From Barthelona sp. PCE (lineage: Eukaryota): a stretch of DNA of 64,000 nucleotides. Below the pieces are notes generated by a model. The model saw nothing but the letters and a program-made list of their open reading frames with translations, was not told where the DNA came from and ran no database searches. The stretch covers positions 124,001-188,000 of the forward strand of contig JAUFOR010000008.1 in the NCBI GenBank assembly GCA_040285745.1. The letters run 5' to 3'. Both the position numbers and the translations under genes were made by a program. Below, piece by piece: positions 1 through 64,000 of the stretch (the first letter of the stretch is position 1; each line of letters opens with the position of its first letter).

Positions 1-3000
1 GTTACAGAAACAAGTGAGTTTTTCATCTGATAAGCACTGTTCATGTGTGAGATGACCACATTTTCTGAACAAATAGACAAAATTATCCTTTTTAACATGT
101 TCAGAACATAAATCGCATGTCTTTCTACCATCTACAACCGTTGCTGATGTGAATCTCCTTATCTTATATAAGTTTTTAGCCATTTCATCATTCAACATCG
201 TTCTTGAAGTTTGAATAATGCTGAGATCTTGTTCTTGCTCTGCAATCAATCCACCAATGAGGGGTGATATCATATAAGCAGGCATAGATGAACAGACACT
301 AAAAACAAGCTCGGTAGCTTTCTTTCGACCAATGTACATACAGCTTGATTGCAACAGCATTTTTGTCAGGTTGAGAGAAACTGTGATATCGTCTCCTTTC
401 TCATACACTTCTAATACAAGGCGTAGGAAATGTGAGAGTGCCTCAAACCACATTACATACGTAGCATGGCCAGCTGTGGATGCGAAAGAGCGCATTTGTT
501 GAGTGTGCTCAGTCAAGAAATGTATAGTTACGTTACATAGCTGAGTACAACGGCATTTGGTCTCCACTTCAATTATAATTCCTTGATTGTTACGGTATGA
601 TTCAATCTTAGCGAGCAAGACTTCTGCAAAATTCTTGAGAATATATTTGAGACCTTCCATAGGATCACCGCGACGTGCCATAATCAAAGCACTCGCTTTA
701 ACAGCATTGTTATCGACCGCAATCGCAATAATCTCAGCATAATCCAATCCAATTGAGTTGATAACAACATCAAACGTTTGTACCAATTCGTAAGCCAAGT
801 CTTTATCGTTGACAGCGGCCAGACCAAAGAGATGGAGGAATCCCTTATGTGAAACAATATATTTAGCAATAGGACATGGTATGGGAGCACCTTCAGCAAT
901 TCTAAACACTATATCTGTATATTTCACAAGGTAACCGCGGAAAATACCAAAAATAACAAAATTAACATTATCATCCGTGCATTCAGACTTGTCAATGATG
1001 AGATCAGCCACCATCTGAGGATGTAAACCAATTATATCTTTACCGATGTTAATGGGGTCCAAGCGTATCACATCATAAAAGTGTGCCTTAATGAATGAAA
1101 TCACAGGCTTGTATCTTTCTTCAATAGCAGCTAAAATGTTATTGACTAGACTAAATTTCGATGGAAATATGAGCTCCTTGGTTCCTGATATAATCTCAAG
1201 GAATGAAGGACACTGCATAAGTTTGAAGAGATAATCATAGAAACCAAGCTGATACGACAAACGAGTCGCAATATCAATGAGCGTACACTTGATTATTTCC
1301 AGAGAATCTACTGATTCGTTCGCCTCGATCAGATGGAACAAGCAGTCAAAAACTTTAGATATATCACAATCAGTGAGCAGTGTGTGGTCAACATAGTACA
1401 AAAGACATATTGCACAAACTGCGAGATTGCCATCTGTTAGACACTTGTTTAGAAGACGTGTTATAACGTTGGGCTTCACAAAACTGGCAATGTTCTCAGT
1501 AGTAAGTACATCGTGCAACAACAAACGACACATTATCACAGCGGCAAGAGGAACGGTCCTTTCCACGTTGGAGAGTGACGCAATAAAGTCGATTGTCTCG
1601 ATAATTGGGGAGTTAGCAATGTGGTAACATGCAAGTGATGAGATAAGTGATTCTGGCAATATAGAAAGCGCTTGTGGTGCAAGTAATACACTTGCTGAAG
1701 CGTCGAAATGTCCACGAACAATACTTTCGAGAACACGACCATAATGCAGAGAATTTTCAACCAACTTACCGGTGAGAACATTCACCAAGAAATTCAACTT
1801 TGAAGGTACATCTGGATCAATCTCTAATGAATCCAACGTTATGATAAAATTGTATGCCTCTCTGAAAAGGCTGTTTTCAACTAATATCGTCAATAAAGAC
1901 AGTAATTGAAGCTTTTCAATATCAGCAAAGTGTGTCAGATCAATGAAATCGATGAGCCAGTGCATTTGAGCAGGCTGCAACATGGAGAATAACTTTAACA
2001 TATTATTAATTGTCATGTGCTTCAAAAAAATTGTGAGGGACTCACTAACAAGCATACCAAAGAAGAGAAGAGGAAGGTAAAAATCGTTTAGAACATCAAT
2101 CACATCATCAAAAATATCGTAATCATTAAGTATTTCGGCCAGCTCCAATGCTCCTCCAATTATTTTCCATGCATTTTGAATGAATTCGGCTTCAAAGCCT
2201 TCTTCCTCAATAAGGATACACGGTGAGGTGATACGAAGGCTCTTACCAGCTGGAATCGCTTCTTGTGCGAGGCTCTGCAGACAATCCATCAGCAAGTCCT
2301 TTAGCAGTCCGCTGGTTATATGAATTTCAGTACGATGATGTAAGGCAAGAACCAAAGCATCCATTCGAGTTTCCAGATCCCGCCTTAAGTATTCAACTGT
2401 ATCAAGAACGCTGGGATGTTTCAGTGCACATGCACCCAACTCTGTGGCAACACAGACTGAATTATGAATGGAAACAATAGGACTTGCCAGAGAAATCACT
2501 GTTTCTTCTCCATCAAGAAGAACCTTTAGCTGTATTGAACTTGATATACGATGCGTAGGGATCAACATACGTTCTTCATCATCCATCAGCTTGACAAGCA
2601 TCAGGTTGTTATTCGTTGGATCGCTTTTGTCAAGAAGATATGCTATGAACTTGTTCTCCTCCAACAACAAAATGCCTCGAACGTTATGTTCGAATGTCAT
2701 TGTACTAATCGAGTTATCACCAATAATTTCGAACTGTTCACCAGTACGGATAAGCTTAAAGCGTAATACACTGCATCCTACTGAAAGCACGATAGAATCG
2801 TTGAGTGCATGACACAAAACAATAGGGAACGCAGCGTCATTGCCAGCGACAGACTTGAAGTCCATCCGGAAGCTAAGAAGTGATGCTCCGGTTACTGAAC
2901 TGTGAATGGCAAGACCGTGTGTAGAACTTGTCAGGAAAACATCGCTGTTCAGACCAGTTAATGGTATCACACTAAAAACAACGCCAATACTCTGCAGCTG

Positions 3001-3963
3001 ATTTGTTTTGTACGACCACCTGTTGATGAGCGCATTCTTAGTGAGGGTGCACATCAGTAAATTTCCACTACGGTTGGCAACCACGAACACAATCTTAGCC
3101 TGAGTGCTTGAAGAAGAAAGAAATTTGACGCAGATAGCACCAACGTCGTTTCTTTTTGCCTTGTATCGGTACATGATGCTCTGTTTCCTAATATCAACAA
3201 CCACAAATCCACCATTTTCGAAGGCAACCAATCCATAGAAGACAAAATCATCATGGTCTTGAGGATTCCTAATTACAACCAGATCAACCGCATTCACGTT
3301 GTTTTCTGGAAGAATAATGACTCCAAGGAGCTTTTGGCTCAAAAAATGGAAAATATTGAGTTGTTGTTGTTGCTGATTAGTTGATATCGTCACGATAACA
3401 TTTCCCTGTGCTGCAACAAACTGCATACCCACATCAAGGTCATAGCTGTTCGGTATGGGTAGTCTATCGTAATGGAATTTTGGTATGGGAACAGGCTCTG
3501 TTTTTAACAGCACATCACATTTTTCTTCGAAAACAATGGGTTCCTGAGGAATTGATTCAAACGTCACTGCTCGGTGTCTGTTGCTCTCAATCAGCTGCTC
3601 CATCCCATCAAAAAGCTGATCAAGATTACTTACAAAAGTATTTTGGTTTGGTTCAACCGTGATGAATTCCATCTCGTTATCCTCTAAAACTTCCAATTCT
3701 TCTTCCAATTCTTCCGATTCAACTATTTCATCATCGATTAAAATGGGAATAGAGTCAAAATTTTCATCTAATGACATATTCAATACTGCTTCAGGAGATA
3801 GTTGTAGGTCGTTGAGAGAAATCTGCCGTGAGAGCGTGTCGAAGTCTGTACGTAAGGCTAAATCAAGCGCATCTTCATAATTTGTAGCAATATCTGTCCC
3901 TTCTTCATATATAAGATCTTCATCGTCAGAGGAGTCCAATAAATCTTCTAGAGAATAATTCAT
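1..3963 (-). CDS. VPS8: Vps8-like CORVET subunit (3' end runs off the window)
   Basis: Not in the ORF track because it has no stop inside the window. I translated several segments by hand from ATG 3963: acidic N-terminus, beta-rich region, helical region, and a C-terminal RING-H2-like motif (CDLC...LFRKCGHLTHEQC...CFC). This is the Vps8 architecture. Confidence 0.65.
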   Translation of the reverse strand, partial: MNYSLEDLLDSSDDEDLIYEEGTDIATNYEDALDLALRTDFDTLSRQISLNDLQLSPEAVLNMSLDENFDSIPILIDDEIVESEELEEELEVLEDNEMEFITVEPNQNTFVSNLDQLFDGMEQLIESNRHRAVTFESIPQEPIVFEEKCDVLLKTEPVPIPKFHYDRLPIPNSYDLDVGMQFVAAQGNVIVTISTNQQQQQLNIFHFLSQKLLGVIILPENNVNAVDLVVIRNPQDHDDFVFYGLVAFENGGFVVVDIRKQSIMYRYKAKRNDVGAICVKFLSSSSTQAKIVFVVANRSGNLLMCTLTKNALINRWSYKTNQLQSIGVVFSVIPLTGLNSDVFLTSSTHGLAIHSSVTGASLLSFRMDFKSVAGNDAAFPIVLCHALNDSIVLSVGCSVLRFKLIRTGEQFEIIGDNSISTMTFEHNVRGILLLEENKFIAYLLDKSDPTNNNLMLVKLMDDEERMLIPTHRISSSIQLKVLLDGEETVISLASPIVSIHNSVCVATELGACALKHPSVLDTVEYLRRDLETRMDALVLALHHRTEIHITSGLLKDLLMDCLQSLAQEAIPAGKSLRITSPCILIEEEGFEAEFIQNAWKIIGGALELAEILNDYDIFDDVIDVLNDFYLPLLFFGMLVSESLTIFLKHMTINNMLKLFSMLQPAQMHWLIDFIDLTHFADIEKLQLLSLLTILVENSLFREAYNFIITLDSLEIDPDVPSKLNFLVNVLTGKLVENSLHYGRVLESIVRGHFDASASVLLAPQALSILPESLISSLACYHIANSPIIETIDFIASLSNVERTVPLAAVIMCRLLLHDVLTTENIASFVKPNVITRLLNKCLTDGNLAVCAICLLYYVDHTLLTDCDISKVFDCLFHLIEANESVDSLEIIKCTLIDIATRLSYQLGFYDYLFKLMQCPSFLEIISGTKELIFPSKFSLVNNILAAIEERYKPVISFIKAHFYDVIRLDPINIGKDIIGLHPQMVADLIIDKSECTDDNVNFVIFGIFRGYLVKYTDIVFRIAEGAPIPCPIAKYIVSHKGFLHLFGLAAVNDKDLAYELVQTFDVVINSIGLDYAEIIAIAVDNNAVKASALIMARRGDPMEGLKYILKNFAEVLLAKIESYRNNQGIIIEVETKCRCTQLCNVTIHFLTEHTQQMRSFASTAGHATYVMWFEALSHFLRLVLEVYEKGDDITVSLNLTKMLLQSSCMYIGRKKATELVFSVCSSMPAYMISPLIGGLIAEQEQDLSIIQTSRTMLNDEMAKNLYKIRRFTSATVVDGRKTCDLCSEHVKKDNFVYLFRKCGHLTHEQCLSDEKLTCFCN

Positions 3964-4260
3964 TGCGCTAAAAGCGAGTGAAAGGGATGAGAAAAAATTT
4001 AACACCTTAATTTTGTATATCGTACTCTCACTAACATTTATCAGATAAACTGGAGGAAAACGTAATATACCTAACTAAGAGTGAGTATTTAGAGCTTTCA
4101 AAATATAAACAGAAAGTAATGAATAAGTCAGGCGTTTTTGTTTACAGAATTAATGGATGGTGGGCCACAATACTATCGCTTAATGTCACGTGTATAACGA
4201 CTCATGTTGCTGTGTCATAGAAAACTTGTTTCCATCTCTTAATAGTTTTTCACATTCAAA

Positions 4261-5226
4261 ATGACAACTTACATTGAAGATATCAGTATGTTGAAGTCCA
4301 TTTGTCAAAACGACGCAATGGACAAGGCCAGTCTTTCTTTCTTTACCTATGATGATGAATACCATTTCGTCGATATCCCTTCTTATGCACCTTGTGATTT
4401 TGCACCATTCATTGAAGCATTTTTCAGTGTTAATTTACCAAAACATATTCATAATATCCTGATTAATCATACCTTGTTAAAAACAGATAAGATGGTTGAT
4501 TTAGTTCCAGAAGACTTCAAGAGTACCCCGGAGTGGATCACTTCTGTCCCCATAGAGTTGAGGATATGGTATATCCGTATTTTATCATGGATGCATGCAG
4601 AGTTCGATGCAGACTTCAATCCTGAGCTTGGTAGATATTTGGCAGAATCACTAAACACATTGGATCTTGGTGATGACAAGAATGTAAGTATGTGTAATCT
4701 TTTCTTGAAGGATATCTTTTGGAACGCAGGCACTCCTGAGTTCTTGGATAACTTCGTTCGTTCATTGGAATCAGTTGGTGCCACGGTATTTTTAATGAGT
4801 TCTTACGCACTTGATAAGATCAAAAAACGTAATTTAGTGTTTGATAGTATCATGCCATTTTGCAAATATATTGAGATGGATGAAAAATTTTTGACAGAAC
4901 GATCTATTGTTGCATTCATTAATGGTGCAAAGTTTATGATGTCCCCTATCGCAGACAATATGTTTTTGAGAAGAAGAATTGAGTATTACACCGAACATGC
5001 TGATGATTATAAGAAACGCCCCTTTGACATGTTTGCAGATTCACTTTTCCTTAACTGTTTTGGTGAATACCTAGTTGAGAGTGCACGCGAACTTAGTGTA
5101 TTAAAGCCTCCAGAAAGAAAGCCACGTAATGATGACTTAAAGAATCTAAATTCTAGAATTGCTATGAATCAGAACAAGGAAAAACGACAATTAATTACGG
5201 GTCAACGTTGGATGATGAAAAAATAA
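4261..5226 (+). CDS. hypothetical protein (321 aa)
   Basis: Long ATG ORF preceded by TTTTCAC; no motif recognised. Confidence 0.7.
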   Translation: MTTYIEDISMLKSICQNDAMDKASLSFFTYDDEYHFVDIPSYAPCDFAPFIEAFFSVNLPKHIHNILINHTLLKTDKMVDLVPEDFKSTPEWITSVPIELRIWYIRILSWMHAEFDADFNPELGRYLAESLNTLDLGDDKNVSMCNLFLKDIFWNAGTPEFLDNFVRSLESVGATVFLMSSYALDKIKKRNLVFDSIMPFCKYIEMDEKFLTERSIVAFINGAKFMMSPIADNMFLRRRIEYYTEHADDYKKRPFDMFADSLFLNCFGEYLVESARELSVLKPPERKPRNDDLKNLNSRIAMNQNKEKRQLITGQRWMMKK

Positions 5227-5263
5227 AAAGGTCTATAATTTTTATATTTATTAATGAAGTAAA

Positions 5264-6070
5264 CTATATGCCAAATGAACCCTGACATATTACAACAGAA
5301 TCTACTCTGTATTCATGTTTAGGTACTTTACGAGCAAATATAACATTGAAAATCCAATATAATGAAGGTATTACTACCATGAATGCAATAAAGACAAAGC
5401 AAGTAAAAATATTTGGAGGCAACACAATGAACCCATAAGGTCGTTCACCATCATACCACAATCTGAGTATCATAAATCCGTTAAAAACTACAAGATTGAC
5501 GATGGTAAATACGAATGCATTTTTCATTCGGGCAGTTGGAGCACAAAAATAGAGCTCTATAACAATAAAAAATAAATTGAGTCCATGCCCTGTGAACGAT
5601 GATAACCAGAACATAACTGTTAATTCTGGTTGTGAATCACGGTGTTCTTTGAATCCTATAGTCCAATAGACCACATCCATTACCACAATAAGAGCACATA
5701 AATGTGGTAGTGCAACTTCAGTTAATTTACCAAATTGCTGACTCTCTCTTGGACTATTATAGTCTTTGACTATACGTATTCCGAGATAAACAAATAGAAA
5801 AATCATTACCTGATTTGTTAAAAAAGAAAGAAAACTTATAAATGATTGTTCAAGTTGATTTTCAATAAGATATCCCAGAAATACAATAAAAAAGAAAATT
5901 CGGGCAATGAACATTACTAGTGGACCACGTGATAGACGATTTTGTGGTGTAAATGCATTCACATTCATACTAGTCAGATTCAATTCTGAAGTTCTTGCGG
6001 TTGAAATTCTTTCACGATAACTTGTGGATATAGATCGCGGTTTACCTGATTTTGTATCAGAATCCTTCAT
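5264..6070 (-). CDS. FAR-17a/AIG1-like multi-pass membrane protein
   Basis: About 6 hydrophobic segments. FLTN and GHGLN motifs match the Thr/His motifs of the AIG1/ADTRP family. Start placed at ATG 6070 (TTTTCAC just upstream); the ORF track start is 6160. Confidence 0.65.
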   Translation of the reverse strand: MKDSDTKSGKPRSISTSYRERISTARTSELNLTSMNVNAFTPQNRLSRGPLVMFIARIFFFIVFLGYLIENQLEQSFISFLSFLTNQVMIFLFVYLGIRIVKDYNSPRESQQFGKLTEVALPHLCALIVVMDVVYWTIGFKEHRDSQPELTVMFWLSSFTGHGLNLFFIVIELYFCAPTARMKNAFVFTIVNLVVFNGFMILRLWYDGERPYGFIVLPPNIFTCFVFIAFMVVIPSLYWIFNVIFARKVPKHEYRVDSVVICQGSFGI

Positions 6071-6561
6071 ATTCCGTTGTGGAAGTAAGTGAAAATTTAG
6101 AATCCACATTTTGAACTCACAATGTATAATTGAATCAGGAGAATTTACTTTATAATCCATTGCAAGTCAGTTTACATATTTATAATTCCATTACTGAGCC
6201 TTCAAATCGTAAAAATCTTTATTCACATATCTGTAATGTTTAATCAAACATTAGTGCGAATTTGTGGGCCAAATTTGCATACTACAAGCATGGAGTACAC
6301 AAAGACTAACATTAAACAACATAAATATGTACTTTCAGGTTTTTTTCTATCCTCTATTATTCTTCAAATAAGGGAACTATTTTTTAAGTAGGGCTTGATT
6401 TAAGAACTTGATAAAAGAAACAATTTCTTGAAAAATAGCATTTACATGCAAAAAACAAATTGATATAGATTCAGATAGGGATTTTTCGCAAAACTAACTT
6501 ATGAGCTAGTCTCACAGGAGCTACTTTAACCTTTATAATGTATAAAAAGGTTCTTTAAAGA

Positions 6562-7605
6562 TCAAGTGGTACGACACTTTTTTCTGGCAGCAATACGTTC
6601 CAAACAAATGGGCTTCTGCTTCTTTGTGAACTTGGGGGTGTTACGCAAAACTCGCTGGAACAAAAGTTCCTTCTCCATCTTGACAATGGAAGCTTCACGA
6701 CGCATATAAGATACTTGTTCACCACCAATGTTCCAGAAGTGCACAGGGGCATGGCCCTTAGCAATAGTAATTACGATAACGTAACGGTTTTCTTCGTCTT
6801 CGATGGGAATGAAACGAATACGCCACATATCAGGAGTGATGCTGGGCATGAAATCGTCTTCCAAAATGTTCTTTAAACGATGCACCAACAGTTGTCTGGC
6901 ATCTTCACAGTTCCTACTTCCGTGAATACAGATCTCAGTTCCGATAACACGACCTTCGTCGTTAATACCACAGATAAGAGAACCACCTTGTGTGTTGATA
7001 AATGAATTGACATACATGGCGAGCTTGTAGAAACCTGCTTCTGTCAAACGTTCGAAAGTCTTGAACTCCAAAAGAGCAGACTCCTCGGTGTGGAAATGGG
7101 AGTACATCTTCAAAGTCTTGGCAGTACCAATCATACGCGGAGTTGAGTTGACTGTGTATACCGACTTGTGCTTCATGATTTGCATGACAACATGGTTGTG
7201 AACGTTTTCAATGGCGTCTGAATGAACTGTGATGAAGTGGGTCTTGATGTTTCTAGAATCGTATTGGGGTGTCAATGAAGCCATACTAGCATCAACAAGC
7301 TGACGCAAGAAATCCTTGCATACAGAACCCTTGAGAGGGATACCTTCGACGGTAAAATCTCTCTTAATACCGACAAAAAGACCATCCAATTCACTAGTCA
7401 AAAGACGACGAGTAGAATTGATAATAGAACGTGCAATTCTCTTTGGATGACATTTCTTGAGCTCAATCAAGTAGTCGTTGTACCGCACGTTGACGCGGGA
7501 AGTATCCTGCTGCTGACTGGGAACGATAGTTGTGGAGTTCTCAATTGCGAACATTGGGAAAGTTTCATATTGTGTACAAGATGTTATAATGGGTATGGGG
7601 GACAT
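6562..7605 (-). CDS. Schlafen/AlbA_2 domain protein
   Basis: EESALLEFK...YVNSFINTQGGSLICGINDEGRVIG...F-P...YVIVITI...YMRREAS matches the AlbA_2 signature. Confidence 0.85.
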   Translation of the reverse strand: MSPIPIITSCTQYETFPMFAIENSTTIVPSQQQDTSRVNVRYNDYLIELKKCHPKRIARSIINSTRRLLTSELDGLFVGIKRDFTVEGIPLKGSVCKDFLRQLVDASMASLTPQYDSRNIKTHFITVHSDAIENVHNHVVMQIMKHKSVYTVNSTPRMIGTAKTLKMYSHFHTEESALLEFKTFERLTEAGFYKLAMYVNSFINTQGGSLICGINDEGRVIGTEICIHGSRNCEDARQLLVHRLKNILEDDFMPSITPDMWRIRFIPIEDEENRYVIVITIAKGHAPVHFWNIGGEQVSYMRREASIVKMEKELLFQRVLRNTPKFTKKQKPICLERIAARKKCRTT

Positions 7606-8274
7606 TTCGTATCAGGGTTATCATAATAAATTGTGTGAAAAGGGGAGGATTTGTTAATCTATGTTATATTTGGAAATTCTTCATTCTTCAACGTTGGCAC
7701 ATTTCTTTGACTTATCCTGAGAGCGTGAGGGGGGTATATAGCATGGTTAAAGCATAGTATTTGGTATAAATAAAAGCAAGTCCAAAGACCTTATTCGAGC
7801 TCATTTTTTGAGGCTCATTGATCCCAATCTGGAAAAGTAAAATTTCCTTTTGCATATACTTTGATGGGGGACGTGTGTTTACCTGAGGTCTATTCATGCG
7901 AAAAGAATGGCTATATTACAATTTTTTTTTAAACCAATATTTGTATGAGCTTATGTATGTTTGTTTGGTTAAATTCGGGCAGACGTACGCATATACACCC
8001 AGTAAACAAGTTTTATTCTGCGAAATAGCTTGTATATCAAGAACGTTTCGTTTTATTGCTTTGTACCTTAATTTTTCTATTTAAAGAGTTCAAAAACCCT
8101 TTAAAATGGTTGTATAAATGGATTTGATGCATATTAAGCATATTAACTGTTACTAACGCATTTTTCACAAATATTTACTTGCTTTCCTTATTATGGGATA
8201 GTTTTGCAGTGTGAGTTATCACTATATGAATTCCTGCAATATTATACTATTTACATTCAGTGCACACCATTCAA

Positions 8275-9807
8275 TTAGGAAGAAAATTGATTGAGAAGGT
8301 ATTGTGAACTGTCTTGGAACGAAACAACGTTGTCAGCGACTATGTACAGTGTTTGTCCGTTCCGGGACGCTGCTTCCTGAGCAGCACAACATGTTTCAAA
8401 AGATATTCCACCAGTAACTATCAATAAAAATTCCCTGCAGTTTTCATCGATATTACCGATAATATTGTCTCCCTTACGGTGTTGAAGCATGGAAACGATG
8501 TTGTCAATGATTGGAGAAATGTAATTTGAAGAAAAATTGAGGACCTTCGAAAAAAATCCTTTGCTTGACAGAGGATCCTTATATTTTGATGAAAAAACGC
8601 ACAGGAACTCACTTAAGAACATGTTTCCAGTCCATTCATCAAATTCATGTGGATATTGCTCGTCCAAATTTTTTGTCCACAAAATGAGAGTTGGGAGCCA
8701 TTCCGTCGTTTTTAAAATTAAAGATATGCATAACATCAGTCCAAAAGGTACGTTTTCATACGAAAGAGCACCTAAAGTCCGCATTATATCATCCGAATCG
8801 TTAATATTAGCTCCATCAACGAGTTGAAAGATTGAAACAACATCTACAAGCCTAGTAATATCACCTCGCACTTTTTCCATCAGATCAGAGTGTCTGTGAA
8901 GAATTGCTGCATGTTTCTTAAGATCAAGCGTCAGTTCGAATCCATTATGGCCGTGTGATTGGCTGGTATCTCTTAGCGTCTCGATACAACGCACGAATTG
9001 TTTGAATGTTACATCAGCTACCTCCCCCACGCTCTTCCAATATCCATCAAAAAGGAATGTATCTTCAGTTGGCGTGAAGGAAAAGTTGTTGATTTGATTC
9101 GCATCACCGTTGTTATAAAATGCGTAAATGAATGCGCCAAAGTGAAGCGGGAATGTGAGCAGTTCATGCCTACGATACCTTGAAGTATCTAAAACAAGCG
9201 CTTGTATTGGTCGTTGAGAACTAGGGTTAATTCTAATCATATCAACAGGAAACGATGCATTCTTTGATGATGCAACTGCGCTTACATTGGTGAAGAACGA
9301 AGAAGTGAAGTGTAAGCAATCGGAACAAAAGGACTTTAGTGAATGAAGGGTAAGTGCTGATTTCGATCTCGTTCTAAATGCCCAGATACGAGGAAAGAGC
9401 ATTACGAAAGGTAAATTGATGCACTTAACACACGCAACCAGTCTATGTACATCAATAGCAGCTAAATCACGTAGAATTACATCATCAACATCTTTTATGA
9501 ACAATATTTGTAAAGATTGAAACAATTTACGTTGCAAAAGGCTCTTCACATGCTGCAAACTCTGTGCATTCGGGTGAATAACCACGATGGCGTGTACAAG
9601 TGGAGAAGGAATTTCATATCTGCGATCCACTCGATAGAGTCCAAAAATATTACATTCTGAAAGCTGAGTCTGGGTAACAATTGAATTTAAGACGGTTAAA
9701 GAATGTTTATCTGCAAATAAAACCCTAAGCCCGAAACGTGCTTCATCACTTGCTCCTGTGTTGCCCAATACGGTTCGAAGTGACTTGCGTATACTGTCTA
9801 TTATCAT
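8275..9807 (-). CDS. Sec1/Munc18-family protein, Vps45-like (divergent)
   Basis: N-terminal LRVLFADKHSLTVLNSIVTQTQLSECNIF resembles Vps45; C-terminal LIVTGGISFE is typical of SM proteins. Start position uncertain. Confidence 0.65.
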   Translation of the reverse strand: MIIDSIRKSLRTVLGNTGASDEARFGLRVLFADKHSLTVLNSIVTQTQLSECNIFGLYRVDRRYEIPSPLVHAIVVIHPNAQSLQHVKSLLQRKLFQSLQILFIKDVDDVILRDLAAIDVHRLVACVKCINLPFVMLFPRIWAFRTRSKSALTLHSLKSFCSDCLHFTSSFFTNVSAVASSKNASFPVDMIRINPSSQRPIQALVLDTSRYRRHELLTFPLHFGAFIYAFYNNGDANQINNFSFTPTEDTFLFDGYWKSVGEVADVTFKQFVRCIETLRDTSQSHGHNGFELTLDLKKHAAILHRHSDLMEKVRGDITRLVDVVSIFQLVDGANINDSDDIMRTLGALSYENVPFGLMLCISLILKTTEWLPTLILWTKNLDEQYPHEFDEWTGNMFLSEFLCVFSSKYKDPLSSKGFFSKVLNFSSNYISPIIDNIVSMLQHRKGDNIIGNIDENCREFLLIVTGGISFETCCAAQEAASRNGQTLYIVADNVVSFQDSSQYLLNQFSS

Positions 9808-10372
9808 GTTTCTATATGTCAACAAAGACAGAAAGACAGGAAAAAGTTAAATCATCTCTTCAACAATGAGGATCATCTATTAATTGATATTACTCCATCT
9901 TATACCAGTTAGGGAAGAGTTTATATTTTTAAAAATACATTAAAGCTTTTTGAAGCAAACCTGTTCTTTCTCAAAATGCAAATGTTTTGCAAATGTCTGC
10001 TTTATCTTATTTATCTCACAACATGCACGATATCACATCAAATTATTTAAGAATACTTATTGTAAATTTCTGAGTAACAAATATTCTTTTTCTTTTTCTC
10101 ATTACATACGATTATGTGAGTTTAAGCTTAAAATTTCTGCACAAGTTTTATATAGAACGATGTGATCTTTTGTAATCATACATGCATCGCAAGATTACGT
10201 GATATTTTTTTATATTTCGCATATTTGCAAAAATTTAACAAAAATTTGCTTAACTTTGTTTCAAACAAGTTTTATGTGGCTATATACCATTAGAAACAGT
10301 AATATCATGTTAAAAACCCGCTTTAACTTTTTTTCCACTACAACATAGTATATCTTATTTTACTAGTTAAAA

Positions 10373-11737
10373 ATGGAGCAAATCAAACAATACATGCAAG
10401 AATCGGAATACAATTCGTGTATTCAACTCATAAACGCTGCTAAAGCTGCTGAGCCAATCATCTGGTCTGAGATTGAAGACTTACCAGAGTCAAGATGCAT
10501 TGGTTACAACGATTTAAAGGACAATACACCCGAATTTTCCAAGATCGCAATGGTTAGACTTAATGGTGGTTTAGGTACTTCTATGGGTTGCACAGGTCCT
10601 AAGAGTGTCCTCCCTGTCCAGGGAACCGACACTTTCCTTGATATCATCATTCAACAGATGAAAAACATTGAAATCCAGCACAACACTCAGGTACCTCTAA
10701 TCCTCCTTAACTCTTTCAATACACATGAAGCTTCACAGGAGATCATCCAGAAGTACCCAGAATGTGACGTACGTTGCGTTCTTCAGTCACGTATGCCTCG
10801 ACTGAATCCTGATATGACGCCTGTTCCTGTCGATAACGAGAACAATGCCGAATGGTATCCTCCGGGCCATGGTGACGTTTTCAGGTCGCTTCACAGAGCT
10901 GGTGTTATCGACTCCCTCATCGAGGAAGGTCGTGAGTACATTTTCATTGCAAACGTTGATAACCTGGGTAGTACTTTGAATCCCCGAATTCTTGGTTTCT
11001 TGCAGAAGAGGAACTTCGAATTCATGATGGAGACGACACCCAAATCTCTTGCAGACCTTAAAGGAGGTATGCCAATCTTCTATCGTGGGAAACTTAAGCA
11101 ACTTGAGACAGCCCAAGTTCCCAAGGAACACATGCCTGATTTTTGCTCTATTTCCAAGTTTCCTGTGTTCAACACTAATAATCTTTGGGTTCACCTGCCA
11201 TCTCTTAAGGCAAAAATGGATGTTGAAGACCTGCAGCTAGATATCATTTTTAACCCCAAGAAGTTAGAAGGAAAGCCAATCCTACAGTTGGAGCAAGCTA
11301 TGGGTGCTGCTATTGGTTGCTTCGAAGACAGCGCTATGCTGGTTGTTCCTCGTACACGTTTCCTGCCGGTTAAGACTTCTGCTAACTTAATGCTGCTACG
11401 TTCATCATTGTTTGTGAACGACCCTGTCACTGGAGCTCTCTTACACAACCCCAACTGTCAGAGATGGAAGAACACACTCAACCCTCCCATTATTAACCTG
11501 TCGAAAGAGTTCAAGTTTGTGAACGATTACGAGAAGCGCATTTCTTCCGTTATGATTGAGGAACTGGATCATCTCACTGTGAGCGGTGATGTCATCATTG
11601 AGAAGGATGCCGAATTCGTAGGAACCGTCATCATCGTTCTACCAACCGGCACATCATTAACGATCCCCAAGGATCGTTACGCAAACTGTGTTATAACAGT
11701 CGATCCTTTCGGGCAAATGTGCAAGCGTGATCTTTAA
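10373..11737 (+). CDS. UGP1: UTP--glucose-1-phosphate uridylyltransferase (UGPase)
   Basis: LNGGLGTSMGCTGPKS, WYPPGHGD, NVDNLG, FNTNNLW and RFLPVK motifs. Confidence 0.97.
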   Translation: MEQIKQYMQESEYNSCIQLINAAKAAEPIIWSEIEDLPESRCIGYNDLKDNTPEFSKIAMVRLNGGLGTSMGCTGPKSVLPVQGTDTFLDIIIQQMKNIEIQHNTQVPLILLNSFNTHEASQEIIQKYPECDVRCVLQSRMPRLNPDMTPVPVDNENNAEWYPPGHGDVFRSLHRAGVIDSLIEEGREYIFIANVDNLGSTLNPRILGFLQKRNFEFMMETTPKSLADLKGGMPIFYRGKLKQLETAQVPKEHMPDFCSISKFPVFNTNNLWVHLPSLKAKMDVEDLQLDIIFNPKKLEGKPILQLEQAMGAAIGCFEDSAMLVVPRTRFLPVKTSANLMLLRSSLFVNDPVTGALLHNPNCQRWKNTLNPPIINLSKEFKFVNDYEKRISSVMIEELDHLTVSGDVIIEKDAEFVGTVIIVLPTGTSLTIPKDRYANCVITVDPFGQMCKRDL

Positions 11738-11754
11738 GTGTGTGTAATAAACAT

Positions 11755-13587
11755 TTACTCTATATTATCTTCCAATGTTACACTAGCAAGTGGGTCCTTA
11801 CGGTCTTTCTCAAATACACGTGTTGCAATTTTGAATCGAAGGTCCGCCAGCTTCTGATCGTGTGCAAACCCACCATGATTATTGATGAGAACAAGCAAAA
11901 AAACCGCAAACCATAACTCACTAGAGGACAATGCCAATCGAACTAATGGAACTGCACATGGTCTCATATCCTCCAAAAAGAAACACATTACGATAAAAGA
12001 CATGGCTATGGATGTATCATCTTCATACCATGACGTTGCAGGTCTTAAAGTCTTTGATTTTGCAATTGAAATACCTCTATTCATAAGTGAAATCCCGGTC
12101 TTCATTACATTATACCGGTTCAAAGGTACAGATGCGCACTTTTCAACAGTATCTAAAGATATTGTATCATCGTAATCTACATTCTCCCCACATATCGTGT
12201 CAAACAAAGAGTTCATAATGGTTGATATTGTTATCTTCTTCATGGCAATGAGTGGCTGCGGATAGATGTAATTATTGGTGAAGGGTGCCGAAAACACAAC
12301 GCTCACAAGCATTCGGACGGCAAGCGAAAGCGCAGTAATTGACGATGGCCTCACAGACGCCGCCTGAAGTGCATGGTGCAAAGACAGGCTACTGGAACCC
12401 TGTGTAGCATAAATTCCAGCCATTCCAAAATGAGCAGAAAATGATTGTCTCTCAAGTAACAGAGCTTGTTGGAACGCCTCAATCGCCAACGTTGCGTCAT
12501 CCATATCACTCAGCAAGTGTCCCAGTAGGACAAACGACTGTGAAGATGGTTTAAGTTGATTTGTGTGAAATAGAATGTCCATTGCCTGTAAATAATTATC
12601 CTTTGCAATGTGTCTGATTGCTAAACATGCTCCTGTTTCTGGCCGGATAAATGTATGTACAGCGAAGTCTTTTCGCTCCAATGTAGAGTGTCTTATGAAC
12701 CTGTCAAAGTCAGCTGACACACATCTTTCGATAAGGGTGTCTAACATAACATTCTTCTGAAGCGCCCACAGCGAACGCGCGTAGTCAACAACGGTGATGT
12801 AGTCGATACATTCCTTGTTCAATTTCGACAGCAATTGGAGTGCATGACTATAATCATTGAGTTGAGAGCTTACCAAGGCATCTATCCGAATATATGCTCT
12901 ATTTGATCCAATAAACTCACTGTGTTGGGCAATGTACTGCTTACATATGTGATTCCAACCTGAATGATAAAGATACATACAGTCAAGTAACACACCAATT
13001 GTTTTTGAGAAGTCGGCCAATGTTTTTTGTCTCCGTCTATACATTTTTTCTCTCCTCTCTGTTCCTATATTCATCTCCTCTTCACTGTTGAACGCTTCCA
13101 AAGGTGCTGGTCTAACCCATTCATTTGGTTCTAAAACTTCCAACACTATCTTACGGTTCTGAAGATATAATTTCATTGCTTCAACAGATCTTGGCTCCAT
13201 ATCCCATGCTATTCTAAAACAGGTACATGCGCTTTCCACACATTTTGTCATTAAATAGCATTTACCTAAAAGTATAAATCCAGCAAAACCCATTGGCATC
13301 AAGTCACGGTCAATTACATCTAAATTCTGATGGTTTAAGAGCAGAATCTTTGCCTGTGTATAATTCCGCATGTGAAATAGACAAAAACAGTGATAAAACA
13401 ACATTTGTTTGTTTGCTAATCTCATACTAGTAATGCTCAATGCATTTTGGTACATCCTATCCCGTATTAACACCTTTACCGCTGGTAGAAGAGCATCTAA
13501 ATCTCGTGATTGTGAAAAAACATCGCTATAAAAAGCTAAATCAACATCACAGAGACTATTCTCCAAGTGCTCCATAAAGCCCTGCAT
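11755..13587 (-). CDS. TPR protein, APC/C subunit Cdc27/APC3-like (divergent)
   Basis: RPETGACL...SFVLLGH...AIEAFQQAL...SAHFGMAGIY parallels the Cdc27 TPR block. First ATG at 13587. Confidence 0.6.
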   Translation of the reverse strand: MQGFMEHLENSLCDVDLAFYSDVFSQSRDLDALLPAVKVLIRDRMYQNALSITSMRLANKQMLFYHCFCLFHMRNYTQAKILLLNHQNLDVIDRDLMPMGFAGFILLGKCYLMTKCVESACTCFRIAWDMEPRSVEAMKLYLQNRKIVLEVLEPNEWVRPAPLEAFNSEEEMNIGTERREKMYRRRQKTLADFSKTIGVLLDCMYLYHSGWNHICKQYIAQHSEFIGSNRAYIRIDALVSSQLNDYSHALQLLSKLNKECIDYITVVDYARSLWALQKNVMLDTLIERCVSADFDRFIRHSTLERKDFAVHTFIRPETGACLAIRHIAKDNYLQAMDILFHTNQLKPSSQSFVLLGHLLSDMDDATLAIEAFQQALLLERQSFSAHFGMAGIYATQGSSSLSLHHALQAASVRPSSITALSLAVRMLVSVVFSAPFTNNYIYPQPLIAMKKITISTIMNSLFDTICGENVDYDDTISLDTVEKCASVPLNRYNVMKTGISLMNRGISIAKSKTLRPATSWYEDDTSIAMSFIVMCFFLEDMRPCAVPLVRLALSSSELWFAVFLLVLINNHGGFAHDQKLADLRFKIATRVFEKDRKDPLASVTLEDNIE

Positions 13588-13657
13588 ATTTTGGCCCACT
13601 TAACTGTTGAAAAAGAATAAAAATGTGAATGCAGCTTCTTTCATGTGATGATAATAG

Positions 13658-14740
13658 CTAATCGTTTTTACTTTTTGTAATATTAACAATTGGTGCTGTT
13701 TCAGTCAATTCATCCTCTATATCATGAAGTTGACCCTCTTCCATTAAATCAATTCGATCGATATCTTCTAAGGGTACTTTCTCAAGTAAATTATTTTCTT
13801 TAAGCATGAGCTCTGTCAATTTTCGATTGACTTCGTAATAAGAATATATTCCAGCACCAACAAGTGTAATTAAAATACCAAAACCATTTACCCATGTAAT
13901 TACGTTCTGGAATATGAATACACTAAGTATAATGGTGAGTAACTGCTTCAAATTTCCGCAGACTGTTAATGTTACAGGGCTTGTCTGCTGATTAACGATG
14001 AAATTGGAAATATTCAAAAAGAAAGCTATCACACCTGATGTAAAGATCATCCTCCATGCCAACCCTGCGTTTTCGGTTGCGCTGAGGACTAGAACTTTCT
14101 TGCTCTCAGTTATAAGTGAGTAAGGGAACAACCATACAAGGGAATACAATCCCATGCGACTTACAAGATCAATGGGGTGCAATTTATATTCGCCTGCTAG
14201 GAATTTGTGCGCCATAACAGCTTTTAATGCGCTTAGTATAACACCAAAAATTGCAAAAAACATTCCCCAACCGTTTGCATTCATTTCTCCATAACATGCT
14301 ATAATCATACCAACAATCAAAATTACAAGGGCAGGTTTTGCTCGAGGATTCATATTTTTCTTCAAAATAAAAAAAGACATCACAACGGCAAATACAGGGG
14401 TTGTTGCTCGTATAGTTTGCGTCAAACTAACAGAAATTTGTGCTAAACTGGAGTTACCCACTGCGATGTTTGATGCGAATAATAAGGAAAACCATAACAT
14501 AAGCTTGTTTCCTTTCTTACTTAATTTTTTCCTTGGAAATTTGTCAGGAAATAGAAACTTGAGCAGTGTTGCAAGCCCTCCGGAGCATAAACAATGCACA
14601 CAAGTGAGTAGTACTGGGAAACGACAATCCATAAAGCGGAAAATTGCTTTATTAAGCAAAGTTATGCCAATATTTAGGAACATCCATGTGCTGATCCAGG
14701 CCCATACAACCAACGGCGACTGTGTCGTCGTTTTTCCCAT
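13658..14740 (-). CDS. triose-phosphate/nucleotide-sugar transporter family (SLC35E-like)
   Basis: About 10 TM segments; LNK, FPVLLT, QTIRATTP and TSPVTLTVCGNLK motifs. Confidence 0.9.
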   Translation of the reverse strand: MGKTTTQSPLVVWAWISTWMFLNIGITLLNKAIFRFMDCRFPVLLTCVHCLCSGGLATLLKFLFPDKFPRKKLSKKGNKLMLWFSLLFASNIAVGNSSLAQISVSLTQTIRATTPVFAVVMSFFILKKNMNPRAKPALVILIVGMIIACYGEMNANGWGMFFAIFGVILSALKAVMAHKFLAGEYKLHPIDLVSRMGLYSLVWLFPYSLITESKKVLVLSATENAGLAWRMIFTSGVIAFFLNISNFIVNQQTSPVTLTVCGNLKQLLTIILSVFIFQNVITWVNGFGILITLVGAGIYSYYEVNRKLTELMLKENNLLEKVPLEDIDRIDLMEEGQLHDIEDELTETAPIVNITKSKND

Positions 14741-15051
14741 TATGCAATGATAAATGAGGAGATAAAAGCCAAAACAAATGTACAGTTGGGTATTCAACTT
14801 TTTTATACTTCAACACGCCAAAAAATACCTGGATGCGCCTCTTAATCATACAATAATTGAATTGAAAAGTGAACCCTGCAAGAAAGAAATCATTTTTAGC
14901 AAAAACAGTTTTGTGGGATAAGATCACGGGTAGAGACTTAAAATTACATATGAACAGTATGAGGAGTCCAAAATCAAAATTATGAATTGATGGGCTTGAT
15001 AAATGTCCTTATTAAACATTATATTCCTTTTCGTTTATTCACACATTACAA

Positions 15052-18022
15052 ATGAGCAAATCTAAAGATATTGAAACATGTTTATCATCTAAGGTATGAA
15101 TAACACGTCTTTTAAAAGACATTCATTTTTGTTTGCATTTACATTCAGGAAGTCAAGGCTTTACATCGAGAAAACTTTGAAAACGAGTATCAGGAGCACT
15201 ATCCAGCTGAGTTTTTAACTTCATTGGGCTTTGAACGTCTTCAATGTCCTTCATGTAACCACTTCTTCTGGCGTCATAATGAAAGCACTCTTGACGTCTG
15301 TGGTGATTCCAACTGTGTGGGACAATACACTTTTATTGGGAAGGGTTGCGGCATTGGTTCTAACGAACTTGAGTCTCCCCAAAAAATCACATTCGGCGAG
15401 GCTTGGAACATCTACGTAGACTCAATGAAGACTTACGAGCACCCATCAACGCCTATTCCTCGTTTCCCCGTCGTTGCACGTTGGAGGACCGATGTTGATT
15501 TCGTTGCTGCAGGCATTTATTGTTTCCAACCATACTGCGTCACGGGCGAGGTTGATCCACCGGCTAACCCCCTTGTTTGCCCCCAATTCTGCCTTCGGTT
15601 CAACGATCTAGATTCGATCGGTCTGTCAGGAAGACATCACGCTGGTTTTATCATGATTGGTAATCAGGCTTTCAATTATGGTGATGACATCCACTACTTT
15701 GCTGATGAAGTTGTTGGTGCCCATCTTCACTGGGTCACAAAGGGTCTCAATCTAAACCTTAAGGATATCACTCTTATCGAGGATCTTTGGGCCGGTGGTG
15801 GTAACATGGGTCCTTGTGTAGAAATATTTACACACGGTCTCGAAGTCGGCAATATGGTTCTAATGAAGTACCGTTACGATAACGTTGGTGAACTCACCCC
15901 CCTTGACGTCAAGGTTGTTGATGTTGGTATCGGTCTTGAGCGTATCCCATGGCTCGTCAACGGCACACTCACCTCTTACCAGGACACTCATGCTTATGTT
16001 CTTGAGTACCTACAGGAGAAAACAGGTGTTGAGCTCGACAACGAGATATGGCAAAAGTTTGCCCCCTACTCTTGTCTTCTTAATGTTGACGAGTGTGAGA
16101 ACATCGACCAGGCCTGGGAAGACATTGCCAAGGAGCTGGGCGTTGACGTACAGGATCTCCGCTCCGCTGTTGAGGCAGGACGCGATATTTACATTATTGC
16201 TGACCACACTCGTGCTCTCATGATCCCCGTCTATGATGGTGCTCTTCCTTCACAGTCCGGATCCGGTGCAAACCTGCGTAACATCATCAGACGTGTGTTT
16301 GCCATCCTCAACGAACGTAATTGGATTTCTTCTATTGGATTCGATGGAATCATGCATATCTTTGAACTTCATAAAAAGCAGCTCGAGCCTTTATACGGTA
16401 AATTCGCTGACTTCTCCTCCCTTGAGGGTATTATTCGCTCCGAGTTTGACAAATACGAAAACTCAACTGTTGAAGTCACCAAAAAACTCAAACAACTCAT
16501 GAAGAAGAAGAAAGATGGTCTTTCTCTCAATGATTGGATCATTCTCGTTTCCAGCCACGGTCTCCCTGCAGATAAAATCGCTGAAGTCTTGGGTGAGCCC
16601 ATCCCCGGTAATCTTTACTATGAGATTGCTACTCTTGACGAGAAGACATCTGCCAAGCAGATTCTCCAGCTGTACGACACTGTGAAGATCCCTGCTACCC
16701 GCGAACTATACAAGGAGAACGAACGACAGATGACGTTTAGCTCCAAGGTTGTTACAATTCTTGATAGTGTTGAGCTCAAACTTCCCAACCGTGTTGTTAT
16801 TCTTGAAGAAACATGTTTCTACCCCACATCAGGTGGTCAGGAGCATGACATCGGTACCATCACAATCAATGGCGAAGAATACAATGTTATTGATGCTATC
16901 AAGGTTGGTGGTTCGGTGCTTCACACGGTTGACAGAGAAGTCACTGTTGAACCTGGAACAGAAGTAACTGGTATCGTTGACGAGCAGCGTCGTGAAACAC
17001 TCCGTCAATTGCACAGTGCAACTCATATTCTAAATCACGCTGCCCAGATGGTATTAGGCCCTCATGTGTGGCAAAACGGTGCTTCTAAGAAAGCCACTGG
17101 TGCACATATTGATATCACACATTACAAGATCATCACTGAAGAAGAGATCCTTGAGATCGAGCGCATGTCGAACGAACTTATTAGGAGTCGTGCTGAAGTT
17201 GTCATCAAAGATTTCCCACGTGAAGAGGCTGAGCGCCTTTATGGTTTCTCACTTTACCAAGGTGGTGTTGTCCCAGGTAACAGTATTCGTGTTGTTAACA
17301 TGATGGGTATTGATATCGAGGCATGTTGTGGTACTCACGTCCAAAACGTTTCAGAGATTGGCTTCTTACGTATCACACGTTATAACAGAGTAAGTGATGG
17401 TGTTTCACGACTTTACTTTGTTGCAGGTGATCTTGCTTCTCAATACACTATGGAACAACAGCGCATCATCTACAAGTTGCGCAATGATTGGTCTGTCGAT
17501 CAGGAGGACATTGTAAGCACTGGTGAACGTTTCTTTGCCGGTTATAAGAGCTACAAGGCCGTGGCACCAATTGCTTTAGAGATGACTCTTCGTGCGAAGA
17601 TGGCTGAGGCTGCTCTTGGTCCCGTTGAAGGACATAAGCTTCTCTTTGTTGATCACACGAGCGATGCCTCTGTATATATTAGAACAATGCCTCAGATGTT
17701 TGATTTCATCAAGGATCATGGCCTTGAGGTGGTAATTGTTGGTGGTAATTATGTTGTTATGAACAAAGGTTCAGACTTTGAGGAAGAATTCATGGGTAGC
17801 TTTGAAGATGCTGTCAATGTTTTGAAGGAGAGAAATGCTGATGCCTTGGACTATAGCAAGGCTAAAATCATTAAGAAGAACAAGCTTAAGGTTAAAACTA
17901 AGGTTAATGGTAAGAAGAAGGTTATTAATCACACTGGTATTGCTCATCACAGTTTGATCAGCTGCCCCAAGGCTGTTTCACTTAAGAATTTCTTTGAGGA
18001 AGCTGGTTTCATCTTGCAGTAA
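15052..18022 (+). CDS. alaS: alanyl-tRNA synthetase, archaeal type; join(15052..15093,15149..18022)
   Basis: RFPVVARWR-D...IYCFQP...PPANPL...LRFNDLDSIG-SGRH, W-GGGN-GP and VD-GIGLER are archaeal-type AlaRS motifs. Editing-domain motifs HSATH and CCGTH are present. An upstream ATG exon (MSKSKDIETCLSSK) joins in frame across a 55-nt intron. Confidence 0.93.
15094..15148 (+). other. spliceosomal intron (55 nt) in AlaRS
   Basis: GTATGA donor, T-rich tract, TTCAG acceptor. Removal gives the ATG-less 932-aa ORF an in-frame ATG. Confidence 0.85.
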
Positions 18023-18055
18023 ATGTTTTTTATTTCTCACGTTTTTCAGCAGACA

Positions 18056-21000
18056 ATGACAAACGATATCTATTATTACGAGCGATTACCCGAGTACAAA
18101 GTTACCAACTATGGGGAGATGGTTTTGTTTGAAGATTTAGAGTTGAAAAACAACTTTTCTTTGTTGGAGAAAGATACACTTAAAATGAGTACTCCCAACT
18201 CGCAAGATGTTGCAGATACTAAGAAGGAACAAGGTTCCAATTTCGGAAAAACGTTCTACAGTCACGGTATTTTTGGGGTGTTCAATCGCATGATTATATT
18301 AATATCTTCAGTTGCAAAGATCGGTACAATTGGCTCATATGACGTCTTCAAGGTTACAAAATTTGATTTCTTGCAGTTTAACGAGAATGAAAAAATGAGC
18401 GATGCTGAAAAACTAGACTTTGCACAAACAGAATTTAAATGTCGGTCGAAGATAACTCGCGATTAGCGAGTTGTCCAATCTTTACTAATAATAGTAAATA
18501 TAAAGATGTTTACAAGTGAATGAGAAAACTTCTATCAAAATTCTAAAGGGAGTTTCGCTTTTATTACCCGTATTAGTCTTCTACAATTACATGATTGGTC
18601 TCAAACATAGTCAGGTGTGCATACAGAGGGAATCGATAGTTGAGGTTGAAAGAAAACCTAGAGATTATAAAAACTCTTTGTATTTCACTATCCAGTACAG
18701 AACAAGAGATGGAACAGATGCAACTGAGCGTTTCATCATCAGCGACTGCTGTTTTGCAAGCAGGAAAAGCTTCACTTCCGAAAAATTTGGAGTTTTGCAC
18801 ATTCATCCTCATGTGAGTTATTCAACTCCCATGCTAAGGGCAAAAGTCGGGTTAAGATGGAAATAGGCAAATCACTGACCAAGAATCAAGCCCATATGGT
18901 TGGACTTTTCATTTTCACGGGAAAACCCTTCACTGATCATTTACCATTAGATGTTCAGGGAAAATATTAGCCACTGCTCTTAATCACAAGTTGATACAAG
19001 AGTCATTCATTTCTAAGCAAGAAATTCGAGAGAAACTGAACATAAATGGATTTGATTACTCCACTATAAGAAAATGTTTAAAAGGCTTGCAAACAAAAGC
19101 CGGTGATAGAGATTTTATCACCAGCAAACAGTTTAGTGGAATGATGAACGAACAATTGTTTGAGTGGAACGATGATCATAGATACTGGGAATGTATAGAT
19201 CCTAATGTCTTTCGTAATTCACTTTATCCAGGATATTTTGGAATTGACCATAGAAATATTCGAAATATAAGGGTGCATTTTCCAATGAATATCGATAACA
19301 GTGATATATTTGCTTACCATGGTCTTCGTTTGAAAGATAAAAGTTTGAATAGTATTAGCAATCGATATGGTCGGAAATGGGCTTCATCTTTCACGCTTTT
19401 TCTGAGACACAACGCGTCTATGGTACATTCATTCGTTTTGAAGACATTAGTACATTCTCTTAAAAAACAAGCAGAGCTACAGGGTGGTGCCTGTTGCAGC
19501 TTTGAATATGACGTTTCCAGTGACAGTTACAGCGCTGCTCTCATTGTAATGAAGGTCCCAGAGCAATTAGTTATTGATTATATTGATGATCCTATTTATA
19601 ACAGAGATACCAAAATGTTCTTTAATGACACACGCTCTACTAAAACAATGAATGACTACATTATTAGTTTAAAAGGAAGGTTTGTGGTCTTTGACATTTT
19701 TGATGTGGAGTACAAAGATCTTAACGACCTTACAATTTACTCTGATGCATTAGATGAGGGATACCGTAACCTCACAATGCCTTCAAGTATGAACAAGTAT
19801 GGAAAACGGTCTCAAGACGTTGCATATCATATATTATCATCTTTTAAGCGAAAAGGAGTAATTGAAGAATTTTCCATCATTGAGAAGGAATCTAGAGATG
19901 GTTGGGGTTTACACGAATGTATTGTTGACATGGGAGACTCCAACATCAAGATCGTTATTGGTACAGATAACGGTACGCCTGAACAGACAGCATGTCAGAA
20001 AATTGTTGATGCATGTACGTCAATATCACGTATGCCATGTGCCTGCCATGTGCTCAACAAGCTAATGAGCAAGACAGTTGGATTTGAAGTCTTTGAAAAT
20101 GAAGGTTTATGTGATGGTGTAATAGAGGATATAAATTTGCTTAGTAGAGTAGATACTGAGATAAATGTTGATATTTTCAATAATATTACAAGTACTGTTC
20201 CCTTCAGGAGGCTTCGCAAGAAACTTGAGTCAAGAACACTGTTCACTAACCGTTTACCAACACGTTCTCCTGCTGTTAGACTTTCATCAGTCGTGGATCT
20301 TGAGAAGACTAACATGAGATTCACCGGTTCTGTCAACACAATAGAGGATATTGATGATGAAACTATTGAATCCGTTTGTATTCATGACAACTCTGATAAC
20401 CCTGGGTTTAGGGATGAAGCACTTCTCTTTATCTTCGCGTACGTTTCATATTATGAGACGCAGTGCATCGAGTTTTTAGAGGGTAAAAACAAACCGAATT
20501 ATTTGATGAATTTTGATATTTATCTTAACAACAAAGCGAATTTTGAGTCAAGAGGAGGAAGTCAACGTGAGCGTCCCACTGTTCAACAGGAGATACCCTT
20601 CTATGATGGGTTCACTCGTCATCTGAATTTGATGCCGTTGTATGAGTACTCCAATCTTATTAAAGAGCAGAAAAATGTGTGCAAAAGTTCGCCAGCATTC
20701 AGTCTGTTATTGCAGTTGAGATCATGAGTGTCTTCTTTAAATACAATTCATTGTGGTGTACGTATACAGGTAAAAGCTGTGTTCTTAAGCAAGTTCGTTG
20801 GAGCTCTTTGGAAACTATATATGAAGTGTTGTGTAGTGGACTCTATGTTGACATCCCCTTAACAGCCATGCCAGGCTTAAAAATAGCGATGAATTCAGAT
20901 AATGTAGTAGTTGACATGTCGCATTTGGAAATCACTGAGGCTTTTTTAAATAGTGAATATTTTCAAGATTTTGAGTTTAAGTTGCCGATTAAACGTATTT

Positions 21001-23873
21001 TTAAATCAACGAATAACCAATACGATGCCTCAACTCACTATCGACATTTTTTGTGTCCTTTCTATGAAGCCTTGAATAACGCAGACAATCAACCGCATGC
21101 GTTTTCTCTGGGAACTGATATGTGGAGCTTAAGCAAAGCTTACTTAACCGTTTTAAGACAACTCATGCACATTCAAAAGCTTTGCAGCGATAATTCCACT
21201 TCTGCTTTACATGCTTATCATCAGATTGCAATGTTGTTGTTTTGCCTTCTTAGATATAAATCCGAAGCTATTTATACGAAGAATTTATTGAAAATAGCAT
21301 ACTTTAAAGGGCTATTTGAGTACAATAGGCATTACTTGTGTAAGTTTTTTGTTATGCCGGAACCCTTGGTAGCATATCTCCTCTGCGGACATGAGCACGT
21401 GAAGATGAAAGATATTGTCTACCCCGAAGAACAAAAGCAGAAAACCTCCCAAGAAGGGTACTTTAAGTGAGGAATTGAGAGACTTGTGTCAAGACTTTAG
21501 CTATATAAGCGAGTTACTACCTAACATAAGGAAAGAGTATGTGTTTGTACGTTTAAAAGGTGTGATGATATATTCGTTTCTGCAAACAAAATTTAAAAAA
21601 GCATTTTGTTGATGATCATTCACATGCACTTGTTGCTAATGAAATATCTGTATATAGAGAAATAAGTAATCAGTTTATGCATCCTAAGTACTACAAAGGT
21701 TTAGTTGCTCACATTATTTCACTTCTTTGTACTAATTTTTACTCTGATTTTTCTTCCTGTAATGAAGAACGTCAAAATTTGCAGGATGTGTTGAATGCTC
21801 AGAATAATGATAATCGTATTACACAATCCCCTTTAAGATCTCAAAATGAAGGAATTTTGGCTGAAATACTATCCCCTTACGATATCCCACCACCTTATGC
21901 AAATGAACCGCCTGTTTCAGCCGCAAGATCATCATCATATGAGTTCAATTTTGATGATCAGAGTTTGCGTGAGAGGGATATTCGCTCGGCGCTGATTTAT
22001 GGTTGCCAACATGAAGATGTGGTTGGTTTGAGTGTGATTCAAGAGATTGTCAACAAGTACAAGACGGTTCCTGCAAGCAACGCATGTGTTGAGCGTGGAT
22101 TTTCGGTGTTAAAGACTGCACATACATGCAAACAAAAATTGCTTACCACCCAATTGCGATTTGACTGGTTTTTATACCATGAAGTAGGTGCAGTTGCAGC
22201 ACTAACAATTGAGGATATTGAGAAAGCCATGAATATAGAAAGGGAAGCTGAATAAGTAGTATGAGGAAAACTTCATTGTTTCACAGAATAAGTATGATTG
22301 TTCACCTCAATGTTGACTGTTCTTGTTCGTTATGAGGTTTATTTAATAAAAAAAAGAAGTTTGTTAAACTAATGTTGGGGAAAAATTCACAAAAAAGTTG
22401 GTAGTTTTCTCATTCACTTGTAAACATCTTTATATTTACTATTATTAGTAAAGATTGGACAACTCGCTAATCGCGAGTTATCTTCGACCGACATTTAAAT
22501 TCTGTTTGTGCAAAGTCTATGAAAAACTTGTCATGCACTTCTTCTCTCGCTTCACTGATTTCTTTTTCTCTACAAGACCATTATCGTGCCCTTTACATGA
22601 GACAGAACAACGTCCCGAGTTCGAGTTTACAAGTTTCTTGCAAAAGAAGATTGTTGGTAATTCAGGTCCTTTGATTCCTTGCATTTTCGGTCACGTGGAT
22701 ATGCAGACATTTGATGGTGTTGATAGCTATGGTAAGGACACCACTTTCCAAATAGGAATAATTGCACGCCGTCATTGTGCTCGTTTAGGTAAGCGTTTCA
22801 TCGTAAGAGGCATCGATGATACTGGCAGTGTGGCAAACTGTGTTGAAACCGAGTTTTTTATTTGCGATGCAAACGAGGATGCTCTAAGTGGTGAAACAAC
22901 ATTCCAGTCCATGTTAATGTTACGCGGTTCCATCCCACTGTATTGGGAGCAGAAAGCTAACATGCGTATCAGCCCTCCCATTCGTATATTGAAGGAAGAT
23001 CATTACTCTGCCTTTGAGAAACACTTTGAGCAACTGGCACACGCCTATGAGAAGGTTGTGTGCGTTGATCTTGTCAACCAAAGTGGGAAAGAAAGCGTTC
23101 TTCAACAGAAATTTGAGGAGTTGTGCACCAAGGCTGAAATTTCTTATCATGCCTTTGATTTTCATAAGGAATGTGCGAATATGCAGTATCATAACCTGAA
23201 TAAGCTCATGGAAAAACTTGAACCTGAATTCTCCAGTTCTACTGTAACTATTTCACCAGGAGTCAGCACAGTTGATGAGGAACAAACTTCAGTATTCAGA
23301 GTGAACTGCATGGATTGTCTCGACCGCACAAACGTGTGCCAGAGCTCAATTGCGCGATTCTTATTCGATCGTTGTTACGATGGTCAGTTCACAGAAAATG
23401 AAGCTGCTCAGCGTGCCTTTCGCTATCTCTGGGCCGATCACGGCGATGTGTTGGCACTGCAGTACGCCGCCAGTCCGGCCATGAAGAGAGATTTCGTACG
23501 TACAGGAAGAAGGTCTCCCATTGGAGTTTTGTGCGATGGATCATACAGCATCCGCCGTTTCATTTCCGGCAATTTCATCGATCATAATGATCAGAACGCA
23601 ATCGATATCATGCAAGGAAGGGATATTGAATACAAGAGCAACGATAAAATGATCAAAATATTACTTGCATCATTTGCTTTTATTTATGTTTTATTACGCT
23701 TTATGGGTGTATCAAGGAAACAATTTGTGTTACTTTTGGTCATTTTAACCGCTTCCGTGCTGCGTTTCATGGGAGAAAAATTCGTTTGCCATCCCATCTG
23801 GAAGGGTCATAAATCTGAGCCTTCAAAGACGCAAGAGGATACTACTCCTGATGACGAACAACAAGTTCAGTAA
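18056..23873 (+). CDS. SAC1: Sac1 phosphoinositide phosphatase, interrupted by a hAT transposon; join(18056..18413,22528..23873) = 567 aa when the element is removed
   Basis: The 3' part has G-RF--RGID--G-VAN-VETE, RGSIPLYW-Q, the catalytic RVNCMDCLDRTN and two C-terminal TM helices. The 5' part has GIFG...IG-I...VFKV. The restored junction reads ...SDAEK-LVMHFF... in frame. Confidence 0.92.
18406..18413. repeat. target-site duplication, left copy (TGAAAAAC); right copy at 22520-22527
   Basis: Identical 8-mers directly abut both TIRs; 8 bp is the hAT TSD length. Confidence 0.95.
18414..18530 (+). repeat. left terminal inverted repeat (117 bp)
   Basis: Exact reverse complement of 22403-22519 on base-by-base comparison. 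Confidence 0.96.
18591..22255 (+). CDS. hAT transposase, split over five ORFs; probably spliced (exon boundaries tentative), alternatively frameshifted
   Basis: Motifs appear in canonical order: SFEYD (first D, about 19510), GTDNG (second D, about 19966), PCACHVLN (CxxH, about 20040), VRWSS (RW, about 20796), FMHP, and PASNACVERGFS (catalytic E/dimerisation domain, about 22091). Confidence 0.85.
22403..22519 (-). repeat. right terminal inverted repeat (117 bp)
   Basis: Exact reverse complement of 18414-18530. Confidence 0.96.
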
Positions 23874-24258
23874 ACCCAGTTGACTCATCTTCTTCTCTGC
23901 TCATGACGATTGTTTCGAATGTGCCCAATACAATCTCTGCTGTTGTATAAACGATCGAGTTCTCCTTCAAATGACCACCTGTACATGTGCCGTTTTCGTC
24001 ACTGACCGTTATATGAAGGTGGATACCATCAGGTGTTAGTGTACCAGTTAGAGATGTTATCTCCCAGGTATCACCCTCTAAAAAGACAGGCTTTGGTACA
24101 TCAGCAAATCTGATATTGACGTTCTTAAGTGATCCGACACATGTAACCACAAAAAAGCTTCTACAATGATCAATGGCAAATTGCTTCAAATAAGTATACA
24201 AATCCGTGCCCTCTGTGAGTCTAAATGCTGTGAACTGTGCGTTTGAAAATTGTTGCAT
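23842..24258 (-). CDS. PPC/DUF296 domain protein
   Basis: RL--G-DL, TCVGSL, EITSLTGT, HLHITVSD--G---GGHL, VYTTAEIV and TGF-EL motifs. Confidence 0.92.
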   Translation of the reverse strand: MQQFSNAQFTAFRLTEGTDLYTYLKQFAIDHCRSFFVVTCVGSLKNVNIRFADVPKPVFLEGDTWEITSLTGTLTPDGIHLHITVSDENGTCTGGHLKENSIVYTTAEIVLGTFETIVMSREEDESTGFTELVVRHQE

Positions 24259-24416
24259 GGATGATTTGGTTCAAATAGCCCAAAATAATGTTGTAAATGA
24301 GATATATATATACAAACAAGTTTTAAAATGAGAATACAACATTTTTACAAGCTTCAAATTGATAATATACACCAATAATACCTCAATAAGACAATGCAAG
24401 AAACGAAAAAGTTGTT

Positions 24417-24989
24417 ATGGATATCTTACCTAATTCACATTCAGATCCTGTGGGTAAATCACCAGAGGTTGTGAGATCGGTGTCCACGGAGCCCATGTCA
24501 CCACCTGGAACACCACCTGTAGCTACAAAAGACACACAATTAGTTGATAGTGGGCTTTATTTCAATTTGATAGACGGAAAATCATTATTCATTCCGGCTT
24601 GCTGCTTCGAACAGTCCGAAGTACTGCTTGAGATGCTTAAAAAACAGGAATCACACTTGTATATACCTTTTTGCCAGGATGTGGCATCAAAATTTGTGAG
24701 TTTCTGCGTAAACCTTTTTCACAACAAAGAGATCACCCCAGAGTTCGAAAGGGAATTCCTAGATATACACATGGAATTATTATTAAATCTTGTATATTTT
24801 TCAAATGAAATGAAAGCTGTTACCTTTAAAAAATTTGTAACTAAACCTTTAATTCGCATACTTAAAACAGCAACAGTCAGTGAAATACAGCATATCTTTG
24901 ATTTACAACATTCTGCATTAGAAAGTCCATTACTTGATGAGATTCAATCAGAAAATGACAAACTTCTTGATTTACTAACACTGGAATAG
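24417..24989 (+). CDS. Skp1-like protein (divergent)
   Basis: C-terminal EFEREFLDI...LLNLV..SN.M...IK-like...EIQHIFD...EIQSEN resembles the Skp1 dimerisation domain. Confidence 0.7.
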   Translation: MDILPNSHSDPVGKSPEVVRSVSTEPMSPPGTPPVATKDTQLVDSGLYFNLIDGKSLFIPACCFEQSEVLLEMLKKQESHLYIPFCQDVASKFVSFCVNLFHNKEITPEFEREFLDIHMELLLNLVYFSNEMKAVTFKKFVTKPLIRILKTATVSEIQHIFDLQHSALESPLLDEIQSENDKLLDLLTLE

Positions 24990-25015
24990 AATAAATTTGA
25001 AAAATGGTAGCATAT

Positions 25016-25957
25016 TTACTCGTTCTGGTAACCACGGATGGAACCGTCGGTGCAACCAACAAGTAAAGCAGTGGAATCGGTGTTCCACTCAACACAAGTG
25101 AACTTACCGTGCTCCTCATCAGCGTTGATGGTGTCAACGAGTTGGAACTCAAGAAGGTTCCAGATCTTGACAGAGGTAGGAGTACAGACGGCGAGAAGGT
25201 TGTTCATGGCAGAGAACTTGAGATCAAGAACATCTTCCTCAACGGGGATGGAGGAGACAATCTCGAGGGAGTCAGAGTTCCAAAGGTAGACCTTCTTGTC
25301 ACGGGCACCGGTGGCGATGATGGTACCGTCAGCGGAGAAACCAACACAAGTGATGGGACCAGTGTGACCAACGAGAGAGGCGATTTGGTTGAAAGACAAG
25401 TCACCATCCTCTCCGGGCTCAAGCTTCCAGACAGAACAAGTGCAGTCAGAAGAACCAGTAACGAACATACCGCCTTGAGTCTCTTGAGAAGGCTTGTAAG
25501 CGATAGCGTTGATCCAGTCGTTGTGGACACCGTCGAGGTGATAAGTGAGGTCACCGTTGACGTTCCAGACACAGATGCTGCGATCGCGACCGGCAGTCAT
25601 GATACAACGACCACCAACACCGAAAGCACCACAGAAGATATCCTTCTTGTGACCAATGAGGTGGGCAATAGACTCACCATCGGAAACACGGTGGAGACGA
25701 GCAGTAGCATCCCAAGAACAAGTCAGAACGTACTGACCATCGGGGAAAACAGCAACGTCAGAGATGGCGTTGTTGTGCTTACCGAACTCACGGATGGGGA
25801 GAGCGATATCATCAGAGTTGATGTCCAATTCCCAAACAACAGCCTTGTTATCGCGAGCGCTTGAAATGAATGCGAGAGGGTTGGAAGGGAAAGATTTAAT
25901 GCTTGTAACAGCCTTAGTGTGTGCTTGCACGGAACCACGGAACAACAGAGTAGCCAT
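25016..25957 (-). CDS. RACK1: RACK1 (7-WD40 ribosome-associated protein)
   Basis: 313 aa with WD repeats (ISSARD, GQYVLTCSWD, IGHKKD, HNDWI, GHTG...SADG...ATGARD); strongly biased, GC-richer codon usage. Confidence 0.85.
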   Translation of the reverse strand: MATLLFRGSVQAHTKAVTSIKSFPSNPLAFISSARDNKAVVWELDINSDDIALPIREFGKHNNAISDVAVFPDGQYVLTCSWDATARLHRVSDGESIAHLIGHKKDIFCGAFGVGGRCIMTAGRDRSICVWNVNGDLTYHLDGVHNDWINAIAYKPSQETQGGMFVTGSSDCTCSVWKLEPGEDGDLSFNQIASLVGHTGPITCVGFSADGTIIATGARDKKVYLWNSDSLEIVSSIPVEEDVLDLKFSAMNNLLAVCTPTSVKIWNLLEFQLVDTINADEEHGKFTCVEWNTDSTALLVGCTDGSIRGYQNE

Positions 25958-26294
25958 TTACCTGAATAAAGGTGAAGTAAGTCGAAAAGGAAGAAAGAGT
26001 GAGGTTAAAAACCCGAAAGAGAGTTTCTCTTCATATTCACACACATCAAGTTAGTATATGAGAATTAAATCCAATATAGGGTGAATGGATGTGTAAGATA
26101 TCTTGTCATATTACTCATGTCTAGACATTTCAAAGAATTCATTTTTCCCTTGTTTTTAGTAAATATTACATCTGTTGTATAGCTTGAGTACGTCAAGGTA
26201 TACCAAGAATCGCAAACATTCACAAGATACAATTGCAAGTACAAAGAAATACTCCTCCAAAAACTCATTTTTAAAAACAATTTTATTTGATAAA

Positions 26295-29200
26295 TTAACA
26301 CAAGAAATCCTCACACGAAAAATCCCACTCAAAATCAAAGATAAGTACCTGAATCTTTTCTTTAAAGCCTCCAAGATCTTCAAATAAGTCATCATTTCGC
26401 CAATATCTCTTCAGAACGAAACGGGTTAACCCGATCGAAAACACAAGACAAAGAACACTGAGAAGTCTAAAGGCAAAACTGTCACTAATTTTGAACACAA
26501 TTAGAGGTGCCACCGCATAAGCAACGGTGGGAACAACAATCAGTATCTCTCCTAACAGAGGAATAAGGCCACATAACCAGGTTATGACACCAAAAGGTAC
26601 AGTCAATAATAACCAGATGATGGCAAATACTCCGACTACAGTACCCCATATAACATGAGCTAATTTCTTAATAAATGAACCTGAAAAATTAAGGAAACAG
26701 TTAACTCCTTCCTCAAAATCAACAAATCCAGTATCTTTAAGATGATCGTATGGAGAAACAATACCATTACTCATCAAATACCACAAATTGAACCAAATGC
26801 AGGTAATGATCGCAATAACGTAAGTTACACCATTGAAACTGCTTAAAATCCAGAATGGAGCTAAGATCATTGCTATCTGAAGACCTAAGAAATAAAATGT
26901 AAACATAATAATATGCCAAACAGCAATTATGAACTTAAAGACAGACTTGAAACCTTCCCAATCGTACCATACAACAAGAGGAGCAAATTTAGGAGCAAAT
27001 AAGAACAAAGCAAGACTGATGTAATAAACAATGTAATTATAAATCATGGCAATGATTGCAAAAATAAACGTTACAATTGTTATTATTGCAAAAAACAATG
27101 CAACATCAAGATAAAAGAACCGTGGAAGGTATGACAAGTATACATGTGAAAACTTGTTGGCTAAAATCATCATTTGAACTAGTTCATCAGTGTGATCAAT
27201 GTTTTTAGTCATTCTTTCAATGAGATAGATTACTGGATACAGAATATAACCAAGCAACTTGGTAGGTAACAAGAAAATATGAGGTGCATAAATGATAGCC
27301 ATGACCAATTCACTCATGATGATACGATGAAGAGGATGGATAATATCAATGTTATACACATATGAGGGCATCGTCACAGCAGCTGGTTCAGCTGGCTCAT
27401 AAACATATGCAGTACCTTCGAACTCTTCACCCATAACGGGTACATCAAACGTTTCTGGAGCTGGTAAGTAGACATCCTCTTCAACATTTTCAACCTCTTC
27501 CGCTTCTTCCTCGTATAATTCCTCAAGATCTTCGCATTCTGGAGCGCTTGATGGTGGCGTGATGGCACTGGAACTGGAGTGGATCACCTTACTTTCTCTG
27601 TACTTTCTGATGTGAGCATAGAGATTAGGGGTTCTGAAGATGAGAATATGAATTATTACGAAGGAAACAAATGAGATGATGTCCATAACAACCGCCCAAA
27701 GATGATTCCATGAGAATCGGAATGGAGCCAATAAGACAGAAAAACTCTCGTCATTTGACATGATGTTTTTGAAACCCACCTCTCTGTACTTTCTCCATAG
27801 AGACGCGGAGCGCCATGTAATGGAGATGAACAGTGTTACAGGAATGGCAAATACATCAGTGAGTGCTAATAAGAAAACAGTGAACATGATCCAACGACGT
27901 TCTCCGTTTTTATCAGTATGCATAAACAACGCTGTCATTGCAAATTTAATACGAATAACAGTCACACATGATGCTAAAGCAAGAAGCATAAACGGCAGAT
28001 CAAGCAACAAGTGTAAGAACTCACCGTAAATGACGCGATGGAATCTCGACAGATCCTTCACCATAGCCTCCTTGATACGATAGAAACGCGTCCATGTCAC
28101 TAGTAACACCAAAACCATTGGGAGAACCGGGATATCTTTGATGGTGAGCCATAGCTGTGTCCAAACGAGAACACGTCTTCTGGTGGCACTGTAGTTGTAA
28201 TCCTCATGTTTGAACATGTGGTGGATGACAACAGGCATACGCCAGAGACAGAGAACAAAGAATGGAAAGTGTGCGATATCGATGACACCCTGTGCAAAAC
28301 TATCCATTACGTAACCGTACAGACCACCTTGAGGATCGAATGAAAATGTAAAGAGCTTCGTGATGTAACCCTTCACGCGCCAAAGGAAAACCATATTAAG
28401 AATGGCAAAGATGAGCAATATAGGATCAAGCAATGAAAGACCTGCGGTGAAGAGAAGACGACGGCGTCTTGATTCAAAGTCAAGGTCATTTCTATGATTG
28501 AGATAATTGCACAAACGAGCCGGTGAAATGATTGTTGGGAGGAACAGAACAGCAAAGAGAACATCGACGAGCAACAAGAAGACAAAGTACCACGTCAAAC
28601 TGTGGAATCGACTCGAGTGCTTGAACGAGTAAGGATCTGCCTGACCACCACTGGTGCGATCGATGTTATGCGTCAGATGTTGGCGTTCCGGATGATATGC
28701 CTGGTTCTCATCGTTAGCAAACGGAACAGCAGCTGCAGGTGTGTATCCATATTCCTGCACATGTTTCTCAGCTTCTTCGTCCATATCAGCCTTGATTGTC
28801 TCAGCAAGGTCGACATCGTCAATGTGCTCATAACCACCTTGAATATCCATCTTCTTCTCGAGATACTCGCTTCGGCGCCACAACAGCACAGCTAACAGAT
28901 ATGCTGGGAAAGTTAAAATATCAAATAACCATAAAGTAAACTCTCTGAAACACAAGAATCGCACCATCTTCATGTCGTAAACACCTTCACAGTTTCTACA
29001 GCGGTCAAATGCACGCCTAACATGCTTCATACGCCAAGAGAGAAGAGGGAATAATAAACAAACACTTGTTGGTACATCGATTATGAACAAAAAGATTCGC
29101 TTGATACCAGAAGTATGATATCTATATTTCTTATTGGACTTGCGGACATCGCTGATGTAACCAAACCACGACACAGGTGCAAGAACTATACATATAAATC

Positions 29201-30974
29201 CGGGGGCACTCATGATATCAAGAAGTGCATAACCGAATTGGGACATAACGGCACTACGGAACTTATACGGACGATATGTGCGGGGCTTCTCAACGGGAGC
29301 GTCAACTGGAGCAGTAGCTTCAGCACTAGGGGCCGAAGGTGAGGCTGATTCTACAATAATATTAGACCCACTGTATTCGTACTCGCGAATAGTACAAACC
29401 ATCTTAATGACAAACACCATACGCCACGGCAAAATACAACACACCGCAATGGGGATCAGAAGTAAGACATCCAGCAATAACTTGATAAAGAACTCAAATG
29501 TGATTTGGAAGACCTTCATACCCGAATGATGATAGTCGGTCTTAACTCGCTTAAACCATTCGCCGAGCCAATAGACTGTAACAAGAAGTGGTACAAACAT
29601 AATTAAAGTAAGGGCAAAACATACAACCAAAATTACACTTTGGATGAAACCATACCAGAGAGCCCAAGTTTCGATTTCAGGATCAAATTCAATGTAATCA
29701 TCTGATGATTCGTTCTCATGATCACGACGACGATGACGGAAAATCAGATTGAAGGGCCATGTTACATGCAACAAGTCCAAAAATCCAAATAGCAAGAAAA
29801 ACTTTGCAACATAATCGTTGACCACCTTTAAAGCTTGAAAAGATATACCCATACCATATGCAATGTAACTAGAATCAACAAAAACATCATCAGGAGTATT
29901 CTTTAACATTTTCCAAGAGTACTTCCAACGATAAGGAGCTACAATGGTTACAATACAACCAATGAGGGCGAAGATATCAACCATCAAAAGAATGACTTGG
30001 AGGATAAGATTAAAGTTATGATAGACACATTCAACACCATTACTATCAGCGTCTGCTGTTACTAAACGGTACAAAACCTTCCAAACGCACTTGCAACGAG
30101 GAGGAATAACACTCAGCACAACAGCAATAGGAATACACACAACATCCATCAGAATGATCAGAGGAGCACGGATTGCAAAGTTGAAGGTAATCAATGTTCT
30201 ATCAGATTCATCGGCGTTAAAGATGTAAACAAATGCTTTAAACATATATGGCCATCTCCAAGGCAATAAAACTAAAGATAATGTAACTACTGAACAAATA
30301 ATTTCAGAAATCGTCTTCAATGCCATGAAAATACAAGAACTAATCCATTCTCCCATCTGTCGATTGTCAATATGTTTGAAATTATAGTACGTAACCAACA
30401 AAATCACCCATGATACAACAGCAAGGGGCGTAAAAACAATCAATAACAGATAACTAACGGCTGCTTCAAGTATCGAATTAAAGTGCTCATCATTGTCAAA
30501 CCAAAAATTATACGCCTGAATAGGGGAAATGAATGATATAACAAAGGCAAATATGAAAAAGACAGTTAAAACACCGCTTATCAAAGTTCCAATTAATGAT
30601 TTGCCGATGAAATCCATAATATCACCTCCATCTACTTTATCTTCATTGAATAATGTGTACTCGGCAAACATAATACCTAAGAATGTTGCAACAACACCAA
30701 CTATACCAGAATAATTAACCGGAATGAAGAAAGAAATGATTAGAGGTACCAATCCCATTACACAGAAAACTAGACACCATAAAAATCCTAATATCGTTAC
30801 TTGTAAAGATGCATTAAATCTATTCTTGGTGTTATAATTGCTATCAGCCGTATTGAAGATCTTACGGGCTAATATTAATGGATATGAAAAAATTGTCAGA
30901 ATGAACAGAAATACCTTCTTCACAAGAGTGAAAAGAAGTTCAATCAATTGTAACACAAGTGGTTCTGAACCCAT
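26295..30974 (-). CDS. very large polytopic membrane protein with repeated D-hydrophobic-WR modules
   Basis: ORF of more than 1,550 aa; many hydrophobic segments end in (P/L)WR-like motifs. Likely start is MGSEPL at 30974. Confidence 0.8.
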   Translation of the reverse strand: MGSEPLVLQLIELLFTLVKKVFLFILTIFSYPLILARKIFNTADSNYNTKNRFNASLQVTILGFLWCLVFCVMGLVPLIISFFIPVNYSGIVGVVATFLGIMFAEYTLFNEDKVDGGDIMDFIGKSLIGTLISGVLTVFFIFAFVISFISPIQAYNFWFDNDEHFNSILEAAVSYLLLIVFTPLAVVSWVILLVTYYNFKHIDNRQMGEWISSCIFMALKTISEIICSVVTLSLVLLPWRWPYMFKAFVYIFNADESDRTLITFNFAIRAPLIILMDVVCIPIAVVLSVIPPRCKCVWKVLYRLVTADADSNGVECVYHNFNLILQVILLMVDIFALIGCIVTIVAPYRWKYSWKMLKNTPDDVFVDSSYIAYGMGISFQALKVVNDYVAKFFLLFGFLDLLHVTWPFNLIFRHRRRDHENESSDDYIEFDPEIETWALWYGFIQSVILVVCFALTLIMFVPLLVTVYWLGEWFKRVKTDYHHSGMKVFQITFEFFIKLLLDVLLLIPIAVCCILPWRMVFVIKMVCTIREYEYSGSNIIVESASPSAPSAEATAPVDAPVEKPRTYRPYKFRSAVMSQFGYALLDIMSAPGFICIVLAPVSWFGYISDVRKSNKKYRYHTSGIKRIFLFIIDVPTSVCLLFPLLSWRMKHVRRAFDRCRNCEGVYDMKMVRFLCFREFTLWLFDILTFPAYLLAVLLWRRSEYLEKKMDIQGGYEHIDDVDLAETIKADMDEEAEKHVQEYGYTPAAAVPFANDENQAYHPERQHLTHNIDRTSGGQADPYSFKHSSRFHSLTWYFVFLLLVDVLFAVLFLPTIISPARLCNYLNHRNDLDFESRRRRLLFTAGLSLLDPILLIFAILNMVFLWRVKGYITKLFTFSFDPQGGLYGYVMDSFAQGVIDIAHFPFFVLCLWRMPVVIHHMFKHEDYNYSATRRRVLVWTQLWLTIKDIPVLPMVLVLLVTWTRFYRIKEAMVKDLSRFHRVIYGEFLHLLLDLPFMLLALASCVTVIRIKFAMTALFMHTDKNGERRWIMFTVFLLALTDVFAIPVTLFISITWRSASLWRKYREVGFKNIMSNDESFSVLLAPFRFSWNHLWAVVMDIISFVSFVIIHILIFRTPNLYAHIRKYRESKVIHSSSSAITPPSSAPECEDLEELYEEEAEEVENVEEDVYLPAPETFDVPVMGEEFEGTAYVYEPAEPAAVTMPSYVYNIDIIHPLHRIIMSELVMAIIYAPHIFLLPTKLLGYILYPVIYLIERMTKNIDHTDELVQMMILANKFSHVYLSYLPRFFYLDVALFFAIITIVTFIFAIIAMIYNYIVYYISLALFLFAPKFAPLVVWYDWEGFKSVFKFIIAVWHIIMFTFYFLGLQIAMILAPFWILSSFNGVTYVIAIITCIWFNLWYLMSNGIVSPYDHLKDTGFVDFEEGVNCFLNFSGSFIKKLAHVIWGTVVGVFAIIWLLLTVPFGVITWLCGLIPLLGEILIVVPTVAYAVAPLIVFKISDSFAFRLLSVLCLVFSIGLTRFVLKRYWRNDDLFEDLGGFKEKIQVLIFDFEWDFSCEDFLC

Positions 30975-31103
30975 TAGAGAAATAACAAAACAAAAGAAGA
31001 AGAAAAAACAAATACAATTCAACATGATACCAAAGACATCATTTACATAAATAAAAGTTGTGTGTTTACTATTTGACAAAAAACAACATGACAAGCAAAA
31101 AAC

Positions 31104-32798
31104 TTAAAAAAATGCATTCAATTCACTCTCTAATGATAATATCTCGCTCTTCTCATTTAGCTCATCAATGAAATCGTTATTTGTAAACAAAAAGTCAGTC
31201 ATATTATCAAAAAACTCAAAAAAATCGGGTGAAAACCCAAATTTCAGAGCTGTTGAATTAACTTGTTCCTGAATAAACCCTCTGCTCTCATCTTTAAAGT
31301 TCTTCTTCACATTCAATTTTATCTGTTTGTATAACATAGTTTTCCTCCAAATATACACAATTTTTTGCTTCAAATAATTTGTGAAATATTGTACTTCAGC
31401 TTCATATCGATCTATATCAATATCTTTGTCCTCAAACAAACCACTGTAAACGTCAAAAACATCCTGAAACATGGTAATTTCAAATCTTAAATTGCACTTT
31501 CTTAATGAAATTTTTCCTGCAACAAGCTGAAAAGAATCTTCAACAATTTTCGGTGCATAATCAGCTGATAGATCAACAGAAGCCAGGTGTTCAACAACAG
31601 AATGTGTGATACGATTCGTTACAACATGCCAAGGTTCTGTATCGTAAAAAAACTGTGTTTTAAATACATTAAACGTATTCAAATCAATAACAACTACAGG
31701 AAACATACTTAAAAACAATGAAAAACTTGGGAAATCTTCAATGGAATTGGCCACACAACCTTGTAAAGGTAATCCAGGAATATACTGTTTTGATATCAAG
31801 GGTTGAGTGTAATAATCATCGATACGATTAAACTCAAATATCTGCAACAAACTAAGAAGTTCGTGAACTAGCGTATCATCAGAATGTAAAACTACAGTAG
31901 AGTGATACATTAAATGAAAGAAAATGCAATAACTAATAAAATTGATCTTCTTTTTCTTCTCTATAGCTGTTCCGTTCTCAACATCCTTTCCGAAAATATT
32001 TAGACTTTCAAATATCTTCTTAAATTTGATATTATATTCATAATTTTGATTGAAATCGCTCAACTGTGGATAAAGAAATATTCCTATAATATTCTTATAA
32101 AAAAGATTCACATAACGATCAACACATTCAAGGAACCGCGTGTTGTCCTGACTACCGCTGTTTCTACTAAGACTGGGATTTAAACTTATTGCAAAGAAAA
32201 CTTCACCCAGGATCCTCATAAACTTTGAAAATCTTCGATGCAAAGGGAGATAATTTTTGAAGAGTGCTTTTGTCATTATGATACTGAAAACACCACGAGT
32301 TGGCAAATTACAGTGCCGATCAAAGTGTGTAAAACATACACTGATAACACGTAGTTCACGATCATTGCAATCTGTCATATCTTCCTCTGATAATGTGAAA
32401 AAATTAAGTCGAATTGATGTGGAGGCCAGGTTTATAATATTATTTGAGAATCTAGTGCAAAACGTTATGTCATCTTTGCTTACTTTTGATGCATTCTTCT
32501 CTAAACGCATCTTAATCTTTGAATAACGCTCCCACTGCTTCCTAAGCGCACTAATAGTTTCTAATTCACCATCAATGCTCAATTTTGATACTTTTTTGAA
32601 AACATTCATATTGAAGCTATTTGAGCTCCATGTCTTTAAAATTTGAGGCCCAGTCATGTTATTCCAGTAAGTTATCTGCATGTCAAAAGGAAAACCATTC
32701 TGCATAACGATGTTACCATCATCTTCAAATGAAAGTGGAAATAACGTTGTGTTAAGACGCTTTTCTGACGAAAAAAGGGATGTAATAAACCGAAACAT
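31104..32798 (-). CDS. C9orf72: C9orf72-like DENN-fold protein
   Basis: TYWNNMTGPQILKTW, FFTLSE, SIIM...YLPLHR, YIPGLPLQG and FPVVVIDL parallel the C9orf72 motifs YWDNILGP, FFVLSE, YLPLHR, Y-SGLFVQG and YPTTHID (recalled, not searched). Confidence 0.85.
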   Translation of the reverse strand: MFRFITSLFSSEKRLNTTLFPLSFEDDGNIVMQNGFPFDMQITYWNNMTGPQILKTWSSNSFNMNVFKKVSKLSIDGELETISALRKQWERYSKIKMRLEKNASKVSKDDITFCTRFSNNIINLASTSIRLNFFTLSEEDMTDCNDRELRVISVCFTHFDRHCNLPTRGVFSIIMTKALFKNYLPLHRRFSKFMRILGEVFFAISLNPSLSRNSGSQDNTRFLECVDRYVNLFYKNIIGIFLYPQLSDFNQNYEYNIKFKKIFESLNIFGKDVENGTAIEKKKKINFISYCIFFHLMYHSTVVLHSDDTLVHELLSLLQIFEFNRIDDYYTQPLISKQYIPGLPLQGCVANSIEDFPSFSLFLSMFPVVVIDLNTFNVFKTQFFYDTEPWHVVTNRITHSVVEHLASVDLSADYAPKIVEDSFQLVAGKISLRKCNLRFEITMFQDVFDVYSGLFEDKDIDIDRYEAEVQYFTNYLKQKIVYIWRKTMLYKQIKLNVKKNFKDESRGFIQEQVNSTALKFGFSPDFFEFFDNMTDFLFTNNDFIDELNEKSEILSLESELNAFF

Positions 32799-32976
32799 CC
32801 GTGTTAAACCATAAAAAAAAGTCTATGTGTTGGAAACGGCTGAAGAAAAGCAAAACGTATTGATTGTTTAAAGTACATTACTCCCCGTTTCTATACACAC
32901 CCAAAGACTTATTTAGATCCCTTTTACCTTCACAAAACTTTAAAATACTGCTTTTACAATTCATATCTACATACAC

Positions 32977-33345
32977 ATGAAGAAGCGTTCGTTAGCAGAC
33001 TTTCAAAACTATGAAATCCGCGTATTTTGCACCGACTGCGAATATACTGGAATACTAAGACTCATTGATGGACATAAAAATATTGTTCTTGAAAATACCG
33101 TTGAGTTTCGCACGTCAAAGAATGGGGATCATATTCGCAGGGATTTGGGTTTGATTTTACTTCGAGGGGACCGTGTAACAATGACTGCAGTTGAAGGAGC
33201 AGCTCCCCAGTTTTCTAGCAAAGTTGAAAGTTCACTTCCTGTTATGAAGGAAACAGCAGAGGCCAGTAATCTACCGTTCAACATCAAACCTAACAAGACT
33301 GATGGTCTACCATTCAAACAACAAGTGACAGCACAGTCTTTCTAG
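32977..33345 (+). CDS. SNRPB: Sm protein, SmB-like
   Basis: Sm1 (Y-G-L--ID-H-NIVL----EFR) and Sm2 (RRDLGLILLRGD...VEG) motifs. Confidence 0.8.
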   Translation: MKKRSLADFQNYEIRVFCTDCEYTGILRLIDGHKNIVLENTVEFRTSKNGDHIRRDLGLILLRGDRVTMTAVEGAAPQFSSKVESSLPVMKETAEASNLPFNIKPNKTDGLPFKQQVTAQSF

Positions 33346-33974
33346 TGTTTAGCAATACCCAATAATTCCCCTGGAGGTTTTTTCTTCGGTACATTCGTCA
33401 ACATCACAGGCTGTGGGGTGGGTACATCGTTCATTATCGGAGAAGGCTGTCTATTACGTCGTTTTATACAACAACCAAGCACGATTGTACTGGCAATGAT
33501 AATGATGGCAAATGCAATAACAATAGTTGTGAAATCCTTAACTTCTGGATCGTTTGGATCGATCTGGAGAGTTCTCACTGTTTGAAAATCAAAGAATTGC
33601 TGTTTGTTATTTAAAATTAAACTTTTTTCTTGTTTATCAAAGACAAACAGTTTTCTTGTTACTTCTCTGTTATTAACGTGAGTGTTTAAGTGCACTGAAG
33701 TTTGCTTTTCATTCAATTCGAAAAGTTTAATAGAATAGTATGAGAGGAATTTCTTTTGTGGGTATACAGTTATGTAATCATTATTCAACCATATCAACAG
33801 ACCTAGCATATTGTGGCTCTCATCGCAAGCTATGATTCCAAAGCTAGAAACATAAAAAGGCCAGAAAATTGAAGAAATTACTGTTTCTTCTTGAATAAAC
33901 AGCACTTCATGATCTAAACATTGACTAACTGTCAAAGAAACACATAATAATATCAAAATTGCCCTGTTAAACAT
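33342..33974 (-). CDS. type I membrane protein, hypothetical
   Basis: N-terminal signal-like peptide, one TM helix followed by CCIKRR, Pro-rich tail. Confidence 0.75.
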   Translation of the reverse strand: MFNRAILILLCVSLTVSQCLDHEVLFIQEETVISSIFWPFYVSSFGIIACDESHNMLGLLIWLNNDYITVYPQKKFLSYYSIKLFELNEKQTSVHLNTHVNNREVTRKLFVFDKQEKSLILNNKQQFFDFQTVRTLQIDPNDPEVKDFTTIVIAFAIIIIASTIVLGCCIKRRNRQPSPIMNDVPTPQPVMLTNVPKKKPPGELLGIAKH

Positions 33975-34025
33975 ATTGCTAAAGGAGGAAAAAAAAAAAA
34001 CATGTTTTAATGTTTACTATTTATA

Positions 34026-35399
34026 TTAAATCTCAAAATCACCTAAAAGATCATCAACAACGATTTTTGCCTCACTTTCATCCACAATTTGACACAAAAG
34101 ATCAAAGAAAATCTCATCAAATGGTATCAGATGCTGATTATCTTGAATAGTAATTGAAATACAATCACCTTCGTGTGCAATCGATTCAATAAGGAGCAAA
34201 GAAAACACGTTACGTAAAACAATGGTCTCCTCATCCTTGAAAAATCCAAAAACTACACTGTTCTTTGTTAGAATCAGTATCTCAGGTATCTCTCTCTGTA
34301 ATCTCACCGTAACATCCTCTTCTAAATCAATTTCGTTAGTTACATAATGCATATGAGCTCCAATCTGTGTAAGATGACCCACTGTTTGGACTGGATATTT
34401 AGCAATCGTCACAACAACTTCTTTTTCCGCTACAACTTCTTTGGGCTCGGGTTCGGGTTCGGGAGACTCGTTCTGTGATGTAAAAAATCCAAAAAAGCTG
34501 GATTTCGTCTTCTTAAAAAACCGACCAATAGTTTCTGTTGCAGTTTCTTCCTCCACTGTCCTTTTTTCCAGGGCAACGAGTGTTTCGGGAAGCTCTTCCA
34601 TCTTTGTCGATAAGAAACTAACACGAGAGAAACCCCATCTGTTCAACTCCTTGAGAACCTCATTTCTTCTAAAATCAAAAACCAAAAGATCATCAAATAT
34701 CAGACAAAGCCTCTTGTTCCGATAATGCTTTGGCATGAACTCAACATCAGTTAGAGAAACACGAATACTACCTTTCAACAGGATAAGCTCCCTATCTTCA
34801 CTAATACGGAAATCCAAGAACTCACATTCACTCTGTGTGGCCTCTTCGTGTGTCATGAGGGGTGCTGGATGAAAGAAAATCTTCATGAATGCACGTTTGT
34901 TCTTCTTTAATGTTGGGAGTTTTGATATTAATGATGTAAGATACTTGGGTAGCATACAATCTGTTGCCTGTTCCAGTAGAGCATACATATGGTGGTCGTC
35001 AATTGATCTTATAAACGAAGAAAACTCGACTTCGTAATTTTGCACCTGCAATTCTATTAAAAAACAATAAAAAACAACAAAAACTTGTAATCCTTGTTTT
35101 AAAACTAAGTTTATGAGTGACACTGCAACTGCAGGCGATATAATATCACATAACCAGTTGCTTAAATCAATGAGATCACCACATTCAATGCCAAAGAGAT
35201 AACTGAAAGTTATGCTAATAATTTGTTGTAAAACACCGTGATCGTTGACATCGAAGCTGAAAAGAGACTGTAGGTTCAAGTAAAGCCCATATGCATCGCT
35301 TAGAGAAAAGTTCTGATGAACAAAAGCATTAACTACATATAAATCCAAAGCCTCGATATCTGAATCACTAAAATCGTGATCAACTATGTGCTGTTGCAT
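34026..35399 (-). CDS. hypothetical protein (457 aa); possibly TBC1D23-like architecture
   Basis: Long ORF: helical N-terminus, low-complexity linker, beta-rich C-terminus. The family assignment is a weak impression. Confidence 0.6.
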   Translation of the reverse strand: MQQHIVDHDFSDSDIEALDLYVVNAFVHQNFSLSDAYGLYLNLQSLFSFDVNDHGVLQQIISITFSYLFGIECGDLIDLSNWLCDIISPAVAVSLINLVLKQGLQVFVVFYCFLIELQVQNYEVEFSSFIRSIDDHHMYALLEQATDCMLPKYLTSLISKLPTLKKNKRAFMKIFFHPAPLMTHEEATQSECEFLDFRISEDRELILLKGSIRVSLTDVEFMPKHYRNKRLCLIFDDLLVFDFRRNEVLKELNRWGFSRVSFLSTKMEELPETLVALEKRTVEEETATETIGRFFKKTKSSFFGFFTSQNESPEPEPEPKEVVAEKEVVVTIAKYPVQTVGHLTQIGAHMHYVTNEIDLEEDVTVRLQREIPEILILTKNSVVFGFFKDEETIVLRNVFSLLLIESIAHEGDCISITIQDNQHLIPFDEIFFDLLCQIVDESEAKIVVDDLLGDFEI

Positions 35400-35455
35400 T
35401 CAAAAAAATATATAAATGTGAAAAAGGGTGTTTTTTTGTTAATCACTCTATAAAC

Positions 35456-35785
35456 ATGAACATTAACGCAATGACTTCACTCTTCCACACTGAGGAAGCT
35501 GCTGTATCCATGCTTGATAATGTAGTTTCACTTCTGAACAGCGAAAAGGGGCAAGCATTAAAGAAGACAGCCAGTGAAGCTGCTGGTAACATGCAACTAC
35601 TCATGATGAACGTACTACCTGCTGCCTTACAACTTCTCACACCTTTACTCACTGAAATGCAATTAGAGGTTAACATGTCTTCCATTTTAATGGTTTTCGG
35701 TGCTTTAAGGATGAAACTTCCTGCTGACAGACAAAATGAGCTTGTCCAGCTTCAGGGAATGGTTCTTCCAATGCCCACCTTTTAG
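35456..35785 (+). CDS. protein C10 (C12orf57/Grcc10)-like
   Basis: AGNMQLLMMNVLPAALQL and terminal L-GMVLP resemble C10 (A-NDM-KM-QFVLPVATQI...L-ALFLPP); size about 110 aa fits. Confidence 0.7.
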   Translation: MNINAMTSLFHTEEAAVSMLDNVVSLLNSEKGQALKKTASEAAGNMQLLMMNVLPAALQLLTPLLTEMQLEVNMSSILMVFGALRMKLPADRQNELVQLQGMVLPMPTF

Positions 35786-35844
35786 GAAAATCATTAGTGG
35801 CTTTTACTGACTATAGTAAACGCTTTTGTTATTAAATGGTAATA

Positions 35845-36246
35845 TTATTCAGTATTGACAACGAGGGGGTTGTCTTCACCATAACTCTTTAATTTATAAT
35901 AGTTTTTTTCAACTACAAACCAGTACAAACCCGAAAAAACCAATAATATTACATTCGCTGTAAGCTTCATGAATCGTGTCAGAATACTCACTATGACCAC
36001 TACAATCTGTGCAACTCTATACCAACAAACTAGACTGATATATTCAATCTCATTTGCATTAATGTACTGAAATACCTTGAATTCAAAGAAAAGTAGTATC
36101 ATACTACCCCCACACACAGCTCCGTGAATCCAATTCAACTCACCAATTGCAAAAGATGCATTCAAAATTGCAAAAAGAAAAAGAAAACCCATCTGAATAC
36201 TGCAAAAAATCAAACTTGTTATTACATAAAACCCCTTTGAAGCCAT
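35845..36246 (-). CDS. small 4-TM membrane protein, hypothetical
   Basis: Four hydrophobic segments in 133 aa. Confidence 0.65.
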   Translation of the reverse strand: MASKGFYVITSLIFCSIQMGFLFLFAILNASFAIGELNWIHGAVCGGSMILLFFEFKVFQYINANEIEYISLVCWYRVAQIVVVIVSILTRFMKLTANVILLVFSGLYWFVVEKNYYKLKSYGEDNPLVVNTE

Positions 36247-36445
36247 CTAACACGTGGGATTGGATTAAATTATTGAAGGAAGGTTGAAAAAAGAGAAATA
36301 AACAACAACACAATATATCTTACAGGACGAGTTTTTGTTGTTTGAGTATGGACTAAATGACTTTCTAAATCTTACTCCCTTGGATAATATTGTTTTAAAT
36401 TACCCAACCCTTTTCACAACTTTTTATCGCATATAACTATATTTA

Positions 36446-37303
36446 ATGGGTCAAAAGGTTCTATTAACATTCTTCATCATGTTTGCAACTTTTACATTCG
36501 CTTTAGCTGCTGCTGAACGCACAGTTATGGTTTGGGAATGCTCCCAGTACTGTGACTTCTCTACTGTTGATGTTATGCAGCATCTCGCTGCTATCAAGCA
36601 AGCAGAGTTCATCAAACATGTCAGTTATGAACACCTTAACTTGGCTGGACACGATACCAATTTTTGGCGCGTTAATAGTAATACTGACATCCGTTCTGAG
36701 CTAAAATCAATGGGCCGCTCCACATACCCAATGTTCAGTATTTATCCCCATGAGGATCTGGACAATTTGCCAAACATTCGTGAAATGATTAACGATAAGG
36801 CTAAATACATGGAGTACGTTCACACCATCAGCGATTATCTAGTACAAATCGGGGTTACAGGCCTTAACATTGATATTGAACCCGTTGGATCATCAACTGA
36901 TGACAACGCTCCTTATGTAGCTTTCCTTAAGGATCTTACTGAGGTTTTCCATGCCAAGGGGCTCATTGTACAGGTTGATGTTGCAAACTGGTGTGCAATC
37001 ACACGTGACTTTAAGGCCATAGCAGATGCCGGTGTAGACCGAATTATTACGATGGACAGCTATGCAGGAAGTTTTTCTGGGTTTAAGAAGGGTATTGAGC
37101 GTCTCTTATCACAGGTTCCAGTTGAAAAAGCCGTAGTTGGTATGGCAAACGTTAACTTTAACAACAACAAACCATTCACACAGCAAGAGCTCAGTGATCG
37201 ACTTTCATATCTATTAGAAAGAGGAGTTCAACACGTTGCCGTGTGGGACATGCCTTTAACATCAGACTATCTCCACATGCTTGGTAATTTTGTATATGCA
37301 TAG
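36446..37303 (+). CDS. secreted glycoside hydrolase family 18-like protein
   Basis: Signal peptide; GVTGLNIDIEP (GH18 DxE motif), D-IITMDSY, VP-EK-VVG and terminal GV--VAVW. Confidence 0.8.
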   Translation: MGQKVLLTFFIMFATFTFALAAAERTVMVWECSQYCDFSTVDVMQHLAAIKQAEFIKHVSYEHLNLAGHDTNFWRVNSNTDIRSELKSMGRSTYPMFSIYPHEDLDNLPNIREMINDKAKYMEYVHTISDYLVQIGVTGLNIDIEPVGSSTDDNAPYVAFLKDLTEVFHAKGLIVQVDVANWCAITRDFKAIADAGVDRIITMDSYAGSFSGFKKGIERLLSQVPVEKAVVGMANVNFNNNKPFTQQELSDRLSYLLERGVQHVAVWDMPLTSDYLHMLGNFVYA

Positions 37304-37481
37304 AAAACTTTTAGTAAACTTAATATTCAGGTTCTTTCACGTGCGTACGTGGTACAACGTCACGTCTTTCCACGTATGGAGAGGAACATTGAATAAATAT
37401 GCAAACTTGTTTTCGGGATTTGTACCTTCTTACTGCTTTTTGAGCAATTGTTTTGGTTTCTGATTGATAACAACAAGCACT

Positions 37482-38603
37482 ATGCCAGATCATTTCTCAG
37501 TTTTATTGGGGGCGAACTCAATGACCAATTTTGAGAAAATTAGTGACTTTGTCGCTGAATCTCTCACAAACAAAGATGTATATGACGAGGATACACTGAG
37601 ATCAATGTTTGAGGAATATGATGGATCCATTAATAAGCTTCTAGCATTGAGAAACAGACTCCAAACAGATATTCATACGTTAGAATCTAAGATTCAAGAA
37701 CACGAATCATTTCTTGACAAATATGAGGAGCGTATCGAGCGTTTATTGGCTGATTTTATGGAACACACCGCATCTCTTCAAGTCAAATCCGATTTTGACC
37801 GACTGGAACAGGAGCTCAAACAGCTTCCAAGCATTAACGATATCCACACACTAAAAGCACAGGTGAACGACCGAATCATAGAGGTAACAGATGAGATTGA
37901 GATGTGCGCTATACAATTGGATAAACGCAAGCATATGCTTTCACTTATTGCCAGTCTAGCCAAAGAAGCAGTGGGCTACGATCTAGAACGCGTAAAAGCT
38001 GATGTCGGGGCAGCTCAAATGGCCGAATATGATGATGAGAAGCGAAAAGAGGAGCCTGAAATGAGGATGAATATGAATATGTCTGAATCGGATCCTGACG
38101 ATGAAGAGTACGTATATGAGAGTGATGAGAGTGTTTTAATCTTCTCTGACTCAAATTCTACCGTTAGACAGATGGATTCAGCCCTGTTTAACAGTGAGAG
38201 CGGTATCGAAGAGAATGGTGAGGAAGATATTGCTGAAGAAATGATGGAGGAAGATAACAGTGAAGAAGAGCTGGAGGAAGATCACGTTGAAGAAGAACTC
38301 GAGGAAGAAAACAGTGAAGAGGAAAATAATCCTGAGCAAACAGAAGATATCGAAGAAGTGTTACAGACAGTTGATGACATAATGGATGATCCCAGACTTA
38401 ATGATCTTCTCCTAGAGTTCAATGTCGCAGATGATATGAACGAAATTGGCATGATGTTGATCGGAGAAAAGGAAGGTATTGAAACTGTACAGAAGTTCTT
38501 TGAATTTCTTCTAACAGAGGGTATAGATAACGTGTGCGAAGATTTGGACAAGTACTATGCAATTTACAAGGATTTCCTAAAAATTAAAGAACCAGTTGAA
38601 TAA
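37482..38603 (+). CDS. acidic coiled-coil protein, hypothetical
   Basis: Heptad-rich N-terminal half and Glu/Asp-rich C-terminal half; first ATG at 37482. Confidence 0.7.
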   Translation: MPDHFSVLLGANSMTNFEKISDFVAESLTNKDVYDEDTLRSMFEEYDGSINKLLALRNRLQTDIHTLESKIQEHESFLDKYEERIERLLADFMEHTASLQVKSDFDRLEQELKQLPSINDIHTLKAQVNDRIIEVTDEIEMCAIQLDKRKHMLSLIASLAKEAVGYDLERVKADVGAAQMAEYDDEKRKEEPEMRMNMNMSESDPDDEEYVYESDESVLIFSDSNSTVRQMDSALFNSESGIEENGEEDIAEEMMEEDNSEEELEEDHVEEELEEENSEEENNPEQTEDIEEVLQTVDDIMDDPRLNDLLLEFNVADDMNEIGMMLIGEKEGIETVQKFFEFLLTEGIDNVCEDLDKYYAIYKDFLKIKEPVE

Positions 38604-38662
38604 ATTACATTAAAAGCTCAAATAAATCAAAAAAAAAACTTATACGTGTTTATTGTACTTTT

Positions 38663-39934
38663 TTAAGAACCCCATCCGAAAATGGCTGCAAAAATGGCTA
38701 GCACTGGAATCATCAGTACTGTACTGAGCATGACATTAGCACTAGTAATCTTGTTACCAATTTCGTACTCCTGACTAAATACATATGTGCTGAGTGCTTG
38801 TGGTAATGTATGAAGGAACACAAAGATATCATACTTATCTCCCTCTAGCCCTATAATCTTAGCAAGTCCCATAGCCATTAGAGGAGCAATGCCGTATCTT
38901 AAAAACATATTAATGATAATGAACCCGATGTTTTCAAAGTCTTCCTTATCGAAATTGGTCAAAACTGCGCCTAATCCGAATAGAGTGAGGCCAACAACTG
39001 TTCTTGAGAAGTAATTAATTGTAGTTTCCATATATTCGTGCTGTAAGAACTTTGCAATACTCAAGAATATACCGATGAACAGAGCAATGACCGTAGGCTT
39101 TGTGAGAACGCGCTTAACTACCTTGCCAGCAATTTTCTTGAAAGTACCGCTCTGTCGCACAGCTTCTTCCAATACACTTTCTGTTTCTGTTTCTGTTTCT
39201 GTTTGTGTGTCGACCTCAATGTCAACAAGATCGGCAACAATATGAGATGAACGAACACGGGGGATACCATCATGATCTGATACATCTTCGTTCTTCTCTT
39301 CCATCTCGTATCCTGGTTCAACAATTGACTCAATGGGGATCCCGCCTTCCTGCATCTCTATCTCCGCGGCGATTATCTCTTTGCTGTTTTCAGGAATAGG
39401 TTCCTGGAGATGTGTTATGATCTGAATATCCTCCAAATCAGAATCGCTTGCACTATCACAAAGATGAGGGGCATTAAGCTTTGCCAGCTCGTACACTGTC
39501 ACAATGACGGGGACGCTGATGAGATTATCGCTCATCGCCATCAAGACACCGTAGACTAAATAGTCTTTTCCAAAAACAACTTCTATAACAGGGAATCCAA
39601 TGATAACAGCGTTCAACCATGCAAGGGTGTCGAATAACACTGCAACGTTTCTGTAAAAGTTCTCTCGCTTCATAAAGAACCTCGAAACAGTGATACTGAT
39701 GATAAGAGCAACAAACTTGAATATGATACAGCCCAAGAGAAAAGAAAAGCTGACTTCAGCCCAGTCGACGGGCATAAGCGCATGCAAGAAAACGCATGGA
39801 AGTGCTAACTGAAATACAAACTTATTCAATGCTTTAATGTCAACGCTACCTGCTTTTGAATAGATAGCTCCCACTATCATACACAGAGTAACTGGTACAG
39901 TTGCTGATAATGTGGTTAAAATGGCTCCAGACAT
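38663..39934 (-). CDS. auxin efflux carrier (AEC)/PIN-like transporter
   Basis: 5 TM + acidic loop + 5 TM; ALNKFVFQLALP, NAVIIGFP and LPQALSTYVFSQEY motifs. Confidence 0.88.
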   Translation of the reverse strand: MSGAILTTLSATVPVTLCMIVGAIYSKAGSVDIKALNKFVFQLALPCVFLHALMPVDWAEVSFSFLLGCIIFKFVALIISITVSRFFMKRENFYRNVAVLFDTLAWLNAVIIGFPVIEVVFGKDYLVYGVLMAMSDNLISVPVIVTVYELAKLNAPHLCDSASDSDLEDIQIITHLQEPIPENSKEIIAAEIEMQEGGIPIESIVEPGYEMEEKNEDVSDHDGIPRVRSSHIVADLVDIEVDTQTETETETESVLEEAVRQSGTFKKIAGKVVKRVLTKPTVIALFIGIFLSIAKFLQHEYMETTINYFSRTVVGLTLFGLGAVLTNFDKEDFENIGFIIINMFLRYGIAPLMAMGLAKIIGLEGDKYDIFVFLHTLPQALSTYVFSQEYEIGNKITSANVMLSTVLMIPVLAIFAAIFGWGS

Positions 39935-40301
39935 GTGAAAAGGATAGAATCTGTAAAACGAGGCACACCTCATATTTTCAAACTATAAACACAAAAATAA
40001 GTTTTACACGGCCAAAAATACCATGTATTTACACAAAAAGATTCCAAACTCAACGTATACAGCAAAGAATCCATAGTATTTTATCTTGAATCTGCTACGA
40101 ATCACTGTGATCATGTGTTTCATACGTGACCATGTTTCGGTTTACTACACATACAGTCACATAATAATATCCAAAGTTGCAATAAAGCGTCAAACCATTC
40201 TTTATCGCATTATATCAGTGAAACTGTCTCAAAACTAGTTCTGAATCGCTTCAAATCATGAAATATACAATAATACACTGATTATTCTCAAAAAAAGTTG
40301 C

Positions 40302-41177
40302 CTAAACATCATATACGGCAACTGACAATGGTACTATAGAATTTTCCCTAATGACATGCATTCTATCTGTGACAAACACCAAATCATCAACACTGATATC
40401 TGACCCAATGCTTCTACGGGCGCCACGTTCGCCCAGGACCTGAATATCTCCGTCAGAAGTGACAAAAAAGTGGTAATCATCAACCATAAAATAATAGTCT
40501 CCAATGATGTAGGAAGGAAGTGATCCATCGTCCCCTATAGATCTGCTCCCTCCACAGGGCATTGATTCGTTAATACCCATGTAACCATCACACCAATGCA
40601 TAATTCTAGGAACGTTTGATGAAATAATAACAGATTTTAATCCTTCCAGCCAAAAATTACTCATCTGACGCCATACAATCTTACCGTCTACCATTTTTAA
40701 TACAGGGGTGACCTGATCCATGTTATTAAAAACAAGACAGTTACCTGCACAACGCACAACTGTCTCCATATCTTCAAACGTTTCGATCTCTTCATCATTC
40801 ATCAGGTCATAGACGTGAACAGTTGAAACGTCATCATGAAAAAGTGCATACTTATCCCCTGCGATACACAAAAATTTCTTTGTATCAAATAATTCACAAT
40901 GGACAGTTACCTCCCCATACAATCTTAAGTGTTGCCTATCAACTTTCATAAAAAACAATGTTTGTGAATATTCTTCCTTCTCCAATGAATAAAACAAATT
41001 GTTAGAATAGAAACATTGTCTTACGTTATCAAAAGCACAAGAAATGGCCCCTGCCCTGTTTTCTATAAGCCTAACTGTATTTTTGGATCTCATGATACGA
41101 TAGATGGATAGAAAATTCACAACACAAATCAAAAAGATTATAACTATACAATATGTGTTAATGCGTACAAAATTCAT
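40302..41177 (-). CDS. hypothetical beta-rich protein
   Basis: 291-aa ORF; the start may be the ATG at 41093. Confidence 0.6.
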   Translation of the reverse strand: MNFVRINTYCIVIIFLICVVNFLSIYRIMRSKNTVRLIENRAGAISCAFDNVRQCFYSNNLFYSLEKEEYSQTLFFMKVDRQHLRLYGEVTVHCELFDTKKFLCIAGDKYALFHDDVSTVHVYDLMNDEEIETFEDMETVVRCAGNCLVFNNMDQVTPVLKMVDGKIVWRQMSNFWLEGLKSVIISSNVPRIMHWCDGYMGINESMPCGGSRSIGDDGSLPSYIIGDYYFMVDDYHFFVTSDGDIQVLGERGARRSIGSDISVDDLVFVTDRMHVIRENSIVPLSVAVYDV

Positions 41178-41507
41178 ATGCTGTACAATAGAACAATGTA
41201 ACTTGCCATGTTCTTTTCTACATTAGCACAAACAGTTTATATCTGTATTCATCTGAACGTGGATAATAACCATTATAGACCAGTGACTGACTACTAGTGA
41301 AGATGTTTAGTGATGACGAATATTCTCTTAAAGTAAGGAACATCGTGATTAATCCCAAAAAAACATAAACTCTAAAATAATCACTCTTACTGAGCAACTC
41401 CTACAAAATGAACTCCAAATAACAAAGCTATATCAATTCTAAACCTAATCTTCCATATTCTACTTTCTTTCCCTTTCAACTTTCCCTTTCAACTTTCCCT
41501 AGTTCAC

Positions 41508-42635
41508 ATGGCACAGAAATATTCCAATTTCCACAACATATTGAAGGAAAAATTCCAAGATGATGCTGATGGTTTGTCATTTATTGAATCACAACTGTTT
41601 GGTCGTCCTTGTGAGACTTTTGAAAGTTCTTTCGACGATGAGCTCAACTGTGAAGTCGCCCACGATAAGTTCGAAGGTCAAAGTTCCATCGGAGGTAAGA
41701 GAATGGTGAAGATTGCAGCCATTCAAAACTCTATTCCAGCCGATACCACTCTTCCTATTGATGAACAACTGCGGATCAACGTTGATCGCATCTTTGCCTT
41801 AACCAAGAAGGCCTGTGAGGAAGGTGCTCAGATCATCTGTCTCCAAGAGGCTTGTTCTGCCCCTTTCTTCTTCTGTCTACGAGAGAAGTGGCCATGGACA
41901 CAGTTCGCTGAGGATTACATTGAAGGTCCAACCGTCTCTCGTTTCTATGAGCTCAGCCGCGATTATAAGAATGTTATCATCCTTCCTATCCTGGAACGCG
42001 CTCAGCATGACATTATCTGGAACACAGCTGTTATTCTGGAGGACGGAGAGGTTCTTGGAAGAACACGCAAGAGTCATATCCCAAGAATTGGTGACTTCAA
42101 CGAAGGTACGTATTACCGTTACGACCGAAACATGAAGTTCCCTGTTTTCAAAACAAAGTTCGGTAATGTGGCTGTCCAGATCTGCTATGCCCGTCACTTT
42201 CCTTTGTGTTGGGAGGCGTATGCCATTAATGGTGCTGAATTCATCTTTAACCCATCCGCAACCGTAGATGGCCTATCGGAGAGTCTTTGGCCCATTGAGG
42301 CCAGATCAGGCGCAGTCGCCAACAGTGTTTACACAATTGCCATTAATCGTATTGGAACGGAGCACTATGAGAGCGAATTTACAAGCGGAAATGGTAAACC
42401 CGCTCACAAGGACTTTGGTCACTTCTATGGCTCATCGTTCGTCACTGCTCCCAACTCACATAGAACTCCTTCTCTTTCCCGTGATAAGGACGGTATTCTG
42501 ATTGTTGACTGTGATCTAAACATTATCAAGCAGGTTCGTGATGTTTGGAACTTCCAAATGGCTCATAGAAGAGAGGATTATGCTGAGTTGCTTGCTGCCT
42601 CTGTTGATCCTGAATTCCAACCCAATATTCAATAA
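41508..42635 (+). CDS. UPB1: beta-ureidopropionase (nitrilase family)
   Basis: CLQE, RKSHIPRIGDFNE, ICYARHFP, FNPSATV, EFTSG-GKPAHKDFGHFYGSS; the E-K-C triad is intact. Confidence 0.97.
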   Translation: MAQKYSNFHNILKEKFQDDADGLSFIESQLFGRPCETFESSFDDELNCEVAHDKFEGQSSIGGKRMVKIAAIQNSIPADTTLPIDEQLRINVDRIFALTKKACEEGAQIICLQEACSAPFFFCLREKWPWTQFAEDYIEGPTVSRFYELSRDYKNVIILPILERAQHDIIWNTAVILEDGEVLGRTRKSHIPRIGDFNEGTYYRYDRNMKFPVFKTKFGNVAVQICYARHFPLCWEAYAINGAEFIFNPSATVDGLSESLWPIEARSGAVANSVYTIAINRIGTEHYESEFTSGNGKPAHKDFGHFYGSSFVTAPNSHRTPSLSRDKDGILIVDCDLNIIKQVRDVWNFQMAHRREDYAELLAASVDPEFQPNIQ

Positions 42636-42992
42636 ATTCAGTCTTCGCACAATGTTAATCATAGGAGTCTGCAAAAGTCTTTCAAATTGGTGAAGTAATA
42701 ATGACATCAAAAAAGCGAACTTCATTTCCTGATATTCTTTCCACATAAAGATTCACCAACTACTTCTCGTTACAAATGTGTTATACACTCAATCTTGATA
42801 TTTGAGGTCAATGATACATCCTCAAAGTATTAGTTATGTTCTAGGAATATTAAATGATCAAGCTGTCAAAGTTGTGGAATTATTGTAGTCCTATGGCTCC
42901 AAGAAACATATTAACTTGTATATACCTTCTGTAAAATAAATACTGTAACATTCCAACGTTTTATCTTATCCTACCCTTTCACAATCTTTAAA

Positions 42993-44693
42993 ATGACAAC
43001 TATTGTCAGAAGACTTGTCAGTAAGAAGAAGAAGCGTCTGGAAGATCAAGATGAAGGGTTCAGTCTTGATTTAGCATATATCACACCAAGTATTATTGCA
43101 ATGGGATTTCCATCAACCTCACTCGAGGCGCTATATCGCAACCCTTACGGAAAGGTGCTGGATTACCTTGATACAAAGCACCAGGATAAGTATATGGTCT
43201 ATAATTTGTGTGTTGAAGATGACAAGCAGTATCCATCCTCAAAGTTTTATGGGCGTGTTCAAAACTACCAGTTTCCCGACCACACACCACCTGCATTCCC
43301 TCTACTTGTTAGAATGACAGAGAATATGGCTGAATGGGCTCAACATCCTGAGAATGTCCTAGCTATACATTGTAAGGCTGGAAAGGGCCGAACTGGTCTC
43401 GCAGTAGTGTGCTACCTTCTCCATTCAGGAATCTGTCAGAGTATTAGAGAAGCGCTTGTTTATTACGCTCGACAACGTACATTGGATCTGAAAGGGTTGA
43501 GAATTCCGTCTCAGCGTCGATTTGCAGCGTACTTTTCGCGCTATATGCACACAACATCTCCACATTGTGAGCGTCTTAAGCTGAATGCACTTCCATTTCA
43601 GTCCGATAACGAGGACGAGCAAGACTTCGACATGGTAATGGACCGGAACCTGGTTCTTGATCTCACCTCATTGGAGGAGAACCAGCGTGTGAGCGACAAA
43701 ACTAAGAAAGTTCTGGAATGCCGTTGGGAATCGAGGATTGCACAACCTTTCACTTCACCGCACTTCAGCTTACCTTATTCCATAGTAGACGTTAATATAC
43801 GAGGAACACCTAACTTATCTAACGCCAAACTGTACTATGTGCTCAACGAACTAGTCATTGCTGACGTGGTTGTAGACGAAGACGTTCTACATCAAAGTAA
43901 GCCTCATAAGGTGTTTAGCACACGAAATATGGCCCAAGAACGGAATGAGGATAATATTTTTGCGCTTGGAGCATGTAACATGAAGTTGAAGGGTAGTTAT
44001 CAACTACGCATCAGCGCACGCAAGACGATGAAGAACGTCAAGCTCTGCTCTGTTTATTTCGACACAGCCTTTTTACACAACGCAATCAACCCCGTTCGGT
44101 CAGAAATTGTTAAGCACGTTTTCACCAAAGAGGAGATTGATGGTGCCTTCAAAGATACCGATCACGAACATTTCAGCTCAGATTTTGCTTTAGAGGTAAC
44201 TTTCAGGGCACATCCTGAGCTACGCGATCAGGAATTGGAGCAAGAGTTCTTTGATCAAGATGATGAGTCCGACGGTGAGGACTTACATGAGGAATCGACC
44301 AACACCCTTGAAAAGTCAATAGACGATAATGTGGAGGACGAATCAGATGCTGAGCTGGAGCTCCCTCTTTCGCAGTTTGCTTTAGAAGCGCATAATGATA
44401 TCGCAACCGATACTGAGAGCGAATGTGAAGAAAAAGAGGAAGAGAATGAGGACATTGTGATGAATATGAAAACAAACATGCTCACAAAGAAAATGCAAGA
44501 TGTTGAGGACGCAAAAACAGCACAAGAAGAGATGAAATTTTTCAAAGTAGCATCCGATTCAATGCTTTCTCCACAGCAGCAACGTAACTTACATAAGAGT
44601 GTTCTCAATACTCGAGCTGCAGTGAGCGAGTACATCTACGGTAGCGAGACCGAGTCTGAAGCTGAATTGAATGATGAGAGTGATTTTTTCTAA
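42993..44693 (+). CDS. PTEN: PTEN-like phosphoinositide 3-phosphatase
   Basis: R-LVSKKKKR, LDLAYIT--IIAMGFP, YNLC, FPDH, HCKAGKGRTG, IPSQRR; followed by a C2-like domain and acidic tail. Confidence 0.95.
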   Translation: MTTIVRRLVSKKKKRLEDQDEGFSLDLAYITPSIIAMGFPSTSLEALYRNPYGKVLDYLDTKHQDKYMVYNLCVEDDKQYPSSKFYGRVQNYQFPDHTPPAFPLLVRMTENMAEWAQHPENVLAIHCKAGKGRTGLAVVCYLLHSGICQSIREALVYYARQRTLDLKGLRIPSQRRFAAYFSRYMHTTSPHCERLKLNALPFQSDNEDEQDFDMVMDRNLVLDLTSLEENQRVSDKTKKVLECRWESRIAQPFTSPHFSLPYSIVDVNIRGTPNLSNAKLYYVLNELVIADVVVDEDVLHQSKPHKVFSTRNMAQERNEDNIFALGACNMKLKGSYQLRISARKTMKNVKLCSVYFDTAFLHNAINPVRSEIVKHVFTKEEIDGAFKDTDHEHFSSDFALEVTFRAHPELRDQELEQEFFDQDDESDGEDLHEESTNTLEKSIDDNVEDESDAELELPLSQFALEAHNDIATDTESECEEKEEENEDIVMNMKTNMLTKKMQDVEDAKTAQEEMKFFKVASDSMLSPQQQRNLHKSVLNTRAAVSEYIYGSETESEAELNDESDFF

Positions 44694-44706
44694 CCAAATT
44701 TGATTT

Positions 44707-47043
44707 TTACTCAGTTTTTGACGCTTGTTCTGATGATGGAGCCGGCATTGTCTTTGTCAATCCAAGCGTTTGTGTAAGATTAAGCTTGAAATCAGTAACT
44801 TTGCGCATTTGATCTTTCATGAACGAAAACATGCGGCTTTGGAACTGTTCTGCAATAATATCAACGTGCTTTTTCAATACATCGTACTTGTCCTGCAGCA
44901 AGGGCTTAAATAGCCATAGTAAAGCTAATAGAACAAGCATAGGAAGCCACAAACCCGGTCTGATCACAACAAAGCGTAATTCCTTGGCGAAAACTATGGA
45001 GAACAGAACCCAGTAAATGAGTGGGAGGCTCGTTGTCGAATGGAGTCTGGCACGTTTCTCAATCCAATCATCAAAGATTACCTTCGAACTCTTTGTGAAA
45101 TCTTCTCGCACCTGGTCTAGATCAACGGCAACAATAACACCGTACTTTTTCTCAAAGAAGGGAACAAACTTTAACAACCAGCATGCCATATCAACAGTTT
45201 CGGTGAATGTACGATGTAAATCCAGAGAATTGAGGCGCTTGTACCAAAATGTATTAAATATCTCCTGAAGCTTGTGCACCAGGTCACACTTAAAGTACTG
45301 GACTGTGGATTCGATCACGTGCTTCCTCAACGAAACCTCAAGATCATCACTTAACACGTTATCAACACAAATGTCCTGTGTGCAATTATGGTACTCTGCT
45401 ATTCTACAACTGATCTCCTTCTGTAGAAGGGCGTCGTACTCGATGTACACGAGGTTGAGATGGTTGTCTACATCTTCATTGGACACATTACTGTTAACAA
45501 AAGTAGATGATGCAAAGAAGGAGTTGACGCATATCTCCTCAAGCTCCTGCTTGAATTCAAGCTCTTTCTTCATGTAAAGACGACGTAGAAGCTCTTCCTT
45601 AACAGAATCTATCTCTATCGTCGCAAATTTCCCGAGTGCGTCCACATGGTACTTGAAATCATAGCTACAGTCCTCTGGTATCCATGTAAAAAGAACCTGG
45701 TAACTCTGAATACGATTTTCAAGCTTACTAAATAGTTCAGAACGCAACTTCTTAAGCATGTCCTTGGTTGTGACTTCCCGCATTCGATACGGTGAAAGAG
45801 GCGTCCCTGGGGTGGATATAGACCCACTGCGATGCTTTCTTTGCTCGATGTATCGATTCTGATTTACCATTGGTACTTCCTGCAATTCCTGAACCAATTT
45901 AGTTTTTAGACCGTCAGTTATTTTTGCAAAAATCTCATTTGTCAGCTCTTCGTACTTAAGGAACAGTGCTGAAATGAATTCAGCATATTTCTCATCAAAA
46001 ACGTGTTGGATGTAATGTTTACCTTGAAATTTGTACTCACCAATAACAAATTCAAAAATACGCGCTATCTTACTATCAATCTCCTCTGCTATCAAGTTCT
46101 GACTAATGCGGGACCTATGCAACTCCAGCTTTTTTTCAAGGATTTCAATACATTCACTGTGGATATTCGTCAGTCTATGCTCAGCGAGTAACTGTTTGGC
46201 AGAAGGGATATCCAACTCTTTGCTCTCCGAAATGACCTCCCAGAGTCCAGTGATATATGGCGCAAGATCCTTCTGCATAACACCCTGCGTCTTACTGTTT
46301 GTATTATCCATGAGTGCGTCGATGTCGAGTCTTAGATCTACAGCCGCTTGTTTCCACTCCTCGGCGTAGAAGTTCTTGTGCGGGAGGAAGTGAAACTCCG
46401 AATGAAAGACGCTATCAAAAGGAAAAGACAACAAAAACTCGCTGCGATCACAGTCGTTTAAAACCTGCTTCCATAACTCGACAACTTCCTCCTTCAACTG
46501 TCCTTTGAGGTTTTCTTTAGGCGTCTGGCCGTCAAAATCACGTAATACAAAGACAAGATTTGTTTTAATAATGTTATCATCTGTTCTAAACAGATGTAAC
46601 ACTGCTTCAAATGTGTTACGTAGAAGAGCCATTCCGCTGCCAACAAACCTTCCAACGTCATGTGCCCACATATTAATCACAAAAACATCGCTAACCGCCA
46701 ACGTAAAAACAGCAAATTGACGCTCAAACTTCAGTGTGTCTGCTCGTTCTGAACCATCACTACCCTCACAGTCAAAAACATATAACGGATTGGCGCTTTC
46801 ATTGATGCGCGCAAGCCATATGCCTTTAGTCGTTTGCTTACGACCTGCCGAACTGTTCATGACCTGGAAATTTGTATCATACAACTGGTTTAAGAGCGTT
46901 GACTTACCTGAACTCTGTGGCCCGATGATACTCAACATATGATATGAGTCACTTGTTGCAACCTCCTCACAAACTGACTTATCAAAAAAAAAGTCTTTGA
47001 TGTCATCAGCAATAACCCCGTTATGATCGATCAAATGCTTCAT
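44707..47043 (-). CDS. SEY1: Sey1/RHD3 ER-fusion GTPase
   Basis: GPQSSGKSTLLN, QTTKGIW, D-EG-DG-ER, FERQ, INMW and FVLRD motifs; C-terminal TM hairpin. Confidence 0.95.
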   Translation of the reverse strand: MKHLIDHNGVIADDIKDFFFDKSVCEEVATSDSYHMLSIIGPQSSGKSTLLNQLYDTNFQVMNSSAGRKQTTKGIWLARINESANPLYVFDCEGSDGSERADTLKFERQFAVFTLAVSDVFVINMWAHDVGRFVGSGMALLRNTFEAVLHLFRTDDNIIKTNLVFVLRDFDGQTPKENLKGQLKEEVVELWKQVLNDCDRSEFLLSFPFDSVFHSEFHFLPHKNFYAEEWKQAAVDLRLDIDALMDNTNSKTQGVMQKDLAPYITGLWEVISESKELDIPSAKQLLAEHRLTNIHSECIEILEKKLELHRSRISQNLIAEEIDSKIARIFEFVIGEYKFQGKHYIQHVFDEKYAEFISALFLKYEELTNEIFAKITDGLKTKLVQELQEVPMVNQNRYIEQRKHRSGSISTPGTPLSPYRMREVTTKDMLKKLRSELFSKLENRIQSYQVLFTWIPEDCSYDFKYHVDALGKFATIEIDSVKEELLRRLYMKKELEFKQELEEICVNSFFASSTFVNSNVSNEDVDNHLNLVYIEYDALLQKEISCRIAEYHNCTQDICVDNVLSDDLEVSLRKHVIESTVQYFKCDLVHKLQEIFNTFWYKRLNSLDLHRTFTETVDMACWLLKFVPFFEKKYGVIVAVDLDQVREDFTKSSKVIFDDWIEKRARLHSTTSLPLIYWVLFSIVFAKELRFVVIRPGLWLPMLVLLALLWLFKPLLQDKYDVLKKHVDIIAEQFQSRMFSFMKDQMRKVTDFKLNLTQTLGLTKTMPAPSSEQASKTE

Positions 47044-47278
47044 TGCCCCGTTTCAAAATGCTAAGTAATGTGCAACTGGGAAATTCGTGTAAATGGAGGA
47101 GAAACCTTAATTCAACAATAGAGTACAATTCAGTTTTTTTTTTGGTCTTCGAACCAACCAATCAAGATTTTTCCCCAGAATAGGGGAAATATATTGCGTA
47201 AATCCTGAACAAATTCACCGTTTGTACATTTATTTCCCTTTCAAAAAGCACAAGGTCTTTTAAATACCTTAGCTGGCA

Positions 47279-49210
47279 ATGGCATTCGCAGACAAATACG
47301 CGATATCCCCGGCATTCTCTTTCAATCAGGATGAGAACAAGATATCAATTTTTGACACCATTAATGAGGGGGCAGATAAGTTTCTTTCACATGAAGAGAT
47401 CGAAAAGGCGCTGTCTCAGACGAAACGCGCATCTAAATCATACAAAATATCAGAAACTCCAAAAAAGAATCCAAAGCTTTATGAAGGACTGGGAACTGAT
47501 AGAGAGCTTTTTCTCACACAATCACCGGCAGTTGGTGTGCACAATCCGAACTATAACGTAAACAAAATGAAATCACCAAGGATAAAATTTGGAACCAGTC
47601 CTGCTCGACCAATTGTTAAGGTTGAAGACCATGAACGCATTGGCCCTGGTGATTACGAGGTACAGAGTACATTCATAAAGAAGAAAGCTAAGAATAAGAT
47701 TCCAAAAAAGCAAACGCGAAAACAGTATATCTCGAAAAACCATGAAGTTGAGAACTTTGGTAAGAACAGCCCCGGTCCCGTGTACTATCCTAAAAACGAT
47801 GGCTGTTTCCCGCCTGCTCCACCTGTAGGTTATTCCCCGAGCATGAATATGTGGCGATCACGAGTTGTTCGGAAACGCAAGAAGAAATTGGAGATGAAGA
47901 AGAAGGGTAAGAGTCTGGGTGAGCATCTTGATAAACAGATCGAGCAGATTGAACGAAATATAGCCAACCCCAATGAAGAACCTGTACCGGTTGAGACAGA
48001 GTTTAAAGAAGAAGAAACGGTTGAAGAAAATATGAAAGATGAGATTCCACTCGGTGCCGAAGCAGAAAAGGAGCTTGTCGTTGAGGAAAAACTACCTGAT
48101 GATGTTGTTATTGTATCCAGTAAGGAATTGAAAGAAATTGTGACATCACCTCGTCTTTTATCAGTTCCCAGTGAGTTGGATGAGAAGAAAGAGACCGAGA
48201 AAGAGACGGTTGTTGCGGACTTTGACAGCGTTGATGAAGAGGAGGACATGAAACACATGGAGATGACCGAATCTGAAGAAAATATTTCTCCCAAGTCTGA
48301 TGAAGAGCATGTTGTTATTGAGGAAGTAACTGATATGGTTGAGAGCACAGAGGCTGTTGAAACAATTGAAGTTTCCAGGTCTGAAGCTGATGAGGTTGAA
48401 GATGAAACTGAAAAGGTTGAAGATGAAACTGAAAAGGTTGAAGATGAAACTGAAAAGGTTGAAGATGAGACTGAAAAGGTTGAAGATGAGACTGATAAGG
48501 TTGAAGATGAGACTGATAAGGTTGAAGATGAAACTGAAAAGGTTGAAGAGAAAGTGGAAAAGGAACTCATAAAGGAGGTCAAGACTGAACCCCAAACGGA
48601 AAAGGTAGCTGAAGTTCCCAAGATTGCTCTTGAAAAACGCCCAACGAGCAATGGAATGATAACGCCTCGCCAAAGTCGCCGCAAACACACACTTGAGACT
48701 CCAAGAACTGTTAACAATCGTACCCCTGCTGAGAAACCAGTAATGCGAACACCACGCGGGTATTCTATCAGAGGAAAGAATGTGCAGAGTGAAAGGGCCA
48801 GGTTCATCAGTCCTATGCACTCTCTCCATGAGCCAGCATCACACAAAAACAAAACGCCTGGCCCAGGTCAGTATAAGATCCGCAAAGATGTCAATCTGAA
48901 GCACAGCCCAACGTTCTCGAAGGTACGAAGGGAGACTGGTATGGTCAACAAGATCGAGGGTGATTACCGGTTCTATAACATTGGAAGTTCTCTGGGTGCG
49001 GCCGGAAAACGTACACCTAGGAAGAAGAAAGCGTATTCGCCCACACCCAGGCGGAAAGGCAAGAATAAGAAGAGACAAAGTTCTGCAATTGCTGATGTCC
49101 AGAAGGTTTCTGAAAAAATTGACTTAAAGAAGCCAGATTTGGCTGAATTAGCGTTCGAAATGATCGAAAAGGAGGCAAATTTGTTCTCAAATACGCAACC
49201 AAAAATGTAA
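47279..49210 (+). CDS. SHIPPO-repeat (PGP-repeat, ODF3/STPG-like) protein with acidic central insert
   Basis: SPAFSF, SPRIKFG, IGPGDY, SPGPVY, TPGPGQY and SPTFS motifs flank a Glu-rich region. Confidence 0.7.
   Translation: MAFADKYAISPAFSFNQDENKISIFDTINEGADKFLSHEEIEKALSQTKRASKSYKISETPKKNPKLYEGLGTDRELFLTQSPAVGVHNPNYNVNKMKSPRIKFGTSPARPIVKVEDHERIGPGDYEVQSTFIKKKAKNKIPKKQTRKQYISKNHEVENFGKNSPGPVYYPKNDGCFPPAPPVGYSPSMNMWRSRVVRKRKKKLEMKKKGKSLGEHLDKQIEQIERNIANPNEEPVPVETEFKEEETVEENMKDEIPLGAEAEKELVVEEKLPDDVVIVSSKELKEIVTSPRLLSVPSELDEKKETEKETVVADFDSVDEEEDMKHMEMTESEENISPKSDEEHVVIEEVTDMVESTEAVETIEVSRSEADEVEDETEKVEDETEKVEDETEKVEDETEKVEDETDKVEDETDKVEDETEKVEEKVEKELIKEVKTEPQTEKVAEVPKIALEKRPTSNGMITPRQSRRKHTLETPRTVNNRTPAEKPVMRTPRGYSIRGKNVQSERARFISPMHSLHEPASHKNKTPGPGQYKIRKDVNLKHSPTFSKVRRETGMVNKIEGDYRFYNIGSSLGAAGKRTPRKKKAYSPTPRRKGKNKKRQSSAIADVQKVSEKIDLKKPDLAELAFEMIEKEANLFSNTQPKM
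48395..48549 (+). repeat. 21-bp coding tandem repeat, 7 full copies plus a partial (VEDETEK)
   Basis: Unit GTTGAAGATGARACTGAWAAG read directly from the sequence. Confidence 0.97.
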
Positions 49211-49364
49211 AACACAGAAATGTTTCGCAGGGTTACTACTTTTGCATTAATAACTGTTTTTCCGTTGATTTTCTCAATAATAATCGCTGTGCGCTGACGC
49301 CAAAAAACAAAGAACTATACCGAAGCAGTTGGAGCATTGTTTTTCAAAATAACTTCCATTTCAC

Positions 49365-51299
49365 ATGAATGAGGGACGAACATCATCATTGAACAGTATG
49401 ATTGAGACTCTTCAAGCCTGCAACTTTGAGGAAACCGTCGAAATATCGAGGATGTTTCTCAACCAGCACCCGCGCAGCAATGCTGGTTTTTTGGGCGCCC
49501 GCATACATGCAAAGGCAGTTGCAGCAGAAGCATACCTGCGAATGGGCAAAATGACAGACTCTTTCAAGATATTAAAGAGCGCCACCCACGAAATGAACTC
49601 AATTCCTCCACTTGATCAGAATTCATCTCTGCGTCTGGCTGTATCTCGACTAATGGGTGCATATCACATGATGAACGACGAGGCAGAGAAAGCTCACGAA
49701 TGTTTTTCCGATGTAGTTGAAAGGCTACCCGATCTGGATGAGACAGATGAATATTTACTTGAGGCAGGCAACATATACCTCGAATTTGTACAGTGTCTTT
49801 TTGTTCTTGGTCGAATTTATAAAGCTATCGAGGTTATTAAGAGACTCCTGCAGTTTTCAGAACTTGATTGGCACATCCAAGCCAATGCTGGCTTCCTGTT
49901 GGCCAACTGCTATCTCAGCATCGATCTCCCACACCACTGCCTGGATGTTCTGCTGACGACAGAGCCTTTAACCGATGACTTTACCGATTTTGCAATGGAA
50001 CAAACTAAGATCGTTTTACACGCCAAGCTTTTGCTAGTACGAGGCCTGGCTTACCGCAGTATCGGCGCTATGAATCAGGCTAGCGAATGCCACCAGCAAT
50101 CACTCACATTGCTTACGCACCCGCATGTTAGAGCATCCCCTACTGACGAATGGCATATGTGCACATGTCTATCAAATTTTTACTATGGCCTTGACTTGGT
50201 AGAGCTCAATACAGACTTCATTAGTCCGATTCACCTCTTAGTTGAATCATACCGGATGGAGAAACTGCCTGAGTGTTATTTAGGATTTTCAAAGCTTATA
50301 AGGGGTGTTTTAGAGCTCAATGATGCAGATACGACTCAGCAGGTAACCAATACATTCAGAAAATTCGACTTGCCCTTTGAAATCTCACAAGACGGTCTTC
50401 TAAGATTGCTTCAGGCAGGTGTTGGTCTATGTACAAAGCAGGGCACGTCATTCTTGAGTGATAGGATGTGGGTGCTGTTTGAGCTCTCAAAACTGCTGGC
50501 CAACGTATACACTCGTCTTGGTGATCTCAATGCAGCACATGAGGTACTAAACAAACTGCTTCTTGTATCTGAAGACGAATCTCACAACCCCAGGCGGACA
50601 GCGCAGGTTGCCCACTTGTTTGGGTGCCTATTAAAAGAGGAAGGAAGACATTCCAGTGCATATAGTATGCTGAACAAGTCATTGATGCTTTTCTTGCGTG
50701 TAATTGACACTGTATCGGAGCAGTCAAACTATTCTAAGCAGAAGGAGCTGTCAGCTACCCAGTTACTCGAGAACATGTCTTGGAGCGATGACAGTGACCA
50801 CGAAATTATCGTTGCCGAAATAGCTACAGTATGCTGCGACATTGGTCTGGTATTTATTGAACAGGGTAATGCAAAGCGTGCCCACCACTACTTCAACTGG
50901 TGCCTCAAACTCCGTATGAAACTCTTCAGTAGCGCTGAAATACAAACAGGTTCTATCAATCTCAGCCAGACAAACTACTCAATAAGTTCAGTAGGTACAA
51001 CGGCGATGGATAAGTCGCTTCCTGGACTCACAGATTGCTCCTCGCCACTTGTAGCCGACGTATGTATGTATCTTGCAATCAGCCTCATGAAGACTTCCCC
51101 CGTTCAGTGCAGACAGTACCTGAATATTTCAAAGCGCATATTGGAGCGGTGCCCGATGTCACGCGAAGTCAACAAACAAATCGAGTACCTCAACACAGTT
51201 ATGAGCAGAGTTATTCAGATACAGCATGATATCCAGAACGGTGAGAGAAAGATAAGTATTGGTGGTAAAAAGACTAACGGAACGCTGGTTGCGCTATAG
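49365..51299 (+). CDS. TPR-like helical repeat protein
   Basis: Repeated A---LG--Y---G---A patterns (for example LANVYTRLGDLNAA, IGLVFIEQGNAKRA). Confidence 0.65.
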   Translation: MNEGRTSSLNSMIETLQACNFEETVEISRMFLNQHPRSNAGFLGARIHAKAVAAEAYLRMGKMTDSFKILKSATHEMNSIPPLDQNSSLRLAVSRLMGAYHMMNDEAEKAHECFSDVVERLPDLDETDEYLLEAGNIYLEFVQCLFVLGRIYKAIEVIKRLLQFSELDWHIQANAGFLLANCYLSIDLPHHCLDVLLTTEPLTDDFTDFAMEQTKIVLHAKLLLVRGLAYRSIGAMNQASECHQQSLTLLTHPHVRASPTDEWHMCTCLSNFYYGLDLVELNTDFISPIHLLVESYRMEKLPECYLGFSKLIRGVLELNDADTTQQVTNTFRKFDLPFEISQDGLLRLLQAGVGLCTKQGTSFLSDRMWVLFELSKLLANVYTRLGDLNAAHEVLNKLLLVSEDESHNPRRTAQVAHLFGCLLKEEGRHSSAYSMLNKSLMLFLRVIDTVSEQSNYSKQKELSATQLLENMSWSDDSDHEIIVAEIATVCCDIGLVFIEQGNAKRAHHYFNWCLKLRMKLFSSAEIQTGSINLSQTNYSISSVGTTAMDKSLPGLTDCSSPLVADVCMYLAISLMKTSPVQCRQYLNISKRILERCPMSREVNKQIEYLNTVMSRVIQIQHDIQNGERKISIGGKKTNGTLVAL

Positions 51300-51313
51300 T
51301 AACGCTGTAAGGA

Positions 51314-53131
51314 CTATGAAGGAAATAACGTGGTCTCTAAGGCACTGTGTAAAATATTTGTTTGCTCAAGGCATTCCAGTTGTGAAGCATAGTGCACCAA
51401 TTCTTCTTGCAACACAGTGTCTATTCCAATGAGACCGGTCTCTATAGACACAAGCTTCTCCTCAAATGCACCACGCTTACCCGGATCTGTAACATACGCC
51501 GACGCCTCCAAAGTATTCAGAAGAGTTGCACCAAGCTTCGTAAGACATACATTACGCTTATTGTCGCTCGTCACATATTTGCGTTCAAACAGCTTCTTGA
51601 TAATTCCGACCATGGATGCCTGCGTACCGATTCCAGCTTGCTCCATTGCGCACAGCCAATCGTACTCCTTGAATCCCACGACTTTCGCATTGGTCTTCCG
51701 GACAGATACGTTGGTGAGAACGACGTGCCCTATGGACCAGCCCTGGTCACTGTTTGTTTCTTTCCCGCTTTTAAATAATGTGTACCCAGGGCATATACCT
51801 GACTTGGTGTCTACAAAAAAGCGCTGGTAATCTGTTTCTAACGTGTACCTCTTACTTATGTAAGTTTCGTTGTGCGATATTGATGCAAAAAAATTTTTCA
51901 CAATAATTAAGAATGCTTGTTGGCAATCATTATTCAATTTTTTAAAACGCCGCTCAGCAAATATAAGAGGATGGATTGGTTCATGTACACCATCGTATAC
52001 CCCCCGCCGTGGCACAAAGAGCATATCTTCATCACTTATATGGCTGAACTTACCAAAAAGCAGTGGGGATTTAGTCAATGAATGAACAATGCTCTTGAAA
52101 TACTCCACTCCTAACGCTTCACTGTACGCTGTGCTCTCCGTACGCACATAGCTGATAAGCCCACTTTCGTACAACTGTTGCAAAAGGACCATCGTTTTTG
52201 ACGCTGAAAGTCTGAGCTCCTTCGCCACCATTATTAGTGTACCGCTTGTCTTGGGAGGTAACGGGCGCTCTTTTGTCTTCAAGACGCCAGAAGTCATATC
52301 CACAACACATAAATGTCCTGTGTCTACATCTTTCTGGGTTAGATCCGCCAACCCAGAAGCAAGTCTGTGATTAGCAGTGGCCTCATTATCCCAAACCCCG
52401 TTGATCTCGGGTAATGCGAGCTTGTACGTTCCAACATGCCTTGATATGCCATCATAAAAATTGGAAACCAGTTTGAGTGCTGGAATCTGACATGGACCAA
52501 CCGAAACTGTAATTTTCTGTGCCCGAAAAGGTCTACTTGCATACCTAGAGAGAGCACAACCTCCTATGAAGTCCGCATACTTGCGACACAGTGCAGCATC
52601 TACCCATGTCTGAATAACAGGTCGTTGTTGGGTTAGCGCACTTGTGATACCCTCAGATGTCAAGCAAGAAATTGGTATACGGCGCACCGCTACCGTTTTG
52701 TTTTCGGCATGGACAAAGTTCTCTATGAGATGTGCAAGGAGTTCGCCCTCCCTATCGAGGTCTGTCCAAATAAAAACTCCGGTAGTCTTAGCTTGCGATA
52801 TCAGTCGCTTCAGCTGGCTCACAATGGATTTCATCTTGTCTTTCACCATAAACTCAACTTGAGATGTTCCGCCAGCAATCATTTCAGAAGGGCTGCAAAT
52901 TCTTGCATTTTTCTTGAATTCCAAACGCCATGGATTCCCAGATACGCTTGTTACCTTGAATCGCACAAAAGATGCCCCAAGCTTAAACTGTGTTATTGAG
53001 AAAACGGGATTTTTCTTTAGCCCTGTCGAAAGTTTTCGCAATTCTGATCCCTGTGACTGTTCAGAAAGCGTTTTGGCAATCAGTCGTGCCATGGAAGGCT
53101 TTTCAGTGATGTTAACAATACATCTACTCAT
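51314..53131 (-). CDS. TOP3: type IA DNA topoisomerase (Top3-like, divergent)
   Basis: EKPS, WTDLDREGE (TOPRIM), SVGPCQ-P-L, LYESGLISYVRTES (catalytic Tyr), HEPIHP and GIGT-AS. Confidence 0.9.
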   Translation of the reverse strand: MSRCIVNITEKPSMARLIAKTLSEQSQGSELRKLSTGLKKNPVFSITQFKLGASFVRFKVTSVSGNPWRLEFKKNARICSPSEMIAGGTSQVEFMVKDKMKSIVSQLKRLISQAKTTGVFIWTDLDREGELLAHLIENFVHAENKTVAVRRIPISCLTSEGITSALTQQRPVIQTWVDAALCRKYADFIGGCALSRYASRPFRAQKITVSVGPCQIPALKLVSNFYDGISRHVGTYKLALPEINGVWDNEATANHRLASGLADLTQKDVDTGHLCVVDMTSGVLKTKERPLPPKTSGTLIMVAKELRLSASKTMVLLQQLYESGLISYVRTESTAYSEALGVEYFKSIVHSLTKSPLLFGKFSHISDEDMLFVPRRGVYDGVHEPIHPLIFAERRFKKLNNDCQQAFLIIVKNFFASISHNETYISKRYTLETDYQRFFVDTKSGICPGYTLFKSGKETNSDQGWSIGHVVLTNVSVRKTNAKVVGFKEYDWLCAMEQAGIGTQASMVGIIKKLFERKYVTSDNKRNVCLTKLGATLLNTLEASAYVTDPGKRGAFEEKLVSIETGLIGIDTVLQEELVHYASQLECLEQTNILHSALETTLFPS

Positions 53132-53163
53132 GAAAAGAGTGAATCTGATGACTACACATTTTA

Positions 53164-54642
53164 CTAACATTGATCTTCTTGATCTGAATCTGAATCTGAG
53201 TGCAATATCACTGCACTTGAAGTGGGTATAATTGCTTTCTTTGCAGGAAGGGGTGTGTCTACGGGAATAATTTTCTTAAACTGCAGTGATCCCCTTGTAC
53301 CTTCATAAAATATTATCACAAGAAAATATGTAATAATAAACGTCCCTGCCATCAAACCAAAAACTATCTTATAACGAGTGTGCAAATCATATTCAAGACC
53401 CATAATAGAACCTGTAATCATCTGTAGTACGGCAGCACCACCGTATCCTATGGTGGAAATGCAACCAATGGAAGTGCCCTTTGCTGTTGCTAACAACGCG
53501 ACATCGGCGTATACTGGCACTATAATACCACCAGTGATAAAACCTTCGATGAATAACACAGCTGCAAACAGTATGGTGGCTTCAAACAAAAACATTCTCA
53601 TGATCAAAAAAATCGCTCCCAACAGATGCATCCACGCAAGGATCGAACGCGATGAGAAGTACTTGTTGATATAACCAACTATCTGGCCTGAATAGAACGT
53701 AGACGTACAATACATGCTTGAAAGAATAGTGAGTGTTGTCTTTCTGTAACCAACTTCTGAGAGCTGTCTGTTGATCAAGAGTCCGGCTACCGTCGACCAA
53801 CAGGCGTATGTACTAAATGCCATCACCGCTAATAGCGTTCCATTTCTGGTTTTGAAAAATTCCTTAGTTTTTATAAAAACCATACGCACACTCAAATCTT
53901 CGTCATCGTCGCTGAAAATTTCTTCATCGGATATTTCCTCCGTTGGGGTTTCGGTTGGGGGTGGGGAGAGGTTAGGTTCAAAGGAAAAAGCTAGAAAGTA
54001 AAAGTATGCCACAATTTGAAGAATAAATACAAAAAATAGCGCATCAACAAACGTGTATGTCAGTTGGGGAAGTATTGAGGTCGTGAAAAGAATGCCAATT
54101 GAAGAAAAACCAATGAAAATACTCGTCAACAGTGGTATCGAGCTGGGCTCAAAAATCATTGCAATTGAACGAGATGCTGCAACGAATACACACCCAGACC
54201 CCAGTCCTGTCAATGATCTACCGATGCATAACAATAGAAAGGAGTCGGATATACGCATTAAGAATGTGCCTATAATAAGTGAAACATACAAGATCGAAAC
54301 TGACCGTTTGCTACCGAATCGATCAGCTAAAAGACCAACTGGAACCTGTAGTAAACCGTAGACCAAGAAAAATAGTGAGGTGAAAAATGAATAATTGGCG
54401 TCAGTCAAGGATATGTGCACTGTAAATGTAACCGGAAGGACTAGATTCATCTGGCCGATTCCATATAATAATGCATAGCTGATGAACTGATGCAGCTTCT
54501 TGGAGCGATGCACGACGTTAGCAAGGGTATTTAAAGGCTTTCTTGCTGTAGGTCGTCTTGGCGTAAATACAGAAGTATCTACAAGAACGTTTGTCCCAAA
54601 ATCATCGATTCCAGCAAAAGTCTGTGAATCTTTGTGCGTCAT
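53164..54642 (-). CDS. major facilitator superfamily transporter
   Basis: About 12 TM segments; motif A GLLADRFGSK and GR-L-GLG. Confidence 0.92.
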   Translation of the reverse strand: MTHKDSQTFAGIDDFGTNVLVDTSVFTPRRPTARKPLNTLANVVHRSKKLHQFISYALLYGIGQMNLVLPVTFTVHISLTDANYSFFTSLFFLVYGLLQVPVGLLADRFGSKRSVSILYVSLIIGTFLMRISDSFLLLCIGRSLTGLGSGCVFVAASRSIAMIFEPSSIPLLTSIFIGFSSIGILFTTSILPQLTYTFVDALFFVFILQIVAYFYFLAFSFEPNLSPPPTETPTEEISDEEIFSDDDEDLSVRMVFIKTKEFFKTRNGTLLAVMAFSTYACWSTVAGLLINRQLSEVGYRKTTLTILSSMYCTSTFYSGQIVGYINKYFSSRSILAWMHLLGAIFLIMRMFLFEATILFAAVLFIEGFITGGIIVPVYADVALLATAKGTSIGCISTIGYGGAAVLQMITGSIMGLEYDLHTRYKIVFGLMAGTFIITYFLVIIFYEGTRGSLQFKKIIPVDTPLPAKKAIIPTSSAVILHSDSDSDQEDQC

Positions 54643-54825
54643 GAAAGATCAATTTTTTGATAAAGACAACTTCCAAAAAAAGAGGAAAAAGTGAGATGAA
54701 ACATAACATCTTACCCACAATAAATCAGGTCTCTTTGGATTGTTTGGGTCTGAATACACCCTGACCACACTTACTAATGGTACGTTATTCTTGACTAACT
54801 TTTTTATCATCCTTTTCACTAGCAA

Positions 54826-55380
54826 ATGAATATTAAGGACTACAACCGCTTTATCTTTGACATTAACGTAGTTTATGGGTCTGATGGTCCAGAATATAAG
54901 GCCATTGAATTTTTAAGAAATATTAAAGAGATTGAAGATGCTAAAGTGCTATTCGTAACAGATAACTCCACGGTTCCCGAAAGCCATTATGTAGATATGT
55001 TCAAAACAAATGGAATTGATTGGATTTTGCCAGAACATATTATTTCTTATCATAAACTAACTGATTTAGTTACTAACAACACACAAAACACGACATCCCA
55101 TCTTGTAACACCAATTGATGAGACAGAAGAGCATATCAGTATCATACACAGCTACCTGCCTCTTGCCAACAATAGCAAATGTATTTTCTTTTGCATGCTG
55201 CTTGACCATGTTCGGTTTGCGAGGTCATTCGGCATTGACTCGTGCGTAGTTGCGTCGTCAGATCTTATTGAGCAGATGTCAGAAGAGGAAATCACACCAA
55301 CCTTTGCAGAAGACAGCATTTTTTCAATTTTATCACGCATGGCTTTTGAAAATCACCGAGAGTACTGTAGAAGGAAGTAG
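54826..55380 (+). CDS. degenerate HAD-IIA paralog (cap-less, catalytic motifs altered)
   Basis: Collinear with the N- and C-termini of the adjacent phosphatase (MNIKDYNRFIFD vs MDIDNYNTFIFD; LFVTDNST vs LFVTNNST; FARSFGIDSC vs FANTFGMDSC). Confidence 0.8.
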   Translation: MNIKDYNRFIFDINVVYGSDGPEYKAIEFLRNIKEIEDAKVLFVTDNSTVPESHYVDMFKTNGIDWILPEHIISYHKLTDLVTNNTQNTTSHLVTPIDETEEHISIIHSYLPLANNSKCIFFCMLLDHVRFARSFGIDSCVVASSDLIEQMSEEEITPTFAEDSIFSILSRMAFENHREYCRRK

Positions 55381-55460
55381 TTCTGTGTGTATTCTATAAG
55401 TAATATGCTGATAGATGCTGTGTAATAAATAATTTGTTTTACCTTCTCCAACCTTTTACA

Positions 55461-56279
55461 ATGGATATTGATAATTACAATACGTTTATCTTTGACTGTG
55501 ACGGCGTTCTGTGGCTACTCGGCGAGCCACTTAAGGGGGCTGTAGAGTTTTTAAATTACCTGCATGATGAAAATCAAAAAATTTTGTTTGTAACCAATAA
55601 CTCAACGCTTAGTGACGTTGAATACACAAAAAAGTTCAAACGCATTGGTATTGAGTGGGTTGAAAGAGAACAAATACTGACTTCTGCCAAGATTAATGCT
55701 TTTGTCATCAGTAAGCACTATAAAGAGGGAAAGGTGCTTGTTCTTGGAGAACAGGGAATACATGATGAGATCGGTGCCCATGGTATACCCACTATATCTG
55801 CCCATGTGTCGAGCATGGAAGAAGTCAACGATGTACTGTCTAACAACCACATTACTTACGTTGTTGTAGGACTTGACAGGCATGCCAGCTACTATGCATA
55901 CGCCGTTGCAGGACTTGCTGTAGCCAATGGAGCAAAGTTTTTGGCGACAAACACCGACGCTCAGCTACCTTCAAAATATGGAGGTTTACCAGGTGCTGGT
56001 CACAACGTGGTGGCGGTCGAAACCGTGTCCAACACAAAAGCCATCGTCACCGGTAAACCGACTAAGTTCATGTATGATTACCTAAAGACCTTCTTGAATG
56101 AGGGCGATTCTTGCATCTTCTTTGGTGATCGTCTTGAAACTGACATTTTATTCGCAAATACCTTCGGTATGGACTCGTGCCTAGTGTTATCGGGCGTCAC
56201 AACCCCAGAGATGCTGGATGGAAACAGTGTGCAACCCACATATGTCAAAGATGGGCTTTTTTCCGTATTACCTCGTTAG
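55461..56279 (+). CDS. HAD-IIA phosphatase (phosphoglycolate/4-nitrophenyl phosphatase family)
   Basis: FDCDGVLW, VTNNS, ATN-D, PGAG, GKP, GDRLETDI and LVLSGV motifs. Confidence 0.95.
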   Translation: MDIDNYNTFIFDCDGVLWLLGEPLKGAVEFLNYLHDENQKILFVTNNSTLSDVEYTKKFKRIGIEWVEREQILTSAKINAFVISKHYKEGKVLVLGEQGIHDEIGAHGIPTISAHVSSMEEVNDVLSNNHITYVVVGLDRHASYYAYAVAGLAVANGAKFLATNTDAQLPSKYGGLPGAGHNVVAVETVSNTKAIVTGKPTKFMYDYLKTFLNEGDSCIFFGDRLETDILFANTFGMDSCLVLSGVTTPEMLDGNSVQPTYVKDGLFSVLPR

Positions 56280-56332
56280 TGCAAACAAAAAGTTTAGTGA
56301 GTTATAATGAATGGAGCAACGGACATGAAAAT

Positions 56333-58237
56333 TTAGTATAGAAATGAATCATAAGAAGTAAAAATCGAAACATTACATTCAGATACATAAGAACCTAAGT
56401 CAATTCTACTATGCTGCTCTTCAAATGCAGTGTGCGTTGTATTGAATGTGAGGATACTCATCTGAACATAAAAGCCGTTCCATTCAGCCGATGAATAAGA
56501 TACAAGCACGCGTGATCCTGGTGATACAATCTTCAAAGTTTCGTTGCACCCAGGTTCTTTAAACTGCTTTGGAGTGTCCAATACTACAACTAAGCCCTGC
56601 GTATCATGCGAAAAAACCTTATCGTTATAGAAGAAAGCAGCTTCCCCGATGAAAATAGGATATGCCCCTTCAGCAAACTCCACAGTGTTGTACACGTCCA
56701 CATGATCTCTGTCGGCACCATACCTAACGTACACGCATTTTCTATTGCCCCAACTACCGTAAGTAACAAAAACTTCAGAACCGCAGTATGGATTCGACCT
56801 TATGCTTAATATCTCCCTTTCAAACTTGTGATATCGTGAATTAACCACGTTTCCATCATCGTCAAGCTCATGTGCAATCAATTCCTTCTTCATGAACATC
56901 CACACACTGTTATGAACAAGCTCAACGTGATCATTACGTGCTGTCTCTCCTATACCGACACCATTAACAGACATCTCAGTGCTTGTGCCCATGCTGTGCG
57001 AACTGATAACGTGCCGGTTGTTGAATAGCGGGAACATCAAATGCCCTTTGCGTTTGCTATACATCCTCACACCATCAACGTAGAAATGATAACTTCCATT
57101 ATGCTCAGTGATACAACATAACCTCCAGCGTTGAATTCCATCATCAAAAAAGGAGTACGAATCAATCAATATATGGTCAACAAAAGCAGCAGATGGTTGA
57201 AAAAATAAAATACCATTGTTGTAAAAATCCCACACAACTTGATACGTACCAACTAACTGCTGAAGGACCTGCAACTCGCACTGGAAATAATCTAAGGTGT
57301 TCTGCAATGCAACCACTCCCTGCTGCTCAGCATACCATATAGGTCTAAACCTTGTACACATACTCTCTGTGTCTAGAGAGCTACTGTATTCCGCACAATT
57401 AACACTCACTATGTTGATTAGCGATGAACAAACGGTGTCATCCAGAATAGTATCATACGGAATAACTGAATCACTTAACCACATATAATCGATGAAATCA
57501 CCATACTCATCTCTAGGTAGCTCAAAGTCAACTAAAACCTCTTCAATGGTACCGCTATAATCAATGTTGTACGTGGCGTACCCTCCTTCTGCTCTGAAGA
57601 CGAACTTATGACCACCAGGCGTTCGATCTGTGATGACATAAGTATACTGCGAAATGGCATGGTCTTCGATCATAACCGGTGTGTTCCCGTCTTCTTCGAA
57701 CGTGAGCATGCCACAGATGGAGTTCTTTGACTCATTAATGAGAAAAGCAACATTATCCTGAACAAAAAAATAACACTCGTTACCTTTCCCAAATTCTCCT
57801 TGGCATTTAAACTCAAAAATTTCACCGTTCTCAAGATTAAGCATCTCAAACCAAAAGCAACCCTTGCCTTGTGCCCAGAACTTTTCATTAAGCAAAAATC
57901 CATCTTTGTTAAATTGAAATTGCATTTCAGGGTATTTCCGCATAATAAACTCCCCGCACACCAGCTCAAACACTTCAAGCACCTGCTGGTTGCCATTTTT
58001 AAAACAACGAAAGAATATTGTGGGATCCAAAAAGGATTGACTCAACATCAGGTCGTTTGAAAGCATATATGTCTCACATTGTGGTGGATTACTAACTATT
58101 TCACCCTCTTTGTGCTGTCCAAGAAGTTTAAAGTCATTCTGAATCAATACATCACTTGATGAAGTAAGAACTAACCATTCATTGATTCTTTCTGCTGCCA
58201 GAGCCCCTCCGCCCAGTGTTTCCCCTGCTTTCAACAT
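56333..58237 (-). CDS. hypothetical beta-rich (propeller-like) protein
   Basis: Likely start is MLKAGE at 58237, preceded by TTTCAC. The ORF-track extension to 58744 overlaps the next gene in another frame. Confidence 0.7.
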   Translation of the reverse strand: MLKAGETLGGGALAAERINEWLVLTSSSDVLIQNDFKLLGQHKEGEIVSNPPQCETYMLSNDLMLSQSFLDPTIFFRCFKNGNQQVLEVFELVCGEFIMRKYPEMQFQFNKDGFLLNEKFWAQGKGCFWFEMLNLENGEIFEFKCQGEFGKGNECYFFVQDNVAFLINESKNSICGMLTFEEDGNTPVMIEDHAISQYTYVITDRTPGGHKFVFRAEGGYATYNIDYSGTIEEVLVDFELPRDEYGDFIDYMWLSDSVIPYDTILDDTVCSSLINIVSVNCAEYSSSLDTESMCTRFRPIWYAEQQGVVALQNTLDYFQCELQVLQQLVGTYQVVWDFYNNGILFFQPSAAFVDHILIDSYSFFDDGIQRWRLCCITEHNGSYHFYVDGVRMYSKRKGHLMFPLFNNRHVISSHSMGTSTEMSVNGVGIGETARNDHVELVHNSVWMFMKKELIAHELDDDGNVVNSRYHKFEREILSIRSNPYCGSEVFVTYGSWGNRKCVYVRYGADRDHVDVYNTVEFAEGAYPIFIGEAAFFYNDKVFSHDTQGLVVVLDTPKQFKEPGCNETLKIVSPGSRVLVSYSSAEWNGFYVQMSILTFNTTHTAFEEQHSRIDLGSYVSECNVSIFTSYDSFLY

Positions 58238-58412
58238 GATTAAAATGTGAAATGCAATAAACTGAAGTTGAAAAGAAAAGAAAAAACTAATACATCTAAC
58301 GTCACTGCAATGTGATTCATCAGACCTCAAACGTGCCACTGGACATGTAGATCTTATAAAAAAGTAAATATAAGCCTCAGTCATACACACACACACTTTA
58401 TTGTGAATTGAA

Positions 58413-59729
58413 CTACCAATTAAACAAACCTTCTTCATCAGATACAGCCAGTGCATCTGACAAAGTCCTCTCGTCAACAGTACTCTTACTGTTTTCAGGT
58501 TCAAAAATGACCTCATTATCACTAACCACAAAGCTATCACCCAAAAATGCATTACTAGGTTCAACCTCTGAAAAAAGAGTAGCTTGACTAAGATTCTCAA
58601 CGTGCCCCCTCCTCCTCTCCTCTGGTTCAATCTTTGAAGCAAAATAGAAATGTCCCTCATTGTAATTTGAAGCAAAAACTCCAGTATTCGATTTTGAAGA
58701 CAATGATTGTGGAACAAAGTCATCATCATCATCATCATCATCAAAAAATTCAGGAATAGTTGATGAGGGTTTCAAAGCTGTCTTTTGTGAGGGTAAAACC
58801 TGACCGTACGAAATCTGAGAAATCGCTGATGGAACTGCCGGACTTGATGTTGGAACACCTGTAAAAACAAAGTTAGACGGTGGGGGAGGTATTGTAGACA
58901 TCATGGGGGTGTTCATAGACGGTGCTCTGTGCTTTCTTGTTGCTGAAATAGGCAGAGTTGGCATGGACGATAAAGGCATCGTCTTTGGCAATGCAGGTAG
59001 TTTTGTTGACATTGGTTGGCCCATTGTCTTCCTAACCTGCTGTTCTCTGCGCGAAACTGACCGCAGAGGGCGCAATCCAACGATTTCTACGTCTTCTGTA
59101 AGCGGTTCAAGTGGCACGTCCTCATTTGGATCAAAGGTATTGTTCTGTGGAGTTAAATCAATACCCAACATGCGTGGGACCTTATGAACCTCTCTCTCTT
59201 TACGCCTGTTACTGGAGCCTCTCTTCTTATTCGGAGCAGTACTGCTAGTATCGAACTTCAGCGTCGAAAGAATCGATCGATTTACGTCGCATGTGTAATC
59301 AATCACAGGTATTGCGAATGTGGGGGCATCTTGCACCTGATATTTTGGGATAAATCTTGAAAAAAACACACATTGGTATCTTTCAAAAGCCGGTATAATG
59401 CTGAAATGCGGACCATCCTTCCATATAGTTGGCTCCACGAACAAGACGGCGTTTGACTCCATACACAGGCCCGTTGATATCGCTAATTCAGAAGAAATGG
59501 AAGAAGTTAAAGTTTTTAGCGGAAAATGTGGATTTGGGTCAAAATTTATATGTAATATGAAGTCGTTTTTCGTTAGTTCTATGCCATTAATCGAACCAGC
59601 AAAGTAACGAACCTTCACAAGCGATGATATTGTATTAATAACGTCAATCAGTGTATTTTTAAAGTCAGATTCATTCAAAATGCCAGCATACTGTGGAAAC
59701 GCAGCTGTCAAATGCTCTTTATAGCTCAT
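58413..59729 (-). CDS. hypothetical protein with Pro/Ser-rich disordered C-terminal half
   Basis: 438-aa ORF with two copies of TTTTCAC upstream. Confidence 0.7.
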   Translation of the reverse strand: MSYKEHLTAAFPQYAGILNESDFKNTLIDVINTISSLVKVRYFAGSINGIELTKNDFILHINFDPNPHFPLKTLTSSISSELAISTGLCMESNAVLFVEPTIWKDGPHFSIIPAFERYQCVFFSRFIPKYQVQDAPTFAIPVIDYTCDVNRSILSTLKFDTSSTAPNKKRGSSNRRKEREVHKVPRMLGIDLTPQNNTFDPNEDVPLEPLTEDVEIVGLRPLRSVSRREQQVRKTMGQPMSTKLPALPKTMPLSSMPTLPISATRKHRAPSMNTPMMSTIPPPPSNFVFTGVPTSSPAVPSAISQISYGQVLPSQKTALKPSSTIPEFFDDDDDDDDFVPQSLSSKSNTGVFASNYNEGHFYFASKIEPEERRRGHVENLSQATLFSEVEPSNAFLGDSFVVSDNEVIFEPENSKSTVDERTLSDALAVSDEEGLFNW

Positions 59730-59889
59730 TTTCGAAAATTAAAAAATCGAAATGCTGTGAAAAGGTGTGAAAATATACTACGGTATGACAGGGTACCGTT
59801 ATTACACATGATAAGCCAATGAAGACTGGGAAATTCAACACTCATTTGTTATCGTTGTTCAATCCCATTTCACACAACTACTTGTACAA

Positions 59890-60599
59890 ATGCCCAGACA
59901 AAAGCTATTTCCTACTCTTTCACGAGATGAACCACGCGATCTTATTGTTCTGAGACCTCTGTTAGTATGATTATCCGCACATTTTTTTCCTAATGTCCAT
60001 TTAATGGAATTAGATTTTTGAAAATGCGGCCATTAGACCAAATTCACACTTAGATTGATGCTCTTGCTGAAAAACAAAAGGAACTCCAAGAAATTTTGGA
60101 TGAACTATGTCTTGTTAACAACAGTATCACACCTGGCTTCAAAACTGCACGAGGCAACCCCATCGAACAAGAACGTGAGGACATATCAGATATTATTGCC
60201 TACCTCTCAGAAGATATAGAATTGGAAGAAAAACAATTCCCACAACTCCTTCAAGAAGCTGTTGAACTTCTTGACAGTGGTAGAACCTCATCGGGCCTCA
60301 GAACTTGTATCAGACGTGATCCTGAATTGCTTGAATTTGCCAAGGAAGTTGGATTTATTAACGAGAAAACTGTTCCACTTGTCCCCCTTAAGGGTAGAGT
60401 TGTGGCTTCTCAAGAAGTTGAGTCAGAAGATGAGGAGAAGGATGAGGAGAAGAAGCCCAAAAAGAAGTCAAAGAAGCGCAAGAAGAGAGATGATGAAGAG
60501 GATGAGGATGAGCGTTTTGACGAAGTAGATGCACTTGATGAAATCAGGAAATCTAAGAAAAAGTCAAAAAAATCAAAAAAGAAGAAGGGTAAGAAGTGA
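59890..60599 (+). CDS. charged nuclear protein, possibly RNA polymerase III Rpc31-like; join(59890..59964,60054..60599)
   Basis: An ATG exon (MPRQKLFP...RPLL) joins in frame to IDALAEKQKEL... across an 89-nt intron. Acidic/lysine-rich tail. The Rpc31 resemblance is weak. Confidence 0.6.
59965..60053 (+). other. spliceosomal intron (89 nt)
   Basis: GTATGA donor (same as the AlaRS intron) and CTTAG acceptor; phase-0 removal supplies the missing ATG. Confidence 0.75.
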
Positions 60600-60793
60600 T
60601 AAATGTGTAAAAGCAAGAATTTTTTAAAGGTTTCGTTTTTTTTCTTCTACATTCAATAAATATTGAGCAGTTTTTGACTCTTTAATGCCTACTGTGCTCC
60701 ATATGTTGATCTTCTTTCAGTAGCAACTTTCTTCCAGCACTGTTTCACTTTTAATACCATTTCTTGCATTTATTTTAACACAATTCAACAACA

Positions 60794-63610
60794 ATGGACG
60801 AAATTGTGCAGCAATTAGGGATTGCACTAAGTGAGAATGCTTCAAAAGAAGAAGAAAAGGCAGCATTAGAATACCTTGATGAAATTCAGACTCAAGAGGG
60901 CTTTTGGAGGTTGGCTTTTGAGAACTACAGCCCAGACCACGATGAGAACCTCACTTTCTGGTTACTTCAAGGTATAGCACGATCAATGGAGGAGGAACTA
61001 CCAACTGTTGATTATGACGTACGTGAAGAAGCCAGAGACATGCTCATCGGGCTCATTCAGTCCTTTGACGATGATACACCTCTACCATATATCACTAAAT
61101 CTGCAAAAGCACTTGTTCATGTTGTTATTAACATGTTTTTATCTGGATGGGATGGTGCATTCAACGACCTGTTAGAGATTTCTCAGTCCTCAGAGGTATT
61201 CCTACGTCTTTTTATTGAATTTTGGACCATTTTTGAGAGTGATGTAGTTGCTTATCAGTATCTAACAACTTCACGCGATCTCATTGATAGAAACACCGAA
61301 GTCAAGAGAGTTCTGCGTGAAGCTGGCACATTAGATGATGTCTTGGACTTTTTTATTGCAGTCATAACAGCAAACATAAAGAACCCAACAGGACAAATGG
61401 TAAAACGTGCTATGGAGGCAGTGTACCAGCTCAGTGGATGGATTCCGATCGAAAAAGTGTACGGTGAGGAGTTTTTGGCTGAAGTATTCGACTGGCTACA
61501 GTATGAAGAACTACAATTCGACACTGTCCGTATTATGTGCTGTCTATTGCACCGTAGTAAGGAAGACCCCCAGCGCAAGATTGCATTCCTTCAAAGCATT
61601 GATATCACAAACTTTGTAGAACAGATCTTTGCAGCTAGCAGCGATAATTTCTGTGTTCTTTCGACTGAAATATTTGCCAATTGCATTGACCTTCAGTTCG
61701 AGTTCGTTGAGTTCTTTAAGGACCTCGGTGTGACTTGTCTTACTTGTTTCCTGAACCTCCCCAGTAACGGAGCTTTCAACTTCGAGAAGTTAGACAGTGC
61801 TTTAGAGCGTTTCTCAGCTTACGTGCGCACCGTGCTGCTCAATCTACACAGCCAAGTCATGGAATACGAGTTCTCTGCAGATGTCCTGACGGAGCAAATA
61901 CTGGACTTTGTGCTCTTTTTCAGAAACCCAGATAACTACAACGAGTTCGAGTTGGACGGCTCCCTTTCAAGCTATCAGTACTTCCGTCGTAAGCTGGAGG
62001 CAACCGTAAGTGAAGTTTTCCAGACGGTCAATTTCGACGTTGCATTCCAGTGCTACGAGGGTTTATGCGAGCGCGTACTCGCTGATGGTAACTCCGGTGA
62101 GTTGTGCGCCCTGTACGCCATCACTCGTCCCGTTACTATGTCTCTGACTAACTCAGAAAACAAAGAGGAAAGAGTGATGTTCATCAGTTCATTGCTGAGT
62201 TTGGAGATCAGTAGCGACGATGAGGTGTATACTGTCGTTGGAGCTGCTTGGTCAAAGACCTTTCAGTACTTTTTGTCGTACTTTAAGCAGTACGAAATCG
62301 ATGCCGTCCCTTACCTGGAGAATTGTATCACGCTTATCAAGGCTGGACTGCCCACACTGGATACGGTTATGGCCCGCTTCATTAGCCTCATAGACGTCAA
62401 CTACGATATGTACGAGCAGCTGTTTTTCATGTTCACTGAGATAATCAGTCACAACACAATGATTAACAACCACTTCAAGGAGAGCGAGCTGGTCGACGAG
62501 GACGAAGGTGTGTGTGAGCGCAAGAACTCAGGGTTGATCAAGTCGCTCGCCACTATATTGACGTTGGTGAAGATTGATGACTTTGAGGAACACGTTAACG
62601 CTGCGCTTATTGTTGAAAATGATTTTGTTGAGACATACAAGCGTATCTCAGACTTTATCTCAAAGTGTACGATCCCCAACCCAGACGTAAGAGGCATCAT
62701 TATCCCATTCGAACACATGAGCGAGTATGTTGTTAATCTGGTTAATATCATGATTGAGAGCTATGAGAGCGCTGATGACGAAGAAATGGAGAGCCTGCTG
62801 TCTCTGAGAGACGCTGTCAAAAAGCTAATTGAAATATTTGGAAAAGACATGCCCCTATCGATCATCAAGGGTTTCACCAATATTCTGAAGGACATTGGCA
62901 CGTGCGTCACTGCCCGCTACAGCCTCATGGTCTTGGATTGCTTCTTGAACAAGCATCTTGGTCCAGAATTCTTTGATGGATACTTCAGTGAATGCTATCA
63001 AGAACTGTTTGAGTTTGCTTGTGAGCTCTTCATGGAGAACTGCGACGGCAACTTCCTGGTTCCTGAGAACATTATTGGTGATGATGTTCGCGAGCTCATT
63101 GGATTAAAACGACAATTCGTAGCCACATTGGTTCGATTCCTTCGAGAGGGTGTTTTCGATAGCGTTGAGCTTGATGACAACTACTTCTTGTACAGAATGA
63201 TTGAGGGTGTCACTGAAAATTCGTGCAACACACTCCGTAAACAATGCCTGAATGGGTTGAGGGATTTGATGACATCCAGTGCAGAGAAAGGTGACTCAAC
63301 CTTCTTTGACATCGTTGCCACCACAGAAGTTATTTCGAGCATCTTCACCATCCCGTTTACAAAGGCCGACAAGAACACACACAGTTTTACCAGTATTTGC
63401 AGAATGATTGCCGATCTTTTTAGGACGCTATATACGTGCAACAATGATGTAGTTCAAGTAATTGGGCAGGTTATGACTGAGCTCGAAGAGTATAGCCAGA
63501 TGTCAGCGGAGATGTTTTGTGAGTATCTTGCCGATACCAAATTGTATCGTAAGAAGTGTAGTACTGCTATTCAGCGTGTTTACAAATCGTTAATGGAGGA
63601 GCGTGAATAA
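60794..63610 (+). CDS. XPOT: exportin-T (Los1/Xpo-t)
   Basis: Importin-beta-like size (938 aa). FWLLQ, GW--AF-DLL, RNTEVKRVLR, WIPI, DP-RKI-FL and Y-YFRRKL parallel exportin-T motifs. Confidence 0.8.
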   Translation: MDEIVQQLGIALSENASKEEEKAALEYLDEIQTQEGFWRLAFENYSPDHDENLTFWLLQGIARSMEEELPTVDYDVREEARDMLIGLIQSFDDDTPLPYITKSAKALVHVVINMFLSGWDGAFNDLLEISQSSEVFLRLFIEFWTIFESDVVAYQYLTTSRDLIDRNTEVKRVLREAGTLDDVLDFFIAVITANIKNPTGQMVKRAMEAVYQLSGWIPIEKVYGEEFLAEVFDWLQYEELQFDTVRIMCCLLHRSKEDPQRKIAFLQSIDITNFVEQIFAASSDNFCVLSTEIFANCIDLQFEFVEFFKDLGVTCLTCFLNLPSNGAFNFEKLDSALERFSAYVRTVLLNLHSQVMEYEFSADVLTEQILDFVLFFRNPDNYNEFELDGSLSSYQYFRRKLEATVSEVFQTVNFDVAFQCYEGLCERVLADGNSGELCALYAITRPVTMSLTNSENKEERVMFISSLLSLEISSDDEVYTVVGAAWSKTFQYFLSYFKQYEIDAVPYLENCITLIKAGLPTLDTVMARFISLIDVNYDMYEQLFFMFTEIISHNTMINNHFKESELVDEDEGVCERKNSGLIKSLATILTLVKIDDFEEHVNAALIVENDFVETYKRISDFISKCTIPNPDVRGIIIPFEHMSEYVVNLVNIMIESYESADDEEMESLLSLRDAVKKLIEIFGKDMPLSIIKGFTNILKDIGTCVTARYSLMVLDCFLNKHLGPEFFDGYFSECYQELFEFACELFMENCDGNFLVPENIIGDDVRELIGLKRQFVATLVRFLREGVFDSVELDDNYFLYRMIEGVTENSCNTLRKQCLNGLRDLMTSSAEKGDSTFFDIVATTEVISSIFTIPFTKADKNTHSFTSICRMIADLFRTLYTCNNDVVQVIGQVMTELEEYSQMSAEMFCEYLADTKLYRKKCSTAIQRVYKSLMEERE

Positions 63611-63613
63611 ATT

Positions 63614-64000
63614 TTATCGGAGTAACCTCAGCGTGGCATCAGACTTTGGACCCGATGAAAATGACAGTCGAGGTGGAATACTAATGGTGTTGTGCATGGG
63701 CGGATCAACCTCTCGCATGTCTTCCATGAATAAAACCTTCCTGAAATGTTCCTTAGCTTCGCGAAGTTTACGCGCTTTATCCTGCTGCTCAATATGACGG
63801 GTGAAGCCCTGAACAACAATAGGCTTTCCGCTGCTGGTGGGTAACTGCGTTTGTTGAGGTACAAATGTGCATTCCGTTTGCTTATCGGCTTCGATTCTCT
63901 GTTTCTTCGTCTGTAACTTCTGCTTCCTCCTCTTAAGCATCTCAGATATGCGCGTGTCCAGGTTTTCTGTGTCATTAACGTTAAGCGAGTACTTACTCCT
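63614..64000 (-). CDS. partial hypothetical protein with ECTFxP motif (5' end off the window)
   Basis: The frame is open to base 64000; ECTFVPQ...PIVVQGFTRHIE..ARKL. Confidence 0.65.
   Translation of the reverse strand, partial: RSKYSLNVNDTENLDTRISEMLKRRKQKLQTKKQRIEADKQTECTFVPQQTQLPTSSGKPIVVQGFTRHIEQQDKARKLREAKEHFRKVLFMEDMREVDPPMHNTISIPPRLSFSSGPKSDATLRLLR

Follow-up and report, generated by a model that had tools for sequence, protein, structure and literature searches.

A young hAT-like transposon within the Sac1 coding sequence of Barthelona sp. PCE

A 4,106-bp hAT-like DNA transposon interrupts the coding sequence of Sac1, a conserved phosphoinositide phosphatase, of Barthelona sp. PCE in the window analyzed here, a 64-kb stretch of DNA. 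With a probability of roughly 0.55, we read the locus from its sequence as a fresh null allele of Sac1 that coexists with empty alleles. The features of the locus are:

18056..18413, + strand: 5' portion of Sac1 with 119 codons and one further base, covering some two thirds of the N-terminal subdomain
18406..18413, + strand: left copy of the target-site duplication (TSD), TGAAAAAC
18414..18530, + strand: left terminal inverted repeat (TIR), 117 bp, starting with TAG and containing internal imperfect palindromes
18481..18498, no single strand: candidate poly(A) signals of the left end, placed back to back, with AGTAAA at 18493 (+) and 18481 (-)
18591..22255, + strand: transposase gene of 1,221 codons, a length taken from the intact paralog P0128
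19510..19512, + strand: D308 in P0128 (FEYD), candidate for the first catalytic Asp, unchanged in all four full-length paralogs
19966..20049, + strand: candidate second catalytic Asp D460 (GTDNG) to CxxH (C484-H487), invariant in 4 of 4
20796..20801, + strand: RW motif, R737-W738, likewise invariant in all four
22091..22093, + strand: E1168 within ASN..E.GFS, the candidate catalytic Glu, unchanged in all four full-length paralogs
22345..22452, + strand: candidate poly(A) signals past the transposase stop, AATAAA 22345, TGTAAA 22419 and AGTAAA 22447
22403..22519, - strand: right TIR, 117 bp
22520..22527, + strand: right copy of the TSD, which with the last element base makes an out-of-frame ATG at 22519
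22528..23873, + strand: Sac1 3' part, with the end of the N-terminal subdomain, the whole catalytic subdomain with CX5RT, and a hydrophobic tail

The perfect 117-bp TIRs and exact 8-bp TSD described in the first-pass annotation were both recovered. The arms (18414-18530 and 22403-22519) are 117 nt each and 100% complementary, with pairing ending beyond 117 nt, and at this one locus the duplicates at 18406-18413 and 22520-22527 are identical. A chance match between the arms is excluded, because the 64 kb contain no other long inverted repeat (E 5e-55 for this pair by self-BLAST). Of the TAG/CAG termini annotated earlier, TAG is present at both ends and CAG at neither. No further piece of the end sequence was found when TIR 12-mers were sought elsewhere in the window, an Rfam search of 17500-24500 gave 0 matches, and a 28-nt end pattern gave 0 matches in JGI metagenomes.

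Removing the element and one TSD in silico leaves a single frame of 567 codons with one stop, starting at ATG 18056. As had been proposed, the encoded protein is a restored Sac1: it aligns collinearly, as a single domain across the junction, with a Sac1 profile (E 3.7e-112) built from 98 full-length homologs, chosen from 119 hits by length (540-640 aa), and both halves are intact. The CX5R(T/S) catalytic motif is CMDCLDRT (residues 380-387). The protein shares with yeast Sac1 (3LWT/4TU3) the SAC domain, this motif and a C-terminal hydrophobic tail, but it is divergent and split inside the N-terminal subdomain; its tail has a single hydropathy peak above 1.9, at 494-497, where two membrane helices are expected for Sac1. 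The 5' part gives a weak Pfam Syja_N match (E 0.017) and the 3' part a strong one (E 1.1e-48). Read from the 5' part, the frame enters the element for 17 codons and stops at 18464-18466, and the resulting 136-aa product is a separate entry, P0132, in the protein collection, which contains the Sac1 halves of 136 and 446 aa and lacks the 567-aa form.

The transposase frame of this copy is in pieces, with five 1-base shifts near 18795, 18965, 20674, 21435 and 21601, each within an A or T run. Once these are allowed, 1,221 of 1,221 residues are identical to intact P0128 in a protein-level comparison, which is strong evidence of youth; together with the intact Sac1 halves, it bears out the earlier description of the insertion as very recent. 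An old dead copy is ruled out by the zero substitutions relative to P0128, and a nested insertion or introns splitting the transposase by the gapless alignment of this twin.

Relatives of the transposase were found at at least nine loci, all among Barthelona sp. PCE proteins and 37-100% identical. The four intact paralogs, of 1,210-1,227 aa, support the earlier suggestion that the family is probably active, and the recent arrival in Sac1 likewise suggests that it is still moving. No relative outside Barthelona sp. PCE was found among 1.84 billion representatives. Searches with the family alignment gave 401 pattern hits in metagenome contigs and 109 in viral contigs, with 0 confirmed in either set, and the ESM Atlas returned no usable hit for the whole transposase or for residues 295-510. 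In a PDB profile search the best match (E 1.8) was unrelated, and neither Hermes nor any other PDB chain was matched by sequence; no hAT from another organism that could be aligned with the family was returned by the searches. One apparent relative, the bacterial TPR protein P0126 (E 2.7e-4), was dropped as spurious. The best explanation is a lineage-restricted, autonomous cut-and-paste DNA transposon.

We regard the family as hAT-like, of an unusual kind, on the strength of its conserved candidate DDE residues and its CxxH, RW and ExxFS motifs. Their order, D...TD..CxxH...RW...ExxFS, is that of hAT transposases, and it is from this order that we propose a catalytic role for D308; D369 is an alternative candidate for the first catalytic Asp. 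We take CxxH with RW as the signature of the hAT insertion domain, and RW and ASN..E.GFS as hAT-like. The ERxFS motif named in the first-pass annotation was located as ERGFS in the last internal ORF of the element. A weak Pfam DUF659 match spans the D460-CxxH stretch, with E values of 0.006-0.11, below its cut-off, in three of the four full-length proteins and the window ORF. Although ASN..E.GFS is conserved, Pfam hATC (Dimer_Tnp_hAT) is unlisted at E up to 1. The spacing also differs from that of Hermes, the structural model for the superfamily, in which CxxH to RW spans ~50 and RW to E ~250 residues; the Barthelona spans are far longer, at ~250 and ~430. MuDR/Rehavkus and P-type transposons also combine CxxH with long inverted ends and duplications of 8-10 bp; the Barthelona element shares all three features with them, its duplication being 8 bp. 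No MULE, P-transposase or THAP Pfam family is listed at E up to 1, an absence that may reflect divergence, because the hAT Pfam models fail too.

Elements of the hAT superfamily are described as having 8-bp TSDs, a length of 2.5-5 kb, a single transposase and TIRs of 10-25 bp (PMC3942097). The Barthelona element agrees with the Ac, Buster and Tip groups in its 8-bp TSD, its 4,106 bp, its one transposase gene of 1,221 codons, its motif order and the weak DUF659 match, but its ends are symmetric and 117 bp long, and its transposases, at 1,210-1,227 aa, are about twice the usual size (643 aa in BuT2; PMC3942097). An N-terminal BED finger is predicted for hAT transposases (PMC10368747), whereas all four full-length Barthelona proteins lack both a CxxC in their first 310 residues and a zf-BED Pfam match. 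The earlier statement that these features define a hAT element goes too far: the TSD and motifs fit, whereas the long ends and the absent BED finger do not, and none of the hAT families in Pfam attains its threshold score. Structure prediction was uninformative on the RNase H fold, split by an insertion domain, in which hAT transposases carry the DDE triad: two AlphaFold models from 7-row alignments were poor (pLDDT 35.8 and 41.0), and with these low-confidence models Foldseek gave nothing at E 0.001 and a wide fold search gave no transposase among the 50 matches listed, the best having Z 3.9 (67 residues, rmsd 3.5). The family is placed by none of the Pfam, PDB and fold searches.

AGTAAA was found in 12 of the 36 gene-end zones and in none of the 612 coding windows, and it was seen twice in coding DNA against 10.7 expected (2 of 300 shuffles were as low). 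From this enrichment and depletion, AGTAAA is the apparent poly(A) signal of the host; it is also the poly(A) signal reported for Giardia (PMC9014877). Its presence on both strands was reproduced in 0.9% of 5,000 shuffles, or 7% if any of three signals was counted. Selection for two-strand signals was rejected as a firm claim, the test being post hoc.

In our preferred reading, that of a fresh null allele beside empty ones, the hAT-like element would have jumped very recently, perhaps in culture, into Sac1, duplicating eight target bases, presumably by DDE chemistry as in Hermes and Ac. The filled allele is most likely null: translation of Sac1 ends after 17 codons of element sequence, and the AGTAAA 27 bases past the stop probably truncates the transcript. 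Survival would most likely depend on coexisting empty alleles, carried on the homolog or by other cells in the culture, while the assembly displays the filled allele. A search for paralogs, suggested in the first-pass annotation, gave no other close Sac1 in the top 120 of 973 hits (proteins of 247-788 aa), in which the best other hits are 30-40% identical to Barthelona Sac1. Coexistence is favored by this result and by the essentiality of SAC1 in mammalian cells (PMC5829913). It is also favored by analogy with Tvmar1, a Tc1/mariner element of Trichomonas vaginalis that is described as young and insertion-polymorphic, mostly at low frequency, and as affecting neighboring genes (PMC4021607). Both are young DNA transposons in a metamonad, but they belong to different superfamilies, the Trichomonas genome is repeat-bloated whereas that of Barthelona has 10.2 Mb and 4.46% repeats, and the Barthelona insertion lies inside a conserved coding sequence.

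Several points count against coexisting empty alleles: an assembly consensus usually represents the majority allele, the protein collection contains only the halves, and yeast is viable with sac1 deleted. The first two, the filled allele in the assembly and the split products on record, and the tolerance of sac1 loss by yeast also support the most plausible of the alternatives, a fixed null in which all copies are filled and the loss of Sac1 is tolerated in rich culture or covered by another SAC-domain phosphatase. Serial subculture of a Barthelona line has also been described, and a divergent or longer SAC-domain paralog may exist elsewhere in the host. We nevertheless consider fixation unlikely, given the lack of a close paralog among the hits surveyed and the mammalian requirement for SAC1; neither Sac1 half has decayed, although a very young null would look alike.

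It is more doubtful that the insertion is bypassed, with a transcript from the right end of the element yielding a 446-aa enzyme from ATG 22533. Such a product would retain the whole catalytic subdomain and the membrane tail, and its loss would be confined to the beginning of the N-terminal subdomain. In yeast, the N-terminal subdomain binds the partner Vps74 (PMC4137058). Residues 50-362 of the 446-aa ORF match yeast Sac1 182-503 (E 1.4e-49), the ORF scores 357 bits on the Sac1 profile against 363 for the whole 567-aa protein, and a T-rich stretch at ~22405-22418 resembles, by eye, those upstream of host genes. However, the out-of-frame ATG 22519, which opens an ORF of 51 codons, lies shortly upstream of ATG 22533, the AGTAAA at 22447 lies between the T-rich stretch and the ORF, and the two Sac1 subdomains are described as intimately associated (PMC4137058).

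That splicing clears the element out of the Sac1 pre-mRNA like an intron is very improbable. Spliceosomal introns do occur in the host and are short (15094-15148 is a convincing case, and 11 candidates are listed), and the scanned ranges contain 35 in-frame GT-AG pairs, of which 18441 to 22515 would add 13 residues. However, judged by the host splice consensus, which comes from the two convincing introns (30 and 55 nt, against 4 kb here), 18056-18600 lacks any donor of the form GTA(A/T)G or GTAxG, and the element contains four candidate poly(A) signals in the sense direction. The left end brings a stop codon and an apparent poly(A) signal into Sac1, which makes splicing-out unlikely. Maize Ds insertions in exons are removed by splicing, and Introner elements behave comparably as in-exon transposons with splice-usable dinucleotides close to their ends, a feature shared here; the Barthelona element differs in being 4 kb long and autonomous, with internal poly(A) signals and no host-type donor. 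Splicing of Ac and its excision footprints are treated in PMC2921059. Least credible is an artefact in which the assembler pasted a repeat copy into Sac1, because, although the copy is protein-identical to another locus and carries error-like indels, the exact 8-bp TSD at precise ends and the restored frame are the mark of transposition, not of mis-joining.

A transposon inside a gene is ordinary per se; the host lineage, the transposase and the question of repair lift this case. The Barthelona sp. PCE genome, reported at 10.2 Mb with repeats making up 4.46%, is apparently the smallest of any free-living eukaryote, and the cause of its reduction is called unclear (PMC11316075); the searchable supplements of that paper contain no mention of Sac1, transposons, ploidy, clonality or Ku70. 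Outside the element, 89% of the window is coding, in line with the earlier remark that insertions must often hit genes, and a DNA transposon moving in such DNA would offer a direct way to gauge selection strength, ploidy and sex in a genome of this kind. The ~1,220-aa BED-less transposase, with no relatives found beyond the species, widens the known range of hAT-like enzymes. Metamonads are reported without Ku and DNA-PKcs (PMC8516963), which makes the healing of a cut-and-paste donor site a testable question, for which the Sac1 locus is a ready-made reversion reporter. A bolder and rather unlikely reading of the sequence is that a giant, BED-less, long-ended hAT-like branch is active in a Ku-less host that repairs excision exactly, sparing the genes that are hit. 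Breaks would be mended using an empty homolog, or the two 8-bp duplications would anneal. Filled alleles and alleles cleanly emptied again, with no footprint left, would then make a mosaic of the Sac1 locus, and the two-strand poly(A) signals at either end would shield the transposase from host transcription. Landing in genes would be affordable because Ku-dependent end joining is absent and the gene is restored exactly.

The split transposase frame is absent from the first-pass annotation. All five ±1 shifts fall in runs of at least four equal bases, which make up 307 of the 3,665 bases. The shifts are very probably homopolymer errors of long reads that escaped polishing because short reads were drawn to the identical twin copy; the published assembly is nanopore-built and Illumina-corrected (PMC11316075), and failed polishing in repeats is described in the Polypolish abstract. 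In each of the four sequence groups of the family, a single full-length protein is accompanied by one or more truncated or split ones, as expected when polishing fails in repeats. Genuine slippage may instead lie behind the shifts, the twin having been compared as protein, so that silent differences would be unseen. In nanopore assemblies, split transposase annotations can disguise an active family as dead.

Deleting the element (4,106 bp) together with one copy of the 8-bp duplication TGAAAAAC that borders it on both sides restores a 567-codon Sac1 frame starting at ATG 18056, and the two arms (18414-18530 and 22403-22519, 117 nt each) are complementary throughout, so the coordinates in the first-pass annotation hold. 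The 567-aa empty-site protein aligns as one domain, continuously over the junction and with the catalytic CMDCLDRT preserved, to a Sac1 profile of 98 full-length homologs chosen by length (540-640 aa) from the 119 non-self matches listed. On its own, the 3' half scores above the Pfam SAC cut-off and aligns to residues 182-503 of yeast Sac1; thus, the break falls within the N-terminal subdomain. The halves are two separate entries (136 and 446 aa) in the protein collection, which holds no whole form. The Sac1 insertion is real and very young.

The element's interior reads on the + strand as several ORFs rather than one. When P0128, an intact 1,221-aa family member, was walked across the window, starting at ATG 18591 and finishing at the stop at 22255, 1,221 of 1,221 residues were equal, with 0 substitutions at the protein level, which bears out the earlier claim of a very recent insertion. 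The window copy departs from P0128 by five 1-base shifts (three -1, two +1), all in A or T runs of 4-6 bases, which make up 307 of the 3,665 bases. Sequence decay is expected to yield many substitutions per indel. The pattern is repeated in all four sequence groups, where a single full-length protein is accompanied by one or more truncated or split ones: P0128 with the window copy, P0129 with P0122, P0131 with P0124 and P0130, and P0125 with P0123. The 10.2-Mb genome of Barthelona sp. PCE, 4.46% repetitive, was assembled from nanopore reads with Illumina correction (PMC11316075), and homopolymer errors, according to the Polypolish paper, are the commonest long-read residue and are often left in repeats by short-read polishing. 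Every shift lies >380 bases from the element's ends, presumably too far inside for read pairs with one mate in unique flanking DNA. The five frameshifts are thus very likely sequencing errors, with the transposase probably split only on paper. Judging from ~2,700 replacement sites without change, the window copy is extremely young whether the shifts are errors or real.

The family is implied to occupy at least nine loci (the window copy plus eight named proteins whose locus numbers do not adjoin), a floor because the searches were limited by word or cluster. Identity spans 100% to ~37%, so the family is old in the Barthelona lineage yet has very young copies. All named relatives are Barthelona sp. 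PCE proteins, so the window's host is probably that species or one very near to it. None from elsewhere was found among 1.84 billion representatives (four matches at E 0.001: three family members and one spurious), in word-based protein searches (3 of 6,133 and 3 of 6,609 candidates kept), or in metagenome and viral contigs. Nor did the matches listed from the open literature on Barthelona, its transposable elements or metamonad hAT elements yield a description of the family; in the main text of PMC11316075 transposons come up once, in connection with Skoliomonas. Of the eight other family proteins, five map to a 2,170,504-bp contig, the same size as the window's (P ~0.014 on the assumption that they scatter over 10.2 Mb in proportion to length), a concentration that may reflect local hopping.

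The assignment to hAT made in the first-pass annotation stands in part. Seven residues (D308, D460, C484, H487, R737, W738 and E1168) are invariant across all four full-length proteins and follow one another as in the catalytic core of hAT enzymes, and the sole recurring Pfam match is DUF659, under its cut-off. In contrast, the 117-bp ends exceed the 10-25 bp given as the hAT rule in PMC3942097, the full-length proteins lack the BED finger that hAT transposases are predicted to carry (PMC10368747), the transposase is ~2x the usual hAT length, and it has no hATC Pfam match and no PDB match. We therefore file the element as hAT-like, one that probably works in the manner of a hAT, rather than as an established member. 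Predicted transposase structures were of too poor quality for fold searches to judge the fold. The ends also hold imperfect palindromes (18454-18472 and 18478-18508), candidate docking sites for the transposase that would stand in for the subterminal repeats recognized by BED fingers.

In the filled allele the Sac1 frame runs on for 17 codons inside the element before its stop at 18466. AGTAAA occurs in 12 of 36 gene-end zones versus 0 of 612 coding windows and AATAAA in 11 versus 2, an enrichment partly due to overlap with TAA stops. Across 34 coding sequences, AGTAAA, AATAAA and TGTAAA are seen 2, 1 and 0 times versus 10.7, 12.1 and 7.6 in codon shuffles; AGTGAA shows no depletion (16 seen, 11 expected). 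From these sequence counts, host transcripts appear to end at one of these three signals. Throughout the window, the Giardia-like AGTAAA, the canonical AATAAA and TGTAAA all behave as poly(A) signals at gene ends. Giardia uses AGUAAA likewise (PMC9014877), a signal considered derived in PMC11529991, and a mixed signal in the Barthelona lineage, sister to Fornicata, bears on the timing of its origin. AGTAAA lies at 18493 in the left end and on both strands within each end. The host Sac1 transcript would probably be cut inside the left end, which would make the filled allele probably null and disfavors splicing.

Outside the element, 53,403 of 59,886 bases (89%) lie within long ORFs, so most new insertions must land in genes, as had been anticipated. 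The reading that we favor, at a probability of roughly 0.55, is that putative empty Sac1 alleles coexist with the filled one. Yeast survives without SAC1. Mammalian cells require it (PMC5829913), and Tvmar1 transposon insertions in Trichomonas mostly occur at low frequency (PMC4021607); ploidy, heterozygosity and clonality come up 0 times across the main text and searchable supplements of PMC11316075. A fixed null with Sac1 loss tolerated is unlikely; the suggested check for paralogs returned no second close Sac1 in the best 120 of 973 matches, a range that a distant or longer paralog could escape. Somewhat less likely still is bypass by a shortened enzyme: the 3' ORF retains the entire catalytic subdomain, which keeps this route possible, but an out-of-frame ATG made by the right junction precedes it and the Sac1 subdomains are tightly packed together (PMC4137058). 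Removal of the element by splicing is very improbable, given the probable cut in the left end and 35 in-frame GT-AG pairs in the scanned ranges of which 0 have a donor resembling the host GTATGA or GTAAGT; an assembly artefact is hardly credible.

Ac/Ds excision leaves 1-base footprints as a rule (PMC2921059). The metamonads surveyed in PMC8516963, among which Barthelona was not seen, have neither Ku70-Ku80 nor DNA-PKcs, and some of them possess alternative end joining. Without Ku, a donor break would heal from a homolog or through the 8-bp duplication, and the gene would then be restored exactly. That excision sites are repaired exactly in this way in a Ku-less host we consider doubtful; if true, it would let an active element survive in a genome that offers hardly any safe landing sites.

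The window's DNA is eukaryotic and densely packed with genes; its introns are few and short.

Other features of the window
15052-18022, +, alanyl-tRNA synthetase, presumably archaeal-type, ending 33 bases before the Sac1 start
15094-15148, +, likely 55-nt intron in the alanyl-tRNA synthetase
23842-24258, -, convergent PCC-domain gene, its 3' end overlapping that of Sac1 by ~30 bases
48382-48563, tandem repeat within ORF 47279-49210; the window self-comparison shows no further repeat beyond it and the element's arms
54826-55380 and 55461-56279, +, two adjoining ORFs with similar starts, the first shorter and diverged
56333-59738, -, two same-strand ORFs with a ~360-base overlap, the second's start ambiguous
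60054-60599, +, 181-codon ORF without Met
63967-63996, -, likely intron, very short (30 nt, GTAAGT...ACACAG)

The adjoining ORFs, which we take to be HAD-family phosphatases, are perhaps a tandem duplicate, and the oddities at 56333-59738 (-) and 60054-60599 (+) are possible introns or sequence errors.
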